In this document: positions 1-64,000 of the stretch, piece after piece
Layout: each line of letters begins with the position of its first letter
How positions within the stretch are numbered: the first letter of the stretch is position 1
Assembly: GCA_963749655.1 (NCBI GenBank)
Contig: CAVVOB010000013.1
Coordinates: 64,001-128,000, forward strand
Direction of reading: 5' to 3'
Length of the DNA: 64,000 bases
Origin: Nitrospirota bacterium
GTDB taxonomy: Bacteria > Nitrospirota > UBA9217
Position numbers and translations under genes: made by a program
Notes under the pieces: generated by a model
What the model was told of the DNA's origin: nothing
Database searches by the model: none
Seen by the model: the letters and a program-made list of their open reading frames with translations, nothing else

Positions 1-296
1 TGTCAGCGCAATATTCCAACCCTGTTCGAACCCGTCGGTAAAGATCGGCAGTACGCCCTATACGAGCCTTCAAGCAGCATATAATTCTATTGCTGCAGGA
101 AGCGGGGCGACAATCAAAAGCCAAGCAGTAACGCTCGTAGAAGATACTCACGCTGAGCTCTAATGTAACCGTAACGTTCGACGGTGGATATGATTGCAAT
201 TATTCAGGCACAAAGACCGGATCGACGAATTTGAAAGGTAAGGTAACAACAACTTCCGGATATACGACGATAAAAGATTTTGTGATAGAGCAGTAA
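1..296 (+). CDS. 3' end of a probable large secreted/surface protein (partial; +1 frameshift near 146)
   Basis: Manual translation: frame 2 gives ...PYTSLQAAYNSIAAGSGATIKSQAVTLVED, continuing in frame 3 as LTLSSNVTVTFDGGYDCNYSGTKTGSTNLKGKVTTTSGYTTIKDFVIEQ* (TAA 294-296). Resembles the C-terminal 'LQAAY...GGYDC' domain I recall from large Geobacter/Nitrospirota extracellular proteins. Confidence 0.6.
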
Positions 297-410
297 AGCG
301 ACAGCTAAACCGTTATCAGTGAAAGCTGAATTTCAGGGTTTTATGGACAGGATGCCTCCGCTTTACTATGCCGTAAGCTCCAAGACACCGTGATGACTTC
401 GGGAGGGTTA

Positions 411-3400
411 ATGAATATGAATAAACTGGGTAAGTTTGAATGCTTACTTGTATTCTGCGTGTTGACGACGTTGATATTCGCTCTCACGAGTCAAGCGGGA
501 ACCAGCAGCAAAGCGGGTCCAGGTCGTGCGGTACTGAAATCGCAGGGATCTGGTGGTGGCGGAGGGGATGAAATGGGCGGCAGCGGGACTGTGTCCCCGG
601 ACCTCTTCACCGGCACAATGAGCTACAGTATCCCCATCGAAGTTGCTCCTGGGCGCAAGGGTATGCAACCGAATCTAGCACTGACATACAGAAGCAGCAG
701 CGGCAATGGATGGCTCGGCGTCGGCTGGGATCTGGACATTGGTGCAATAGAGAGGAGCACTCGTGATGGCGTTGACTATCTTGCCGATGACTATGTTCTC
801 CGACTGGCGGGGTCATCCATAGAGCTTGTCAACATAGGCAGCAACATATATCAAGCAAAGATCGAAGGTTCTTTTTTGCGCATTAAGAAGAACGCCAATA
901 GCTGGGAAGTGACAGATAAAGTCGGAAGGAAATATTATTTCGGCCAGACCAACCGACAGTTTGACCCAGATGACTCAAGCAAAGTTTTCAGATGGTGCCT
1001 TGACCAATTCGTTGACACCAGTGGGAATTCCGTGGAGTTTCATTATTGGAGACACCAGAACCAGCTTTATATTGACTATATTGACTACACCCACAGCACT
1101 TCATCGGCTCCGGGAAAGACTTTGAATCTCGTAAAATTTTACTGGGAAGAACGTCTTGATGCGCCAGGAACGTATGCCACAAATTTTTATGTAGAAACAG
1201 CGTACCGGCTTAAAACTGTCGATGTGTGGGGTGGTGGGACGCGGCTGCGGACATATAAACTGGACTATGCTCCTCTGGGAAGCACGGTAACAGGAAGATC
1301 CCTCCTGTCCAGCGTTCAACAGTTTGGTGCGGATGCAAATGTTAATGCCGGAGAAATCACGAACGCATCATCGGCGAGTAAACTTCCCGCATACAGTTTT
1401 ATCCAAAATAACAGCAATATCTCCGGTTACGGCATTAATAGGCAAGGGCCGCCGCTGTCCTTGGGAGGAAGCGATTTTTATGCCAAATTTGATCTTGCCA
1501 GGCTACGGATCGGCGATTTTAATGGCGACGGATTGACTGATTTTGCATGGATAGACGGATGGAGTTCTGCTCCGCCGATGACTATATACTATACAAAGCC
1601 GGACGGTACCGGGTATGATCTGGTATCGGGGCCGTCAATGAGTGTAAATGGAAATTTCGAATGGGGCGGAGTAGATATCGCAAGGGTCATTGTCGGAGAC
1701 TTCAACGGAGACGGTAAGACAGATATTGCCAGAATTAACAGCCAGGGTACGACAGATTACATGAGCATCTATTACGCAAGATCTGATGGAAGAGGATTTG
1801 TAGAACCTGCAGTTTATGGCCCTCCAGTTTGGGTGATCAACGATTCTAGCGGCGCTGCCGTCGATGTGGCAAGAATAAAACTCGGCGATTTCAACGGCGA
1901 CGGCAAGACTGATATCGCCCGAATCCCGGGATGGGGTTCAGGCAACCCTTCGGAATTGATTGTTTATTATGCAAATACAAATGGCATTGGTTTTACTCAG
2001 TCGCCGGTTTCGGGTCCTTCACTGGGGGTCACTAACGACAATGAGGGCGCGTTGCTGGACATCTCCCGCGTTATCATTGCAGATTTCAATGGTGACGGGA
2101 AGGATGATGTCGCCTATATAAATGGTTACGATTCGACGGCACATGCGATGAGCATCTATTATGCTAACGCTAATACACCCGGATTCACTGCCGCGTTTCC
2201 AGGGCCTCCAGTGACTGTGTATAATACGCTTCCACCGCGAGCTTCATATGATATCTCAAGAGTAAAGATCGGTGATTTTAACGGCGACGGTAAAGTCGAT
2301 ATCGCAATTGTGAACGGTTGGGACACGACTGAAGCGATGACCATCTATCTGTCGAAAGGTTTTGGTTTTGCCGCCCCTATTGCAGGGCCTGCTTTTACCG
2401 TGAGTTCCTACTTCGGCGGTGCCTATGTGGATGGCATTACACGAGTGTTGATAGCTGACTTCAACGGCGACGGGATGAGCGATATCGCACACTTAGAGGG
2501 ACAAAGCAGCGACGCTCCGCTAGCGATCTATTATTCGACCGGGCACGGGTTCCTCAGTACACCCTTTTATGGACCGACATTGCCTACAGCATTTGGGGAT
2601 GGGCTTGACGCCATGAGGCTCAAGATCGGAAATTTTAACGGAGATCGTCTGGCCGATATAGTTCGTGTTAGCTCATTTGGCAATTCCCAACCGGTGGACA
2701 TGTATTTATCCTCCGGTGTGGAACCTGATCTTGTCAAGAATATCGTCACCCCCTTTGCAGGATCATTCGATATTGTATACAGGTCATCGGACTACTACGA
2801 CAATCTCTCTCTTCCCTTTATCTTGCAGACCGTCAGCGTTGTTAAGGCTTGTGATAATCCATCTTGCGATGGGACTTCATCGACAACCCGCTATTCATAT
2901 TCAGGTGGATTTTTTCATATCGGCTCAAGTGAGCTCCGGGGGTTCAATTCAGTTGAAATGACCGGGCCGGCCGGTCCACAGAATGAACAGCTGATAACCA
3001 AAACCTGGTTTCATCAAGGAAACGAGACGGCAGTTGTTGACGTGGATGACCCCCTTGGCATAGAAGGGTATATGAAAGGGAAGCCTTACCGCACAATAGT
3101 AACTAACGAACAGGGCACCAAACTTTCAGAAGTAACAACAGCCTACTCCGAAGATTCCTCGGAGCCCTATTTCAATCCGCCTTTTCAGGTCGATTCGTAC
3201 GTCTGTAACGGCGCTTGCGGCATTCATACCAGAATGACCTATAGCTATGACAGCTATGGCAATGCGACCCTGGAGAACTTCTATGATGTTGCAACGAATT
3301 CGACGCCTTATCGCTTCGTGCAAAGATCATTCACTAGTAATGATAGTGATTGGATCGTGGGCTTGCCCTTAACCGAAAATATTTTCAGCGGCGCAACAGG

Positions 3401-6400
3401 CACTAAAATCTCCGGTGTTGAATATTATTATGATGGCGGCACGAACTGCACTTCATATCCCCATTATACGGATCCGACAAAGGGCAATCTTACAAGCGTC
3501 GTCAAGTGGAATAACATGGGCGATAGTCCGGAAACACTTATGGCATATGACGAATATGGCAACGTTTCCTGTACCCGCGATGCAAATGAAAACACCCCGT
3601 CAACTGTGTCTTATGATGGTACGTTTACGTTCCCGAGAGTTGCGACAAATCCGCTTGGTCACCAGACGATCACGGAGTATTACGGCGTGGATGATGTCCC
3701 CGCTGACAATGGGCTATACGGTCAGGTGAAGAGCGTTATAGACCCGAACCTTCAAATTACGACAATGGTATATGATTCTCTTGGACGAAAATCCAGTGTA
3801 ACCACACCCGATGGGTCCTGGACGAGCTGGGAATACAACAACTTCGGAGATCCGGTTAATCAACACATCAAGCGAACCAGTAAGGACACCAACACACAGG
3901 ATAACAACGGGGGCCTAGTTTCCTTGACCTATTTCGACGGGCTGGGACGGACGTACCTTAAGAAGACGGATGGACCGAGTAATAAGATAATTGTGACGGA
4001 CACGGTATACAATGCCACGGGTACGGTTAATGAAACATCCCTGCCGCATTTTGAGAACGACTCTTCAGATGGGGCACGCTATATTACCTACAAGTATGAT
4101 GCGCAAGGCCGGGTTACGGAGGTTACAAATTCCGACCAGACTAAAATCAAGACATGTTATGACACCGGCGTGAGCGCGGGAATTGACGCAAACGGACATA
4201 AGAAAGTTGAACGGCGGGATTCCCTTGGGCGTCTTATACAAGTGGAGGAATACAGGGACACTTATGCCTCATGTTCGACAACCGACGGAACAATCTACGC
4301 AACCACGATATATCAATATAGTGAAATGGGAAACTTAACCACCGTTATCGATGCGTCCAACAATCACAGCATAATGACATATGACAGCTTGGGAAGAAAA
4401 AGATCAATGCAGGATCCTGATATGGGGTACTGGACCTATACTTACTATCCGAATGGTAATTTGTTGACTCAGACCGATCCAGACGGCGAGGCAAAGAAGA
4501 TCACGTTTTACTATGATGCGCTCAACAGGGTAACGCGTAAAGATTATGCCGATTCTTTAATGAGCGACGTGATCTATTCCTACGACGAGACGGAGAATTC
4601 CAAAGGAAGATTGACAACAATGGCAGATGGATCGGGGTTCACGAAGTATTATTACGATGCCATGGGCAGGACCAAAACGGTCACGCAAAATTTAAATAAT
4701 AACAATTACACAATTCAGTACGAGTACGATGACCTTGGCAGACTGAAAAAATTGACTTATCCGGATACGGATAATGATCCGAATAACGATATTGTTCAAT
4801 ATTCCTATGATACGGGCGGTAATCTTTACCAAGTATTCAGTCAAAGCACAAGCAGCGTTTACGCAGCCTATACTGACTACACCGCTCTCAGTCAGCCGAG
4901 GAATGTCGCATTCGCAAACGGCTTAGTAACGGATTACACATATACGTTGAGCAATAGTCGTCTCAATTCCATAGTAACCGGCAAGAGCGGCCAGCCGGCT
5001 CTACTTGACCTTACCTATGGTTATGACGATGTGGGTAATGTTACGACCATAACAGATAATGCGACGCGAGAGCATCAACCTGATCATAACTATGACGAGG
5101 TTGTGACATATTCTCATCTTACCGATGGTAATACACGTCCCCACGCCGTGTCGGCCTCAGAGGGGATTATTTATGGGTACGATTCCAGAGGAAACATGAC
5201 TTCTGACGGCATGAGGACAATCAACTACAACACAGACAACATGCCGACCTCAATGACGATAAATAACGTTTCGACAAATTTCACATACGACGGTGCCGGC
5301 GCCAGAGTAGCAAAAACCAAGTCTGGCTATACGCAGATATATATCGGCAAACTCTATACTTGCAACGCAGAAGAGTGCATGCAAAATATTTTTGCAGGCA
5401 GTACCAGGATTGCACAAAAGGTGGCGGGCACGGACAATATAATTTACTTTCATCCCGACCATCTCGGTAGTACCAGCATTGTAACTAATGCAACTGGTTC
5501 AGTTACCGAAAATATTCAGTACTTCCCCTTTGGAGAAACGCGGCAGGATTACGTCCCCTTGAATGGAGGCGACCCAACATCCTACAAATATACATCGCAG
5601 GAGTTTGATGCTGAGACCTCGCTTTACTATTACAACGCGCGGTATTATAATCCGGTGATGGGGAGGTTCATCAGCGCGGATACGATAGTACCTGATCCGC
5701 GAAATCCGCAGGCGTTTAATCGTTATAGCTATGTACAGAATAATCCGCTGAGGTATGTTGATCCTGAAGGGCATTTTTTAATGGCGCCAATTATCATAGG
5801 TCTCGCTATTGGTGCTGTAAGTGCTGGTGCCCAGAGTGATTGGAATGCCGATGCTATGGTCCGAGGGGCCGGTACAGGTGCGGTTTCCGGTCTAGTAGGC
5901 AGCTGGGGATACGGTTTAGTAGCGAATTCAATAGGGGGCATAGGGGGCGGAGCTTTAGGCGGCGCTATGTCTGGTTCGGTCAGCGCAGCTCTGAATGGCG
6001 GAAATTTGGGGCAAGCAGCGCTGTGGGGTGCTATAGGCGGTGCTGTCTTCTCAGGAATAGGAAAATCCGAGATGAATGGTTTTGGCAAAACGGTCACATC
6101 TGCAGCTGCAGGTGGCTTCCTAAGTGAGGCCTCCGGCGGCAGATTTGAAACGGGTTTCATCACTGCCGGAGCAGTCTCAGGCTTAGCTAATGCTGCGCTA
6201 TATATGCGTGAGCAGATGATAATATCATCATTACAAGATGATAGAAACTGGCATGGTGTAAGTGACGGTCTTTTTGGCGATCTATTTAAGCTGGCAGGCG
6301 GCCGCTGGGTTGAAGATCTTTTACCTCGACAGCAAGAATGTTCTAAGTTGGGTTGTCTCCAAGGTGGACCAGGTAAGTTGTTTGGAGTTCCATATGCACC

Positions 6401-6620
6401 AGGTTCTATGGAGGATCACCTCCTTGAGGTTTACGCAGGTCCTCATGATTACCTTAATTCTCGGTATTGGTATAATCCCAACACTGGAAATGCATATAAC
6501 TACACAGGGATCAAAGCCGCTGTAGGGGCTGTATTGAATTGGGGTAATGTTTTACTTGCAACACCATTCGCGGCTGCGTCTGTTACCCCGAGTTATATGT
6601 ATCCAATAATGTTTAAGTAA
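411..6620 (+). CDS. Rhs/YD-repeat polymorphic toxin: signal peptide, SpvB/TcB-like N-terminus, 7 FG-GAP/VCBS repeats, YD repeats, Rhs core, variable C-terminal tip
   Basis: GGAGG RBS at 402-406 with ATG at 411/417; hydrophobic signal ending TSQA; SpvB-like DLFTGTMSYSIPIEVAPGRKGMQPNLALTY; 7 x (G/A)(D/N)FNGD(G/R); many YD motifs; Rhs core DHLGS...YYYNARYYNP..GRFISAD...NNPLRYVDPEG. Confidence 0.93.
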   Translation: MNMNKLGKFECLLVFCVLTTLIFALTSQAGTSSKAGPGRAVLKSQGSGGGGGDEMGGSGTVSPDLFTGTMSYSIPIEVAPGRKGMQPNLALTYRSSSGNGWLGVGWDLDIGAIERSTRDGVDYLADDYVLRLAGSSIELVNIGSNIYQAKIEGSFLRIKKNANSWEVTDKVGRKYYFGQTNRQFDPDDSSKVFRWCLDQFVDTSGNSVEFHYWRHQNQLYIDYIDYTHSTSSAPGKTLNLVKFYWEERLDAPGTYATNFYVETAYRLKTVDVWGGGTRLRTYKLDYAPLGSTVTGRSLLSSVQQFGADANVNAGEITNASSASKLPAYSFIQNNSNISGYGINRQGPPLSLGGSDFYAKFDLARLRIGDFNGDGLTDFAWIDGWSSAPPMTIYYTKPDGTGYDLVSGPSMSVNGNFEWGGVDIARVIVGDFNGDGKTDIARINSQGTTDYMSIYYARSDGRGFVEPAVYGPPVWVINDSSGAAVDVARIKLGDFNGDGKTDIARIPGWGSGNPSELIVYYANTNGIGFTQSPVSGPSLGVTNDNEGALLDISRVIIADFNGDGKDDVAYINGYDSTAHAMSIYYANANTPGFTAAFPGPPVTVYNTLPPRASYDISRVKIGDFNGDGKVDIAIVNGWDTTEAMTIYLSKGFGFAAPIAGPAFTVSSYFGGAYVDGITRVLIADFNGDGMSDIAHLEGQSSDAPLAIYYSTGHGFLSTPFYGPTLPTAFGDGLDAMRLKIGNFNGDRLADIVRVSSFGNSQPVDMYLSSGVEPDLVKNIVTPFAGSFDIVYRSSDYYDNLSLPFILQTVSVVKACDNPSCDGTSSTTRYSYSGGFFHIGSSELRGFNSVEMTGPAGPQNEQLITKTWFHQGNETAVVDVDDPLGIEGYMKGKPYRTIVTNEQGTKLSEVTTAYSEDSSEPYFNPPFQVDSYVCNGACGIHTRMTYSYDSYGNATLENFYDVATNSTPYRFVQRSFTSNDSDWIVGLPLTENIFSGATGTKISGVEYYYDGGTNCTSYPHYTDPTKGNLTSVVKWNNMGDSPETLMAYDEYGNVSCTRDANENTPSTVSYDGTFTFPRVATNPLGHQTITEYYGVDDVPADNGLYGQVKSVIDPNLQITTMVYDSLGRKSSVTTPDGSWTSWEYNNFGDPVNQHIKRTSKDTNTQDNNGGLVSLTYFDGLGRTYLKKTDGPSNKIIVTDTVYNATGTVNETSLPHFENDSSDGARYITYKYDAQGRVTEVTNSDQTKIKTCYDTGVSAGIDANGHKKVERRDSLGRLIQVEEYRDTYASCSTTDGTIYATTIYQYSEMGNLTTVIDASNNHSIMTYDSLGRKRSMQDPDMGYWTYTYYPNGNLLTQTDPDGEAKKITFYYDALNRVTRKDYADSLMSDVIYSYDETENSKGRLTTMADGSGFTKYYYDAMGRTKTVTQNLNNNNYTIQYEYDDLGRLKKLTYPDTDNDPNNDIVQYSYDTGGNLYQVFSQSTSSVYAAYTDYTALSQPRNVAFANGLVTDYTYTLSNSRLNSIVTGKSGQPALLDLTYGYDDVGNVTTITDNATREHQPDHNYDEVVTYSHLTDGNTRPHAVSASEGIIYGYDSRGNMTSDGMRTINYNTDNMPTSMTINNVSTNFTYDGAGARVAKTKSGYTQIYIGKLYTCNAEECMQNIFAGSTRIAQKVAGTDNIIYFHPDHLGSTSIVTNATGSVTENIQYFPFGETRQDYVPLNGGDPTSYKYTSQEFDAETSLYYYNARYYNPVMGRFISADTIVPDPRNPQAFNRYSYVQNNPLRYVDPEGHFLMAPIIIGLAIGAVSAGAQSDWNADAMVRGAGTGAVSGLVGSWGYGLVANSIGGIGGGALGGAMSGSVSAALNGGNLGQAALWGAIGGAVFSGIGKSEMNGFGKTVTSAAAGGFLSEASGGRFETGFITAGAVSGLANAALYMREQMIISSLQDDRNWHGVSDGLFGDLFKLAGGRWVEDLLPRQQECSKLGCLQGGPGKLFGVPYAPGSMEDHLLEVYAGPHDYLNSRYWYNPNTGNAYNYTGIKAAVGAVLNWGNVLLATPFAAASVTPSYMYPIMFK

Positions 6621-6656
6621 TCTTATGCCTTTAACGGCTAAAGAGGATATCTTGCT

Positions 6657-7271
6657 ATGATGAAAATTCTTGTAGCTTTTTTCTTATTATTAACATCTAC
6701 ATCTAGAACTTACGCAATTGAGGGGAGTGTACGTCCGCCGGAGATTTGGCGATTAGCACAAGCTCCGACAGGCACTGATTGTATCAACGTAGCGGGAACG
6801 TATTCCTTTTCGGGGGAAGGCGCACCAGGAATGGCTTTGAATTTTCGAGGGTTCCCCTATGCATTAGATGATATGCTCAATGTTTTGGTGCCCAGTCGGG
6901 AGAGAAATAATATATCGCATGTGGCTGTAGAGCAACGAGAAAAGTCAGAATTTTACGCTACTTTTTTTTCAACTTCGGGGTTGTCATATCAGGGAAAAAT
7001 TGAGCCATATGCTGTTCCGACATGCAAGGCGGACAGGGTAATTTTCGAGACAAAGAATATCGAAACAAAAGGAGAAGCTACCTCAGGTCACGCCAACATT
7101 ACAGCAATACTTTTTCGCGGAGACGATAATTCCTTAATAATCTATTTGTCGATTGAAAAAGTTAAGGGCTTGTTCTCATTTGGTAAAACGCATACTGAAG
7201 AATACTGGGCAAAGTTTAAGTCGATAAAGCCAAACGTCACTCAAGAGGAACCGAATGGGGTCAGACATTAG
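6657..7271 (+). CDS. Putative cognate immunity protein (exported)
   Basis: Immediately downstream of the Rhs tip; AT-rich; N-terminal signal peptide MMKILVAFFLLLTSTSRTYA; last codons and stop lie in the transposon left end. Confidence 0.6.
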   Translation: MMKILVAFFLLLTSTSRTYAIEGSVRPPEIWRLAQAPTGTDCINVAGTYSFSGEGAPGMALNFRGFPYALDDMLNVLVPSRERNNISHVAVEQREKSEFYATFFSTSGLSYQGKIEPYAVPTCKADRVIFETKNIETKGEATSGHANITAILFRGDDNSLIIYLSIEKVKGLFSFGKTHTEEYWAKFKSIKPNVTQEEPNGVRH

Positions 7272-8264
7272 AAATTAAGTTATTGATATCCTCTGTCCCT
7301 TTTGATAATCTCCCGTCATGGCGCGAAAACCCCGCATCGAATACGAGGGAGCATTCTATCACGTTATAACCCGTGGAAATCAGCGCCAGAAGATTTCTAA
7401 AGATACCGCTGATTATCAAAAATACCTCCAGTTCCTTACGATCTGCAAGAACCGTTACGGGTTCTATCTCCACGCCTACGTTCTCATGGGGAACCATGTC
7501 CATCTTCTGATTGAGACCCGGGCAAAGCCGCTGTCCAAGATACTCCAGAGCCTCAATCAACGCTATACCCTTTATTATAACCACAAGTACCGTACGGTCG
7601 GTCATCTGTTCCAGGGACGCTACAAGGCAATCCTGTGCGAAAAGGACGCTTATTTGCTGGCGTTGCTGCGCTATATCCAGAGGAATCCGCTCCGCGCTAA
7701 AATCGCCGACCGACTGGACCGCTATCCCTGGAGCAGTCATCATGCCTATACGGGCAAATCAAATCCCTTAAGCCTTGTCGATACAGACCAGGTGCTGCGG
7801 ATGTTCTCGGAGAAAAGACAGCGCACGAAACGTTTGTATCGGGAATTCATGCGGGAATCCCAGGATCTGACATCAGGAGAAGTCTATGCCGTCAAGGAGC
7901 AGAGAGTCCAGGGAAGCGATGCTTTCGTCGATCGGGTGCTTGCGGATCGGGAAGAGGAGGGATCTCCAAAAAAGAGGTCGCTCCCCCTCGATGCCATTGC
8001 CGAGGCTGCAGCACGCAGCGAAGGTGTCGAGAAAGAAGCGTTGCGGTCGAGGACGCGCGTCCGAAAAGTGACGAAAGCACGAAAGGTGTTCAGTCTTGTG
8101 GCACGAAACATGGGCCATGCCGTGAAGAACATAGCGGCATATCTTTCCGTGGATGGAGCAGCGATAAGTGGTTACGAACTGGACCGCGCAAAATTAGCAG
8201 GACAAGTCGTGAAAATAACAAAGCAGCTGGAGAAAACTTAGTTTCTGATGTCTGACCCCATTCG
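7252..8264 (+). mobile_element. TIR-bounded element carrying a HUH Y1 (RAYT-like) transposase
   Basis: Left 7252-7281 cgaatggggtcagacattagaaattaagtt versus reverse complement of right 8235-8264 cgaatggggtcagacatcagaaactaagtt: 28/30 identical; encloses a single transposase ORF; no obvious target-site duplication. Confidence 0.85.
7318..8241 (+). CDS. REP-associated-type tyrosine transposase (Y1_Tnp, HUH) with C-terminal HTH (DnaA_C-like) region
   Basis: MARKPRI..GAFYHVITRGN, HUH motif NHVHLL, GHLFQGRYKA, catalytic Y in YIQRNP, YPWSS; stop codon lies inside the right TIR. Confidence 0.92.
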   Translation: MARKPRIEYEGAFYHVITRGNQRQKISKDTADYQKYLQFLTICKNRYGFYLHAYVLMGNHVHLLIETRAKPLSKILQSLNQRYTLYYNHKYRTVGHLFQGRYKAILCEKDAYLLALLRYIQRNPLRAKIADRLDRYPWSSHHAYTGKSNPLSLVDTDQVLRMFSEKRQRTKRLYREFMRESQDLTSGEVYAVKEQRVQGSDAFVDRVLADREEEGSPKKRSLPLDAIAEAAARSEGVEKEALRSRTRVRKVTKARKVFSLVARNMGHAVKNIAAYLSVDGAAISGYELDRAKLAGQVVKITKQLEKT

Positions 8265-8280
8265 TCTCCCTTCGTCTCCC

Positions 8281-8400
8281 TTCTGGAGCGGTGATCCGCG
8301 AGATGTGGATATCCTTCATGACTTGCTTCAACAGATAATAGACTTTTTGGATTTAGCATCAGACGCAGAAGATCTTGAATCTAGGAGGTGTGAATTATGA
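8281..8400 (+). pseudogene. Startless 3' gene fragment, likely an orphan Rhs toxin tip
   Basis: Open frame FWSGDPRDVDILHDLLQQIIDFLDLASDAEDLESRRCEL* begins next to the right TIR; its TGA overlaps the ATG of the next gene (ATGA). Confidence 0.5.
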
Positions 8401-8612
8401 CCATGTCAATCATATTTTTAATTTTTTTTGCTTTTATCGGGGTTGCATTCATATTTTTAGCGAAGAACAAAAGATTTAATGAAAGCATCGCTAAAACTCA
8501 TGGTGAGGCACATGCTAGGTGGACAAAAAAGACTTTGATCGTAACAGGATATGGTATTTTAATAGTGGCTGGTCTAAAATTTATATTGCTTTTCGGTTTA
8601 AGGGGCTTTTAA
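8397..8612 (+). CDS. Small two-TM membrane protein, putative orphan immunity protein
   Basis: 71 aa, two hydrophobic helices, AGGAGG RBS upstream, AT-rich, coupled to the upstream fragment. Confidence 0.6.
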   Translation: MTMSIIFLIFFAFIGVAFIFLAKNKRFNESIAKTHGEAHARWTKKTLIVTGYGILIVAGLKFILLFGLRGF

Positions 8613-8627
8613 GCCATAAAGGCTGAC

Positions 8628-8688
8628 GGTCAAAAAGGGTCGAAGGGATCGAATGGGTGACGGTGCCTTTTAATGGGTGACCCCAAAC
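8628..8688. repeat. Degenerate copy of the transposon end motif (mini-element or footprint)
   Basis: cgaagggatcgaatgggtgac...aatgggtgaccccaaa resembles both the left end (cgaatggggtcagac) and the right end (tgaccccattcg) of 7252-8264; 10-bp direct repeat aatgggtgac at 8652 and 8672. Confidence 0.5.
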
Positions 8689-8696
8689 TAGGGATT

Positions 8697-8729
8697 AAAA
8701 AAGGAGGAACTCGTTTCGAGTTCCTCCTT
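8697..8729 (-). terminator. Rho-independent terminator for the minus-strand 9672-8757 genes
   Basis: Perfect 13-bp stem aaggaggaactcg/cgagttcctcctt followed by a U-run on the minus strand. Confidence 0.8.
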
Positions 8730-8756
8730 GCATTTACAAATCTACTTCAGATCCAT

Positions 8757-9278
8757 TTACTGCCCTGGATACGCCGATGGCGAAGGATCGTAATAGCCGG
8801 GAGGAGGCGGGGGCGGGAGCCGCCGCTCTACACGCCTGACACGCACTCCGGGAACCACATTCCCCTTGGCATACATGCACTGCTGGTATGCGATATCGTA
8901 CCGGCGCTGCGCCTCCCACCCGTAATAATGACCTGCGTTCGCGCCCTCGGAAGTCCCGACCAGAAGCCCGGTGCCGGCGCCGATTGCAGCGCCTTCGCCG
9001 GCATGACCCGACGCTGCGCCGATGACCGCTCCGATCCCTGCGCCTACGATCGTCCCTATGGCGGCCCCTGACGCGACACTTTGATTGGCCGTTTCCTGAG
9101 GACTCATCCCGATCTGCTGCCGGGCCCACGATCTGCAGACCGCGTCCTCGGCCTGGAACACTTCAAATGGCTTTCCCTGGGTCGGCAGAACCATCACGCT
9201 CGGCCCTGTGGGAAGGGTCGCACATCCGCCTGCAAAAAGCATGGCCGCGAATGCCAGAATGCTGAATTTTGATTTCAT
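8757..9278 (-). CDS. Glycine-zipper lipoprotein
   Basis: Lipoprotein signal MKSKFSILAFAAMLFAGG-C; Gly-zipper GAAIGTIVGAGIGAVIGAASG..GAAIGAGTGLLVG; YQQCMYAKG; Pro-rich tail. Confidence 0.85.
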   Translation of the reverse strand: MKSKFSILAFAAMLFAGGCATLPTGPSVMVLPTQGKPFEVFQAEDAVCRSWARQQIGMSPQETANQSVASGAAIGTIVGAGIGAVIGAASGHAGEGAAIGAGTGLLVGTSEGANAGHYYGWEAQRRYDIAYQQCMYAKGNVVPGVRVRRVERRLPPPPPPGYYDPSPSAYPGQ

Positions 9279-9285
9279 GGCAGAT

Positions 9286-9672
9286 TTACTCCTTTCCCTG
9301 CGGCGGAGCAGGATTGGGCGTAGGCACAACCTTCATCCAGCCACCAGGGCATTGCTTAACGTAGGGATAGTACGTCTTGGAATCCGGACAATAGTACCAG
9401 TAATACTCCTCAGCCGGCTGAGTCTGCTGATCATAAACAGGCGCCTGTTCCTGGATCACCACGGGCGGCCGCGGTTCGTAGGGATAGCCCCACCCAGGGC
9501 CCCATCCCCATCCGGGACCCCATCCCCATCCCGGACCCCAACCCCAACCGGGGCCCCACCCCGGTCCGATAAAGATGCCCCCTCGTATTCCAATGTGATC
9601 CGCGAATACGGGAACAGCGAGCGCAAAAATCACCACCAAAACCACGAGGATAATATAAAGACTCTTTTTCAT
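9286..9672 (-). CDS. Secreted Gly/Pro/Trp-rich protein
   Basis: Signal peptide, tandem GPGWGW repeats, C-terminal YWYYCPDSKTYYPYVKQCPGGW motif; 7 bp from the downstream Gly-zipper gene. Confidence 0.8.
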   Translation of the reverse strand: MKKSLYIILVVLVVIFALAVPVFADHIGIRGGIFIGPGWGPGWGWGPGWGWGPGWGWGPGWGYPYEPRPPVVIQEQAPVYDQQTQPAEEYYWYYCPDSKTYYPYVKQCPGGWMKVVPTPNPAPPQGKE

Positions 9673-10087
9673 AGTTCATTCCCCCTTTATGATGCAACGT
9701 TTACAGCTTCGGGGTCCCAATGTCCAGTTTCCCGTGCTTTGTATTACTTTCGTCCGGAATCGATTTTCTCCTTTATTAAATCTTAGACAACTGCGAATGC
9801 AAAAAGTTGAATCAAGACGTTTTTCCCGAGCCCCTCGTTCCCCCCGGGGCGGCCCCGGATTTGTTAGAGGCTCTCTCGTACATCCGTATCTTTTCTTTTG
9901 TACAATTTTACCGCATCAGACCTCAGGTATACAAGGTAAAAGTACCCAACCGGGGACTTAGTTACCACAACGGTTTCCTGCGCAGGGATAAGATAGTAAG
10001 CACCACGGAAACGCTGAACAGCGGTTTCCAAAGAGAGGTTTTAAAACCATGACCATCATGGCCTCTCCATGGTACAATAGTCATGCA

Positions 10088-11941
10088 ATGACTCTCGAAG
10101 AAAAACTCCAGAACCTCCCGAACGATCCGGGAGTTTATATGATGAAAGACAGCCGGGGCCACATCATCTACATCGGCAAGGCGGTTTCGCTGTCGAACCG
10201 GGTGAGTTCCTATTTCCAGAAAGGGCCGAAGGGAGAGAAGACCGAGATCATGGTGCGCCAGATCGCGGACCTCGAGACCATCGTGACCCATACCGAACTC
10301 GAGGCCCTTGTCCTGGAGTCCAATCTCATCAAGAAGCACCGGCCCCGCTACAACATCATCCTCCGAGACGACAAGAACTACCCTTACCTTCGTTTTGACA
10401 TCAGGTCCGAATATCCCCGGCTCGAAGTTGTCCGGCGGTTGAAAAAGGATGGGGCGCTTTATTACGGCCCCTACGTCCCCGCAGGCGGCATGTGGGAGTC
10501 CCTTGCGCTGATCCGCAGGACCTTTCCGCTTGCCTCATGCAGGAAAGAGCTGGGGAAGAAGCCGGAGCGCGCCTGCGTTCAGTTCCAGATCGGACGATGC
10601 CTCGGGCCGTGCACCGGCGAGGTTGACGCCGTTGCATATGCCGAGGTCGTGTCCCAGGTAAGGTTGTTCCTCGAAGGCAAGAACCGCGACCTCCTCGATA
10701 TATTAAAGAAGCATATGGAAGAGGCATCGGAGAAGCTGGAGTACGAGCGCGCTGCGGAACTGCGTGACCGGATCGCGAAGATCGAGGGGGCCTTCGAGAA
10801 GCAGAAGGTCATCTCGCCGGGGTTCGAGAACCAGGACGTGGTCGGCATCGCTTCCGAGGCGGGCCTTGCAGACATCCAGGTGCTCTTCATCAGGAACGGC
10901 ATGATGCTCGGACGGAAGGATTTCTATTTCGACGATGTTCGCGGTCTGGCTCACGAGGAAATTCTCGCCGACTTTCTGCACCAGTTTTATGCGAAGGAGA
11001 TGATCGTCCCTGCCGAGGTCCTTCTTCCCTTGGAGGTTCCGGACCGCGAGGTCTTCGGGAACTGGCTCACCGAAAAGCGGCGGGACGGCAGGGTCGATGT
11101 CCATGTTCCGCAGCGCGGCCGCAAGCGGGAACTCGTCCAGATGGCCACGGACAACGCGGCCCAGTCGCTCCGCGAACATTTCCTGTCGCGGCGGAGCAAG
11201 GAAAAGGTCCTCCTGCGCCTTCAGGAGGAGCTGGGGCTCAGAAATCTGCCGCGTAGAATAGAGGCCTTCGACATATCGCAGATCCAGGGAGCGGAAGCGG
11301 TAGCAAGCATGGTGTCGTTCGAAAACAACCTGCCGGACAAGAGGAATTACAAGCGATTCAAGATCAGGACCGTCCAGGGTCAGGACGATTTCGCGAGCAT
11401 GTCCGAGGTGATAAGCAGGAGATATATAAAAGCGAAAGAGGAAGGGGCGCTGCCGGACCTGATCCTGATCGACGGCGGCAAAGGCCAGCTCAATGCCGCA
11501 CTCGACGCGCTGAAGGAACTTCAGGTTGAGGGGCCCGATATCATCGGCCTTGCCAAGGCCCGGAGCGGCGAGGAGGGATCGGAGCGGGAGTTCGAGCGCG
11601 TGTTCCTTCCCGGCGTGGAAGAGCCGGTCATTCTCGATCCCACGAGCTCGGTCACCCATCTCGTCGCCCGGGTGCGTGATGAGGCGCACCGCTTCGCCAT
11701 CACCTATCACCGGCAGCTGCGCGCAAAAAAAGCCGTGCGCTCCGAACTGGACGACATCCCCGGCATCGGGGAGAAGAGAAAGAAGGTCCTGCTGCGCCAC
11801 TTCGGGAGTGTGGAGAAGATCAGGAGCGCCACAGAGGCTGAACTGCTTGCTGTTCCGCAGGTGACAAGGCAGGCTGCATCGGAAATACTCAATTATTTTC
11901 AAGGGGCAAGGATCGAGGGTCCAGGGTCCGGTAGCCGGTAA
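10088..11941 (+). CDS. uvrC: Excinuclease ABC subunit C
   Basis: GIY-YIG PGVYMM..IYIGKA, PRYNIILRDDKNYPY, RIEAFDIS, LIDGGKGQL, RDEAHRFAI, C-terminal HhH. Confidence 0.97.
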   Translation: MTLEEKLQNLPNDPGVYMMKDSRGHIIYIGKAVSLSNRVSSYFQKGPKGEKTEIMVRQIADLETIVTHTELEALVLESNLIKKHRPRYNIILRDDKNYPYLRFDIRSEYPRLEVVRRLKKDGALYYGPYVPAGGMWESLALIRRTFPLASCRKELGKKPERACVQFQIGRCLGPCTGEVDAVAYAEVVSQVRLFLEGKNRDLLDILKKHMEEASEKLEYERAAELRDRIAKIEGAFEKQKVISPGFENQDVVGIASEAGLADIQVLFIRNGMMLGRKDFYFDDVRGLAHEEILADFLHQFYAKEMIVPAEVLLPLEVPDREVFGNWLTEKRRDGRVDVHVPQRGRKRELVQMATDNAAQSLREHFLSRRSKEKVLLRLQEELGLRNLPRRIEAFDISQIQGAEAVASMVSFENNLPDKRNYKRFKIRTVQGQDDFASMSEVISRRYIKAKEEGALPDLILIDGGKGQLNAALDALKELQVEGPDIIGLAKARSGEEGSEREFERVFLPGVEEPVILDPTSSVTHLVARVRDEAHRFAITYHRQLRAKKAVRSELDDIPGIGEKRKKVLLRHFGSVEKIRSATEAELLAVPQVTRQAASEILNYFQGARIEGPGSGSR

Positions 11942-12040
11942 CCAGGGTCCAGGGTCCGGTAGCCAGTAGCCAGTAACCAGGGAAGCCTGGTTGTTTTCTT
12001 GACCCATGACCCTTGACCCTGGCCCCTTGACCCTGGCCCC
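11900..12040. repeat. Inverted heptamer tandem-repeat element
   Basis: About 12 heptamers (ccagggt/ccggtag/ccagtaa) 11900-11983, then complementary tgaccct/ggcccct heptamers 12000-12040. Confidence 0.85.
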
Positions 12041-12065
12041 CACACTCTTTTTTGGAGGAATACTA

Positions 12066-12884
12066 ATGACAAACGAACAGTGGCTGGAGGTTTTTAAAAA
12101 AATCGGCAGGAAAATGCGCGACGGATTGTCCGTGATCCTTGCCAAGGAAGGCGGCCTGGTGCCGCTGGGCAAGGGAGCGGGCGGCGACAAGACCTTCCCC
12201 GTTGACAGGTGGGCCGAAGACATCATCATCGCCGCGCTCGACCGGGCGCAGCGGGAGGGCGAGTCGTTCACGCTCATTTCCGAGGAGCTCGGCGTCAGGA
12301 AGTTCGGAGAGGGCGAAAAGATCGTGCTTGTCGATCCCATCGACGGGAGCAACAATGCCAAGAGCGGCATCCCGTTTTTTGCGACTTCCCTGGCGCTGTT
12401 GAACGGCAACACCCTTGATACCCTTGCAGTCGGCTACGTGACCAATCTTGCCGCCGGCGACGAGTTCTGGGCAATGCGCGGCAGCGGCGCATACCGGAAT
12501 GATGCACGGATACGGACCTCCGCGACGCAGGGGATTACGATCGCGGCCTACGAGGCCTCGTCTCCGGCAACGGACATACCGAAGATCCTTCCGCTGATCG
12601 CACAAGCCAGGCGCACGCGCTGTTTCGGCTCCACGGCGCTGGATCTCGCCTATCTTGCATCCGGCGCCATCAGCGTGTTCGCCACGGCGACAGCGTCGCG
12701 TACGTTTGACTATGCAGCGGGCATGCTGATACTGGAAGAAGCCGACGGGGTGATCACCGATCTCGAAGGGACATCGCTCGACCATATTGTCGTCGGGCTG
12801 GAAAGGACGGTTCCTCTCCTCGCAAGCAAGAACGATGCGACGCACGTCATGGCCCTGAATGCTCTGAGCGCACGACTCCGGTAG
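12066..12884 (+). CDS. Inositol monophosphatase / fructose-1,6-bisphosphatase family protein
   Basis: GAGGDKT, ISEE, DPIDGSNN, GSTALDL, FDYAAG motifs; GGAGG RBS. Confidence 0.9.
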   Translation: MTNEQWLEVFKKIGRKMRDGLSVILAKEGGLVPLGKGAGGDKTFPVDRWAEDIIIAALDRAQREGESFTLISEELGVRKFGEGEKIVLVDPIDGSNNAKSGIPFFATSLALLNGNTLDTLAVGYVTNLAAGDEFWAMRGSGAYRNDARIRTSATQGITIAAYEASSPATDIPKILPLIAQARRTRCFGSTALDLAYLASGAISVFATATASRTFDYAAGMLILEEADGVITDLEGTSLDHIVVGLERTVPLLASKNDATHVMALNALSARLR

Positions 12885-12911
12885 CGGTCCTTCTCAGACT
12901 CAGCAGACATA

Positions 12912-12940
12912 TTGACATGCCTCGCTTTTTATGCAATTAT
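12912..12940 (+). promoter_or_regulatory. Probable sigma70 promoter directly ahead of the mglA-like ATG
   Basis: TTGACA-17 nt-AATTAT with TG extension; 5 nt between the -10 and the ATG, no SD. Confidence 0.5.
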
Positions 12941-12945
12941 GAAGC

Positions 12946-13872
12946 ATGGCCCTCGTAAATCACACCACGCGTGAGATCAATGCAAAGATCGTATACTACG
13001 GTCCCGGCCTCTGCGGGAAGACGACCAACATCCATCTGATCTATCACCGGATCGCGCCGAACCAGCGGGGAAAGCTCATCTCCCTGGCAACGGAGACGGA
13101 CCGGACGCTTTTTTTCGACTTTCTTCCCGTGGAGCTGGGAAGCATCAAGAACTACAAGGTCCGGTTCCATCTCTATACGGTGCCCGGGCAGGTGTTCTAC
13201 AACGCAACGCGAAAGCTCGTGCTCAAGGGCGCAGACGGCGTCATTTTCGTGGCCGATTCCCAGCGGGCCATGCTGGACGCCAACTTGGAGAGCTTCGCGA
13301 ATCTCCGCGACAATTTTGCGGAGCAGGGCGTGAACCTTGCGGAGTTCCCCGTGGTGATCCAGTATAACAAGCGCGACCTGCCGGACATCCTTTCGATCGA
13401 CGAACTGAATGCATCGCTGAATCCGAGGTCCGTGCCGTACTACGAAGCTGTCGCGAAGACGGGCGACGGCGTGCTCAAGACGTTTACCGCCATTTCCAAG
13501 CTCGTCCTGCAGGACATGCAGAAATTCCCCGAGCGGCACAACTTCACGCTGAGCGATATCGCCGCCAAGACCGAGAAGCGCGCAGCGCCTACGGTCAACG
13601 AGCTCATGCAGGAGCTCCCGCCGGAAGAACCGTCGATGCCGGGTGCGCCCATGGCGGAGGCCAAGCCGGAGATGGCCGCACTGGAAAAGGCCGTCGATGC
13701 CGGCGTAACGGTAACTCTCGGGAAGGCCGTTGTGGAGAACAGCGGAATTATCCTGCCCTTCGGCGTGGTGATGGGAGAGCGTGAGGACCAGTATCAGCTT
13801 CATGTCGCCATCGACATGGAGGCTCCGATGGCCAAGCGGTTCAGGATCGTCGTCAAGAACTTCAAGAAGTGA
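12946..13872 (+). CDS. mglA: MglA-family small GTPase with ~110-aa C-terminal extension
   Basis: KIVYYGPGLCGKTTN, TETDRTLFFD, TVPGQVFYNATRKLVLKGADG, QYNKRD. Confidence 0.85.
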   Translation: MALVNHTTREINAKIVYYGPGLCGKTTNIHLIYHRIAPNQRGKLISLATETDRTLFFDFLPVELGSIKNYKVRFHLYTVPGQVFYNATRKLVLKGADGVIFVADSQRAMLDANLESFANLRDNFAEQGVNLAEFPVVIQYNKRDLPDILSIDELNASLNPRSVPYYEAVAKTGDGVLKTFTAISKLVLQDMQKFPERHNFTLSDIAAKTEKRAAPTVNELMQELPPEEPSMPGAPMAEAKPEMAALEKAVDAGVTVTLGKAVVENSGIILPFGVVMGEREDQYQLHVAIDMEAPMAKRFRIVVKNFKK

Positions 13873-13958
13873 CGGTCGCGCCCGCGCCATTGCGCGGCAT
13901 GCAGCGGGCGCGGGAAATCCGGCAGAACCGGGGCCTTCGGCACAAACAACGAGGTACT

Positions 13959-14672
13959 ATGTCCAAGGTGACAGCACTCATTCCCGCAGCAGGCATGGGA
14001 AAGCGCATGGGCAAAACCGTCGCGAAGCAGTTCCTTCCTCTCGGAGACAAGCCCATGCTGGCGCATACGCTCCTCATGTTCCAGCGTTCGACCGATGTCG
14101 ACGAGATCATTCCCATCCTTTCCCAGGAGGACATGGAAACCTGCCTCCGGGACATCATCGAGGCATACCATATCACCAAAGTGAAGACGCTTGTCGTCGG
14201 CGGGAAGGAGCGTCAGGACTCGGTGTCCAACGGGCTGCAGAAACTCGAGAAGGATGCCGCTATCGTGCTCGTTCATGACGGGGTCAGGCCGTTCGTGACC
14301 GCGGAGATGATCAAGGACGCGGTGGACCATGCGAAAAAAGGCGAGTGCGTTGCCGTGGGGGTGCCGATCAAGGACACGATCAAGGAAGTGAATGATAAGG
14401 GCCTCGTTCGCAGTACTCTGGAACGGAGCCGGCTGTGGGCGATTCAGACGCCCCAGGCCTTTCCCGTGAAAGCCCTTAAACGCGCCTATGAAGAAGCCAA
14501 GAACCGGCACGTGTACGGGACCGATGACGCAACGCTCGTGGAAAAGTCGGGAGTCGCGGTCCGGGTCATCATGGGGAGCTACGAGAACATAAAAATCACG
14601 ACGCCGGAAGACCTTCTGGTGGCGGAGGAAATACTCAAGAGGCGTTACGATGCGGATCGGCACAGGGTATGA
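13959..14672 (+). CDS. ispD: 2-C-methyl-D-erythritol 4-phosphate cytidylyltransferase
   Basis: [46 protein letters not shown]. Confidence 0.97.
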
Positions 14673-15126
14673 TGTTCACCGGCTTGTTGAGGGCCGGAAA
14701 CTCATCCTCGGCGGCGTGGAGATTGCTGCCGAAAAGGGACTGCTCGGCCATTCCGATGCCGACGTCTTGCTGCATGCGATCTGCGATGCGTTGCTCGGGG
14801 CCGGAGGGCTGGGAGATATCGGCAGGCATTTCCCCGATTCGGCACCGAAATACAAAGGAATTTCCAGTCTCGTCCTGCTCGAGGATGTACGACGCCTCCT
14901 TGCAGAGGCGGGATATCGGATAAACAATATCGACGCGATTATTGTCGCAGAGCGGCCGAAAATGGCTCCGCACATCCCCGAAATGGTCGCCAACATCTCT
15001 GCGGCAGTGCAGGTCGACCGGGCGGCAATCAATGTCAAGGCAACCACCACGGAGGGGCTTGGCTTTGCCGGCAGAGGCGAGGGAATGGCGGCCTATGCCG
15101 TTTGTACGATCAAAAAAACGGAATGA
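14650..15126 (+). CDS. ispF: 2-C-methyl-D-erythritol 2,4-cyclodiphosphate synthase
   Basis: [38 protein letters not shown]. Confidence 0.97.
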
Positions 15127-15725
15127 CTATGCGGACGATCATCCTTACGACATTTCTTCTTCTGACAACGGTGTCCCCGATTTTCTCGCAAGCAGCGGAT
15201 CAGCCAGGCGGTTCGGAAGAAGAGAATCAGGAAGAAAAAAAGAGCTACTTTTACCAGTGGACGGACAGCAAGGGCGTGGTCCATATCACGGATGGACTGG
15301 GGAAGGTTCCTGAGAAGTATCGGTCGCGCGCGAAGAAACTGGAGGTCCTGCCCGGCGAGGATATCGGCGGCCGGGGCGGACAGGGTGAATATGTTCAACC
15401 CTTTGATTCCAGGGCGCAGCAAGAAAGTGAGCAGGACCTGAAACAGGAGTGGCAGCTCCGAATGAAAGAAGCGAAGCAGCGGCTTTTAGGTGCCGAGCAG
15501 CGCTACCGCGAGCTCAAAAAAAAGAAGGACGAACTGCTCGAAAAGTGGGGTGGGGTGGCTGCATTGGAATCCGGCCATTTCGAAGGACGGGCAGAGGCGG
15601 AGCGCCTTGATGAGGAAATGAAACAGGCACAGCGGGAAATCGACAGCGCCCGGAATGAGATCGAGGTTGTGATCCCGGACGAGGCGCGCAAGGCAAGCAT
15701 CCCGCCTGGATGGCTGAGAGAATAG
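15123..15725 (+). CDS. DUF4124-domain secreted protein with coiled coil
   Basis: Signal peptide; [15 protein letters not shown] motif; ends [13 protein letters not shown]. Confidence 0.8.
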
Positions 15726-15729
15726 TCAG

Positions 15730-15800
15730 ATTGCGGATTGCGAATTTCGGATTGTGAATTGAAAATCAGGTTCCGAAATATGCAATCCGCAATCCGCAAT
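15730..15800. repeat. Inverted heptamer tandem-repeat element
   Basis: attgcgg/attgcga/atttcgg/attgtga ... ttccgaa/atatgca/atccgca/atccgca. Confidence 0.85.
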
Positions 15801-15806
15801 GTGAAG

Positions 15807-16460
15807 ATGATCGAAACTTTTCGAAAAATCAAGAGAGATTTCCGCGCAGCGCTTTCCATGGACCCGGCGGCAACGAGCAAGCTGGAGGTTGCACTTACCT
15901 ATTCCGGTTTTCACGCACTTCTCTTCTACCGCTTTGCTCACTGGATGGGGAAGAAGCGAATTCCCTTTTGCCCGCGGGCGTTCTCTCAGTTTGCGCGGTT
16001 CCTGACCGGCATCGAGATACATCCCGGTGCAGTGATCGGCTCCGGCCTGTTCATTGACCATGGAATGGGTGTGGTGATCGGTGAGACCACGGAGATCGGA
16101 GACAGTGTCACTCTTTTTCAGGGTGTGACGCTCGGAGGGACCGGCAAGCAGCGGGGAAAGCGTCATCCCACCCTCGGCAGTCATGTAGTGGTCGGCGCGG
16201 GCGCAAAAGTGCTCGGCCCGATAAAGATCGGCGACTATGTCAAAATCGGGGCGAATTCAGTAGTTTTGCAGGATGTTCCCGACCACTCCACTGTGGTCGG
16301 GATTCCCGGCAGAATCGTACGCATCAAGGACGAACGTGTGGCTGACGACGCGCTCATGGACCATATTCATATCCCGGACCCGATTGCGGACCGGCTGATC
16401 GACCTGCAGGTGCAGATAGATACGCTGAGAAGAGAGTTGGACAGCCTGAAGAAAGAATAA
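15807..16460 (+). CDS. cysE: Serine O-acetyltransferase
   Basis: [43 protein letters not shown]. Confidence 0.96.
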
Positions 16461-16502
16461 TGCGCTGTCCGCTCCGGGGGAGGGCGAACGGAGATCCGGT
16501 CT

Positions 16503-16922
16503 CTATGCGTCCACGATCCTGTAGCTGTGGGTGATCGTTCCGGCTTTGGCGAGCGTGGCGCCGACCGAACAGTATTTGTCCAACGACAAGGTAATGGCCC
16601 GTTCGACTGCTTCTTTTTCAATCCCCTTGCCTTTCACGATGTACTCAATGTGAACTGTCTTGTAAATTTTCGGATAGTCCTCTGTCTTTTCACCCTTCAC
16701 ATTAATTTCAAGACCGCTTACGTTCTGCCGCTTTTTCCGGAGAATCGATATTACATCCATGCCTGAGCAACCGCCGAATCCGACGAGCAGCAGTTCCATG
16801 GGCCGGAATCCCGCGTTGCGGCCCCCTGACGCATCATCAGCATCCATGGTGAGTGTGTGTCCGGATGTCGCTTCTCCGTTGAATTGCATATCTTGAATGA
16901 GTGTGACTTTTGCTTCGACCAT
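16503..16922 (-). CDS. OsmC/YhfA family protein
   Basis: GFRPMELLL..GGCSGMDV and SLDKYCSV Cys motifs. Confidence 0.9.
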   Translation of the reverse strand: MVEAKVTLIQDMQFNGEATSGHTLTMDADDASGGRNAGFRPMELLLVGFGGCSGMDVISILRKKRQNVSGLEINVKGEKTEDYPKIYKTVHIEYIVKGKGIEKEAVERAITLSLDKYCSVGATLAKAGTITHSYRIVDA

Positions 16923-17256
16923 AATTGGGTTCCTTTCATTCTCTGAAATCTCCGCAAGGGAGTTTTTTTATGTTATCAGAAGTCCGCTGAAGGTGTCAAT
17001 CGTGATAGCTCGCGCATGAATTCGTCTTTTCTGGGACTTATGACCTTGAAGTGTGCTTGAGATTATGCATTTTATTTGGTAAAAATGCCAAATATTGAAT
17101 TACTGAGTATTTACTACTTGTAATCAATTGCTTAACATGAATTCTGTAAAATTTTATGGTAATTAGGCCATGATTGAGATGAATAGGTATGGTTACTAAA
17201 AAATCTAAGATTATGATTAATAAATAGATTGTGCATGTAGATTATAATGATTGTTC

Positions 17257-17272
17257 TGGCTGTTAACTTGCA
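17257..17272 (+). promoter_or_regulatory. Possible sigma54 -24/-12 element upstream of dsrA
   Basis: TGGCTGTTAACTTGCA with GG-N10-GC spacing, in an AT-rich region. Confidence 0.35.
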
Positions 17273-17398
17273 GGATAATATGCCTCGACCTAAGGCTTCT
17301 ATCATACATACTTAAGTATTTGTTTTATTTAGTGGTCCTCTTTAATATTCATAACCCTGTAAATTATGACCCATTATGATGCAATTAGTTTTTTTTAT

Positions 17399-17427
17399 TT
17401 GACTAATAAGGATAGTGCACTTACAAT
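17399..17427 (+). promoter_or_regulatory. Probable sigma70 promoter of the dsr operon
   Basis: TTGACT-17 nt-TACAAT preceded by a T-rich tract; ~250 nt upstream of dsrA. Confidence 0.65.
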
Positions 17428-17679
17428 CTGATGTCTTAATCATTATGGCTGACAGTATGCTTTGCTGGTCTACAGGTCAACAACCCGCCGAGCCAATAAT
17501 TCTATATCCCGGTTACTTTTTCAGAAAGGGGGGACCGCAACCTTACAGGAAATACATTTCTGATGCAGTTCCAGAGAACGATGGTCAGTTGTTTCCATGG
17601 TTCAGTTCCGGTGATGCATTCGTATCTCGACTACAGTTCGCATAATTCGTGAGATAAATCTATAAGGAGGATTTCCTAA

Positions 17680-18858
17680 ATGAGCAATGATGGTAAAACA
17701 CCGATGCTTGACGACCTTGAAAAAGGCGCATGGCCGAGTTTCGTAAAGGAGATCAAAAAAGCCGCGAAGACCAGCAATACGGCAAAAGATCTGCTCGGCA
17801 TCCTTGAGAGATCATACAGGGACAAAGTCACCCACTGGAAGCACGGGGGTATCGTGGGCGTCCTCGGTTACGGCGGCGGCGTTATCGGCCGTTACTGCGA
17901 CCTGCCTGAAGAATACCCCGGCGTGGCGCATTTCCATACCGTGCGTATCAATCCCCCGTCCGGATTTTTCTATACCTCCAAAGCAATGAAAGAGCTGTGC
18001 GATATCTGGGACAAGTACGGCAGCGGTCTCACGAACACGCACGGTTCCACGGGCGACCTCGTGTGGCTCGGAACCCAGACCGACAAGCTTGAGCCCATTT
18101 TCGCAGAAATCACCGCAAAGGGCTGGGACCTCGGCGGCTCCGGTTCCTGCCTCCGCACCCCGAGCTCCTGCGTGGGCATGGCCCGCTGCGAATATGCAAA
18201 CATCGACACCATGTCGATCTGCCACACCATGACCCAGAAATTCCAGGACGAGCTTCATCGTCCCGCCTTCCCCTACAAGTTCAAGATCAAAGTCTCCGGC
18301 TGCCCCAACGACTGCACTGCGTCGATTGCCCGCGCCGACATGTCCATCATCGGCACCTGGAGGGACAATATCCGGATCGATGCCGCAGAAGTGAAGAACT
18401 ATGCAAAGAGCATGGACATCAAGACCGAAGTGGCCGATATGTGCCCGACCAAGTGCATCAGCTTCGACGGCAGCACGCTCAAGATCAACGACAAGGACTG
18501 CACGCGCTGCATGCACTGCATCAACCGCATGCCCAAAGCCCTGCGTCCCGGCAAAGACAAGGGCGCCACGATCATGCTCGGCGGCAAAGCCCCGATCGTG
18601 ACCGGCGCTCTCATGAGCTGGGTCCTCGTGCCCTTCATGAAGCTCGAAGCACCCTTTGACAATCTGGAAGACCTCATCCGCAAGCTCTGGGAATGGTGGG
18701 ATGAGCACGGAAAGAACCGCGAGCGTATCGGCGAGCTCGTTGACCGCATGGGCATGAGATCCATGCTTGAATCGACCGGCCTCCCGCCGGTACCGCAGAT
18801 GGTCAAGGCCCCGAGGTCCAACCCCTACGTGTTCTGGGCGCCGGGCGAAGTGAAGTAG
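17680..18858 (+). CDS. dsrA: Dissimilatory sulfite reductase alpha subunit
   Basis: GAWPSFV, THWKHGGIVGVLGYGGGVIGRY, CVGMARC, FPYKFKIK.SGCPNDC, CTRCMHCIN. Confidence 0.98.
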   Translation: MSNDGKTPMLDDLEKGAWPSFVKEIKKAAKTSNTAKDLLGILERSYRDKVTHWKHGGIVGVLGYGGGVIGRYCDLPEEYPGVAHFHTVRINPPSGFFYTSKAMKELCDIWDKYGSGLTNTHGSTGDLVWLGTQTDKLEPIFAEITAKGWDLGGSGSCLRTPSSCVGMARCEYANIDTMSICHTMTQKFQDELHRPAFPYKFKIKVSGCPNDCTASIARADMSIIGTWRDNIRIDAAEVKNYAKSMDIKTEVADMCPTKCISFDGSTLKINDKDCTRCMHCINRMPKALRPGKDKGATIMLGGKAPIVTGALMSWVLVPFMKLEAPFDNLEDLIRKLWEWWDEHGKNRERIGELVDRMGMRSMLESTGLPPVPQMVKAPRSNPYVFWAPGEVK

Positions 18859-18900
18859 TCGAGACTAATTTAAGAATAATTCCAAGGAGGGAAACTCAGA

Positions 18901-19974
18901 ATGGCTGACAAACCGAAAAGAATAACAGACCTTGGTTCGCCGGATTATCATAAATTCCTGCCTCCCGTGATTGCGAAAAACTACGGGAAGTGGAAGTACC
19001 ATGAAGTGATCAACCACGGCACGATGAAACACGTGTCGGAGACCGGGGACGAACTGTACACCGTACGTATGGCTACCCCGCGCCTCGTGAGCACCGAGTT
19101 CATTCGCGAGATGTGCGACATTTCCGAGAAGTACAGCGGCGGATACCTCCGCTGGACGACCCGTCACAACGTCGAATTCTTCCCTGAGAAGGGGCAGGTC
19201 GACGCGCTGGTCGCGGACCTCAAGAAGCGCGGCCATCTCGTGGGCGGCATCGGCTACGGCATCAGCAACGTGGTTCATACCCAGGGCTGGGTGCACTGCC
19301 ATACGCCTGCAACGGACGCCTCCGGCGTCGTGAAGGCGGTCATGGATGAGCTTCACGAGTACTTTACGCACAAGAGCCTTCCGGCGCGCGTCAGGATAGC
19401 CCTTGCCTGCTGCCTGAACATGTGCGGCGCGGTGCACTGCTCCGACATCGCCATCCTCGGCATTCACCGCAAACCGCCGAAGGTGAACGAGGCGACGATC
19501 GGAAACCAGTGCGAGATTCCCACGACCATCGCCTCGTGCCCCACGGGCGCCATCAGCCCGAACCCGGCAGCGAAGTCCGTGAAGATCAAGGAAGAGCGCT
19601 GCATGTATTGCGGCAATTGCTACACCATGTGTCCTTCGCTTCCGATCGCAGACGGTTCCGGCGACGGTATCTCCATCTGGGTCGGCGGCAAGGTGTCCAA
19701 CGCCCGTGGTGTACCGCGCATGTCGAAACTGGCCATTCCGTTCCTCCCGAACAATCCGCCGCGCTGGCCTGAAGTCGTGAAGGCCGTGAAGCATCTGGTG
19801 GAGGTTTATGCCAAGGACGCCCGCAAGCATGAGCGCTATGGTGAATGGATCGAGCGTATCGGCTGGGAGCGGTTCTTCAAAATGACCGGCATTTCGTTCA
19901 CCTACCAGCACATTGATGACTTCACGTTCGCACGTGAATCGTTCAGAATGACGCCGACCTTCAAGTGGGAATAA
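18901..19974 (+). CDS. dsrB: Dissimilatory sulfite reductase beta subunit
   Basis: [61 protein letters not shown]. Confidence 0.98.
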
Positions 19975-19993
19975 CGAAACGGTGACTCTCGAT

Positions 19994-20028
19994 AACTGGC
20001 CCCGGTTAGGTTACCGGGGCCAGTTTCC
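19994..20028 (+). terminator. Stem-loop between dsrB and dsrD (weak terminator or mRNA stabiliser)
   Basis: 12-bp stem aactggccccgg/ccggggccagtt with short T tail. Confidence 0.6.
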
Positions 20029-20061
20029 TTGATGTGCTCAATTTATTTGGAGGGGACGACT

Positions 20062-20292
20062 ATGGACGCTGCAGAATTGCAGAAAAAAGTATACGAGTTG
20101 GTTGAAAAGAACCAGGGCAAAAAGAAACTGAAGGCCGGCGACATTACCAAGGCCATGGAAGCGGAAGGCGCAGCTCGGGACGAGATTAAGGCTGCGATCC
20201 GCGAGCTCGTTGATGGCGGAAAACTGGTCTACTCCTATTTCGGCGGCAGCTTCATTGAAATTCCGCACAAGGAAGGGTCGGCCAATCCCTGA
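20062..20292 (+). CDS. dsrD: DsrD, winged-helix activator of DsrAB
   Basis: 76 aa directly after dsrB; EIKAAIRELVDGGKLVYSYFGGS matches the DsrD pattern. Confidence 0.88.
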   Translation: MDAAELQKKVYELVEKNQGKKKLKAGDITKAMEAEGAARDEIKAAIRELVDGGKLVYSYFGGSFIEIPHKEGSANP

Positions 20293-21689
20293 TGTCGGCT
20301 GTCCCCAGGCTGATCATTTCAGCCGCGCGGGGAGGGCTAGGTAAAACAACCTTCTCGCTCGGTATTATTGCCGCCTGGCGTAAAAACGGCAGGCAGGTTG
20401 CGGTTTTTAAGAAAGGTCCGGATTTCATCGACGCTGGATGGCTCGGAGTTGCAGCAGGGAAACCTTGCTACAACCTCGATCTTTTCATGATGGAACCTGG
20501 CAGCATTCAAAGGTCCTTCGCTGAACATACGTCCGGCACTGATATTGCGGTCATCGAGGGCAACCGGGGTCTTTATGACGGTGTGGATGAATCGGGGAGC
20601 TACAGTACGGCCCGGTTGTCTACATTACTCAAGGCACCGGTCGTCGTGATCGTTGATGGGACGAAAGCCTCGGCCACGGTCGCGGCAGTGGTCCTCGGGT
20701 TGCAGAAGTACGACCCGGATGTCGTCATTGGCGGCGTCATCCTGAATAATGTCTCCTCGGCCCGGCACGAACAGGTAATCACGAAAGCGATCGCCCGGAG
20801 CAGCGGAATCCCCGTCGTGGGTGTCGTGCCGCGGCAGCGGCACGGCGAGTTTCCGGAACGGCACATGGGATTGACGCCGTTCCACGAACACCCTGAGGTT
20901 GAGCACGCAATACAGGCCGCGGCAGGTGTTGCTGAAAAATACCTCGATCTCGCCGCGCTCTGGAATCTTTCCGTTTCCGCTCCGGAGATCGGGATTCCAT
21001 GCGCTGCGAAACCGGAGTCCCGCGGCTGTCCGGGAGAGGGAATCGTTGTCGGAGTTGTGAGAGACCGGGCTTTTCAGTTCTACTATCCCGATAACCTTGA
21101 AGAACTGGAACGGCACGGCGCAGTCCTGAAAGAGGTTAATGCGCTGCAGGACAAGGAGCTTCCCCGCGATATTGCCGCATTGTATATCGGCGGAGGGTTT
21201 CCCGAAACGCAGGCGGCGGAGCTTGCCGCGAATACCGGGTTCTGCGCATCGCTGAGAAGCGCCGCGGAGAGCGGTCTCCCGATATACGCGGAATGCGGCG
21301 GACTGATCTACCTCGGACGCAGCCTTGTTGTTGACGGGGTTCGTTATTCAATGGCTTCTGTGCTGCCGCTCGATTTTGTTCTGGAAAAACGGCCGCAAGC
21401 GCATGGATATACTGTATTGGAGACCGGCAGCAACAGCCGGTTCCTTGGCACAGGGGTAACGGTTCGCGGGCACGAGTTCCATTATTCGCGGGTGATCAAT
21501 CTTGACGCCCTGCCGCCGATGGCGTATTATGTGTCCCGTGGCGGCGGCATAGACGGCAAGTCCGATGGAATTGTGTATAAGAATGTACTTGCGTCGTATA
21601 CCCATCTTCACGCACTGGCAACGCCCGAATGGGCTCCGGCAGTAATCAGCCGGGCCCGGGAGTTTCGGTTGCAGGGGAAACAGGCATAG
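20292..21689 (+). CDS. dsrN: Siroheme amidase (cobyrinate a,c-diamide synthase-like)
   Basis: GLGKTT, FKKGPDFID, EGNRGLYDG, GGGFPE, YAECGGL, GHEFHYS; located in the dsr operon. Confidence 0.92.
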   Translation: MSAVPRLIISAARGGLGKTTFSLGIIAAWRKNGRQVAVFKKGPDFIDAGWLGVAAGKPCYNLDLFMMEPGSIQRSFAEHTSGTDIAVIEGNRGLYDGVDESGSYSTARLSTLLKAPVVVIVDGTKASATVAAVVLGLQKYDPDVVIGGVILNNVSSARHEQVITKAIARSSGIPVVGVVPRQRHGEFPERHMGLTPFHEHPEVEHAIQAAAGVAEKYLDLAALWNLSVSAPEIGIPCAAKPESRGCPGEGIVVGVVRDRAFQFYYPDNLEELERHGAVLKEVNALQDKELPRDIAALYIGGGFPETQAAELAANTGFCASLRSAAESGLPIYAECGGLIYLGRSLVVDGVRYSMASVLPLDFVLEKRPQAHGYTVLETGSNSRFLGTGVTVRGHEFHYSRVINLDALPPMAYYVSRGGGIDGKSDGIVYKNVLASYTHLHALATPEWAPAVISRAREFRLQGKQA

Positions 21690-21701
21690 AAAGCAGGTTG
21701 T

Positions 21702-22064
21702 TTGGTGAGGTCGGGAGTAAGAGAAAGTATTGAACCTGTCTGTCCCTTCTGCAGGACAAGCCTCGACAGGCCCAGGACTGTTACGATCAGTGCGCTGGAA
21801 AGCTACGAGGGTGGAACGTGCCGTTCCTGCGGAGCCCTGTTCATCGCAGACCGTACCGGCAAAAATGTCGGCGAAGCCATGATGCAAGCTCTCGGCATTA
21901 TAGCTGATAAGGCTGCAAAAGATATGACAGAGATGGTCGCCGGAGTGGATTACGAGGATGTGATACTGAGTTACGACTGGCGGCTTCACCGTTCGAAGGG
22001 TGAAAGCAAAGGGCATATGGATGGCTCCGGTCGTCTTTACGTTATCAGGATAAAACCAAAGTAA
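21702..22064 (+). CDS. Hypothetical protein with CxxC...CxxC (putative Zn/Fe-binding)
   Basis: CPFC and CRSC motifs; co-oriented between dsrN and dsrC; start uncertain. Confidence 0.7.
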   Translation: MVRSGVRESIEPVCPFCRTSLDRPRTVTISALESYEGGTCRSCGALFIADRTGKNVGEAMMQALGIIADKAAKDMTEMVAGVDYEDVILSYDWRLHRSKGESKGHMDGSGRLYVIRIKPK

Positions 22065-22188
22065 CCGGAGAACGGGGTACCGGTCAAAAAACGCAGACGA
22101 GGTTTGTTGCAAATAAGAGCGCACTAAGTGACAACGGATGAGGGAGCCTGAGAGGCACCCGACTAATTCATGAAAGGGGACAAAACGA

Positions 22189-22524
22189 ATGGGAACGATT
22201 TCAGTAAAAGGCAAGACTATTGAAGTAGATGAGGACGGATTTTTGGCGAACCTTGATGATTGGAACCTTGATGTTGCCAATTATTTCGCAGAGGTCGAGG
22301 GCATCCAGATGAGCGATCAGCACTGGGAAGTCGTCAATTTCCTCCGCGACTATTACAAGCAGTATCAGATCGCGCCGATGATCAAGATCCTCGTAAAAGA
22401 AATCGGCAAGAAGCTTGGACCTGAGAAGGGCAACACCAAGTACCTCTACGAGCTGTATCCGGGCGGACCGGCAAAGCAGGCGTGCAAAATCGCCGGCCTT
22501 CCGAAACCGACGGGCTGCGTATAG
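22189..22524 (+). CDS. dsrC: DsrC sulfur carrier
   Basis: DEDGFL, HWEVVNFLRDYY, C-terminal GPAKQACKIAGLPKPTGCV with both conserved Cys. Confidence 0.97.
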   Translation: MGTISVKGKTIEVDEDGFLANLDDWNLDVANYFAEVEGIQMSDQHWEVVNFLRDYYKQYQIAPMIKILVKEIGKKLGPEKGNTKYLYELYPGGPAKQACKIAGLPKPTGCV

Positions 22525-22702
22525 GAACCATCCGCATCTGAATCCCGCCTCGGTTTGAAACGAGCGCGGGATGTTTCAATGCTCATGAGCGATGCGCCAG
22601 GTCCGGTCCGCGCTCGTGCCGGCATATCGGCATCGCATCCAACGGAAGAGGCATGCCGTATCGGATCGGAGTGTATCACAGCCGGAGGAGAATGGAATCA
22701 CC

Positions 22703-22888
22703 ATGTACATGGTAACAGTCGACAAGAACAAGTGCGACGGAGACGGGAACTGCGTGAACGTCTGCCCGCAGTCCGTATTCAAGCTGGACGGCGGCAAGGC
22801 CGATCCGGTGAACATGTCCGAGTGCATCAACTGCCTGACCTGCGTTGAGAATTGTCCGCAGCAGGCGATTACGGTTACCGAGATCTAA
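22703..22888 (+). CDS. Dicluster ferredoxin (CxxDxxC + CxxCxxC), copy 1
   Basis: CDGDGNCVNVCP and CINCLTCVENCP; GGAGG RBS. Confidence 0.92.
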   Translation: MYMVTVDKNKCDGDGNCVNVCPQSVFKLDGGKADPVNMSECINCLTCVENCPQQAITVTEI

Positions 22889-22913
22889 TGCGGCAACCAT
22901 GCAGCCATGCAAA

Positions 22914-22947
22914 AGGGGATAGTTTTTAAATTATCCCCTGTTTTTTT
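22914..22947 (+). terminator. Rho-independent terminator after dsrC-fdx
   Basis: aggggata/tatcccct stem followed by T7. Confidence 0.7.
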
Positions 22948-22977
22948 ATCATGAATCTGCTCTGGGGAGGTGAATAT

Positions 22978-23277
22978 ATGAAGCTGGCGGTATTTTTAAG
23001 CGACTGGAGAAGGACCGAAGAAACACTTGAGCGATTGAAGGCAGAAAAAATGGCCGTGATCCTTGTTGAAAACGGCATCTACCATGCGGTGATGAAGGAA
23101 AACGGGAAGGACTCACCGGTGCTCTCGAAAGCCGGCGTGACCTTCTATGCCCTGACGGACGATCTCGAGACCCGCGGGTATACCACGGCGAACCTCAGTT
23201 CCAAGGTGAAACCGATTAGCTACGCGGACATCGTCGATCTTATCATGAACGATTACGAGAAGACGGCGTGGTTGTAG
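22978..23277 (+). CDS. dsrH: DsrH/TusB-family protein
   Basis: ILVENGIYHA, FYALTDDLETRG, ISYADIVDL pattern; 99 aa; orthology to bona fide DsrH unverified. Confidence 0.75.
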   Translation: MKLAVFLSDWRRTEETLERLKAEKMAVILVENGIYHAVMKENGKDSPVLSKAGVTFYALTDDLETRGYTTANLSSKVKPISYADIVDLIMNDYEKTAWL

Positions 23278-23384
23278 AGCCAAGGTCGAAACGCGAATCC
23301 TCAATCCCAAACGGGAAGGGAAGAAGACGTCCTTGAGGATTTCGCTCTCGTCGAATTTTTGAATTTGTAACTTAGGAGGATATC

Positions 23385-23744
23385 ATGGGAGAATTGACAA
23401 TAGGCACATTCCCTTCTCTGGTCGGCTCGATGTCGCTTGATTTTTCGTTCAAGCTTGCCGAGGCCGCGATCGCCAAAGGTCACAAGGTAAACATGTGGCT
23501 TTCCGGCAATGCCGTGATGATGGCCAAGAAGGGGCAGAAGGCTTTCAAGGACTATTCACATAACGAGAAAAAAATGAAGGAGCTTATGGCCAAGGGGATG
23601 GAGATCACCGTGTGCGAGGCCTGTGCAGAGGCGCGCGGGTATCACAAGGAAGACGTTCCTGAAGGCATGAAGCGCGCCAGCATGGACTGGTATCTTGCAA
23701 AGACGGTCAAGACGGACCGGCTGCTGCACATAGGGGGTGAGTAA
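23385..23744 (+). CDS. dsrE: DsrE/TusD-family sulfurtransferase
   Basis: KLAEAAIAKGHKV..WLSGNAV and active-site CEACAEARG. Confidence 0.78.
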   Translation: MGELTIGTFPSLVGSMSLDFSFKLAEAAIAKGHKVNMWLSGNAVMMAKKGQKAFKDYSHNEKKMKELMAKGMEITVCEACAEARGYHKEDVPEGMKRASMDWYLAKTVKTDRLLHIGGE

Positions 23745-24160
23745 TGGGCGCAGTTAAATTATTGTTTATGGTTCAGAGACCGCCGTACAAGAGCGAGAAC
23801 CCCCGGCTTGCGCTGACTCACGCACTGGCAAGCCAGACCGCCGAAATTTACATGGATGATGGTGATTCAGTTGTCCCGACCGTAGCGTTCGTCGGAGACG
23901 GCGTGTTGAACGCTTTGAAAGGCCAGCAGGCGATGAAGACCTACGGCGTGACCAGCACTGAAAGCCACATCAAAGGATGTCTTATGACTGATGTCCCTAT
24001 CTGGGTATGCAAGGAGGACATGGAGCGCCTTGGCATCAAAGAGGACCAGATAGTCTCAGATGCCGAGGATATGGGTGGCGCGGAAATCTCAACGAAATTT
24101 GTTTCCTTCGCCGATATTCAGAAAGAAATGGAAACAGTGAAGCATCTGCTGTTCTTCTAA
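23744..24160 (+). CDS. dsrF: DsrF/TusC-family protein
   Basis: RPPY, FVGDGVLNALKGQ, VCKEDMERLGI; translationally coupled to the dsrE-like gene. Confidence 0.72.
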   Translation: MGAVKLLFMVQRPPYKSENPRLALTHALASQTAEIYMDDGDSVVPTVAFVGDGVLNALKGQQAMKTYGVTSTESHIKGCLMTDVPIWVCKEDMERLGIKEDQIVSDAEDMGGAEISTKFVSFADIQKEMETVKHLLFF

Positions 24161-24224
24161 TTACGACATCCCGATTCCCTGCAGCGCATGCTGCAGGGAG
24201 CACCATGCGGGATGCACAGGGGAT

Positions 24225-24740
24225 ATGAACCTTAAAGAGCACCTCATAGAAAAAAAGCAGGCTATCCTGAAGAAATGGTTCGACGCGATTGCGGACACCT
24301 ATGCTCAGGATACGGCCGGCTTTTTGAAGAAACAGAAGGCGCAATTCACCAACCCGGTCGGCTACACCCTGGCTGAAGGAACGGAGAAGCTCTTCGACGC
24401 CCTGATCCAGGGGATGATCGCCGACACGGTTGCCGCATTTCTCGACAGCATAATCCGCATCCGGGCGATCCAGGAATTCTCTCCCTCCGAAGCACTTTCC
24501 TTCATTTTTCATCTCAAAAAGATCATCAGACAGGAGCTCGGCAGCGAGGTCCTGCAGCAGCAAGGGATAGCTGAGGAACTGACTGCCTTTGATTCCGCCG
24601 TGGACGACCTGGCGCTCTTTTCGTTCGACATATACATGAAATGCCGCGAAAAGATCTACGACATCAAGGCAAATGAAGCGAGAAGCATGACCTTCAGGCT
24701 CTTGCAGCAAGCGCGTCTTATCGTCGACAACCAGGATTAG
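24225..24740 (+). CDS. dsrT: DsrT (RsbRD_N domain)
   Basis: FTNPVG, IRIRAIQEFSPSEALSFIF.LK, FDIYMKCREKIYDIK; precedes dsrM. Confidence 0.92.
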   Translation: MNLKEHLIEKKQAILKKWFDAIADTYAQDTAGFLKKQKAQFTNPVGYTLAEGTEKLFDALIQGMIADTVAAFLDSIIRIRAIQEFSPSEALSFIFHLKKIIRQELGSEVLQQQGIAEELTAFDSAVDDLALFSFDIYMKCREKIYDIKANEARSMTFRLLQQARLIVDNQD

Positions 24741-24783
24741 ATCCGCTGTCGCTGCTAACCTTAAAATGAAAAGAGGTAACGAA

Positions 24784-25776
24784 ATGAAAGCATTAATGTC
24801 TTTCGTCTTTGTACTGCTTTTGGTACTGGTTGCCTATGCGGGAGTCGCCGTGCTGAATGCGCAGTATGTCTTCGGCGTGGTAATCCCTTATCTGGCGGTA
24901 GCCACGTTCGTCGTCTTCATGATTGTCCGCGTCCTGAAATGGGGGAGCTCGCCTGTTCCTTTCCGCATTCCAACGACCTGCGGCCAGCAGGAATCGCTTC
25001 CCTGGATCAAGCAAAGCAAGCTGGAGAACCCCTCAACAGTTCTCGGCGTGCTCGGCAGGATGGCGCTGGAAGTGTTCTTCTTCCGCTCTCTCTTCAGAAA
25101 CCTGAAGACGCAATTGGGGGAAGACAAAAAACTCTCGTATGGTGAAGCAAAATGGCTTTGGGCGGCGGGTCTGGCGTTCCACTGGTCCTTCCTCATCATC
25201 CTGATCAGGCACCTGCGGTTCTTCACCGGGCAACTGCCCTTTCCCGTGCAGATTGTCGAGAGCCTGGACAGCTTCCTCCAGATCGGCGCGCCGCTTCTGT
25301 ACATGACCGACCTGGTGCTGCTCGGGGCCGTGTTCTATCTGTTTCTCAGGAGGATCGGCATTCCCCAGCTCAGCTACATCTCCCTCATCAATGATTATTT
25401 TCCGCTCTTCCTGATCTTCGGCATCGGCCTTTCGGGCGTGCTCATGAGATATTTTTATAAGACGGATATCGTAAGCGTCAAGATGCTGACCATGAGCCTG
25501 GTCAGTTTCAGTCCCGCGGTCCCCAAGGGGATCGGCGTTATTTTCTACATCCATTTGTTTCTCATCTGCACGCTGTTCGCCTATTTCCCCTTCAGCAAAC
25601 TGGTGCATATGGGAGGTGTGTTCCTGAGCCCGACACGGGTGCTGGCGAACACCAGCCGCAAGAAACGGCACATCAATCCCTGGAACTATCCGGTCCATGT
25701 GCACACCTACGAGGAATATGAAAATGATTTCCGGGATAAAATGAAAGGCGCCGGCCTGCCGGTAGAAAAGGAGTAA
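24784..25776 (+). CDS. dsrM: DsrM, NarI-like membrane cytochrome b
   Basis: PVPFRIPTTCGQQ, FFRSLFRN, AFHW..IRHLR, YFPFSKLVH. Confidence 0.96.
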   Translation: MKALMSFVFVLLLVLVAYAGVAVLNAQYVFGVVIPYLAVATFVVFMIVRVLKWGSSPVPFRIPTTCGQQESLPWIKQSKLENPSTVLGVLGRMALEVFFFRSLFRNLKTQLGEDKKLSYGEAKWLWAAGLAFHWSFLIILIRHLRFFTGQLPFPVQIVESLDSFLQIGAPLLYMTDLVLLGAVFYLFLRRIGIPQLSYISLINDYFPLFLIFGIGLSGVLMRYFYKTDIVSVKMLTMSLVSFSPAVPKGIGVIFYIHLFLICTLFAYFPFSKLVHMGGVFLSPTRVLANTSRKKRHINPWNYPVHVHTYEEYENDFRDKMKGAGLPVEKE

Positions 25777-25778
25777 TC

Positions 25779-27399
25779 ATGGCAAAACTTCCGAAGCCAG
25801 AAGAACTGTCAAAGATAGATTACACTCCGCCGAAAACGGGGTGGATGGACACGCCCACGGTGATCAAAGAGGGCATGTTCTGCCATGGAGCGAAGCCGAA
25901 AAGCCTGGACATCGTCAGTTTCCCGAACCCGCGGGACTGGAGACCTGCCGACGCGGACTGGAAACTGCCCGAGAACTGGAAGCAGATCCTCCTCGAAGGG
26001 ATCGCGGAGCGCCTGGAAAAGTACCGGTCGTTCCGGCTCTTCATGGACATCTGCGTACGCTGCGGCGCCTGCGCGGATAAGTGCCACTTCTTTATCGGCA
26101 CCGGCGATCCCAAGAATATGCCGGTGCTCCGGGCCGAACTGATCCGGTCGGTCTATAGAAAAGAGTTCACCCTGGCCGGCAAGATCTTCGGCAAGATGGC
26201 AGGCGCCCGTGAATTGACCCTCGATGTATTGAAAGAATGGTGGTATTACTTCTTCCAGTGCACTGAGTGCCGCCGCTGCTCGGTTTTCTGCCCCTACGGA
26301 ATCGACCAGGCCGAGATCACGATCATCGGTCGTGAACTTCTCAATCTGCTCGGCTTGAACATCGAGTGGATCGCAGGACCGGTTTCGAACTGCTACATGA
26401 AGGGCAACCATCTGGGCCTTGAACCCCATACGATCGTCGGCAACCTCGAGTACATGCTCGACGATATCGAAACGATCACAGGCAAGAGAGATCAAGCCTA
26501 CATTCAACCGGAAGGGCGCCGAGATCCTGTTTGTGACGCCTTCGGGCGATCTCTTCGCCGACCCGGGCACGTACACTGCCATGGGCTACATGATGCTTTT
26601 CGAGGAACTGGGACTCGACTATACCTGGAGCACCTACGCCTCGGAAGGCGGCAACTTCGGATTCTTCACCTCGAACGAGATGGGCAAGCGGCTCAATTCC
26701 AAGATCTATGCCGAGGCCAAACGACTCGGTGTGAAGTGGATCCTCGGCGGAGAGTGCGGCCACATGTGGCGCGTCCTCTCCCAGTACATGGACACCTGGA
26801 ACGGTCCGGCGGACTTCCTCGAAGTCCCGAAATCGCCGGTCACCGGCACGGTCTTCGAACATGCAAAATCCATGAAGATGATCCATGTCGCGGAATTCAC
26901 CGCAGACCTGATCAAGAACAACAAACTGAAGCTTGACCCGAAGCGGAACGATCATCTGCACCTTACGTGGCATGATTCCTGTAATACGGCGCGCGGTATG
27001 GGCCTGCTCGAGGAGCCGCGCTATGTGCTCAAGAGCGTGTGCAACAATTTCACCGAAATGCCGGAAGACACGATCCGTGAGAAGACCTTCTGCTGCGGCA
27101 GCGGCACGGGCTTGAACGCCTCGGAAGACATGGACCTCCGTATGAAGGGCGGGTTCCCCCGTGCGAATGCGGTCAAATATGTTGCGGACCACTATGGGGT
27201 GAATATGCTGGGCAACGTTTGCGCCATCGACCGGGCAACGCTCAAGGCCCTCATGGAATACTGGGTCCCCAGCGTGGGTGTCTGCGGGCTCCATGAACTC
27301 GTTGCGAATGCCCTCGTCATGACCGGTGAAAAGCCGAGAACGACGGACCTTCGCGGCGAACCCCTTCCCAACGTTGAAGTGAAGGAGGAAAAAGCCTAA
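25779..27399 (+). CDS. dsrK: DsrK, HdrD-like Fe-S subunit (apparent +1 frameshift near 26490)
   Basis: CVRCGACADKC and CTECRRCSVFCP in the first frame; GECGH, HDSCN and FCCGSG in the next frame. Confidence 0.95.
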
Positions 27400-27830
27400 T
27401 GAAACTCTATGACGGCGGTAAAATATTCATCGGGCTGCTGGTGTTTGTCGCCTTTGCGACCTTCCCGTTCTACTACAATGTCGGGAAGGCAAGCGTCAAA
27501 CCCGATCCGAAAACCGATACCCCGCAGATCCAGGAATGGGAAAAACTGAACGGGAAGAAGAAGGAATGCGTGGAGTCCAAAGAGTTCATGCGGACGGAGC
27601 ACATGCAGCTTCTGAACAACTGGCGGGATTCCGTTGTCCGTGAAATGTACCGGGATTACGTGAGCACGTCGAACGGCGATCATTTCCCCATGAGCCTGCA
27701 GAACGGCTGTCTGAACTGCCACTCGAACAAGAAAAAGTTCTGCGATGAATGCCACAACTACATGGCGGTCAAGCCGTATTGCTTCGACTGCCATATTCAA
27801 CCGATGGAAAAGGAGGAGAATAAATCATGA
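27399..27830 (+). CDS. dsrJ: DsrJ triheme cytochrome c
   Basis: N-terminal TM; CVE..MRTEHM; CLNCH, CDECH, CFDCH. Confidence 0.95.
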   Translation: MKLYDGGKIFIGLLVFVAFATFPFYYNVGKASVKPDPKTDTPQIQEWEKLNGKKKECVESKEFMRTEHMQLLNNWRDSVVREMYRDYVSTSNGDHFPMSLQNGCLNCHSNKKKFCDECHNYMAVKPYCFDCHIQPMEKEENKS

Positions 27831-28654
27831 GCATGGACAGGAGACAATTTCTGAAAATTGCCGGCATCTCCTCCATCCTGGGATTTGGCGCGTCGTCCGC
27901 TGCGTCCGCACAGAACGTCTTTGGAAAGCTCACCCCGCCGCAGGTTGAGCCGGGCAAGGACGGACTGACAGCGAAGCGGTGGGCAATGGTGGTCGACATG
28001 AGCAAGTTCAAGACCGAAGAGGACATCAAAAAGGTCACGAGCGCATGTCACCAGACGCACAATGTTCCGGATTTCCGGAATCCCGACGGGACGGTAGACA
28101 AGAAGTTCGAGATCAAATGGATCTGGGAAACATCGTATGAACGCGCATTTCCCAATCAGGACAATCCGTACATGAACGAGCATATCAAGGACATGCCCTT
28201 CATGGTGCTCTGCAATCACTGCGACAACCCGCCCTGCGTCAGGGTCTGCCCCACGAAAGCAACGTTCAAGCTGACCAACGGGATCACGATGCAGGACATG
28301 CACCGCTGCATCGGCTGCCGCTTCTGCATGGCCGCCTGCCCCTATGGTTCACGGAGCTTCAACTGGGTTGATCCGCGGAAGGCGATCAAGCCGGAACTGG
28401 AGAACAAGGCCTATCCCACGAGAACCAAGGGCGTGGTGGAAAAGTGCACCTTCTGTTCGGAGCGGCTTCAGGCGGGTAAAAAGCCGGCCTGCGTAGAGGC
28501 TGCACCCGAGGGCGCAATGTTCTTCGGGGATATCGAGGATCCCAATTCGGACGTCAGGAAGATCGTTACGTCTCAGCTTACTATCAGACGGAAACCGGAA
28601 TTGGGAACCGGCCCGGCGGTCTATTATCTCATAGGAGGTAGCGAACATGCTTGA
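27827..28654 (+). CDS. dsrO: DsrO periplasmic Fe-S protein
   Basis: Tat signal DRRQFLK; CNHCDNPPCVRVCP, CIGCRFCMAACPYG, KCTFC. Confidence 0.95.
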   Translation: MSMDRRQFLKIAGISSILGFGASSAASAQNVFGKLTPPQVEPGKDGLTAKRWAMVVDMSKFKTEEDIKKVTSACHQTHNVPDFRNPDGTVDKKFEIKWIWETSYERAFPNQDNPYMNEHIKDMPFMVLCNHCDNPPCVRVCPTKATFKLTNGITMQDMHRCIGCRFCMAACPYGSRSFNWVDPRKAIKPELENKAYPTRTKGVVEKCTFCSERLQAGKKPACVEAAPEGAMFFGDIEDPNSDVRKIVTSQLTIRRKPELGTGPAVYYLIGGSEHA

Positions 28655-29819
28655 GAAAGCATTTGAAGGGGGGAAGAAGTACTGGACATGGCTGTTCTTT
28701 CTCGGGGCCGTGGCTGCTGTCGGGTTTTACTTCTACCTCCAGCAATTCGCCTACGGGTTGGGTATCACCGGCCTGCACCGAGATGTCTCGTGGGGTTTGT
28801 ATATCGGCCAGTTTACATTCCTGGTCGGTGTGGCCGCATCGGCGGTTATGCTGGTCATCCCGTACTATCTCCACGATTTCAAGAAGTTCGGCAAGATCGT
28901 GATCCTCGGAGAGTTTCTCGCGATCTCTGCAGTGACCATGTGCATTCTGTTCATCATGGCCGACATGGGGCAGCCGATGAGGGTCATGAACGTGGTCCTT
29001 CATCCCACGCCGAATTCGGTCATGTTCTGGGATTTCGTCGTGTTGTCCGGTTACCTGGCGATCAATGCACTGGTCGGCTGGGTGACGCTGGGATCGGATA
29101 AGAAGGGCACGCCGCCTCCGAAGTGGATCAAGCCGTTTATCTATCTTTCCATCCCCTGGGCTGTCAGCATCCACACAGTCACGGCGTTCCTGTATTCGGG
29201 TCTCCCCGGCAGGCACTTCTGGCTCAGCGCGGTCATGGCCGCCCGGTTCCTGGCATCGGCTTTTGCCGGCGGTCCTGCCCTCCTGATCATCCTTGCATTG
29301 ATCGTCCGGAAGGTGTCGAAGTTCGATCCGGGCAAGGAGCCCATACAGGCCGTGGGAAGGATCGTGGCATATGCAATGTTCGCCAATGTCTTCCTTCTCG
29401 GGCTGGAGTTCTTTACGGCGTTCTACAGCGGCATTCCGGGACATTCTCACCCCTTTATGTATCTCTACAAGGGGCTTGAAGGCCATACCGAGCTTGTTCC
29501 GATCATGTGGCTGTCCACGATCTTTGCCGCCATATCCTTGGTCATGCTCTGGATCCCGGGAGTGCGCAGGAATGAAGCGTCCCTGGCGCTGGCGTGCATC
29601 ATGCTCTTTGTTTCTCTCTGGATCGATAAAGGATTCGGCCTGATCATCGGCGGTTTCGTACCGAATCCGTTTGAGGAGATTCACCCTTACTGGCCGACGA
29701 TGCCCGAGGCCCTGATTACCGTCGGGATCTGGGCGATCGGATTCCTGATCCTCTCCATGCTGTATAAAATCGCGATTTCAGTCCGCGAAAGCACGGCCGG
29801 AGTAGAGATCGAGCATTAA
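28647..29819 (+). CDS. dsrP: DsrP, NrfD/PsrC-family membrane protein
   Basis: About 10 TM; DVSWGLYI, ADMGQP, AVSIHTVTAF, FLASAF..GP. Confidence 0.95.
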   Translation: MLEKAFEGGKKYWTWLFFLGAVAAVGFYFYLQQFAYGLGITGLHRDVSWGLYIGQFTFLVGVAASAVMLVIPYYLHDFKKFGKIVILGEFLAISAVTMCILFIMADMGQPMRVMNVVLHPTPNSVMFWDFVVLSGYLAINALVGWVTLGSDKKGTPPPKWIKPFIYLSIPWAVSIHTVTAFLYSGLPGRHFWLSAVMAARFLASAFAGGPALLIILALIVRKVSKFDPGKEPIQAVGRIVAYAMFANVFLLGLEFFTAFYSGIPGHSHPFMYLYKGLEGHTELVPIMWLSTIFAAISLVMLWIPGVRRNEASLALACIMLFVSLWIDKGFGLIIGGFVPNPFEEIHPYWPTMPEALITVGIWAIGFLILSMLYKIAISVRESTAGVEIEH

Positions 29820-29846
29820 TAGAATCAACGAGTTGTAACCTACGAC

Positions 29847-29890
29847 AAAGCCGGGGCTCACCAGCATGGTGAACCCCGGCTTTCATTTCT
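29847..29890 (+). terminator. Terminator after dsrP
   Basis: aaagccgggg.tcacca/tggtga.ccccggcttt stem with T-rich tail. Confidence 0.75.
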
Positions 29891-29969
29891 TTCTTGATTT
29901 TATCTGCTTCGACAGGTAATATACACCCGTTTTGGAATATTACTTTATGAGAAGGAGGATTCAGGCGCC

Positions 29970-30155
29970 ATGATGATGGTAACAATCGACAAAGCCAAAT
30001 GCGACGGCGACGGGACGTGCGTGAATATGTGCCCGCAGGCGGTGTTCAAGGTTGAAGGCGGCAAGTCCGAACCGGTGAACATGTCCGAGTGCATTAACTG
30101 CCTGACCTGCGTGGAAAACTGCCCGCAGCAGGCAATTACGGTCAACGAACTTTAA
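29970..30155 (+). CDS. Dicluster ferredoxin, copy 2
   Basis: 49/61 aa identical to 22703-22888; AGGAGG RBS; TTGATT-17-TAATAT upstream (29894-29922). Confidence 0.92.
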   Translation: MMMVTIDKAKCDGDGTCVNMCPQAVFKVEGGKSEPVNMSECINCLTCVENCPQQAITVNEL

Positions 30156-30174
30156 GCGCAGCTACAGCTCATAC

Positions 30175-30213
30175 AAAAGGGGACTGGTGAACAACCAGTC
30201 CCCTTTCTTTTTT
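30175..30213. terminator. Bidirectional terminator between fdx2 and the SPFH gene
   Basis: aaaggggactggt/accagtccccttt stem flanked by A and T runs. Confidence 0.8.
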
Positions 30214-30253
30214 CGGAAAGAAGTCCTGTTCCGGGGCAGGAAAAAAGGTGCTC

Positions 30254-31030
30254 TTATTCCTTTTTCTCCACGAGCTTCTGGAAGGCCGAAAGAAAATCGA
30301 TCGGAAGGGGGAATACGATAGTCGTATTCTTCTCTGTGCCGATCTCGGTAAGCGTCTGGAGGTAGCGGAGCTGAAGGGCTATCGGATTCCTGCTGATGAC
30401 TGCCGCCGCTTCACCCAGTTTAGCAGATGCCTGCAGCTCGCCTTCGGCATGGATGATTTTGGCGCGCCGCTCGCGTTCCGCCTGCGCCTGGATGGCGATG
30501 GCACGCTGCATTTCGGCAGGCAGGTCCACATTCTTTACTTCCACGGTCGTCACCTTGACTCCCCAGGGCTCGGTCTGGAGGTCGATGACCTTTTGGAGCT
30601 CGGCGTTGATCGCCTCGCGGTTCGAAAGCAGGTCGTCGAGCGAGTTCTGACCGAGGATGCTTCTGAGCGTGGTCTGGGCGATAAGCGAGGTCGCGTAGTA
30701 AAAGTCTTCGACCTCGATGATGGCCCTCTGCGGGTCGATGACCCTGAAATATACCACGGCATTGACCTTGACGGTCACGTTGTCCTTGGTGATGACGTCC
30801 TGAGCCGGAACATCCATGGTCACGGTCCGCAGGCTGACGCGCACCATTTTCTGGATTCCCGGCCAGAGAAAGATTATCCCCGGCCCCTTGACGCCATGAT
30901 CGATACTCACCTTGCCGAGCGTGAAGATAACACCCCGCTCATACTGTTTCAGGATCTTTACGATGTTGTACAAGACAATGACTGCAAGAACAGCTATAAA
31001 GAGAAAACTGGTGGCAAAGATCTGCTGCAT
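30254..31030 (-). CDS. SPFH/band-7 (slipin) protein
   Basis: [44 protein letters not shown]. Confidence 0.95.
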
Positions 31031-31043
31031 TGTGGAACCTCCT

Positions 31044-32375
31044 TTAGGCGTCTTTTCTGACTTTTACCTTAAGCCCCTCGATGGCGATGACCGTGACCTT
31101 CTCCCCCTTTTGGATGGGCTCATCGCTCCAGGCAAACCAGTATTCACCTCTCAGAAAGGCCTGTCCTGATCCGTGAATGTCGGTTTTGGCGTCCCCCTGC
31201 ATGCCGATCATGCCTTCCTTCCCCGTATTCGGTTTTTCGCGGTACACACGCACCGCCACGGTCACCGTAATTATGAACAGGATCGCGGACAGCACGACGG
31301 CAGGAACGATGACCGCCCAGGAAATCTGCAGGACCGGCGATGAGGAGTCGATGAGCATGACGGACCCGAGCAGCATGGAAATGGTCCCCCCGATCCCCAG
31401 GATCCCGTGGCTGGTGATGAACGCTTCGGCGATGAACAGGCTGATCCCGATGATGATCAGGATCAGGCCGGCATAGTTGATCGGCAGCGTATGGAGCGCG
31501 TAAAAGGCAAGCACCAGGCAGATGGCGCCCGCCACCCCGGGGAAGATGGCGCCGGGATTGGAAAGCTCGAAATAGAGGCCGTAGAAGCCGAGGATCATCA
31601 GGATGTAGGCGATGTTCGGATTGCTGATGATCTCGAGAAGGCGGTATCGGAAGCCCATGGTGATCTCAGTGACTTCCGCTCCCTCGGTATGGAGCGTCCG
31701 CCTGCCGATCACGAGATCAGCGGTCTTTCCGTTTATTTCCTTAATGAGTGTCGCAACATCGGGAGCGATGAAATCTATGACATGGTTTTTGAGCGCCTCG
31801 GTCTCGGTGATCGATACGCTTTTTCGAACGGCTTCCTCCGCCCACCGCGCGTTCTTCCCGCGCTTGTCGGCAATGCTGCGCGCCATGGCCGCCAGATCGT
31901 TTTCGACCTTCGTCGCCATGGTTTTGTCCATTTTGCCCTCCATGGTTACCGGATGGGCTGCGCCGATGTGCGTCGTCGGCGCCATGACCGCGATGTTCGC
32001 CGCAAGCGTGATGAAAACGCCGGCGGACGCCGCTCGAGCGCCGCTCGGCGCGACATAGACGACGGTCGGCACGTCGGAGGCCATCATCTTCATGACGATC
32101 TGCTGCATGGAGTCAACGAGGCCGCCCGGCGTGTTCAACTCGATAATGATCGCTTCCGCTTGTGCTTTCGAAGCGCTGTCGATGGACTTGATGATATATT
32201 CGGCCACTACGGGGGTGATCGGTGCGTCGATCTTGATGAGGAAAACACGCTTTTTCTCGGCAGCGGATGACGGGGCTTTCGGCTCCGGGCTCTTGCCTTT
32301 CTCAACGGAAAAGGCAAGCCCTGTCATTGCGCCGAGCACAAGCGTGAAAAGGAGAATCAGGATCGTCCACCTCAT
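31044..32375 (-). CDS. nfeD: NfeD long-form membrane serine protease
   Basis: [22 protein letters not shown] region, C-terminal OB fold; paired with slipin. Confidence 0.93.
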
Positions 32376-32411
32376 GTTTCTGCTGCGGGATTGATTCATC
32401 ATGATACAAAA

Positions 32412-32476
32412 AGTATATCCGCAATGCCGGGCACTGTCAAGAAGTGCTTGACTCTGAACGGCTTTTTCTGTAGCAT
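32412..32476. promoter_or_regulatory. Back-to-back sigma70 promoters for nfeD (minus) and rsmD (plus)
   Basis: Minus: TTGACA(32440-32435)-17-TATACT; plus: TTGACT(32448)-17-TAGCAT. Confidence 0.65.
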
Positions 32477-32494
32477 CCATCCATTGATGACACC

Positions 32495-33046
32495 ATGCGA
32501 GTGAGCGGAGGCATAGGCAGGGGGCGCAAGCTCAAGGTCCCGCAGGGATCGCACGTCAGACCCACGTCCGAGAAAGTCAAACAAGCCCTCTTCAATATTC
32601 TCGGCGACCGGATAAGCGGCGCCTCTGTTCTCGATCTTTTTGCGGGCGCCGGGAGCATCGGCATCGAGGCGATCAGCCGGGGCGCCGGCAGGGTGGCATT
32701 TGTCGATTCGTCGCGGGAGTCCCTGTCGGTCATAAAGGAAAATATCGAACGGACCGGCTTCAGCGACCGGGCGCAGATCGTGTTTGCCAGGGCCGAGTCC
32801 TTTCTCAGGAAGCCGGCTGCGACATTTGATATTATTTTTCTTGATCCGCCCTATGCCGAGGAGCTGCTGCCGCTGCTTGAACTGGTTTCTGGATCGCCTG
32901 TGGTGAATCCCGGGAGTGTTGTCATCGCCGAGCATTTCAAAAAACAGCCTTCCCCTGAACGGGCAGGCAGGCTTGCCCTTTACCGCGAGGCCCGGTACGG
33001 CGACACGATACTGGCGTTTTATAAACTAGAAGACAGGAGTCAGTAG
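32495..33046 (+). CDS. rsmD: 16S rRNA m2G966 methyltransferase
   Basis: RPTSEKVKQALFNIL, LDLFAGAG.IGIEA.SRGA, FLDPPY; precedes coaD. Confidence 0.95.
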   Translation: MRVSGGIGRGRKLKVPQGSHVRPTSEKVKQALFNILGDRISGASVLDLFAGAGSIGIEAISRGAGRVAFVDSSRESLSVIKENIERTGFSDRAQIVFARAESFLRKPAATFDIIFLDPPYAEELLPLLELVSGSPVVNPGSVVIAEHFKKQPSPERAGRLALYREARYGDTILAFYKLEDRSQ

Positions 33047-33117
33047 TCAGAAGCCGGGAGTAGCGATGCAGCAATGCTTCCGCTTTTGTCCTGGATTATG
33101 ACTTCCGTCTTCTGGCT
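33031..33117. repeat. Degenerate inverted heptamer tandem-repeat element
   Basis: agacagg/agtcagt/agtcaga/agccggg ... tcctgga/ttatgac/ttccgtc/ttctggc. Confidence 0.65.
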
Positions 33118-33137
33118 GTTTATCCAAGGAGATTTCC

Positions 33138-33629
33138 ATGAAACACCTCGCTGTCTATCCCGGAACATTTGATCCCGTGACGAACGGTCATATCGACCTC
33201 GTTGAACGCAGCCTGACTATATTCGACGAGGTGATCGTAGCCGTTGCGGCGAATCCGAAAAAGCGGCCGCTGTTTTCCCTGGAAGAGCGCATCGAGATGT
33301 TCCGGAAGGTCATTTCCCGGCACCGGCGCGTGAGGATAGAGGGCTTCGATGGACTTCTCGTCGACTATGTACGGGTGAAAAAGGCGGTCGGGATCATTCG
33401 GGGACTCCGTGCCGTGTCGGATTTTGAATACGAAATGCAGATGGCGCTGATGAATCGGCGGCTCGACAGCAAGATCGAGACCGTATTCCTGATGCCGAGC
33501 GAGGAATATTCCTTCATAACCTCGACGATCGTCAGAGAGGCCGCGAGCTACGGCGGAGACGTGTCCAGCCTGGTGCCGGCCATTATTGTTGACAAGCTCC
33601 GGAAAAAGCTCGAACAGAGGATTCGATAG
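33138..33629 (+). CDS. coaD: Phosphopantetheine adenylyltransferase
   Basis: YPGTFDPVTNGHID, IIRGLRAVSDFEYE. Confidence 0.98.
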   Translation: MKHLAVYPGTFDPVTNGHIDLVERSLTIFDEVIVAVAANPKKRPLFSLEERIEMFRKVISRHRRVRIEGFDGLLVDYVRVKKAVGIIRGLRAVSDFEYEMQMALMNRRLDSKIETVFLMPSEEYSFITSTIVREAASYGGDVSSLVPAIIVDKLRKKLEQRIR

Positions 33630-33699
33630 TATGCTCCTCGGGATCAATGCATGCTCGCGCCGGAGCTGCAGCATGGAATTACAGAAGGGGGGATCGTCG

Positions 33700-34011
33700 A
33701 TGAAAATTGTGAAGCTTTTCCTGTTGGCAGTCGCCTGTATCATGGTTACGGGTTTAGCTGCATCAAGCGCAAGGGCCGAGGAAAAGAAGCTCGAACTCAG
33801 ACAGGGAGATGTCATGGCCGACGTTCTCGGCCGGCTCGTGGGTTCGTCCGTCGAAGTCACCCTTCGGTCCGGAACTTCTCTGAGCGGCAAACTGACGAAG
33901 GTACACCAGCAGCTGGCAGTGGTTTCCGAGCTGTCCCGAAAGGAGTTCTACGACGCCGTCGTCAGGATCGACGAGATCAGCGCCGTCACGGTGAGGATGC
34001 GGGACCGATAA
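33700..34011 (+). CDS. Small secreted hypothetical protein (possible Sm-like fold)
   Basis: Signal peptide ending SARA; VGSSVEVTLRSGTSLSGKL...KEFYDAVVRIDEISAV. Confidence 0.75.
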   Translation: MKIVKLFLLAVACIMVTGLAASSARAEEKKLELRQGDVMADVLGRLVGSSVEVTLRSGTSLSGKLTKVHQQLAVVSELSRKEFYDAVVRIDEISAVTVRMRDR

Positions 34012-34298
34012 CCGTGCTTCGCGCGCACGTGCTGGCGGAAGCGATAACCTGACAGGGAGCGGCTGCGTGCCTGACACTTGAGGGGAAGAATTTGGTTCTA
34101 GAGCTCTGTCGGTCCGCGATCATGGCATCGTTGCGTTTTTCTGCATTAGTCTGAACAACGAAGACGGAATGTGGTATACTATTCCCGCTGATTAACAAAG
34201 ACATGCGTTGCCGCCCGTTGCTCGATGCTGCCGGGGTAATCTTTATGAATGCAGCATGAATGCAGCAGGGCATCTGCCAGGGGGTTGTCGTATAAACC

Positions 34299-34760
34299 AT
34301 GAGCAATAATGACACCGTCATCATCCGTTGCACCAACTGCCTCGTTCTGAACCGCATTCCCGTCGACAAACTCGACAGCAAACCCGCATGCGGCAGCTGC
34401 AAAACCGTTCTTCAGTTTCCCTGTCAACCCCTCTGGGCAAAGTCGGAAAGCTTCGACTTTTCGGTCGCAAACTGGCCGGAAACCCTGCTCATCGTATTTA
34501 CCGCCCCTCTGTGTCTGTACTGCAAGATCATCGATCCCACGCTGGTCGATCTGGCGCGGGAGCGAGCCGGCAGGCTCAAGGTCATCAAGGTCGACATCGA
34601 GGCAGATACGATCCTGGCGGGCCGTTTCAAGATCACCAAGACGCCAACCTTCGTCGTGTACAAGAACGGCACGGAGTTGCTCCGTGTGGATGGAGCGCCG
34701 AAGGAGAAGACCGACCTGGTGAAATGGATCGATAATCTCATTAATTTTACCAGCTATTGA
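34299..34760 (+). CDS. Thioredoxin-2 (TrxC)-like protein with N-terminal Zn ribbon and atypical active site
   Basis: CTNC..NR...CGSC Zn site; FTAPLCLYC in place of WCGPC; cis-Pro in KTPTF. Confidence 0.8.
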   Translation: MSNNDTVIIRCTNCLVLNRIPVDKLDSKPACGSCKTVLQFPCQPLWAKSESFDFSVANWPETLLIVFTAPLCLYCKIIDPTLVDLARERAGRLKVIKVDIEADTILAGRFKITKTPTFVVYKNGTELLRVDGAPKEKTDLVKWIDNLINFTSY

Positions 34761-35030
34761 TCAGTGCCGGAAAGCCCCGTCCGACATGCAATCCCGCGCC
34801 TTGGCATTCCCCGGCTCCCGCCGGGGATGGAAAGCGTTCATCACCCGTGACATCCTCGTGTCACGCTTACGCGAGTTCGTGGTGCCGGAGGTCGCGTTAT
34901 CGAGTCCCGACCAGTCGGGATGCCGGAGGGGGCTCCACTCCCGGTCACGATCCCTTGACGCAATGATGTTGACTCAATAATCCCCCGTCGTGCAGCGGCT
35001 TTTTTCGCGTTGTGCGCCAAAGGCAGGCAT

Positions 35031-36512
35031 ATGAATAACCATGAGCTTAATAGTCACCGGTCTCTGCTGCAGTGGATCGCCCGGCGGGAAATGCTTTCCC
35101 GGGGTTTGCTGCCGGACTTTTCTCCCAGGGCGTTGGAGGAGCTCAACGCGATCCAGGGGCTGGCCGTAAAAGCCGAAGGCACTGTGCGGGACCAGCGGCA
35201 CCTCACCTGGTGTTCCATCGACAACGATGATTCTCGGGATCTCGACCAGCTCACCGTGGCGGAGGCTCTCGACAACGGGGCTGTCAGGGTTTTTGTCGCG
35301 GTCGCCGATGTGGATGCGCTGGTCAAGAAGGATTCCGCTATCGATGATCATGCCAGACAGAACACGACCTCGGTCTACACTGAAGCAAGAATTTTTCCGA
35401 TGCTGCCGGAAAAACTTTCAACGGACCTTACCTCCCTCAACTACGCTGCGGACCGGCACGCGATCGTCATTGAGATGGAGATCGGCCCGGAGGGCAGCCT
35501 CCGGCGGTCGGACATCTACAGCGCTCTTGTACGGAACCGCGCTAAACTCGCGTATATCAGTGTTGCCGAGTGGCTGGAGGGGAGGGCGCCGGCGCCCGAC
35601 GCAGTCCGCGAAACAGACGGCCTTGCCGAGAACCTGCTGCTCCAGGACCGGGCCGCCCAGGCAATGAAGGCTTTCCGGCATGAGCACGGCGCGCTCACCC
35701 TTGAGACCGTGGAAGCGCGAATCGTATTTGACGCGGACGAGCTCAAGGATGTGGATGCCGACCGGGGGAACAGGGCTCAGGACATCATCGAGAACTTCAT
35801 GATCGGCGCAAACGGCGTCACGTCGCGGTATCTCGCGGCCGGCAATCTGCCGTCACTGCGACGCGTGGTCAAAACGCCGAAACGATGGGACAGGATCGTT
35901 GAGCTCGCCGCGGAAAAGCGCTTCACCCTTCCGGGGGAGCCCAGCTCGAAGGCATTGGAGAATTTCCTTGTACGTCAGAAAGCGGCCGACCCGACCGGAT
36001 TCCCCGATCTCTCTCTTTCCGTAATCAAGCTCATGGGGCCCGGCGAGTATGCAGTCCAGCTGCCGGACAGTCCGGTCCAGGGGCATTTCGGTCTTGCCGT
36101 CCGCGACTACGCCCATTCCACTGCTCCGAACCGCCGATATCCCGATGTCATTACGCAGCGTCTGTTGAAAGCTGCGTTGAGCGGAAGAGATCTGCCCTAC
36201 GGACATGACGAGTTGGAAATTCTGGCAAAGCACTGCACTGAAAAGGAGAACGCGGCCAAGAAGGTTGAGCGGCAGGTAAGAAAGTCCGCTGCGGCGATGC
36301 TGCTGGAACACCGGATCGGAGAACGATTCGATGCTGTTGTGACCGGAGCCGCAGACAAGGGCACCTGGGTCCGTCTTCTGCATCCCCCGATCGAAGGCAG
36401 GCTGGTGAATGGTTTTGAAAATGCGGACGTAGGCGACCGGTTGCGCGTCCAGCTGGTGCATACGGATGTGGATCGCGGGCACGTCGATTTCAAGAGAATC
36501 GGGGGTGCGTAA
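35031..36512 (+). CDS. RNB-domain exoribonuclease (RNase II/R family)
   Basis: SIDNDDSRDLDQ, IENFMIGAN, HFGLA..YAHSTAPNRRYPD. Confidence 0.93.
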   Translation: MNNHELNSHRSLLQWIARREMLSRGLLPDFSPRALEELNAIQGLAVKAEGTVRDQRHLTWCSIDNDDSRDLDQLTVAEALDNGAVRVFVAVADVDALVKKDSAIDDHARQNTTSVYTEARIFPMLPEKLSTDLTSLNYAADRHAIVIEMEIGPEGSLRRSDIYSALVRNRAKLAYISVAEWLEGRAPAPDAVRETDGLAENLLLQDRAAQAMKAFRHEHGALTLETVEARIVFDADELKDVDADRGNRAQDIIENFMIGANGVTSRYLAAGNLPSLRRVVKTPKRWDRIVELAAEKRFTLPGEPSSKALENFLVRQKAADPTGFPDLSLSVIKLMGPGEYAVQLPDSPVQGHFGLAVRDYAHSTAPNRRYPDVITQRLLKAALSGRDLPYGHDELEILAKHCTEKENAAKKVERQVRKSAAAMLLEHRIGERFDAVVTGAADKGTWVRLLHPPIEGRLVNGFENADVGDRLRVQLVHTDVDRGHVDFKRIGGA

Positions 36513-36542
36513 CGACAGACGGCCTGCGTTTTGTGGAACGTG

Positions 36543-37259
36543 TCAAGCAGCCGCTTCTTCACCCGGAGGCCTTCTCCCCTGCTTGCGGTCCTTATCAACA
36601 AAAGCCGCAATCGCCGCCTCGGCATCCGGCGCAATCGAAAGGAATCGGATGCCGTACGACCGGGCGTCCGACCCCGTTTCCGGCCCGTCGACGGTCCGAA
36701 CGACTTCTCCGGCCGCACTGATGCGTTTGCCGTCGGGAAGGAAGAACGAGCAGGCGAGATGATCGCCCTGGTCAAGCCGTTCTGCGCTGCGGATGAGGAT
36801 TCCCTTCCTGCTGACATTCCGGGAACTCCCGATGAACGGACGATTGTTACGCTTGCCGTCTACGGCTACATTCAGAACGATGCGGTAGTGTCTTCGGGGA
36901 GCCACGTTCAGGAGCTCGTGGACCGTGGCCGAGAGCGTTGCGCGTTCAGTCGGCCATGCCACCACCGCATTCGCGCCGCACCGGCTGTAACGTTCCCGAT
37001 TTGCTTCGTTTCCACAAAGCAGCATGACGGAAACAGCTCGCATGTTCTCGCCCCGCCTGATGGTGTGGATGAGAGTTTCGCACGACAGGCCGGGCAGGTC
37101 GTCGCGTGTCACGATAAGATTTGCGTTCTCCGTGATGTGGAGTTTCAGGATCTCATCGCCCGTGGCGGCGGGGAGAACAGAGGTGTCGGTGCGCTGGAGC
37201 ACGTCAATGGAGCTCAGCAGCAAGGGCTTTATATCGTGCGCGACAATCACTTTCTTCAT
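36543..37259 (-). CDS. Receiver-like + PilZ domain protein
   Basis: REC-like N-terminus (LIVTRDDLPG); PilZ RRHYR and NVSRKG. Confidence 0.85.
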   Translation of the reverse strand: MKKVIVAHDIKPLLLSSIDVLQRTDTSVLPAATGDEILKLHITENANLIVTRDDLPGLSCETLIHTIRRGENMRAVSVMLLCGNEANRERYSRCGANAVVAWPTERATLSATVHELLNVAPRRHYRIVLNVAVDGKRNNRPFIGSSRNVSRKGILIRSAERLDQGDHLACSFFLPDGKRISAAGEVVRTVDGPETGSDARSYGIRFLSIAPDAEAAIAAFVDKDRKQGRRPPGEEAAA

Positions 37260-37722
37260 CTGGTTTCCTCCCTACAGGCTGCGGCACGTTGTCCAAAATC
37301 CGGCTCACGGCCGGATTCCTTTCCGAAGTCAGCGTGCCGCACAGCCGGGCCGTGAATTTCCCCCGTCTCCTTCCTAAGCAGTATAGCATAAAACAGGTTT
37401 ACTCGATGACGCTCCTGAACTCCCGTTGGCGCGCTGCAGAAACGGTCGTGTCGTTCAAAGAACGTCTCAATGTGAGAATGTGAAACGGAAATAGCGGGCA
37501 GTGCTTATCACGATAGGGGGCGCAAAATGGGGGGGGGCAAACTGCAACGTGAAGGATCCTGCAGGGCCTCCATTTCACGCAAAGGTAAAAGAGCGCAAAG
37601 GGAAATCGGTTGGGGGCTCAGATAAAGCCGATGATGCAGAAGGCAAAGGCCGGGAACACGGTTTATCCGTTTCTTCCGCGTAAAATCGGTGTCCTCAGAA
37701 AATTTGCAGCTCCCTTGACCCG

Positions 37723-38940
37723 TCAGGACTGGTGTCCAAAGAACATTTCCATCCTGAACAGGATTCCCGGAATCATACGAAAATTGCGATCGTTCGGATA
37801 GCGAACCTGGGGCGCGAGTTCGAAAAAGAGCCATTCCCTCCAGTAACTCTGTCGATACCTGACTCTGAAGGCTATTTCCGTGAGCTTATCTCCGGGGGCA
37901 ATTTGAAAGTTGTTGATCATTTCGTATTGCAGGGCATGCGTCGGATCAAGGGTTTGCCGTACCAGGAAACTGAGGCTGTAGAAGTAGCCGGGAGTGGTCG
38001 CCAGCCAGACGCCGTCAAGAGTTGTGCGGAAAAAACAGTCGCGGGGGAGCGGTCGCTCAAAATCAAAGCGCGTATCAGTCTGCCATTCCGTGTCCGATTT
38101 CCACTGTAATTCCTGGGTGAAGCGGAGTGCCCATATCGTGTACTGCAGAAGCGACCGGTAGCGGGGCGTGAGAAACACGACAGGTTCCAGGCCGCTGAAC
38201 TGAAGTCCGCTCGACACGATGAAGCTTTCTTTCGGTGTTGTGCGGAAAATATATGCGAGAGCAGTGGTAATGCGCTGCTGCTCGGGAGCAGCGAAACGTT
38301 CGCTGACGGTCTGCGCCGGGGTTTTGTCGGCCGGTGCTGCGGCCGGCTCCGCAGAGAACACGAGGTGGGTTTTCCGTTCCATTTGCGGAAGGGAAAGCCG
38401 CACGTCGAAGGCGGGCTTGAACGACGGCCGAGCATAGTTTTCCTGAAACAGATCGGTCCGGAAGCGCACATAGGAGCGGTTGGTTTCATGCACGTAATTA
38501 GGGTCAGCGAAAAAGGAGTCAAGCCAGTCCGCTGTCGACAGAAGGCTTCTTGAGAGCTGGCCGTGAAGCTCATCAAAGAAACCCTGCTTGCCCGGCTCCC
38601 CGGGTTGCTGCACAGCAGGTGCCGATCCTGAGGGGGCTGTGCTCAAGTTCCGCAGCGGAGAGGGGGGTGGGAGCGTTTCGGCTTCCGGTCCGTTGCACTC
38701 ATGTGCCTCCTGTGAAGCGGTCGGCATCGTCCATAAGTCAGGCATGAGCAGCGGTGCAGCGGACGATTCCGTCGGAGATCGCTCGGGCGTGCAGAGAAAT
38801 AGTTCTTCTGCCCATGCCTCGCCGATGATTACCGGAGAGGGGAAAACAACACCCTTCAACAAGAAGGAGGCCGCATCGTACAAAGCCTGGCACAGAACGA
38901 GTGTTGTCAATGCGATGCATATGCGCTTTTTGGCGTGCAT
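37723..38940 (-). CDS. Hypothetical exported protein, probable outer-membrane beta-barrel
   Basis: WLDSFFAD motif, amphipathic strands, C-terminal ...FRMEMFFG; start uncertain. Confidence 0.65.
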   Translation of the reverse strand: MHAKKRICIALTTLVLCQALYDAASFLLKGVVFPSPVIIGEAWAEELFLCTPERSPTESSAAPLLMPDLWTMPTASQEAHECNGPEAETLPPPSPLRNLSTAPSGSAPAVQQPGEPGKQGFFDELHGQLSRSLLSTADWLDSFFADPNYVHETNRSYVRFRTDLFQENYARPSFKPAFDVRLSLPQMERKTHLVFSAEPAAAPADKTPAQTVSERFAAPEQQRITTALAYIFRTTPKESFIVSSGLQFSGLEPVVFLTPRYRSLLQYTIWALRFTQELQWKSDTEWQTDTRFDFERPLPRDCFFRTTLDGVWLATTPGYFYSLSFLVRQTLDPTHALQYEMINNFQIAPGDKLTEIAFRVRYRQSYWREWLFFELAPQVRYPNDRNFRMIPGILFRMEMFFGHQS

Positions 38941-39203
38941 AGTTTGAATTATTCTGAGAATAGAGAAAGGGACGTTGAAAGTCAAGAGGTAAGCGTTTTT
39001 TTGCCTTCGTTTGCTTGAAAGCACCGGATGCTCAGCGCATCTTCGCGCGAGTTGCTGTTCTTATGGAAAAGCGGGGGCCACTGTCAGGGCCGGGATAGCG
39101 GACAGGCTGGAGCGGGAAGAAAAGAGAGGAGTCGTCAGGGTGGCTTCCCGCGCAGTTTTTTCTGTTCAGTTCCGACGCACGGTATGGGGAGAAAGAAACC
39201 CCA

Positions 39204-39878
39204 TCATTTCTTTCGGGCAATATATACTACGTGACGCAGTCCGCCCCGGCCCGGCCGCAGCCGGTCAAAGGAAAATCCTGCTGCAGCGAGCCGTTTCTCG
39301 AACCCGCCTTCAGGGCCTTCTCCCCAAACCGCGAAAATTCCGTTCTGTAAGAGGGCCACTGCGGTTCTTGCGAGAGCTTGCATGCCGTAAAAAGGATCGG
39401 TCTGATCGGCTGCCCCGGCACGAGGGCCTTCATAGAGATCGAGAATGATCGCATCGAATTTCAGGGCTCCCGGTCGGGCCGCATCCGCTATGACGCGGGC
39501 GACATCGGCGATTTCGATGCAGACCCTCCGGTCCTCCACTGCATGACGGGAAATCTCCGCGAGGGGGCCGCGGCACCAGGAAACGATGGCCGGATTTAAT
39601 TCGGCAACGATGACCTCGGCAGTCTCGGGCAGGATGTCGAGGGAGGCGCGGAGCGTCAGTCCCATGCCGAGGCCGCCCATGAGCACCCGCGGCCTGGGCA
39701 GCGCTGCCAGGGGCAGGCTGGCCTGCTCCCCCAGGGCGATCTCGGACCTGTTGGCGCTGCTGTTCATGAGAATCCGTCCCTCTATGACGATCAGAAAATC
39801 GTTTTCCCCGCGCTGCCGGAGCTCAAGGATGCCGTCAGGCGTAGAGTTCGTGTCGAGGGTTTTCCAGGGTTGTGCCAT
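39204..39878 (-). CDS. Spermidine-synthase-like SAM-dependent methyltransferase
   Basis: VLMGGLGMGLTL, VAELNP, FDAIILDLYEGP. Confidence 0.85.
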   Translation of the reverse strand: MAQPWKTLDTNSTPDGILELRQRGENDFLIVIEGRILMNSSANRSEIALGEQASLPLAALPRPRVLMGGLGMGLTLRASLDILPETAEVIVAELNPAIVSWCRGPLAEISRHAVEDRRVCIEIADVARVIADAARPGALKFDAIILDLYEGPRAGAADQTDPFYGMQALARTAVALLQNGIFAVWGEGPEGGFEKRLAAAGFSFDRLRPGRGGLRHVVYIARKK

Positions 39879-40020
39879 GTGCGCTTCCTCGAGGATGATT
39901 TTGTTCTCTGTGGTTAGGAAACAACAAGGACCGGTTTCGGAATGGAGAGCGGACCTGACCGCTCACAATTGTCACCGTTCCGCGGTTCGGTGTCGTGCGG
40001 CCTGCCGGTGAAGGGTATGC

Positions 40021-40425
40021 CTAGTTTTTCTGTTTGGAGTAGACGATGTTTACTTCGTAGGCGATGCTGGCGTGGCCGAGCCGGAGGCTGCCGTTTTTTC
40101 CGCGGCAGAAAATGTTTCCGGTGACCGACTTTTTCTTGCTTTTGACCATGCTGGAGACCACCGGCGTCAGATCAAATCCGCCGTTCGTGCACTCCTGCTG
40201 CACGCAGTCCATGTGAAAACAGGCGTAGTCGGTTGGGAAGAAAGTGACCGTCCTTTTCATCAGAACCGGGCCCGGCGTCCTCTGGTAATAGGTCATGTGA
40301 AAGACGATGTTCGAAACGCCGGGAAGGCGTTCTGAAACCAGGCCGGCTGCGAGCATGACGTTTTTCTTTTGTTCAAGCTTTTCTTTATAGGTTTGTTTGA
40401 TGTTCACGGATTCTTTCTTCGGCAT
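40021..40425 (-). CDS. Hypothetical protein with Cys motifs
   Basis: MPKKES...; FHMDC...CTNGGFDL...C.G...HASI.YE. Confidence 0.7.
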   Translation of the reverse strand: MPKKESVNIKQTYKEKLEQKKNVMLAAGLVSERLPGVSNIVFHMTYYQRTPGPVLMKRTVTFFPTDYACFHMDCVQQECTNGGFDLTPVVSSMVKSKKKSVTGNIFCRGKNGSLRLGHASIAYEVNIVYSKQKN

Positions 40426-40547
40426 GGACCCGCCTGAAGGGAAAATGATGCCGGGAATCATTAGATGTCGCTGAACCCCGGGTATTTGTTTCCAATATTC
40501 ATATAATCGCACAATTTGGCAATTAAATCAATGATATTTTTTTGGGG

Positions 40548-40736
40548 TCATGTTTTATTCCGGCCCTTGGCAGGGCGTTTTTTGGCTGCGAAACATGTTT
40601 CGCAATAGATTCCCTGATCGTTTACATGGCATGTTCGCCATTGGATGTCTCCAAAGGGAGTCTGGAAACTTAACCGTTTTCCGCAGTTGCTGCAATGAGA
40701 TTTTCTTGTTTTTTCAGACTCTTCTTGTTCGTTCAT
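40548..40736 (-). CDS. Small putative Zn-finger protein
   Basis: CSNC and CETC pairs; GGAG RBS upstream. Confidence 0.5.
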   Translation of the reverse strand: MNEQEESEKTRKSHCSNCGKRLSFQTPFGDIQWRTCHVNDQGIYCETCFAAKKRPAKGRNKT

Positions 40737-41085
40737 CCGGCACTATCTCCCTGTTACCATAATATTAGATGAGAGGGATTATATCAGCAAATTATCGTGA
40801 TGAAAAGAGGGAAGACGGGCCGTTTCAGTGAAGCATGGCTCTCAACAGGAATAAGACCGCTCGGTTTACCTTTTCCGGGACGAAGAGGGCCGGTAGCAAT
40901 GAGGGGAGCCATAATTTCCATTATGGAATGGATTGCGGGAGAAACCGTAGTTGCCCCTTTATTTTCAGTAAGATTTTGATTATACTTTTCGTAATAGCAG
41001 ACAGGCGGTGCTGAATATTTACGGGGCATCGGTCTCATCGAAAGTATGCCCGCTGGAAAGGCTGTCATTCAACCGGGATTTTATT

Positions 41086-41757
41086 ATGAAAAAAGTGCTT
41101 ATTGCAGACGAGTTGAGAGGTCTGTTTGCGGACCAGGAGGGTCTTCTCGAACGCTCGGACATAAGGTTGTTCACGGCCCATACCAACGAGGACGTGCTCA
41201 GGATCCACCGGAAGGAGCGGGTCGATCTCATCATCACCCAGATTGACATGCCCGGCGTCAGGAGCGAAGAACTTTTCAACATCATCAGGGCCAGTGAGGA
41301 ACTGCGTCATGTTTCCACCATCATCGTATGCAAGGACACGCTCGACCTCCGGCAACGATGCAGGAGGTGCCGTGCAAATTTCACGTTTACCCTGCCCGTT
41401 GACGGCACCCTCCTTTACCAGAAGGTAGAGCAATTTTTAAGCATCGTTCCGAGGAGATCGTACCGCGCGATGCTGGCCGTCGCAATCCAGGGGAAGTTCA
41501 AGAACAAACCCTTGTCGTTCCGGACCGAGAATATCAGCGCCAGTGGGATGCTCATCAGGTCCGAGGAGCCTCTTGCGCAGGGAGATGGAATTTTTTTCTC
41601 GTTCTTTCTTTCCGACGGAACACATGCCAGCGGATACGGCGAGATTGCCCGTGTAGTCCAGGTAAAGGCAGCGCCGGAGACCTATCAGTACGGGATAAAG
41701 TTTACGAACGTCGATGACGATGTGAAATCAGCTCTCGAGAAGGCCGTGAAAAAATAG
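41086..41757 (+). CDS. Receiver-like + PilZ domain protein
   Basis: MKKVLIADE, DLIITQIDMPG; PilZ RRSYR and NISASG. Confidence 0.85.
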   Translation: MKKVLIADELRGLFADQEGLLERSDIRLFTAHTNEDVLRIHRKERVDLIITQIDMPGVRSEELFNIIRASEELRHVSTIIVCKDTLDLRQRCRRCRANFTFTLPVDGTLLYQKVEQFLSIVPRRSYRAMLAVAIQGKFKNKPLSFRTENISASGMLIRSEEPLAQGDGIFFSFFLSDGTHASGYGEIARVVQVKAAPETYQYGIKFTNVDDDVKSALEKAVKK

Positions 41758-41801
41758 GCATAGGCCGCGGCAGGCGACCTTCGACCCGGTGATCCCTTCC
41801 C

Positions 41802-43730
41802 TTATGCCCTTAACCCCTCCATGAACTTTGCGAATGTATCCCGTTCGTCCGTGATCCTGCATTTGGGAATGGACTTGAGGAACGACTTCCCGTAATTTTT
41901 CGTCATGATCCGGGAGTCGAGCACAGCCACGGCCCCTTTGTCGGTTTTAGTGCGGATAAGCCTTCCGAAGCCCTGGCGGAAGAGGAGCGTGGCCTGCGGG
42001 ACCTGGTATTCGACAAAGGGGTTCTTGAGCCGTTCCATGCGCGATTCGATGACGGGATCGTCGGGCACGGCAAAAGGCAGCTTGGCGATGACAACGCACT
42101 GGAGCGCATCGCCGGGAATGTCGATACCCTGCCAGAACGAGGCGGTCCCCATGAGAATGGCGTTCGGGGCCGCCTTGAACTGTTCGATCAGCCGGTACGC
42201 GGGCATTTCTCCCTGGCAGAGGAAGCCGAGGCCCGGCATGGTGCGGCGGGCCGTTACAGCGCTTTTCTTCAGCTGGCCGTAGCTCGTGAAGAGCACCATG
42301 GTCCTTCCGCGGGTCACGGTCAGAACCGCCCGCAGTTCCTCGTCAAAGCGCTCCTGATAGCCCGGCGCCTGCTGGTCTTCCAGTCCGGGCGCGATGTAGA
42401 GGAGGGACTGGTTTTCGAAATCAAAGGGCGAGTCCAGCAGCAGCTCGGCGGGCGTGTCCAGACCCAGCCGGCTTTTGACGTAGGTGAACGTCCTTCCTGC
42501 CGAGAGAGTGGCCGAGGTGAGCACCACGGTGCCGGTCCTGCCGAACAGTTCGTCCCTGAGGGTTTCCGCAACGTCGATGGGAGATGCCACGAGGCGGTAG
42601 CGCTGGCTCTCGCGTTCCGCCCAGTAAACGTACCCCTCCTCGCTCTGCATGAGATTGACGCGCACGGCCGTTGCCAGCGCCTGCGCCCTTGCCGCGAAGG
42701 CTTTGATCTCCATCTCCTCCTCCTGCGATTCGGCGGTCAGCGCGAGCAGCTCGTCCCGGAGCTCCATGAGCGGATCGCTCAGAATGTCCGGAACGATGCC
42801 CTTTTTTCTGATCCGTAGCGCCGGCTCCCTGGCAAGGAACGGGTGGAGATTGAGAAAAAAATTATCCGAAACGACCCTTAGGCCGTCTACCATGCCGCGC
42901 AATGCCTGGATGTTCTGTTCCTGGACAGTGAGCCGGGTGAGCAGCCCTTTGCGGGTGCGCTGTGAGAGGAGCGAGTCGAGGAGATAGCGGACCGAGAAGT
43001 TCGTGACCTCGATGCCGAGATAATCGGTCGCCACGTCCTCGACCTGGTGCGCCTCGTCGAACACGACGGCCTTGAACTGCGGGAGAACGTTGCCGTCTGC
43101 CGCCATGTTCGCAAAGAAGAGATGGTGGTTCGCGACGAGGACCTGGGCCTGTTGCTCGTACGCTTTCGCTTTCTGGTAGAAACAATCGCGGTAGAAAGAA
43201 CAGTCCTTCCCGAAACAGAGGTCCGCCTGGCGCGAGGCCTTGGCCCAGAGTCCGGACGGCGGTTCGATGTCCAGTTCGCTCCGCAGGCCGGCGCGCGTCA
43301 TGGCGGACCAGGCAAACAGGCGGTTCAGAGGTTCTATCTCGCCCTGTTCGTAAAGATTTCCTATGCGAAGATGGTCGAACCTGCGAAGGCAGAGGTAGTT
43401 TTCCCCTCCCACGCAGAGAGCATACCGAAAGTCGCCCAATACGGAGCGGAGAAAAGGGAGGTCCTTTTCCACGAGCTGCTGTTGAAGCGCTTTGGAATAC
43501 GTGGCCACCACGGCGCGGCAGTTTTCGCGGCGCGTCCAGAGGACCAGCGGAACAAGGTAGGCCATGCTTTTGCCGACGCCGGTGCCCGCTTCGACGATCA
43601 AATGGGTCCTGCTGTCGAGTGCCTGTTCAACCGCAGCGGCCATGTCGTGCTGTTGCGGTCGGTGCTCATAGGTCGATTTCATCGCCCTGCTTATCATGCC
43701 GGTCGGGCCGAAGATCCTCAGCGCGTTCAT
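41802..43730 (-). CDS. DinG/YoaA-family ATP-dependent DNA helicase
   Basis: EAGTGVGKS, Fe-S Cys, VANHHL, DEAH, TSATL, FWQGID, RQGFGRLIR. Confidence 0.95.
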   Translation of the reverse strand: MNALRIFGPTGMISRAMKSTYEHRPQQHDMAAAVEQALDSRTHLIVEAGTGVGKSMAYLVPLVLWTRRENCRAVVATYSKALQQQLVEKDLPFLRSVLGDFRYALCVGGENYLCLRRFDHLRIGNLYEQGEIEPLNRLFAWSAMTRAGLRSELDIEPPSGLWAKASRQADLCFGKDCSFYRDCFYQKAKAYEQQAQVLVANHHLFFANMAADGNVLPQFKAVVFDEAHQVEDVATDYLGIEVTNFSVRYLLDSLLSQRTRKGLLTRLTVQEQNIQALRGMVDGLRVVSDNFFLNLHPFLAREPALRIRKKGIVPDILSDPLMELRDELLALTAESQEEEMEIKAFAARAQALATAVRVNLMQSEEGYVYWAERESQRYRLVASPIDVAETLRDELFGRTGTVVLTSATLSAGRTFTYVKSRLGLDTPAELLLDSPFDFENQSLLYIAPGLEDQQAPGYQERFDEELRAVLTVTRGRTMVLFTSYGQLKKSAVTARRTMPGLGFLCQGEMPAYRLIEQFKAAPNAILMGTASFWQGIDIPGDALQCVVIAKLPFAVPDDPVIESRMERLKNPFVEYQVPQATLLFRQGFGRLIRTKTDKGAVAVLDSRIMTKNYGKSFLKSIPKCRITDERDTFAKFMEGLRA

Positions 43731-43842
43731 GGTGGCGTAGATTAACACGGAGGCAGGGAGAATGCAAATTCTCCTTGGATGACCCCGATTTTTTAGGGTT
43801 TTTGCCCTCTTTTTCTTGCACTAATCGGCATGATGTGTTACT

Positions 43843-44889
43843 ATGCGACGCTGTATGCGCACAGTCACGCCATTCATACTATTTTTCCTTCTGGTGTCCC
43901 TTCCGGCCGGCGCGTCGGACACGGGGCTGATCGTGAGGGGCGTTCGACACGCTTCCTATTCCGGGTTCACGCGCATCGTGTTCGAGATAGAGACCGCCGG
44001 ACCTTACGTTCTGACGCGGTCGCAGGACGGGCGCAGCCTCATGCTGAGCTCCTATGAGGGTGCGTTCGTGCTCAAATCGCCGCTTCCTCCGGTCCATGAC
44101 AGCCTGGTGGACAGCCTTGAGCCCTGGGAAGAGGGGGGACGGACCTATGCCGTCATCCGCCTGGCACAGGCAGGCGGGGAAGTGAAGGACTTTACCCTGC
44201 GCAACCCCAACCGGATCGTGCTGGACATCGCGAAGAGGGGGACTGTTGCGGCAGGCCAGGCGCCTGCGGGCGCGGGGGGCAAGCCCGTCGTTGTCGTCCT
44301 CGACCCCGGGCACGGAGGCAAGGACACAGGTCTCCTGACCGGTGAAGGGCTTGAGAAGGCCATTGATCTGGAGCTTGCCTCGGCGATAAGAAGAATCCTG
44401 CGCAAGAATGAGCGCCTGAAGACGATTTTGACCCGGGAGAGGGATCAGACCCTCGCCCTTGACGAGCGGGCGGCTCTGGCCAACACGGCAGGAGCCGCGG
44501 TTTACGTGAGTATTCATTCTTCGCCGGGGGGGGCTGCTCGCGTTTATATTCAGGACCTGGCGGATGACGCCGACGGGGCCGCCCTGCAGAACCGGACAGC
44601 ACCGGCGACCGGAGATTTTCTCAGCTATGAGGCCGGCAGCGAACAGCAGGCGATTTCGTGGGGCAAACAGCAGGCGGCGCATGCGCAGCAAAGCGGCGGA
44701 CTGGGCAGGATCATCGCGCGCAGGCTTTCGGGAACGGACAATGCCGAGCCCCAGCAGGCGCCGCTCGCCGGCTTGAGGGCCGTCGATGCCGCGGCCGTCA
44801 TGGTGGAACTCGGCACTGCCTTCGATCGCGAACGTGCGGCCAGGGAAATTGCCGCGGGGGTGGAGCAGTATGTCATGGACGCACGATAG
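43843..44889 (+). CDS. N-acetylmuramoyl-L-alanine amidase (AmiC-like)
   Basis: Signal peptide, AMIN-like region, VLDPGHGGKD..EK, SIH, VELG. Confidence 0.85.
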   Translation: MRRCMRTVTPFILFFLLVSLPAGASDTGLIVRGVRHASYSGFTRIVFEIETAGPYVLTRSQDGRSLMLSSYEGAFVLKSPLPPVHDSLVDSLEPWEEGGRTYAVIRLAQAGGEVKDFTLRNPNRIVLDIAKRGTVAAGQAPAGAGGKPVVVVLDPGHGGKDTGLLTGEGLEKAIDLELASAIRRILRKNERLKTILTRERDQTLALDERAALANTAGAAVYVSIHSSPGGAARVYIQDLADDADGAALQNRTAPATGDFLSYEAGSEQQAISWGKQQAAHAQQSGGLGRIIARRLSGTDNAEPQQAPLAGLRAVDAAAVMVELGTAFDRERAAREIAAGVEQYVMDAR

Positions 44890-45463
44890 ATCGATCCAGA
44901 ACAATCATCTGGTTCTCCTGGTCGTGCTCGTATTCGGTATCGCCGCGGCAGGGGGCTACTATTTCTGGTCGCACCGGGAAGCGCGGGAGAGTGCGCAGAA
45001 TCAGCCGCAGAGCGGGAATTCCGTCATTCAACCCGCGTTCCGGAATGAACCGCTCACGGTGACATTCTATTATCCGCTTGCAGGCATGCTGGCGTCCGCG
45101 CCCGCGCCGGCAAAACGGCAGCCGGACACCCAGGCGCAGGCGGGCGAAGCTCTTGCCGTCATCTTCACGGACCCGCGCGCAGCGCAGGCGGACGTGATCA
45201 GGGACCTCAAGGTGGCGGCCTTCTTTCTTGACGCGCGGGGAACGGCGTATGTGGACCTTGCCGTCGGCCAGCCCCAGGGCATCAGGGCTTCGGCGTGGGA
45301 TGAAGAGCTTGCGATCTATGCCATGGTGAACACCCTCATGCAGAATTTCGAGGACGTCAAGCAGGTCACCTTTCTCCTCGACGGCAGAGAGGCCGCGACC
45401 CTCGCGGGGCATATGGACCTTGCGAGGACTTACACGAAAAGGATGGACCTGGTGAAGCAGTAA
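44870..45463 (+). CDS. GerMN-domain membrane protein
   Basis: N-terminal TM; AYVDL, EELAIYAMVNTL..F..VKQVTFLLDG..TLAGHMDL; start uncertain. Confidence 0.85.
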   Translation: MSWTHDRSIQNNHLVLLVVLVFGIAAAGGYYFWSHREARESAQNQPQSGNSVIQPAFRNEPLTVTFYYPLAGMLASAPAPAKRQPDTQAQAGEALAVIFTDPRAAQADVIRDLKVAAFFLDARGTAYVDLAVGQPQGIRASAWDEELAIYAMVNTLMQNFEDVKQVTFLLDGREAATLAGHMDLARTYTKRMDLVKQ

Positions 45464-45538
45464 GCGGCGATTCGTTTCCTGCCGCCCGCCGGCGAGCCGG
45501 GAAACCGAAACCGGTGACTGCTTCGCAATTTTTTACCT

Positions 45539-46342
45539 ATGCAAAAAGCGATCGGCATATTCGATTCCGGCATCGGCGGCCTTACGGTGCTGAAGGAAAT
45601 CATGGCCACCTTGCCCGATGAGAACACCATTTATCTCGGCGATACGGCCAGGGTCCCCTACGGCATCCGTTCTCCCGAGACCGTGACGCGCTACAGCTTC
45701 GAGAACACGCAATTCCTGTTGGCGCAGGAAATCAAGATCCTCGTCGTAGCGTGCAATACGGCGTCAGCCATCAGCCTCGAGGCGGTGAAAAAGGAGTTTC
45801 CACTGCCGGTAATCGGCGTGCTCGACCCGGGAGCGCGCGCGGCCGTGGCGGCAACGAAGGCCGGAAAGGTCGGCGTCATCGGCACCGAGGCCACCATCAT
45901 GAGCGGCGCCTACGAAAAAGCCATTCGGAAACTCGCGCCGGACGTGGAAGTGCACAGCCTGGCCTGTCCGCTCTTCGTATCCCTGGCGGAGGAGGGGTGG
46001 ACCGACAATGATGTGGCAAAGCTCGTGGCGGAAAAGTATCTCGCGCCGCTGCGGGGCACCGGCATCGACTCGCTGGTGCTGGGCTGCACGCATTATCCCC
46101 TGCTCAAGTCGGTGATCGGCGGCGCCGTAGGGCCGGGGATCACGCTGATCGATTCCGCCCGGGAAACGGCAAAGGAAGTGTCCGACGTTCTTGAAAAACT
46201 CAGGTGGAAAGCGGACGGGAGGGACGGGAGCGTGCGGAAATTTTACGTGACCGACACCCCGACCCGTTTTGACAGGATCGGCACGCGGTTTCTCGGCCAG
46301 GCGCATCTCCACGCCGAACAGGTCCGTGTCGGGGGCATGTAG
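45539..46342 (+). CDS. murI: Glutamate racemase
   Basis: FDSGIGGLTV, GDTARVPYG, ACNTAS, LGCTHYP. Confidence 0.98.
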   Translation: MQKAIGIFDSGIGGLTVLKEIMATLPDENTIYLGDTARVPYGIRSPETVTRYSFENTQFLLAQEIKILVVACNTASAISLEAVKKEFPLPVIGVLDPGARAAVAATKAGKVGVIGTEATIMSGAYEKAIRKLAPDVEVHSLACPLFVSLAEEGWTDNDVAKLVAEKYLAPLRGTGIDSLVLGCTHYPLLKSVIGGAVGPGITLIDSARETAKEVSDVLEKLRWKADGRDGSVRKFYVTDTPTRFDRIGTRFLGQAHLHAEQVRVGGM

Positions 46343-46430
46343 CGCCGCTTGCGCAGTATACGCAGGACCGCCTCCGCCGCACCCCTTTGCCCGGGAAGGG
46401 CGTATCAGGACATATCCCGATGAGGTGATC

Positions 46431-47312
46431 ATGAAAAAGCAGGAATGCCAGCAGACCAGAAAGAAGCTTGATCGATATCTGCATGGCCACGTCTTTGCCA
46501 CCGAGCGGGCCAGGATCGGCAAGCATCTGAGCCAGTGCGTCATCTGCCGCTCCGAATTCGAAGCGCTCAAGAGGACGGAGGAAACGCGGCAGATCCTCAA
46601 GGACATCCATGCGTCCGACGGTGTTGTCGGCAGGGTGCAGGACGGTGTCTCCGCGCTCGCCAAGGTAAAGAAGGTTCTCTACCGGCCGCTTTGGATCGCC
46701 GGAATTGTTTTGGCGGCCGGCGCGGTCTACTATTATGCCATGAAACCGAGACAGCTGGACATCGAGATTGAGAACATAGTGAAAAGCGGACCTGCGACAT
46801 CGCCGTCAGCGACCGTTGCGTCGGCGACCCCCCCGGCCCCGGAGCCGCCGGCAGCAAAGCCTGCGACGCCGGCCCCGGCGAACAATGTCCGTCCGCAGAC
46901 TCCTCCCCCGGCTCCTGCGCCGATTCCTGAGCCGCTTGTCGTCACGCTCAAGCCGGAAAATGATACGACTGCAGTTCGCAGGATCAACGAGGTTCTGCGC
47001 GGACACGGACAGCTTCGGACCCTGAAATTCAGCGAAACGGTCAAGGAGGTTGCGGGCAGTCTGACCGCCAAGGAACTGCTGACTTTTTTTGACCGCATCG
47101 GAAGCGCCGCCTCGGTCAGTTACAGCCGCAAACGGATGGAGTCGTTTCCGGCCACGCAGCCGATCCCCTTTGTCCTCAAACTGAAGGCAGCGCCCAAAGT
47201 CCCGGCCGTCAGTGCGGCTGAACCGGCCGCAGCAAAGCCCGAACCGGCGTCGGCGGAAAACAGGGTTCCCTCCGCAGCGTCGTCCGCACCCACGGTCTCG
47301 GCCGTCCCCTGA
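46431..47312 (+). CDS. zf-HC2 anti-sigma-like membrane protein
   Basis: C...HLSQCVIC zinc motif, single TM, Pro/Ala-rich periplasmic part. Confidence 0.75.
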   Translation: MKKQECQQTRKKLDRYLHGHVFATERARIGKHLSQCVICRSEFEALKRTEETRQILKDIHASDGVVGRVQDGVSALAKVKKVLYRPLWIAGIVLAAGAVYYYAMKPRQLDIEIENIVKSGPATSPSATVASATPPAPEPPAAKPATPAPANNVRPQTPPPAPAPIPEPLVVTLKPENDTTAVRRINEVLRGHGQLRTLKFSETVKEVAGSLTAKELLTFFDRIGSAASVSYSRKRMESFPATQPIPFVLKLKAAPKVPAVSAAEPAAAKPEPASAENRVPSAASSAPTVSAVP

Positions 47313-47373
47313 TGCTGCCGGATACCCCTGAGGCAGGTGCAACGCTGACCACGAGGAACGTTCATTGACGAGT

Positions 47374-48727
47374 ATGGCCCCTCATCCGTTATATCAGGAC
47401 ACCATAGAGTATCTCTTTGCGCTCCAGAAACACGGGATCAAGCTGGGGTTGTCCAACAGCGTGCAGATCCTGGACCGGCTGGGCAATCCCCACAGAAAAT
47501 TCCGGACCGTCCATGTCGCGGGCACGAACGGCAAGGGATCGACCTCGGTGTTCATCGCGGAGATGCTCAGGGCCGCCGGCTACCGCGTCGGCCTGTACAC
47601 CTCCCCCCACCTGGTTGACTTCAGCGAGCGGATCAGGGTCAACAATGTCCCGGTGCCGGAAGCAGAAGTCGTGGAGCTGGCGCAGCAGGTGAGGGAGGAA
47701 TGCAGGCGTACGGCGGCTGCCGACGGATCGGGCCCCATTCAGCCCACGTTCTTCGAGGTAACGACGGCGATTGCGTTCCTCTATTTCGCCCGGCAAGGCG
47801 TTGATATCGCCGTCGTCGAAGTCGGCATGGGCGGCCGCTGCGACTCGACGAACGTTATTTCCCCCCTCGTATCGGTCATCACCAACATCGACATCGAACA
47901 TACCGAGTTTCTCGGCGACACCCTGGAGCGGATCGCGGGCGAAAAGGCCGGCATCATCAAACAGGGGGCTCCGGTCGTGACCGGGGCGGCCCAGCAGGAA
48001 GTCCTCGCGGTGTTCGAGCGCGAAGCCGGCGTCAAGGGGACGCGTGTGCTTCGTCTGGGCCGAGAATTCGCGGTCTCGGCGGAAAGCTCCTCCGGGGACG
48101 GCCAGGTCTTTACGTACCGTGGAACGGTCGCGCACTACAGCGCCCTGCGCATTCGCCTGCTCGGCAGGCATCAGCTTGAGAACGCCGGCCTGGCGCTTGC
48201 GGCTGTTGAATGCCTGCGCGGCGCCGGCGTGGCCGTCGACGAGGCCGCGGTGCGGTCCGGGCTGGCGCAGGCCCGATGGGAAGGCCGGCTGGAACGCATG
48301 AGCGCGAAATCCCGATATCTTTCTGGACGGCGCCCACAACCCCGCGTCTGCGCGCAGGCTCGTTGCGGCTGTGCGGGAACTCATGCCCGGTTACCGGAAG
48401 CTTATCCTGATCATCGGGATCCTGGGAGACAAGGACTATCGGGGAATCGTGCGCGAGCTCGTTCCCCTTGCAGCGACGGTCGTGGCAACCAGGCCCCGTT
48501 ATGCACGGGCGCTGGATGTCGAGTCGCTCTGCACTGAAATCCGGAAGCACCACGGCTCGGTCGTTCCAGCAGATTCCGTGGGCGAGGCCATCGTCGCAGC
48601 GCGGGAGTCGGCTGCGCCCGGCGACGTGATCCTCGTGACGGGATCCCTGTATGTCGTGGGAGACGCACGGGCATTTCTTTCCCAGGACTCCGCGAAGGGC
48701 TCAGCCCTGCGGGATCTCACCGGGTAG
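47374..48727 (+). CDS. folC: Folylpolyglutamate/dihydrofolate synthase (apparent +1 frameshift near 48308)
   Basis: HVAGTNGKGS, YTSPHL, EVGMGGR.DSTN; DGAHNP and TGSLYVVG in the shifted frame. Confidence 0.93.
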
Positions 48728-48786
48728 GGCGGGATGGGCGCGGCCATGGATCACAGGGAAAAACAGGGGGCGATGAAGGAACAGAT

Positions 48787-50811
48787 ATGACGGACCGGCG
48801 CATGCTCATGATGTCCCTTGCCGTTTTGATCGGCCTCTCGTTCACTACGTCGGCCCCCGCTCGCGAACAGACGCTTCCGGTGAAAATTCCCGTTACCGTC
48901 AACGCCGACAATCTCGATTACGACCGGACCAATGATGTCTATACCGCCACCGGCCATGTGAAGATCGAGCAGGAAAACATCAAGCTTGAGGCCGAGAAGG
49001 TCGTCCTGAACAACAAAACGGGAGAGGCCCTGGCTGAAGGCAAGGTATACCTGCAGGATCAGGACGATGTGGTGCACGCCGACAAACTGCGGGTCAACCT
49101 GAACACGGGCAATGGCGTCGTGTACCGCGGCGACCTGTTCATGAAAAAAGATAATTATCATCTGAGCGGCGACGTCATCGAGCGGCGGTCCGAGACCGTT
49201 TACCGCGTCGAGCACGGGACATTCACGACGTGCGACGAAAAGGACTGGTTCATCAGGGCCGATGAAATGAACATCGATATGGCCCGCTACGCAACCGGAA
49301 ACGGCGTCTCCCTCAATATGGGAGGCGTGCCGGTGTTCTACACGCCCTATTTTCTTTTTCCCGTGCGCCGGCAGACGGGTCTGCTGATCCCGGAACCAGG
49401 TACGAGCAGCAAAGACGGCTTTTTCATCCAGAACGCCTTTTTCTGGGCAATTTCGGACAATACGGACATGACGCTCTATTCCGACTACCGTGAGCGGACC
49501 GGCCACGGCACCGGCGTCGAATACCGGTACAACAATTCGCGGGAATCGGCAGGACAGGCCTACGCCAAGGTATGGGACCTCTATAATTCCGGTGAAAACC
49601 GGTGGGAGTTCCGGTTTCAGCACCGCGAGGAGTTTGCCGAGGACCTTTCCGCCCGTGCGGACATCAACCTGGTCAGCGATGAGCATTATTATTCCGATCT
49701 CGACAAGTCGCTGGAGATGCGGTCCATGACCTATATCGATTCGAACGCCTTTTTTGTGGAGCGGTGGGACACGGCATCGCTGTATCTCCTGAGCCAGTAT
49801 TCCACCGATCTCACCACGACAAATGGAGCGACGGTCCAGAAGCTGCCGGAGCTCCGCTATACGATCTATGAAGAGCAACTTGCCGGGCCCTTTCATCTTA
49901 ATTTTGAGGGATCAGCCACCAACTTTTCAAAAGAGACGGAGGACGGCGTGCGCCGGGCTGATTTCAACCCCCAGCTGAGCGCGGCTTTCGGCCACGGCGG
50001 CCTCAGCTTTGTTCCGCGTGCCGGCGTGCGTGCGACCTTTTATGATCGCAGTGCGTCAAGCGTGGAGCCGACAGAGCGAAAGTACGCCTATGCCGCCATG
50101 GACATCAATGCCCGCGTCTCGCAGGTCTTCCGTCAGGACGGCGACGCCGGGATCGGACGGGTCCGCCACTCGATCGAGCCTACCCTGTCGTACACCTACA
50201 TCCCCTATATAGACCAGGGGGACATTCCGAAGCTCGATTCAGTGGATTCCGTGTCGGCGCAGAACGTGATGTCCTATTCCGTGACCAACCGTTTAACGGC
50301 GCATTACAAGGAATCGAAGGACGCAAAGGAGTACTCGACCTTCGATCTGATGGTGTTCAAGCTGTCCCAGTCCTACGATCTGAACCTGGCGACGTCGAGT
50401 ACGAGCACGGCCCATTCCCGGTCCGACATCACGGGGGAGCTGTATATCAAGACCCCGAAACGATACACGCTTTCGGCCACCGCTACCTATGACACCTATA
50501 ACCGGTTGCTGTCCTCGCACTCGATCGGCGCCACCCTGACCACGGACGCGGTTACCCTGAATCTCACCGAACAGTTCCTGTATGATCCGGCAACCTATTA
50601 TCTGATCGGAGGGGGTGCTTTGAAGCTGGGCAAGTGGGACCTGAGCGCCGAGATGTGGCGGGACATCGAGAACAAGAAGACGACCCAGGAGGAGTACAAG
50701 GCGCATTACGCATCCCAGTGCTGGGGGATAGGCTTCTCCCACGTAGTCAAGCCCGGGGAGACCCAATGGAAGGTGCTGGTGGACCTGAAAGGCTTCGGCG
50801 GCAACAAGTAA
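48787..50811 (+). CDS. lptD: LPS assembly protein LptD
   Basis: Signal peptide, OstA-like N-domain, FTTCD..W, PVFYTPY..FPV.RQTGLL.P, SQCW near the C-terminus. Confidence 0.9.
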   Translation: MTDRRMLMMSLAVLIGLSFTTSAPAREQTLPVKIPVTVNADNLDYDRTNDVYTATGHVKIEQENIKLEAEKVVLNNKTGEALAEGKVYLQDQDDVVHADKLRVNLNTGNGVVYRGDLFMKKDNYHLSGDVIERRSETVYRVEHGTFTTCDEKDWFIRADEMNIDMARYATGNGVSLNMGGVPVFYTPYFLFPVRRQTGLLIPEPGTSSKDGFFIQNAFFWAISDNTDMTLYSDYRERTGHGTGVEYRYNNSRESAGQAYAKVWDLYNSGENRWEFRFQHREEFAEDLSARADINLVSDEHYYSDLDKSLEMRSMTYIDSNAFFVERWDTASLYLLSQYSTDLTTTNGATVQKLPELRYTIYEEQLAGPFHLNFEGSATNFSKETEDGVRRADFNPQLSAAFGHGGLSFVPRAGVRATFYDRSASSVEPTERKYAYAAMDINARVSQVFRQDGDAGIGRVRHSIEPTLSYTYIPYIDQGDIPKLDSVDSVSAQNVMSYSVTNRLTAHYKESKDAKEYSTFDLMVFKLSQSYDLNLATSSTSTAHSRSDITGELYIKTPKRYTLSATATYDTYNRLLSSHSIGATLTTDAVTLNLTEQFLYDPATYYLIGGGALKLGKWDLSAEMWRDIENKKTTQEEYKAHYASQCWGIGFSHVVKPGETQWKVLVDLKGFGGNK

Positions 50812-50828
50812 GGGGCAGGAGGGCGGAC

Positions 50829-51149
50829 ATGGCCGGTGAAATCGTCGTATTCATAACAGCGTCCTCGCCGGACGAGGCGGAAAAAATAGCGCGCGCCCTT
50901 GTTGACGGGCATCTTATCGCCTGTGCGAACATCCTCTCCGGCGTGCGCTCGATCTTTTTCTGGGACGGGAAAACGCAGGACGGGCAGGAGACGCTCCTGA
51001 TCTGCAAGACCAGGCAGCCGCTCCTGGACAGGGTTATCGAGCAGGTCAAGACGCTCCATTCCTATTCCGTGCCCGAGGTGATCGCCCTCCCGGTCGCGGG
51101 AGGATCTCCTGAATATCTCTCCTGGCTGAATGAGACAACGGGGGCCTGA
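50829..51149 (+). CDS. cutA: Divalent-cation tolerance protein CutA
   Basis: LIACANI, SIFFWDG, LHSYSVPEVIALP. Confidence 0.95.
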   Translation: MAGEIVVFITASSPDEAEKIARALVDGHLIACANILSGVRSIFFWDGKTQDGQETLLICKTRQPLLDRVIEQVKTLHSYSVPEVIALPVAGGSPEYLSWLNETTGA

Positions 51150-51324
51150 GGTCGATGAGCCTTCGAAGGGTGTACCCGTCTTCGGGCATCGACCATATTC
51201 TATTGACAAGACCACATTTTGCTGGTATCCTTTCATTCTCTTTGCCTGATTCCTATCACCATCGTGAAGCCTGCCAGTCGAGGCGGGCCGGCAGACACGA
51301 TGACGGCAGGAGTTCCACCTCTCA

Positions 51325-52713
51325 ATGTCCATGAGACTACCCGAGATTTCTTCCATTCTGGATTTCCTGACGCCCCATCGCCTTTTTGCGAGACTGCCGA
51401 TAGCCAGCAAGATGCTCATGGGCTATTCGACCCTCGTCGTCATGACCGTCGTCGTCGTGGTCTACGTGCTCCTGAGCCTTCAGCGCCTCAATTCCCTGAA
51501 CCGCAACATCGTCATGGTGGACATTCCGGTCCAGGAAGCGGCTGATACCATGATCGACGCAATGCTTGCCCAGGATATGTACGAGAAAAGGTACCTGATT
51601 CTGTCGGGCGATGACATGCGCGGGCTTTTCACGAAACGGGGGAAGGAGTTTTCCGGTGCGCTCGCATCGTTGCGTCAGCGCCCGGAAACAACGGGCCGCA
51701 GGATCGAGATCATCGGCAGACTGTACGAATCCTATTCCGCGCTGTTCCAGCGCGAGGTCAGGCTGATCCGGGCGGGGAAACCGGACGTCGCGGCAGCCCT
51801 GTCGAACGGCGAAATGAAACGTACTTTTGAAAAGCTCGTCGCGGAGATCCACGCGTTGTCGACCGAAGCCAAAAAGTCCCAGGAAATGAAAATGGACAGG
51901 ATCAGCCGGATCGGAACGACGGCGTTTTTCACCACGGCGGGCCTCTGCATCCTGGGCATCGTCCTGGGGGGCCTTTCGAGCATGGTGGTCATGCGCCACG
52001 TCCTGTCTTCCATCAACAAACTGACCGTTGCGACGACGCACATCGCCGAGGGCGACTTCCGGTACGATCCCCGCATCGAAACCAGGGACGAGGTCGGCGG
52101 CCTGGCCGAATCATTTCTTTCCATGGGCCAGAGACTCGGAAAACTGGAAGAGATGTACCTCGATGCGAGCCCCCTTACGCGCCTCCCGGGGGGGATTGCC
52201 ATTGAAAATGTCCTGAAGCGGCGGATCGGATCGGGCGACTTCTTCGCCTTTTGCGTCATCGACCTGGACAACTTTAAGGCCTTCAACGACCACTACGGTT
52301 ATGCGCACGGAAACGAGGTGATCAGGGATACGGCGAAATTGATCGAGACGGCGGTCAAGGCGAAGGGATCCCCGGAAGACTTTGTCGGGCACGTCGGCGG
52401 CGATGATTTCGTGGTTATTACGACCCCGAAGCTGATGCGCGAAGTGTGCAATGAGATCATCCGGCTGTTCGACGCCGGCATTCCGCTCTATTACAGCGAG
52501 CAAGACCGGCAGAACGGTTTTATTATCGGCAAGAGCCGGCAAGGGGAGGAAATGCGGTTTCCTCTCATGACCCTTTCCATAGCGATCGTCACCAACGAAC
52601 AGCGCCGGTTCGTCGATCCCCTGGAAGCATCGGAAATCGCGGCCGAGCTCAAGGATTACGCAAAAACAATTCCCTCAAGCCTGTATGTCGTTGATAAGAG
52701 AAGAACGGGGTGA
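51325..52713 (+). CDS. Membrane diguanylate cyclase-like protein (2 TM, HAMP, GGDEF domain)
   Basis: HAMP (RDEVGGLAESF), DLDNFKAFNDHYG, GGDDF; no RxxD I-site. Confidence 0.88.
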   Translation: MSMRLPEISSILDFLTPHRLFARLPIASKMLMGYSTLVVMTVVVVVYVLLSLQRLNSLNRNIVMVDIPVQEAADTMIDAMLAQDMYEKRYLILSGDDMRGLFTKRGKEFSGALASLRQRPETTGRRIEIIGRLYESYSALFQREVRLIRAGKPDVAAALSNGEMKRTFEKLVAEIHALSTEAKKSQEMKMDRISRIGTTAFFTTAGLCILGIVLGGLSSMVVMRHVLSSINKLTVATTHIAEGDFRYDPRIETRDEVGGLAESFLSMGQRLGKLEEMYLDASPLTRLPGGIAIENVLKRRIGSGDFFAFCVIDLDNFKAFNDHYGYAHGNEVIRDTAKLIETAVKAKGSPEDFVGHVGGDDFVVITTPKLMREVCNEIIRLFDAGIPLYYSEQDRQNGFIIGKSRQGEEMRFPLMTLSIAIVTNEQRRFVDPLEASEIAAELKDYAKTIPSSLYVVDKRRTG

Positions 52714-52757
52714 TTGCCGGAAGTGAATCGGGGCCGTATCCTCATGGCCAGTCCCTA

Positions 52758-52850
52758 ACCGCAGAAGTCGCAGAATACGCAGAAAGAGATAATAATTCAC
52801 AGATCAATTACTACTCGTGTATTTTTGCGTTAATCTGCGCATTCTGCGGT
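52758..52850. repeat. Inverted nonamer tandem-repeat element
   Basis: accgcagaa/gtcgcagaa/tacgcagaa, AT-rich spacer, then ttttgcgtt/aatctgcgc/attctgcggt. Confidence 0.8.
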
Positions 52851-53025
52851 AGAAAACCATTTGGTGCGATGAGGTGTAATGCTTACTTAGACAACGCTTC
52901 TGCGCTTCCCCTTGCTCTCTTTTTTCAAGGGGGGCTTTTCCCCGAAACAAGCAGCCGTTCTGCATTTTCCCGTTCAACAGCCGAAGCGTTTTTCCGAAGT
53001 TCCTGTCGTCAACTCTTATCTCGAA

Positions 53026-53328
53026 CTACCTTCCCTTGTTTCGGTCGAATGCGCCCCGGCTGCCGGCATGACCGCGGTCCCGCTGGGGTCGCGCTTCGTT
53101 TACCGTGATCTCCCGGTCCATGACCCTCGTGCCGTTCATCGTTGCGATGGCCTTGTCGGCATCTTCGTCGTTCGCCATTTCCACAAACCCGAAACCCCTC
53201 GATCTCCCGGTGGCGCCGTCGGTGACTATCTTGCTGGACTGCACTTCTCCGATTGCAGCAAAGACCTCTCTGAGGCTGTCCTCAGTCATTTGATAGGACA
53301 GGTTCCCTACATACAGTTTCTTCGCCAT
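53026..53328 (-). CDS. RRM RNA-binding protein
   Basis: RNP2 LYVGNL, RNP1 RGFGFVEM, VNEARP. Confidence 0.96.
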   Translation of the reverse strand: MAKKLYVGNLSYQMTEDSLREVFAAIGEVQSSKIVTDGATGRSRGFGFVEMANDEDADKAIATMNGTRVMDREITVNEARPQRDRGHAGSRGAFDRNKGR

Positions 53329-53462
53329 ATATCCCTCCTTGGATTTGACATGCTGATTTTGCTGCCCCCGTCACGGTCAGGTGCAGGATCTTCCCTCCGA
53401 CGGGCGCTGCAGAGGTGATGACGACCGATTGCCGGGCTCCGTCGGGGTCTATCGTCCGGCTG

Positions 53463-53508
53463 AAAAAATAAAAAAGACTGCAACCGTCTAACCGGTATTG
53501 TGCAGTCT
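53463..53508 (-). terminator. Terminator-like hairpin between der and the RRM gene
   Basis: agactgca/tgcagtct stem followed by a long U-tract on the minus strand. Confidence 0.65.
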
Positions 53509-53567
53509 GGCAAGCTACGCAAGTGGATTCTTCAACTATGCTTTTATGATACCATAGAAGCGCGACG

Positions 53568-54936
53568 TCAGCGAATTTTTTTGTGTTTCCTGCTTTTGGC
53601 GGGAGTCCGTTCTTCTCTCCGGCGCTTGGCGAAAATGCGTATCGGCGTTCCCGAGAATCCGAAGGCCTTGCGAAGCGTATTCTCCATGTAGCGGAGGTAA
53701 GAAAAATGGACGCCGTCGGGATAATTGACAAAAGCGATGAACGTCGGCGGTTTGATCCCGACCTGGGTGAAATAGTAGTACTTCACCCGTTTCCCGCGGT
53801 AGAGGGGGGGCTCATGGGCTGCCACCATGCCCTCGAATACGCGGTTCAGCTCGGCGGTGGGAACCCTCTTTTCAGCCTCCTCGATCGTACGGTCGATTTC
53901 CTCGAAGATTGTCGTGATCCTCTGGCGCGTTTTGGCCGAGAGGGTGATGATAGGGGCATAGTCGGCGAATTTGAGCCGCTGCCGGACCTCGAACATGAAC
54001 TTCTTGAAGGCCTCCTCCTTGTCCTGCACCAGGTCCCACTTGTTCAAAATGAGAATGAGGCCCTTGCCCTCCTCGTGCACAAGCCCCGCGATGCGTTCAT
54101 CCTGCTCGGTGATCCCTTCCTCGGCGTCGATCAGCACGAGCGCGACGTCTGCACGGGAAAGGCCCTTGACCGCCCGCATCACGCTGTATTTTTCCACTCC
54201 CTGACTGATCTTGCCCCGGCTCCGGATGCCGGCAGTGTCCACGAGGATGTATTTTTTGCCGTAGTACTGGTACACACTGTCAACGGCGTCCCGCGTCGTG
54301 CCTGCAACGGGGCTTACGATCATGCGGTCCTCGCCGATCAGTGCATTCACGAACGATGATTTCCCGACATTCGGCCTGCCGATGATTGCGATCCGCGGGA
54401 TCGCGACAGCCGCACCCTCTTCCGGCTGCGGCGCCTGCGCCGGCCACAGGCGGACGAGTTCGTCCATGAGATCGGAGAACCCGGCGCCGTGCTTGGCCGA
54501 CAGGGTGAACAGCGCATCGGTGCCGAGGCGGTAAAAGTCCGGGATGAGCCCCTCGTGCCGGGTCCCATCCACCTTGTTCACGGCGTAGATCACCGGTTTT
54601 CCCGAGGCCCGAAGCCGATGGGATACCTCTATGTCCGCCGGAAGCAGCCCTTCCTGGCCGTCCATGAGAAAGATGATGATAATCCGCCTCCTCGATGGCA
54701 AGGGTCGTCTGTTCCCGCATCTTGGAGTACATGGGATCCACGGTCTCAGGCTCGAAGCCTCCCGTGTCGATGAGCAAAAAACGCCTGTCCATCCATTTGG
54801 CTTCCGCGTAATTGCGGTCACGGGTGACACCGGGGATGTCCTCGACAATGGCGAAGTTCCTGCCGATGATCCGGTTGAACAGCGTGGACTTGCCCACATT
54901 GGGCCTGCCCACTATGGCGACGACTGGTTTTGGCAT
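53568..54936 (-). CDS. der: Ribosome biogenesis GTPase Der/EngA (apparent +1 frameshift near 54682)
   Basis: Two GRPNVGKS P-loops, [24 protein letters not shown]-like C-terminus. Confidence 0.96.
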
Positions 54937-55149
54937 GGTCAATTCTGCATCAAGAGTATACGCTGCTTCTGCGCAGGAGGTGTTAACGGCAGGTCGCCCG
55001 GTCTGAACCTGGATCCCGGAGCGCGATGCCTTCCTGCGGCGCGTGGAACATGTACTATAGCATTATTATCCGCGGCAGTTCAAGAAAAAACCTTGCGAAC
55101 CCCTGTTTTTTATGTTATTTTTCTACGTTCTTACCTTCAAGGAGGCTCT

Positions 55150-55668
55150 ATGCGGAGAAATGCCGTGCTGGCAGCGTGCGTGCTCGTTCTTGTCGCAACC
55201 CCCGTGTGGGCGGATTTTTACCGGTGGGTGGACCGGGATGGCAAGGAATTTTTCACGAACGACATGAAGCAGGTGCCGCAGGAATACCGGAGCACCGTGA
55301 CCGTGGTAAAGCCCGACGAGTCGCGCGTCGTCACCGAGAGCCGGCCTTCCGCGCCCGGTGACCGCCGGGCAGGAGCACCGCATAAGGACAAGTACGGCAG
55401 AGGAGAGGAATACTGGAGCAAGCGCGCCGCGAATATCCGCCTCAAACTCAGGGACCAGCAGGACGAGCTTGCTCTTGTTCGGAACCGCATCGACGAACAG
55501 GAAAAAAAGCCGAAGAAGCCGAACAGCAAGAACAAGACGCTTGCAAGCCTCGAAAAGAAGAAGACGAAGCTCGAGAAGGATATAGCGAAAACAAGGCGCC
55601 GGCTGGAAGTCGACCTCCCCGAGGAAGCGCGTAAGGCTGACGCCTATCCCGGATGGATCAGGGAATAA
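55150..55668 (+). CDS. DUF4124-domain secreted protein with coiled coil
   Basis: Signal peptide ending VWA; FYRWVDRDGKEFFTND..VP; ends ARKADAYPGWIRE. Confidence 0.8.
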   Translation: MRRNAVLAACVLVLVATPVWADFYRWVDRDGKEFFTNDMKQVPQEYRSTVTVVKPDESRVVTESRPSAPGDRRAGAPHKDKYGRGEEYWSKRAANIRLKLRDQQDELALVRNRIDEQEKKPKKPNSKNKTLASLEKKKTKLEKDIAKTRRRLEVDLPEEARKADAYPGWIRE

Positions 55669-55817
55669 CTCCGGACTTTTTCATACGGCTGGGAGCCCGG
55701 GCGCCGGCGCTCCGGACATGACCCCGAAAACCACATTTCGCTCAGTAAAGGATGTGGTAAACTTCAAAGCAGACGCCGTTTTCCCCTTCCGCGGCGGAAA
55801 ACCGAAGAAAGCTCACC

Positions 55818-56492
55818 ATGAAAAAGATCATTATGGCGGAAACCGTGCTGCGCGACGTCGGGCAGAGCCACACCCTGTTCGGCAGGGGGGGCATCACAAT
55901 GATTCCCGCCCGCTCGTCGGAGGAGATCCTGGACCTCCACCGGTCGGAAAAGGCAGACTTGATCGTAACCGATGTCGATCTGCCGGTCATGGGCGGCGCG
56001 CGACTGTGCGCCTTCATCCGCAGCGATGCGGCGCTGAAGGACGTGTCGCTGGTCATGGTCTGCGACGGAACCGATCAGTCCCGGCTGCGGTGCCAGCAGG
56101 CGGGAGCGAACACTATTCTGACAAAGCCGGTCGACCCCTTCGAGCTTTTCTCCCGCATATCGGAACTGCTCATCATCCCCCAGCGCCAGAGCATGCGGGC
56201 CGTGCTTCAGGTTTCCGTATCCGGGAAGGAGACAGGGGCGCCCTTTGTCGGGGTTTCGCACAACATCAGCATCTCCGGCATGCTCATTGAAGCAAAACAG
56301 GAGCTTTCGACAGGCGATCGGCTCGCCTGCACCATGACCATCGCGGGCCGTGAGATCGTCGTGGAATGCGAAATCGTCAGGGCTGAAGGAACGCCGAAAG
56401 GGCGCTTCCGATACGGCGTTAAATTCATCAATCCGGACATGAAATCATTGATCATCATCGAGCAGGTCGTCAAGGGAAACATCAAACACTGA
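55818..56492 (+). CDS. Response regulator receiver + PilZ domain protein
   Basis: DLIVTDVDLP (Asp retained), LTKP; PilZ RQSMR and NISISG. Confidence 0.88.
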   Translation: MKKIIMAETVLRDVGQSHTLFGRGGITMIPARSSEEILDLHRSEKADLIVTDVDLPVMGGARLCAFIRSDAALKDVSLVMVCDGTDQSRLRCQQAGANTILTKPVDPFELFSRISELLIIPQRQSMRAVLQVSVSGKETGAPFVGVSHNISISGMLIEAKQELSTGDRLACTMTIAGREIVVECEIVRAEGTPKGRFRYGVKFINPDMKSLIIIEQVVKGNIKH

Positions 56493-56528
56493 CAGATACG
56501 CTGACGCAATCGTTGCGGAGGAACGTCT

Positions 56529-59004
56529 TTGGAAGAACGGTACGATTTTAAAAAAGTGGAAGAACGCTGGCAGCGGTCCTGGGCGGAACAGAAGACCTTC
56601 AAGGTGACGGAGGACCCGTCGAGGCCGAAATACTACTGTCTGGAGATGTTCCCCTACCCGTCGGGCCGGATCCACATGGGCCACGTGCGGAATTACGCCA
56701 TCGGCGACGTGGTCTCGCGCTACAAACGGATGCGCGGCTTCAACGTGCTCCACCCCATGGGCTGGGACTCCTTCGGCCTGCCGGCGGAGAACGCGGCGAT
56801 CAAACACAACATCCATCCCGCGAAGTGGACCCTGGAGAACATCGCCTTCATGCGCGACAAACAGCTCAAGCGGCTCGGCCTCTCCTACGACTGGGACCGC
56901 GAGGTGACCACCTGCCTCGAGGAGTACTACCGCTGGAACCAGTGGTTCTTCGTCAAGATGTACGAGCGGGGACTCGCCTACAAGAAGCTCTCCTACGTGA
57001 ACTGGTGCCCGTCGTGCAATACGGTGCTCGCAAACGAGCAGGTCGAGGACGGCCTGTGCTGGCGCTGCAGCTCCGTGGTGCACGCACAAGGAGCTCGAAC
57101 AGTGGTTCTTCAAGATCACCGCCTATGCCGAGGAACTGCTGGCGCACACCGACAAGCTCACGGGCTGGCCCGAGCGCGTGCTCACGATGCAGCGGAACTG
57201 GATCGGCAAGTCCGTGGGCGTCGAAGTGGACTTCCTCGTCGAGGGCAGCGGGGAGAAGCTCACGATCTTCACTACGCGCCCGGACACGCTCTACGGCGTG
57301 ACCTTCATGAGCATCGCGCCGGAGCATCCCATGCTGGAAACGCTCATCAAGGGAAAGAAGGAGGCCGACGAGGTCCGCTCCTTCGTGCAGCGCGTCATGC
57401 GGCAGGACAAGGCGGCGCGGACCGATGAAACGCAGGAAAAGGAAGGCATCTTCACCGGCGCCTATGCCGTCAATCCCCTGAACAACGAAAAGGTGCCGGT
57501 CTGGGTCGCCAACTTCGTGCTCATGGAATACGGGACCGGCGCGATCATGTCCGTGCCGTCCCACGACCAGCGCGACTTCGAGTTCGCGAAGAAATACGGA
57601 CTCCCGATCCGCGTCGTGATCCAGAACGCTGAAAAGAACCTCGATTCTGCGACGATGAAGGAAGCCTATGTCGACGAGGGGACGATGGTGAACTCCGGCC
57701 CCTTCGACGGCACGCCGAATGGGAAGGGCAAAGAAGACAGTCGCCGATTACGTGGAACAGAAGAAGATCGGCAAGCGGACCGTGAACTTGCGGCTCCGCG
57801 ACTGGGGCATCTCGCGCCAGCGCTACTGGGGCACGCCGATCCCGATCATGTACTGCGAGAAGTGCGGCACCGTGCCGGTCCCCGAAAAAGACCTGCCTGT
57901 GCAGCTGCCGACGGACGTGGAGTTCACCGGCAAGGGCCGGTCGCCCCTGGCGGAATCGAAGTCCTTCCGTGAAACGACCTGCCCCACCTGCGGCGGAAAA
58001 GCCCGGCGCGAGACGGACACGATGGACACCTTCGTGGACTCGTCCTGGTATTTCCTCCGCTACTGCTCGCCCCGGAACGACAAGGCGCCCTTCGACAAAA
58101 AAGCCGCCGGCTACTGGATGAGCGTTGACCAGTACATCGGCGGCATCGAGCACGCCGTGCTCCACCTGCTCTATGCGCGGTTCTTCACCAAGGTGATCCG
58201 CGACCTGGGGCTCTTCGACGGCGACGAGCCGTTCCTGAACCTGCTGACCCAGGGCATGGTGATCAAGGACGGGGCCAAGATGAGCAAGTCGAAGGGCAAT
58301 GTCGTGGACCCCGATTTCATTCTTACGAAGTACGGGGCCGATACGGCGCGCCTCTTCTCTCTTTTTGCCGCGCCGCCGGAGCGCGACCTGGACTGGAGCG
58401 ACCAGGGCGTGGACGGCGCCTACCGGTTCCTGCACCGCGTCTGGGCCATCGTGTACAAGCACAGCGAGGCGGTCGGGAGCATGAAGCCTGCCGGCCCCGA
58501 GGCCCGCGGGGACAGGCTCTACCGCAAGACCCACCTCACGATCAAGAAGGTGACCGAGGACATCGAGCGGGAGTTTCATTTCAACACGGCCATTGCGGCG
58601 CTCATGGAGATGGTGAACGAAATGTACGATTACACCTCAAGCGGCGTCACGGACAACGCAGCTGCCTGTGCTTCGCTCGGCCATCGACGCGCTCACGCTC
58701 CTCATTTCTCCTTTTGCTCCGCACTTTGCCGAGGAACTGTGGGAGTCTCTCGGCAACAGGACGAGCATTGCGAATGCGAAGTGGCCGGAGTATGACCCCG
58801 CGGCGATCGTGGCAACGGAGATTACGGTCGTGGTCCAGGTGAACGGCAAGGTCAGGAGCAAGCTCACTCTTCCGGCCGGAACGCCGGACAAGGACATCGA
58901 AGCAGCGGCGCTGTGCCGACCCCAAAGTGAAGGAGTTCACGAACGGGAAACAGCCGAAGAAGGTCATCGTGGTTCAGGGTAAACTCGTGAACGTGGTGGT
59001 ATAG
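56529..59004 (+). CDS. leuS: Leucine--tRNA ligase (four apparent +1 frameshifts near 57083, 57731, 58656, 58914)
   Basis: [46 protein letters not shown]; segments lie in successive frames. Confidence 0.95.
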
Positions 59005-59005
59005 C

Positions 59006-59040
59006 GAATGCGGAATGCGGAATGCGGAATGCGGAATGGA
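59006..59040. repeat. Heptamer tandem repeat (gaatgcg)x4 + gaatgga
   Basis: Directly visible at the leuS-lptE junction. Confidence 0.9.
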
Positions 59041-59562
59041 AACCTGAGGCGCATGGTTTGTGCGGCGTTTGTCCTTTTGCTGCTTTCCTCCTGCGGCTAT
59101 CACTTTACGCCCGTGGGCGGCGTCGTGCCCGAAAACGCAAAGACCATCGCGATCCCCGTATTTATCAATGACTCGCTGGAACCTTACGCGGATGTCGAGG
59201 TCACGAAAGCGGTAGTGGAGGCGTTCCTGACCGATGCGAGGCTGCAGGTCGTGAGCCCCGAATCGGCGGACCTTATCCTGCGCGGGCGGATTACGAAGTT
59301 TACGCTGACGCCGCTGTCCTATACGACCGATGCGTATGTCCAGCAGTATCAGATCGGCATTAGCGTGGACGTGAGCGTCGAGGATGCACGATCGAAGAAG
59401 ATCCTGTGGCAGGAAGCGGGACTGAACACGATCTTTTCATCATATTACTCAGTGACCATGGGCGATATTACGACAACGAAGATCGCCAGGGAAACAGCTT
59501 TAAAGAGCGCCTGCAGCGACATCGCCTCCACGATCCGCAGCAGGGTGCTGGAAGGGTTCTAG
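59029..59562 (+). CDS. lptE: LPS assembly lipoprotein LptE
   Basis: Lipobox LSS-CGYHF; conserved leuS-lptE-holA order; start uncertain. Confidence 0.88.
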   Translation: MRNGNLRRMVCAAFVLLLLSSCGYHFTPVGGVVPENAKTIAIPVFINDSLEPYADVEVTKAVVEAFLTDARLQVVSPESADLILRGRITKFTLTPLSYTTDAYVQQYQIGISVDVSVEDARSKKILWQEAGLNTIFSSYYSVTMGDITTTKIARETALKSACSDIASTIRSRVLEGF

Positions 59563-59564
59563 AC

Positions 59565-59662
59565 GCATAGTGCAGAGCGCATGGCGCATGGTGTAAAACG
59601 GATACAGCGCACAGCTTCTCCGTCTTTTTTTGCCCCATGCTCTCTGCGCCATGCCCTGTGCG
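59565..59662. repeat. Inverted heptamer tandem-repeat element
   Basis: gcatagt/gcagagc/gcatggc/gcatggt ... catgctc/tctgcgc/catgccc/tgtgcg. Confidence 0.8.
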
Positions 59663-59674
59663 CAGCTTTATTTT

Positions 59675-60682
59675 ATGCTTAAATACGCCGACCTCATATC
59701 AGGCCTCAAACAGCGCAAGGTCCTGCCGCTTTACCTTTTTTTCGGCGAAGAGGAATTTCTCATCCGGGAAGCACTCGAGCTCCTCATTGAAACGGTCGTG
59801 GACCCGGGAGCGCGCGACTTCAATTTCAACACCCTCTATTGCCGCGACACCCCCGCCCACGACATCGTCAATCTGGCCCAGACACTCCCGTTCATGGCGG
59901 AGAAGCGGCTCGTCATTGCCAGGGAGGTCGATGCGTGGAAAGCCGGCGACCTCGAAGAACTGCTGCCCTACCTCAAGGACCCGTCCCCGAGCACCTGCCT
60001 CGCGCTGGTCTCGAACCAGGCGCGGTACGATAAAAAAGCGGTTGTCTCGGCCGTCGAGGCCAACGGCGGCGTGGTCCGGTTCTTTCCGCTTCTGGACCGC
60101 GAGATCATCGGATGGATCAACGGCTGGGCAAAGGGCCGCGGCATCGTCCTGCAAACTGAGGCGGCGCACTATCTCTGGCAGACGATCGGCAATGAGCTTC
60201 AGGCGCTCGGCAACGAGCTCCAGAAAGTGGAGATCTATGCCAAGGGGAAAAAGACCATTACACTCGATGATATGAAGACCGTGGTGGGTGATTTCCGGGA
60301 ATACACGTCCTTTGACCTTGCCGCTGCACTGGGCCAGAAGAACCGGGACCGGGCTTTTCTCATCCTGTCCCGGCTGCTGCAGGAGGGTGAGCAGCCCGTG
60401 GGGCTCCTGGGCGCCGTAGCATGGAACTTCAGGAGGCTGCTGCAGGCAAAGAGCCTGGAAGCGTCGGGACTCGGCAGCGATGAGGTCATGAAAAAACTGA
60501 GGATCGTTTTTCACCAGGCCGGTCTGTTCAAGGAGCAGATGAGGCGGTACCGGCAGGATGAATTGAGGGGCGCCCTGAGCGTCCTGCTGTCAACAGACCG
60601 GGCACTCAAATCGGGTGGGTTGAACGGGAAATTGGTCCTGGAACGGATGATCCTGAAGCTATGCGGGGGGAGTGACGCATAG
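59675..60682 (+). CDS. holA: DNA polymerase III delta subunit
   Basis: PLYLFFGEEEFL, QTLPFMAEKRLVI, NELQK, TDRALKSG; synteny. Confidence 0.93.
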   Translation: MLKYADLISGLKQRKVLPLYLFFGEEEFLIREALELLIETVVDPGARDFNFNTLYCRDTPAHDIVNLAQTLPFMAEKRLVIAREVDAWKAGDLEELLPYLKDPSPSTCLALVSNQARYDKKAVVSAVEANGGVVRFFPLLDREIIGWINGWAKGRGIVLQTEAAHYLWQTIGNELQALGNELQKVEIYAKGKKTITLDDMKTVVGDFREYTSFDLAAALGQKNRDRAFLILSRLLQEGEQPVGLLGAVAWNFRRLLQAKSLEASGLGSDEVMKKLRIVFHQAGLFKEQMRRYRQDELRGALSVLLSTDRALKSGGLNGKLVLERMILKLCGGSDA

Positions 60683-60737
60683 GGCAGGGAGCAGAGGGCA
60701 AAGTGAAGCTCTTTCCCCTATGCGCTATGCCCTTTGC
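60677..60737. repeat. Inverted heptamer tandem-repeat element
   Basis: gcatagg/gcaggga/gcagagg/gcaaag ... ctttccc/ctatgcg/ctatgcc/ctttgc. Confidence 0.8.
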
Positions 60738-60751
60738 CGCAGCACATGATA

Positions 60752-61021
60752 TCAGGCGGTCTTGACCTTGCCCGCCCTTTTCGACAGGCGAGAGATCTTC
60801 CTGGAAGCGGTTTTCTTGTGCACGAACCCCTGCGATGCGGCCTTGTTAAAGGCTTTCATGGCCTTGGTCAGGGCATCCTTGGCTTCGCCTGCATTGTTGG
60901 CTGCGGCAGCCTGTTCTACTTTCTTGGCAGCTGTCTTGAGCGCTGATTTCACGGATTTATTCACAAGATGCTGCTTATCTGCCTGTCTCTGCCTTTTGAT
61001 GACGGATTTGTGTATTGCCAC
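60752..61021 (-). CDS. rpsT: 30S ribosomal protein S20
   Basis: MAIHKSVIKR.RQ, NKSVKS, KAASQGFVHK.TASRK.SRL. Confidence 0.96.
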   Translation of the reverse strand: MAIHKSVIKRQRQADKQHLVNKSVKSALKTAAKKVEQAAAANNAGEAKDALTKAMKAFNKAASQGFVHKKTASRKISRLSKRAGKVKTA

Positions 61022-61158
61022 TTCTTGCCTCCTTGTAATTTAAAAACAGTTCATTCTTTTAACACAAAGGGCCGCTAAGTGTCAAGAAAAAAACCTTTTC
61101 TTGGCGCCTGTTTTCTGTTACAGTGTCCCCTTATTTCCCGTACGTGAGGAGAAACGGC

Positions 61159-62736
61159 ATGTCTGAGAAAGTCAAGGTTGCGAAGGCTGCGGGCGTTGTG
61201 GGCCTTGCCACCCTTGCCAGCAGGCTGATGGGCTATATGCGCGACGTGGTGATGTCCTGGGCCTTCGGCACCGGACTCGCGGCCGATGCCTTCTACGTCG
61301 CCTACCGCATCCCGAACCTTCTCCGGGAGCTCCTCGCCGAAGGGTCCATGTCCGCGGCCTTCATTCCGGTTTTTTCCGAGACCCTGGCCAAGGAATCGAA
61401 GGAAAGCGCCCGGCACCTCGCCAATGCCGTGTTCGCGCGGCTCCTGGTCATTCTCGTTATCATCACCGGCCTCGGCATTCTGTTCGCGCCCTACGTGGTC
61501 AAGGTGGTCGCCTGGGGGTGGGCGTACAATGCCGAGCATGCCAAGTACGTCCTCGGGGTCACGCTTACCAGGATGATGTTCCCCTACCTGTTGTTCATCG
61601 GCCTTGCCGCGCTTGCCATGGGCATGCTGAACTCTCTCCGCTCCTTCCTCATGCCGGCACTGTCGCCGGTCATGCTCAACATCATGGTCATAACTGCGGT
61701 GGTTCTCAGCATGCGGTATCTTTCAGAACCGATCATGGGAGTGGCGGCAGGGGTCGTGCTCGGCGGCGTGTGCCAGTTTCTCGTCCAGATACCGGGGCTC
61801 AGAAAACAGGGAATGATGATCCGGCCGCAATTCACGCCGACCCATCCCGGAGTCAGAAAGGTCGGCGCCCTGGCAGTGCCTATTTTCATCAGCTCCTCGG
61901 TGAGCCAGATCAACATATTCATGGGCACGATCTTCGCGTCCTTTCTGGCGACCGGCAGCATCACCTATCTTTTCTACGGCATGCGGTTCATTCATTTTCC
62001 GCTCGGCATCTTCGGGATCGCCATAGCAACGGCCGTGCTCCCGACCATGGCGACGCAGGCGGCCCGGAACGAAATCGAAGACTTCCGCGACACGCTTTCG
62101 CTGGGTCTGCGCCTCGTCTTCTTCATCATGTTTCCGGCGATGGCGGGCCTCATCACGCTCCGGGTCCCGATCGTGAACCTCCTGCTCGAGCACGGCCAGT
62201 TCGACCGCATATCCACCCAGGGAACGGCAATAGCCATTCTCTACTATGCCGTCGGTCTCTGGTCCTTTGCCGGCGTGCGGATCGTGGCCCAGGCGTTCTA
62301 TGCGCTCCAGGACACGAAAACGCCGGTCAAGGTCGCCGTGGTGTGCCTCATCGCCAATATCCTGATGAGCGCCGCGTTCATCGTCTGGACGCCGCTGAAC
62401 CACGGCGGACTTGCCCTTGCTAATTCGCTGGCATCTGCTCTCAACATCGGACTCCTGACCGTGCAGCTGCGGAAAAAGATCGGCCGCATGGACGGCGGCC
62501 GGATACTGAAGTCAATGATCAAGATCGTCATCGCGTCCGTCGCCATGGCCGCGGTCGGCTGGTGGGTCAGCAAGAATCCCGTATGGCTGCTGACGGGGAA
62601 CACTCTGTATAAAGCCGAGCTCCTGGCCGGTGGGATGTTCGCCAGCGCGCTCTTCTATATCGTCGCGATGTGGATCATGAGGAGCGAGGAGCTGCAGTTC
62701 CTCTGGGGGATGGCGCGGAGAAGAAAGCAGGGATGA
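61159..62736 (+). CDS. murJ: Lipid II flippase MurJ
   Basis: SRLMGYMRD, ADAFYVAYRIPNLLRELLAEG, FYALQDTKTP. Confidence 0.97.
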   Translation: MSEKVKVAKAAGVVGLATLASRLMGYMRDVVMSWAFGTGLAADAFYVAYRIPNLLRELLAEGSMSAAFIPVFSETLAKESKESARHLANAVFARLLVILVIITGLGILFAPYVVKVVAWGWAYNAEHAKYVLGVTLTRMMFPYLLFIGLAALAMGMLNSLRSFLMPALSPVMLNIMVITAVVLSMRYLSEPIMGVAAGVVLGGVCQFLVQIPGLRKQGMMIRPQFTPTHPGVRKVGALAVPIFISSSVSQINIFMGTIFASFLATGSITYLFYGMRFIHFPLGIFGIAIATAVLPTMATQAARNEIEDFRDTLSLGLRLVFFIMFPAMAGLITLRVPIVNLLLEHGQFDRISTQGTAIAILYYAVGLWSFAGVRIVAQAFYALQDTKTPVKVAVVCLIANILMSAAFIVWTPLNHGGLALANSLASALNIGLLTVQLRKKIGRMDGGRILKSMIKIVIASVAMAAVGWWVSKNPVWLLTGNTLYKAELLAGGMFASALFYIVAMWIMRSEELQFLWGMARRRKQG

Positions 62737-62834
62737 TTCTGAATGCGGAATGGGGAATAAAAAATCGTCACAAGGGTCAAGTAGCAAGGGGGGATGCCAC
62801 TCCTTGCTACATGCAACTTGCTACTTCGCTACTT
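62735..62834. repeat. Composite heptamer tandem repeats with inverted arms
   Basis: gattctg/aatgcgg/aatgggg, then tcacaag/ggtcaag/tagcaag ... cttgcta/catgcaa/cttgcta/cttcgct. Confidence 0.7.
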
Positions 62835-62853
62835 TCTTTAAGGATAAAAGGAC

Positions 62854-63492
62854 ATGGTTCTCATTCGACTGGTGGTCGGACCGCTGCAGGTGAACTGCTT
62901 CATTCTCGCCGACGACAAAACAAAAGAAGCGGTGGTCATCGACCCCGGCGACGACGGGCAGGACATACTGAAGGTCGTCAGAGACCGGGAGTTCAAGGTA
63001 AAATACATCGTGAATACCCATGCCCATTTCGACCATGTGGGTGCGAACAGGGCTGTCAGGGAGGCCACCGGCGCCGAACTGCTGCTCCATGAAGGCGATG
63101 CACAGCTGCTGACCGAGGCGCCCCGGCAGGCCCGCTCTTTCGGCATCCAGGCAGCGCAGCCGCTCCCTGCGGACCGGTATGTCAAACAGGGCGATGTCAT
63201 CAGGGCGGGAGAGGTCGCTCTCACGGTCCTGCATACGCCCGGCCACTCGCCCGGCGGCATCAGCCTGCTCGAGCAGGGTATGGTGTTCACGGGCGACGCC
63301 CTTTTTGCCGGGTCCATCGGCAGGACGGACCTGGAGGGAGGGGACCTTATGACCCTCATCAAGGGCATCAAAACCAATCTTATGACCCTGCCCGATGATA
63401 CGAAAGTCTTTCCCGGCCACGGTCCGGCATCGACGATCGGAGAGGAAAGGCGGGAAAACCCGTTTTTGAACGCCCAGTCGGGGTTTGAATAG
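62854..63492 (+). CDS. MBL-fold metallo-hydrolase (glyoxalase II/YcbL-like)
   Basis: THAHFDH, HTPGHSPG, GDALFAGSIGRTD, PGHG. Confidence 0.93.
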   Translation: MVLIRLVVGPLQVNCFILADDKTKEAVVIDPGDDGQDILKVVRDREFKVKYIVNTHAHFDHVGANRAVREATGAELLLHEGDAQLLTEAPRQARSFGIQAAQPLPADRYVKQGDVIRAGEVALTVLHTPGHSPGGISLLEQGMVFTGDALFAGSIGRTDLEGGDLMTLIKGIKTNLMTLPDDTKVFPGHGPASTIGEERRENPFLNAQSGFE

Positions 63493-63571
63493 CCGGTTTC
63501 TCTTGAGCTTTGAGCGCCGGTGTGGTAAAGTGCAGGTTACATTTTTAGCAGCGGAATTTCTGTAAAGTTTA

Positions 63572-63656
63572 GCCACGAATTAACACGAATTTTAGATAAG
63601 AGAAAGAGCCTGGTTCTTTTAATCTTGGTTGCTTTTTAATCGAGAAAATTCGTGGC
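63572..63656. repeat. Inverted decamer repeat element
   Basis: gccacgaatt/aacacgaatt, AT-rich spacer, then aatcgagaa/aattcgtggc. Confidence 0.75.
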
Positions 63657-63692
63657 AAAACAATGCGACAATAATTTTGAAGGAGAAACTCT

Positions 63693-64000
63693 ATGGTTGT
63701 CGGTCCGATTCGTGAAGGTCTTACATTTGACGATGTATTGCTTCTGCCGGCTAAGTCCGATATCCTGCCGAGGGACGTTGACATCAGGACGCAGCTTACC
63801 AAGCGCCTGGCCCTGAACATTCCGCTCGTAAGCGCGGCGATGGACACGGTTACCGAGGCAAAGCTTGCCATCGCCCTGGCGCAGGAGGGCGGCCTCGGCT
63901 TCATCCATAAGGCGCTGCCCATGGACGTCCAGGCGGAAGAGGTGGACAAGGTCAAGAAGTCGGAAAGCGGCATGATCATCGACCCCATTACGATCTCTCC
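63693..64000 (+). CDS. guaB: IMP dehydrogenase (5' part, runs off the window)
   Basis: Manual translation [22 protein letters not shown]...[32 protein letters not shown]; AGGAG RBS. Confidence 0.95.

Follow-up and report, generated by a model that had tools for sequence, protein, structure and literature searches.

Between an Rhs toxin–immunity locus and a lipoprotein operon in a Nitrospirota genome, a complete mobile element of the TIRtron type is followed by a short AT-rich stretch with two small open frames and by the scar of a second insertion sequence. The window analysed here is a stretch of 64,000 nucleotides. With moderate confidence, we explain this arrangement as follows: the TIRtron would have inserted, possibly with loss of neighbouring DNA, into an array of toxin–immunity modules, of which a remnant lies downstream, followed by the scar. 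The stretch at 8284–8612 would most likely be the remnant of an older toxin–immunity module, whose toxin might have lost its 5′ part on arrival of the TIRtron, through an insertion that also deleted neighbouring DNA or through replacement of all that lay upstream. The stretch would end in the scar of an older copy of the TIRtron repeat, or of a collapsed repeat pair, into which an insertion sequence of the IS1111 group (bridge-RNA type) might have entered, later to be almost wholly deleted, with 20 nt left. We infer both the order of these events and that the two small frames are a decayed toxin–immunity pair.

Taken alone, the locus is unremarkable: a transposon of known type, a toxin–immunity pair that has possibly decayed and the scars of insertion sequences, patched together. 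The biology of the TIRtron transposases (TIRYTs) and their elements is almost unstudied, and across six families these elements are repeatedly found, in co-orientation, beside the 3′ end of an Rhs toxin gene.

Rhs toxin gene and its immunity gene

The Rhs/YD-repeat toxin gene (390..6620, plus strand) is an ORF of 2076 aa. Its core, located with a regular expression for the core motif, ends in ...NPLRYVDPEGH, and the C-terminal toxin domain (5790–6617, plus strand) contains much glycine-zipper sequence. Homologues of this domain with 41–45% identity end Rhs genes in three related genomes, G133, G384 and G274. In all three of the best loci, a signal-peptide or lipoprotein gene of 196–208 aa lies downstream of the domain; in the window this place is taken by p204 (6657..7271, plus strand), which encodes a secreted protein of 204 aa. 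A word search for relatives of p204 returned only p204 itself, and the relatives came from synteny. The immunity protein of G384 aligns with p204 residues 41–191 at 30% identity (E 4e-7), and the alignment reaches the end of the G384 protein. By sequence comparison, p204 is the conserved, full-length cognate immunity partner of the Rhs toxin domain.

The TIRtron lies directly against the 3′ end of p204, and the last 8 codons and the stop codon of p204 fall inside its left repeat. That the 39-codon frame found beyond the TIRtron is a displaced tail of p204 was ruled out, because p204 homologues end near p204 residue 193.

TIRtron and its transposase

The segment 7247..8269 (plus strand) is a TIRtron, a type of element described in 2013. 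It forms a compact, complete and presumably mobile unit of 1,023 bp, recognised from its paired inverted repeats (I1) and from a second genomic copy. The left terminal inverted repeat (7247..7281, plus strand; core GGGGTCAGACAT) and the right one (8235..8269, minus strand) are 35 nt each and 89% complementary. The repeat start GGGGTCAG lies at 7257–7264 and its complement at 8252–8259, so that the published GGGGWSAS motif is present. Immediately outside the right repeat, a tandem decamer, CGTCTCCCTT twice, can be read from the sequence (8263..8283, plus strand); similar tandem outer-end repeats occur at a solo repeat on contig C20 of the window's genome and in loci L032 and L034.

Between the repeats lies the TIRYT gene (7318..8241, plus strand; 307 aa), which encodes a Y1/HUH transposase and whose stop codon, TAG at 8239–8241, is inside the right repeat. 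The protein matches Pfam Y1_Tnp (E 6.6e-15, 55.7 bits against a 23-bit cut-off). Its putative DnaA-like C-terminal helix-turn-helix matches Bac_DnaA_C (E 1.7e-6, 28.4 bits, below the 31.5-bit cut-off), and the match to NCBIfam REP_Tyr_transpos (E 1.2e-19) is likewise below the family cut-off. It contains NHVHLL and LRYIQRNP, which we take, from the Y1 family, to be the HUH motif and the site of the catalytic tyrosine.

The limits of the element are evident from its copies. The second copy, on contig C28 of the same genome, shows 77% identity over window positions 7243–8261, has different flanks and retains the terminal inverted repeats, which bound the gene in place of REP hairpins. A 96%-alike copy on a public low-depth contig loses its likeness to the window exactly at 7247. 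Of the sampled words of the window, 4 public sequencing runs contain some, none of them more than 9%, and their contigs gave 14 short placed pieces. One 273-nt public contig of a relative contains an odd joint, from 7488 to 7252.

TIRtrons and their TIRYTs were described by Di Nocera et al. in 2013 (PMC3733652) and correspond to subclass 2.1 of Quentin et al. 2018 (PMC6006769), in which members of subclass 2.1.2 carry a C-terminal Bac_DnaA_C, HTH_23 or HTH_28 helix-turn-helix. As in these descriptions, a RAYT-like Y1/HUH gene lies here between terminal inverted repeats with GGGGWSAS, the C-terminus has a putative DnaA-like helix-turn-helix, and the repeats occur in the genome also singly, in pairs and in clusters. 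The repeat family has 10 members in the window's genome, 6 of them solo, and the TIRYTs comprise the 2 TIRtron copies and 4 paralogues (three on C23, one on C30). REP/RAYT systems and REPINs similarly have a related Y1 transposase between inverted copies of a short repeat that is dispersed between genes. In contrast to these, the repeats here are not palindromic hairpins and form a small family of 10 copies, and with 2 transposase copies plus paralogues the behaviour is more like that of an insertion sequence.

Two larger units were considered and dropped. A composite transposon with a further repeat upstream of the Rhs gene was rejected, as GGGGTCAGAC or GGGGTCACCC occurs on C13 only at 71257, 72259 and 72684. 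On C27, two solo repeats in inverted orientation, separated by 4.7 kb, were rejected as the ends of a cargo element; they enclose apparent housekeeping genes (threonine-synthase-like and PLP-enzyme-like, assigned by eye only).

By its sequence, the TIRtron is an autonomous TIRYT element of the HUH/Y1 superfamily, whose enzyme is predicted to move its own element. The preliminary description had proposed instead that the HUH enzyme acts in an integron-like manner, with immunity cassettes captured, inserted or deleted between its ends. We regard such a mechanism as very improbable. The cassette does have a transposase end and repeat remains on its two sides, as had been described, but it lies outside the enzyme's own repeat pair. 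In addition, related TIRtrons of other phyla have the same type of repeat pair about 1 kb apart and no cargo in 12 of 14 loci, and 7 further TIRtron loci are likewise compact and cargo-free. There is no sign of cassette capture by the HUH enzyme. Integrons also place a recombinase gene beside short repeats that bound small promoterless genes; here, however, there is no cassette array, no attC-like structure and no sign of cassette circles, and the enzyme is of another class.

The 39-codon frame and p71

The features listed in the preliminary description, from the right repeat through the startless-type frame, the TGA/ATG overlap and the 71-aa gene with two transmembrane segments to the end-like motif, are all present where it had placed them. 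The 39-codon frame (8284..8400, plus strand) has no start of its own and is a possible 3′ remnant of a displaced toxin gene. It is open from the transposase TAG at 8239–8241 to a TGA at 8398–8400. "Startless" holds within the 39 codons but not beyond them, where reading from the ATG at 8248 in the right repeat gives 50 codons. The TGA overlaps the ATG of p71 at 8397–8399 (ATGA at 8397–8400). This 71-aa ORF (8397..8612, plus strand) is a candidate orphan immunity gene and, like the frame, it lies 3′ of the complete Rhs gene and of p204, the cognate immunity gene. As had been reported, no Rhs-core segment precedes the frame: the core motif (PxxxxDPxGL region) is absent from 8248–8400.

The AT-rich island does end at the motif downstream of p71, GC content being 0.377 in 8401–8700 and 0.607 in 8701–9000. 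The start of the GC-rich DNA is marked by the intrinsic terminator (8693..8729, minus strand) of a glycine-zipper lipoprotein operon (8757–9672, minus strand) with Pfam Gly-zipper matches. The terminator has a perfect 13-bp stem (8701–8713/8717–8729), followed by a T run on the minus strand.

Rhs-linked homologues, by which the preliminary description had meant its pairing of toxin tip and immunity gene to be judged, did not emerge. For the 39-codon frame, no credible homologue was found in 1.84 billion representatives, the window's genome or the fetched Rhs loci; the 3 matches, at E up to 0.001, are all to other repeat proteins and none is to Rhs. No homologue of p71 was found among 5.8 billion clusters, in the window's genome or in the fetched loci. 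Its sole Pfam match is DUF4064 (E 0.0025, below cut-off). In the Atlas its look-alikes are unnamed clusters at a similarity of 0.91, and the best named lead, a lead only, is Imm17 at 0.85. Because the frame and p71 are without relatives, a toxin tip plus immunity gene is unproven, and because p71 has none among the 5.8 billion clusters, it may be no gene, or no immunity gene.

It is rather improbable that there is no orphan module and that the frame and p71 are chance open frames in AT-rich filler between two mobile-element insertions. The missing homologues are what this would predict, as are a GC content of 38–40% in the cassette region against 56% in the genome and an Atlas recognition of p71 that is low, below that of most real families. 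We estimate the chance of an open frame of 45–50 codons in AT-rich DNA at roughly 1 in 20. Chance does not readily account for a strong AGGAGG (8383–8388) 8 nt before the ATG of p71 combined with the ATGA stop–start overlap, nor for two clean hydrophobic helices joined by a basic loop. Moreover, in the related genome G299 the DNA beyond the right repeat is laid out in the same way, and there toxin remnants with coupled small genes can be recognised.

A composite scar downstream of p71

The degenerate end motif beyond p71 is end-like, and contains remains of the repeat family, as had been claimed; it is nevertheless composite and largely the footprint of an unrelated IS1111-group element. Three parts are identified from their sequence: a repeat copy, an IS1111-group terminus and a TGACCCC repeat core. 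The first (8637..8657, plus strand; arm I5), GGGTCGAAGGGATCGAATGGG, shows the outer section of the TIRtron repeat in inverted and degenerate form. Its edit distance to that section of the right repeat is 5 of 17, a likeness that just 2 of the 429 other GAATGGG sites of the genome equal. The second (8658..8677, plus strand) consists of the last 20 nt of an IS1111-group right end (TGACGGTGCCTTTTAATGGG), as detected with nhmmer. The third (8678..8688, plus strand), TGACCCCAAAC, is what is left of a former repeat, its core and its outer half, with the orientation of the right repeat, and the same TGACCCCAAAC occurs at a solo repeat on C20. Overall, 8668–8685 is 78% like 8243–8260 in direct orientation and 83% complementary to 7256–7273.

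With a profile of 10 full IS1111-like right ends, nhmmer matched only 8662–8684 in the window (E 1.9e-6), and the spacer 8284–8657 was accordingly rejected as a diverged IS1111 right end. The motif exceeds background: a 26-mer from the scar has 3 occurrences in the genome of the window and is shared by 2 of 40 relatives (reversed control, 0), and a 19-mer is present in at least 120 metagenome stretches. Other identities for the scar were tried and dropped. A structured RNA was dropped because Rfam gave no match, either for the stretch in the window or for 6 other loci with the motif; a promoter was discarded; and an end of another TIRYT paralogue was set aside, all 4 paralogues (three on C23, one on C30) being without GGGGTCA or TGACCCC nearby.

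The parent IS1111-like elements, seen in metagenomes, encode DEDD_Tnp_IS110 and Transposase_20. Their left end is about 100 nt and their right end about 490 nt long, with 10-bp subterminal inverted repeats (AAAAGGCACC and GGTGCCTTTT), a −35 box at the right tip and a fixed position in the repeat. In all 9 reconstructed sites, the element sits at the TGA/TCA of GGGGTCA repeats. Such a transposase has no match in the window or in the window's genome (assembly 86.6% complete), and the window holds the terminal 20-nt remnant alone. Under the end criteria given in PMC11208160, the parent element resembles the IS1111 group in its DEDD transposase, its short left end, its right end of about 490 nt, its subterminal repeats and its fixed position. 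Elements of this group target the ends of other elements: IS4321/IS5075 insert into Tn21 inverted repeats and others into REP or attC sequences (PMC11208160), and ISPpu9 inserts in REP. The difference is that the target here is the GGGGTCA repeat of TIRYT elements, to which an IS1111-group element appears to be programmed. Targeting of TIRYT repeats by the IS110 family was not found in the available part of PMC11208160 or in the titles of the TIRYT papers listed. If true, such insertion would make these repeats a new natural target class for bridge-RNA recombinases.

The scar also bears on cassette capture. The cassette is framed by the right repeat on one side and by what is left of another repeat, equally oriented, on the other, as capture would lead one to expect. 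Its third motif, however, owes its best-conserved 20 nt to the IS1111-group element, and the 26-mer adjoins repeats also on C23 and C28, where it encloses 4–20 nt only and no cassette. There is one cassette per locus, and searches of genomes, clusters and fetched loci found no cassette in a second context. The circular or rearranged junctions suggested for 8264 and 8650 were not seen among the 14 short low-depth public pieces, none of which crosses either position.

TIRtrons beside Rhs genes in related genomes

TIRtrons recur beside Rhs ends. In 9 loci from 8 genomes and 6 families, no more than 3 kb separates an Rhs core end from a TIRYT gene on the same strand. Among the matches listed (150 × 150, the best 150 of 480, 591 and 960 by likeness to the query, which makes the comparison rough), there are 6 close TIRYT–Rhs pairs against 0 for an rve transposase control; our own rough estimate of the chance expectation is 0.1–0.4. 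Because the 6 solo repeats of the window's genome all lie away from toxin genes, the adjacency is a tendency and not a rule, and a toxin link of the solo repeats was dropped. A link with Rhs or polymorphic toxins is not mentioned in the available parts of PMC3733652 and PMC6006769, and none of the papers listed on Rhs orphan or immunity genes together with REP-associated transposases concerns it. The 9 loci described here do show such a link.

Coincidence of module boundaries with end motifs in related Rhs arrays had been set beforehand as a test, and it was positive in several genomes. On contigs C69 and C83 of G299, the right repeat abuts a 5′-truncated toxin gene that begins 50–75 nt from the repeat and overlaps, at its downstream side, a small gene for a membrane protein or lipoprotein; the C83 toxin has an uninterrupted paralogue, 89% identical, on contig C3. 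The layout on contig C6 of G126 is similar, a 186-aa ORF starting inside the repeat and overlapping an Rhs-like gene. That several old toxins are truncated at the TIRtron right end offers a testable link between HUH transposons and the diversification of polymorphic toxins.

These boundaries could also mean that the TIRtron is the regular 3′ component of an exchangeable unit of toxin domain, immunity gene and TIRtron, an explanation that we consider unlikely. The TIRtron would act as the downstream homology arm and the Rhs core as the upstream arm, or the transposase would make the downstream joint; in the latter variant, replacement of the old module by the new would leave 5′-truncated toxins exactly at the TIRtron right end, and the truncated genes of G299 and the ORF of G126 fit this. 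So do the common orientation of all 9 loci, the homologous toxin–immunity pairs of the window and G384, each with a TIRtron downstream, and the left repeat that three different modules of G299 share at their downstream side, two of these modules being on C69 and one on C39. Against it, the TIRYTs of the window and G384 are only 40% identical and have closer relatives elsewhere, which argues against inheritance of the unit as one block. The TIRtrons of G275 and G126 simply occupy the edge of the Rhs island, beside ribosomal-protein genes.

One locus of G299 bears on both alternatives. On C69, the toxin–immunity pair beside the TIRYT gene is flanked by the left repeat in a further, direct copy with 3 mismatches in 24 positions (shuffle expectation 0.01), a mirror image of the layout in the window that might favour cassette capture. 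Attached to this additional repeat are about 60 nt of the TIRtron leader, which makes it a truncated TIRtron and not a bare recombination site; it is joined to a typical orphan that keeps a ANNPVIYTDPSGH core remnant, which fits ordinary serial displacement. A third repeat is absent at 6 of the 7 other Rhs-linked TIRtrons, again contrary to capture.

Serial effector displacement is known from the orphan modules of Rhs and CdiA loci, for example the immunity arrays of Vibrio cholerae (PMC5361080). Insertion of the TIRtron into such an array, the explanation that we favour, would leave the same order, a 5′-truncated (here putative) toxin remnant with an intact coupled immunity gene 3′ of an active pair. 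The window differs in that there is no core remnant, the truncation is at a transposon end and the products have no homologues.

A broader role is conceivable, though we hold it to be improbable: TIRYT elements might be partners in the turnover of Rhs toxin–immunity modules in this phylum, with the IS1111 element as a parasite of their repeats. An incoming module may carry a 3′ TIRtron or join through it, by way of a homology arm or of HUH-catalysed joining. The repeat would then be the exact point at which old toxins are cut off, with survival of their immunity genes, and transposon-assisted immunity arrays would result.

An insertion-sequence-like element near Rhs genes has a precedent in H-rpt, an ISAs1-type component of the Rhs elements of Escherichia coli that recurs 3′ of core extensions; its transposase family is different. 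We know of no functional role for either H-rpt or the TIRtron beside Rhs genes. The TIRYT proteins closest to that of the window (about 55–60% identity, same family) are not beside the Rhs ends listed. Rhs 3′ flanks also contain other transposases, IS481-like in G133 and IS3-like in G360, as well as an integrase fragment in G274, and tolerance of these flanks to insertion may explain part of the TIRtron enrichment.

Gene order and genomic context

The Rhs gene (390-6620, plus strand) encodes 2076 aa; its core ends in ...NPLRYVDPEGH, after which comes a C-terminal toxin domain of 276 aa with abundant glycine-zipper sequence. On the same strand there follow p204, a 204-aa ORF with a signal peptide (6657-7271), the 307-aa ORF of a TIRYT, i.e. 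a Y1/HUH transposase (7318-8241), an open frame running from 8242 to a TGA at 8398-8400, and p71, a 71-aa ORF (8397-8612). A terminator hairpin (8701-8729) lies on the minus strand, as does the GC-rich operon for a glycine-zipper lipoprotein past it. GC content is 0.38-0.40 across 8251-8700 and 0.61 beyond 8700, the genome average being about 0.56.

This Rhs gene, the only one in the genome, lies between uvrC and a conserved 677-aa gene (-7250 to -5220, upstream of the window). In 4 of 5 same-genus genomes examined these two genes are 0.4-2.2 kb apart, with contents that differ among the four, versus about 15 kb here. Because of this difference, the block from about -5200 to about 9700 (G000:C13:58800-73700) is taken as variable DNA, a hotspot. 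Next to the glycine-zipper lipoprotein gene is a gene for a 128-aa protein with a GWGPGWGW repeat run (9286-9672, minus strand); several paralogues of the pair are present in genomes of the same genus.

Behind each of the three best toxin-domain homologues (in related genomes G384, G133 and G274) lies a gene for a protein of 196, 208 or 198 aa with a signal or lipoprotein leader, and the G384 immunity protein aligns up to its own end with residues 41-191 of p204 (30% identity, E 4e-7). From this gene order and alignment, we regard it as settled that p204 is the cognate immunity protein of the Rhs toxin, essentially full length. The left repeat of the element that follows replaces the p204 stop and contributes 8 extra codons. 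The frame downstream was also considered as a tail of p204, which is ruled out by the essentially full length of p204 relative to its G384 homologue.

A TIRtron downstream of the Rhs gene

The 307-aa protein contains a Y1_Tnp domain (E 6.6e-15) and a weak, below cut-off match to Bac_DnaA_C (E 1.7e-6); its closest NCBIfam model is REP-associated tyrosine transposase, also with a score below cut-off. Inverted repeats of 35 nt (7247-7281 and 8235-8269), 89% complementary to each other, border the gene. A Y1 transposase gene between inverted repeats is the architecture of the TIRtron/TIRYT as outlined by Di Nocera et al. (PMC3733652), assigned to subclass 2.1 in the scheme of Quentin et al. (PMC6006769), and the repeat sequence GGGGTCAG agrees with the published consensus GGGGWSAS. 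Among 14 full-length relatives in other phyla, 12 have a repeat pair of the GGGGTCAG type on either side of the gene, spaced approximately 1.0-1.1 kb and leaving no space for cargo; in the other two (loci L030 and L033) no pair was found. A second copy in the same genome, on contig C28, is 77% identical over 7243-8261, and six solo repeats are found on C20, C27 (two), C30 (two) and C35. In one 151-nt public contig carrying a copy 96% alike, the likeness to the window ends exactly at 7247. The HUH element of the window (7247-8269) is thus a TIRtron, and probably a discrete mobile unit.

In a single, low-depth public contig of 273 nt from a relative, position 7488 is connected back to 7252 through 6 additional letters; this may represent a rearranged or tandem TIRtron copy. 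The two solo repeats on C30 (67003-67145) are left-type, in direct orientation and 111 nt apart, each followed by similar sequence, forming a small tandem array of repeat units. Those on C27 (48213 and 52953) are 4.7 kb apart and point towards each other, and the genes between them look threonine-synthase-like and PLP-enzyme-like; a cargo element was considered, and the arrangement is probably coincidence.

TIRYT genes beside Rhs ends

At 9 loci in 8 genomes and 6 families (G000:C13, i.e. the window, G384:C10, G299:C69, G299:C83, G275:C15, G126:C6, G178:C9, G360:C34 and G038:C72), an Rhs core end has a TIRYT gene on its own strand no more than about 3 kb away, the TIRYT proteins being 33-50% identical to that of the window. 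When entries were ordered by likeness to the query, the best 150 of 480 for Rhs and the best 150 of 591 for TIRYT gave 6 close pairs including the window, versus 0 for the same Rhs entries and the best 150 of 960 rve transposases; this comparison is rough, as it covers these best entries and related genomes are not independent. Chance expectation, roughly estimated from overall densities, is 0.1-0.4 pairs.

The TIRtron may be a regular 3' part of an exchanged toxin–immunity unit, serving as a homology arm or joint, but we consider this unlikely. Several points speak against any special link: the closest relatives of the window's TIRYT are not beside Rhs ends among the matches listed, solo repeats in the genome are not near toxins, and other transposases likewise gather in Rhs 3' flanks. 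The simplest account is that the TIRtron inserted just past the 3' end of the Rhs–p204 pair and either removed the 5' part of an older toxin gene or came with its replacement. The remnant of that older gene would be its last 39 codons, together with a coupled small membrane protein.

The arrangement varies among loci. In G384, a homologous toxin–immunity pair is followed after 92 nt by a 995-bp TIRtron of another subfamily, and in G275 and G126 the TIRtron lies between the Rhs block and ribosomal-protein genes. G299:C69 carries, in this order, toxin 1, immunity 1, the remnant of a truncated TIRtron (its repeat and about 60 nt of leader), toxin 2, which is an orphan with ANNPVIYTDPSGH retained, immunity 2, and a TIRtron that is complete. 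Beyond it lies a C-terminal toxin fragment of 123 aa, and its stop overlaps the start codon of a gene for a 103-aa lipoprotein. At G299:C83, a 5'-truncated Rhs gene comes after the right repeat, with the gene for a four-helix membrane protein overlapping it; on contig C3, a copy that is 89% identical extends further upstream. A toxin-related or candidate frame lies past the right repeat at 4 of the 7 Rhs-linked loci readable there (the window, where it is a candidate only, G299:C69, G299:C83 and G126:C6).

At the 5' breakpoint of the G299:C69 orphan toxin is a perfect-looking 14+14-nt palindrome (L189, 7075-7102; ACCGGATTATTTGC/GCAAACAATCCGGT), composed of the ANNPV codons and their inverted copy, which may mark how the orphan arose.

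The small cassette

A search of 1.84 billion representatives with the 39-codon frame, which has 50 codons if counted from an ATG within the repeat, gave three matches at E up to 0.001. By eye these are leucine-rich-repeat-like, FG-GAP-like and HEAT-like repeat proteins with many matched stretches; no Rhs protein was among them. p71 had no match among 5.8 billion clusters or in any locus fetched for comparison, and no paralogue in its genome. Three features favour p71 as a gene: an AGGAGG lies 8 nt ahead of its ATG, that ATG overlaps the stop of the preceding frame (ATGA), and the product has two hydrophobic helices. Its best named Atlas lead was Imm17, at 0.85, to be taken as a lead only. Since neither has any relative, we infer the roles of p71 and the frame in a candidate toxin–immunity remnant from position alone.

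The preliminary description had the cassette bracketed by transposase-end sequences, with such sequences also at module boundaries in related arrays, and both points were borne out. Its proposal that the HUH enzyme captures, inserts or deletes immunity cassettes between end motifs, in the manner of an integron, found no support. The cassette is outside the working repeat pair, related elements are without cargo, a third repeat occurs at just 1 of 7 other Rhs-linked TIRtrons, where it belongs to a truncated element, and no cassette was seen in more than one context.

Within 8239-8250, the right repeat provides an outward-facing start codon (ATG TCT GAC CCC) that is in phase with the ORF downstream and also shares the transposase frame, past its TAG. 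In G126:C6 (L193, reverse strand, ~4171), TTG TCT GAC CCC in the right repeat begins an ORF of 186 aa, which shares 4 nt with an Rhs-like gene.

A composite scar with an IS1111-group footprint

The sequence at 8637-8688, initially described as a degenerate end motif, is a composite scar. With up to 3 mismatches allowed, the 26-mer TGACGGYGCCTTTTAATGGGTGACCC is present three times each in the window's genome and G023 and once in G024, and is absent from 38 other relatives searched; a reversed control gave 0. At least 120 stretches of metagenome sequence contain its 19-mer core, which often lies where a contig ends; its left flank is conserved and its right flank is not. A protein of about 340 aa is encoded approximately 490 nt upstream in 11 of 30 occurrences with at least 1.5 kb of upstream sequence, and both of two such proteins scanned contain DEDD_Tnp_IS110 and Transposase_20. 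In the parent insertion sequence, which is ~1.55-1.7 kb long and widespread in metagenomes, the left end spans about 100 nt and the right end, which is structured, about 490 nt. The element also has subterminal inverted repeats of 10 bp (AAAAGGCACC / GGTGCCTTTT) and a TTGACA box 17 nt from the right tip, facing GATAAT at the left tip. This end structure, the subterminal repeats and the tip box are traits of the IS1111 group as outlined in PMC11208160. At a circle junction, TTGACA and GATAAT would form a promoter.

Flanks were joined for nine complete copies (metagenome loci L064, L092, L095, L103, L105, L110, L118, L123 and L124). Because all nine sites read GGG(G)TCA followed by repeat-like sequence, the element appears to target TIRYT repeats at TCA/TGA; one site matches the repeat of a G299 TIRtron. 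A profile of ten right ends matched the window solely at 8662-8684, and 8658-8677 is a 20-nt footprint of the element. No transposase of the same family is present in the genome assembly (86.6% complete). The adjoining 8678-8688 (TGACCCCAAAC) has the same sequence as the outer half of the solo repeat on C20, and is the remainder of the repeat that was entered. On the other side, 8637-8657 holds the outer part of the repeat in inverted and degenerate form, equalled at just 2 of 429 other GAATGGG sites genome-wide. The same footprint adjoins solo repeats on C23 and C28, with 4-20 nt between, and the "spacer" beside it in G023 and G024 is an IS1111-like right end (E 3.5e-72 and 5.6e-63). To the right of the cassette, then, an earlier repeat copy or collapsed repeat pair would have been hit by an IS1111-like element that was later almost wholly lost.

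In L074 (5760-5881) and L062 (reverse strand, ~300-460), a 10-nt insertion, TTTTAATGGG, directly precedes TGACCCC of a TIRYT right repeat, and in L062 a sister repeat without the insertion (…AGCAAGCCTGACCCC) lies at a distance of about 100 nt; the insertion looks like a footprint of imprecise IS1111-like element loss. The right tip of the insertion sequence is partially duplicated in tandem in L059 (~300-390) and L117 (~60-120), as is the outer end of the C20 solo repeat (89921-89990), where CAAACGGGACC recurs and TGACCCC appears a second time. Both kinds of element seem to have ends prone to local duplication.
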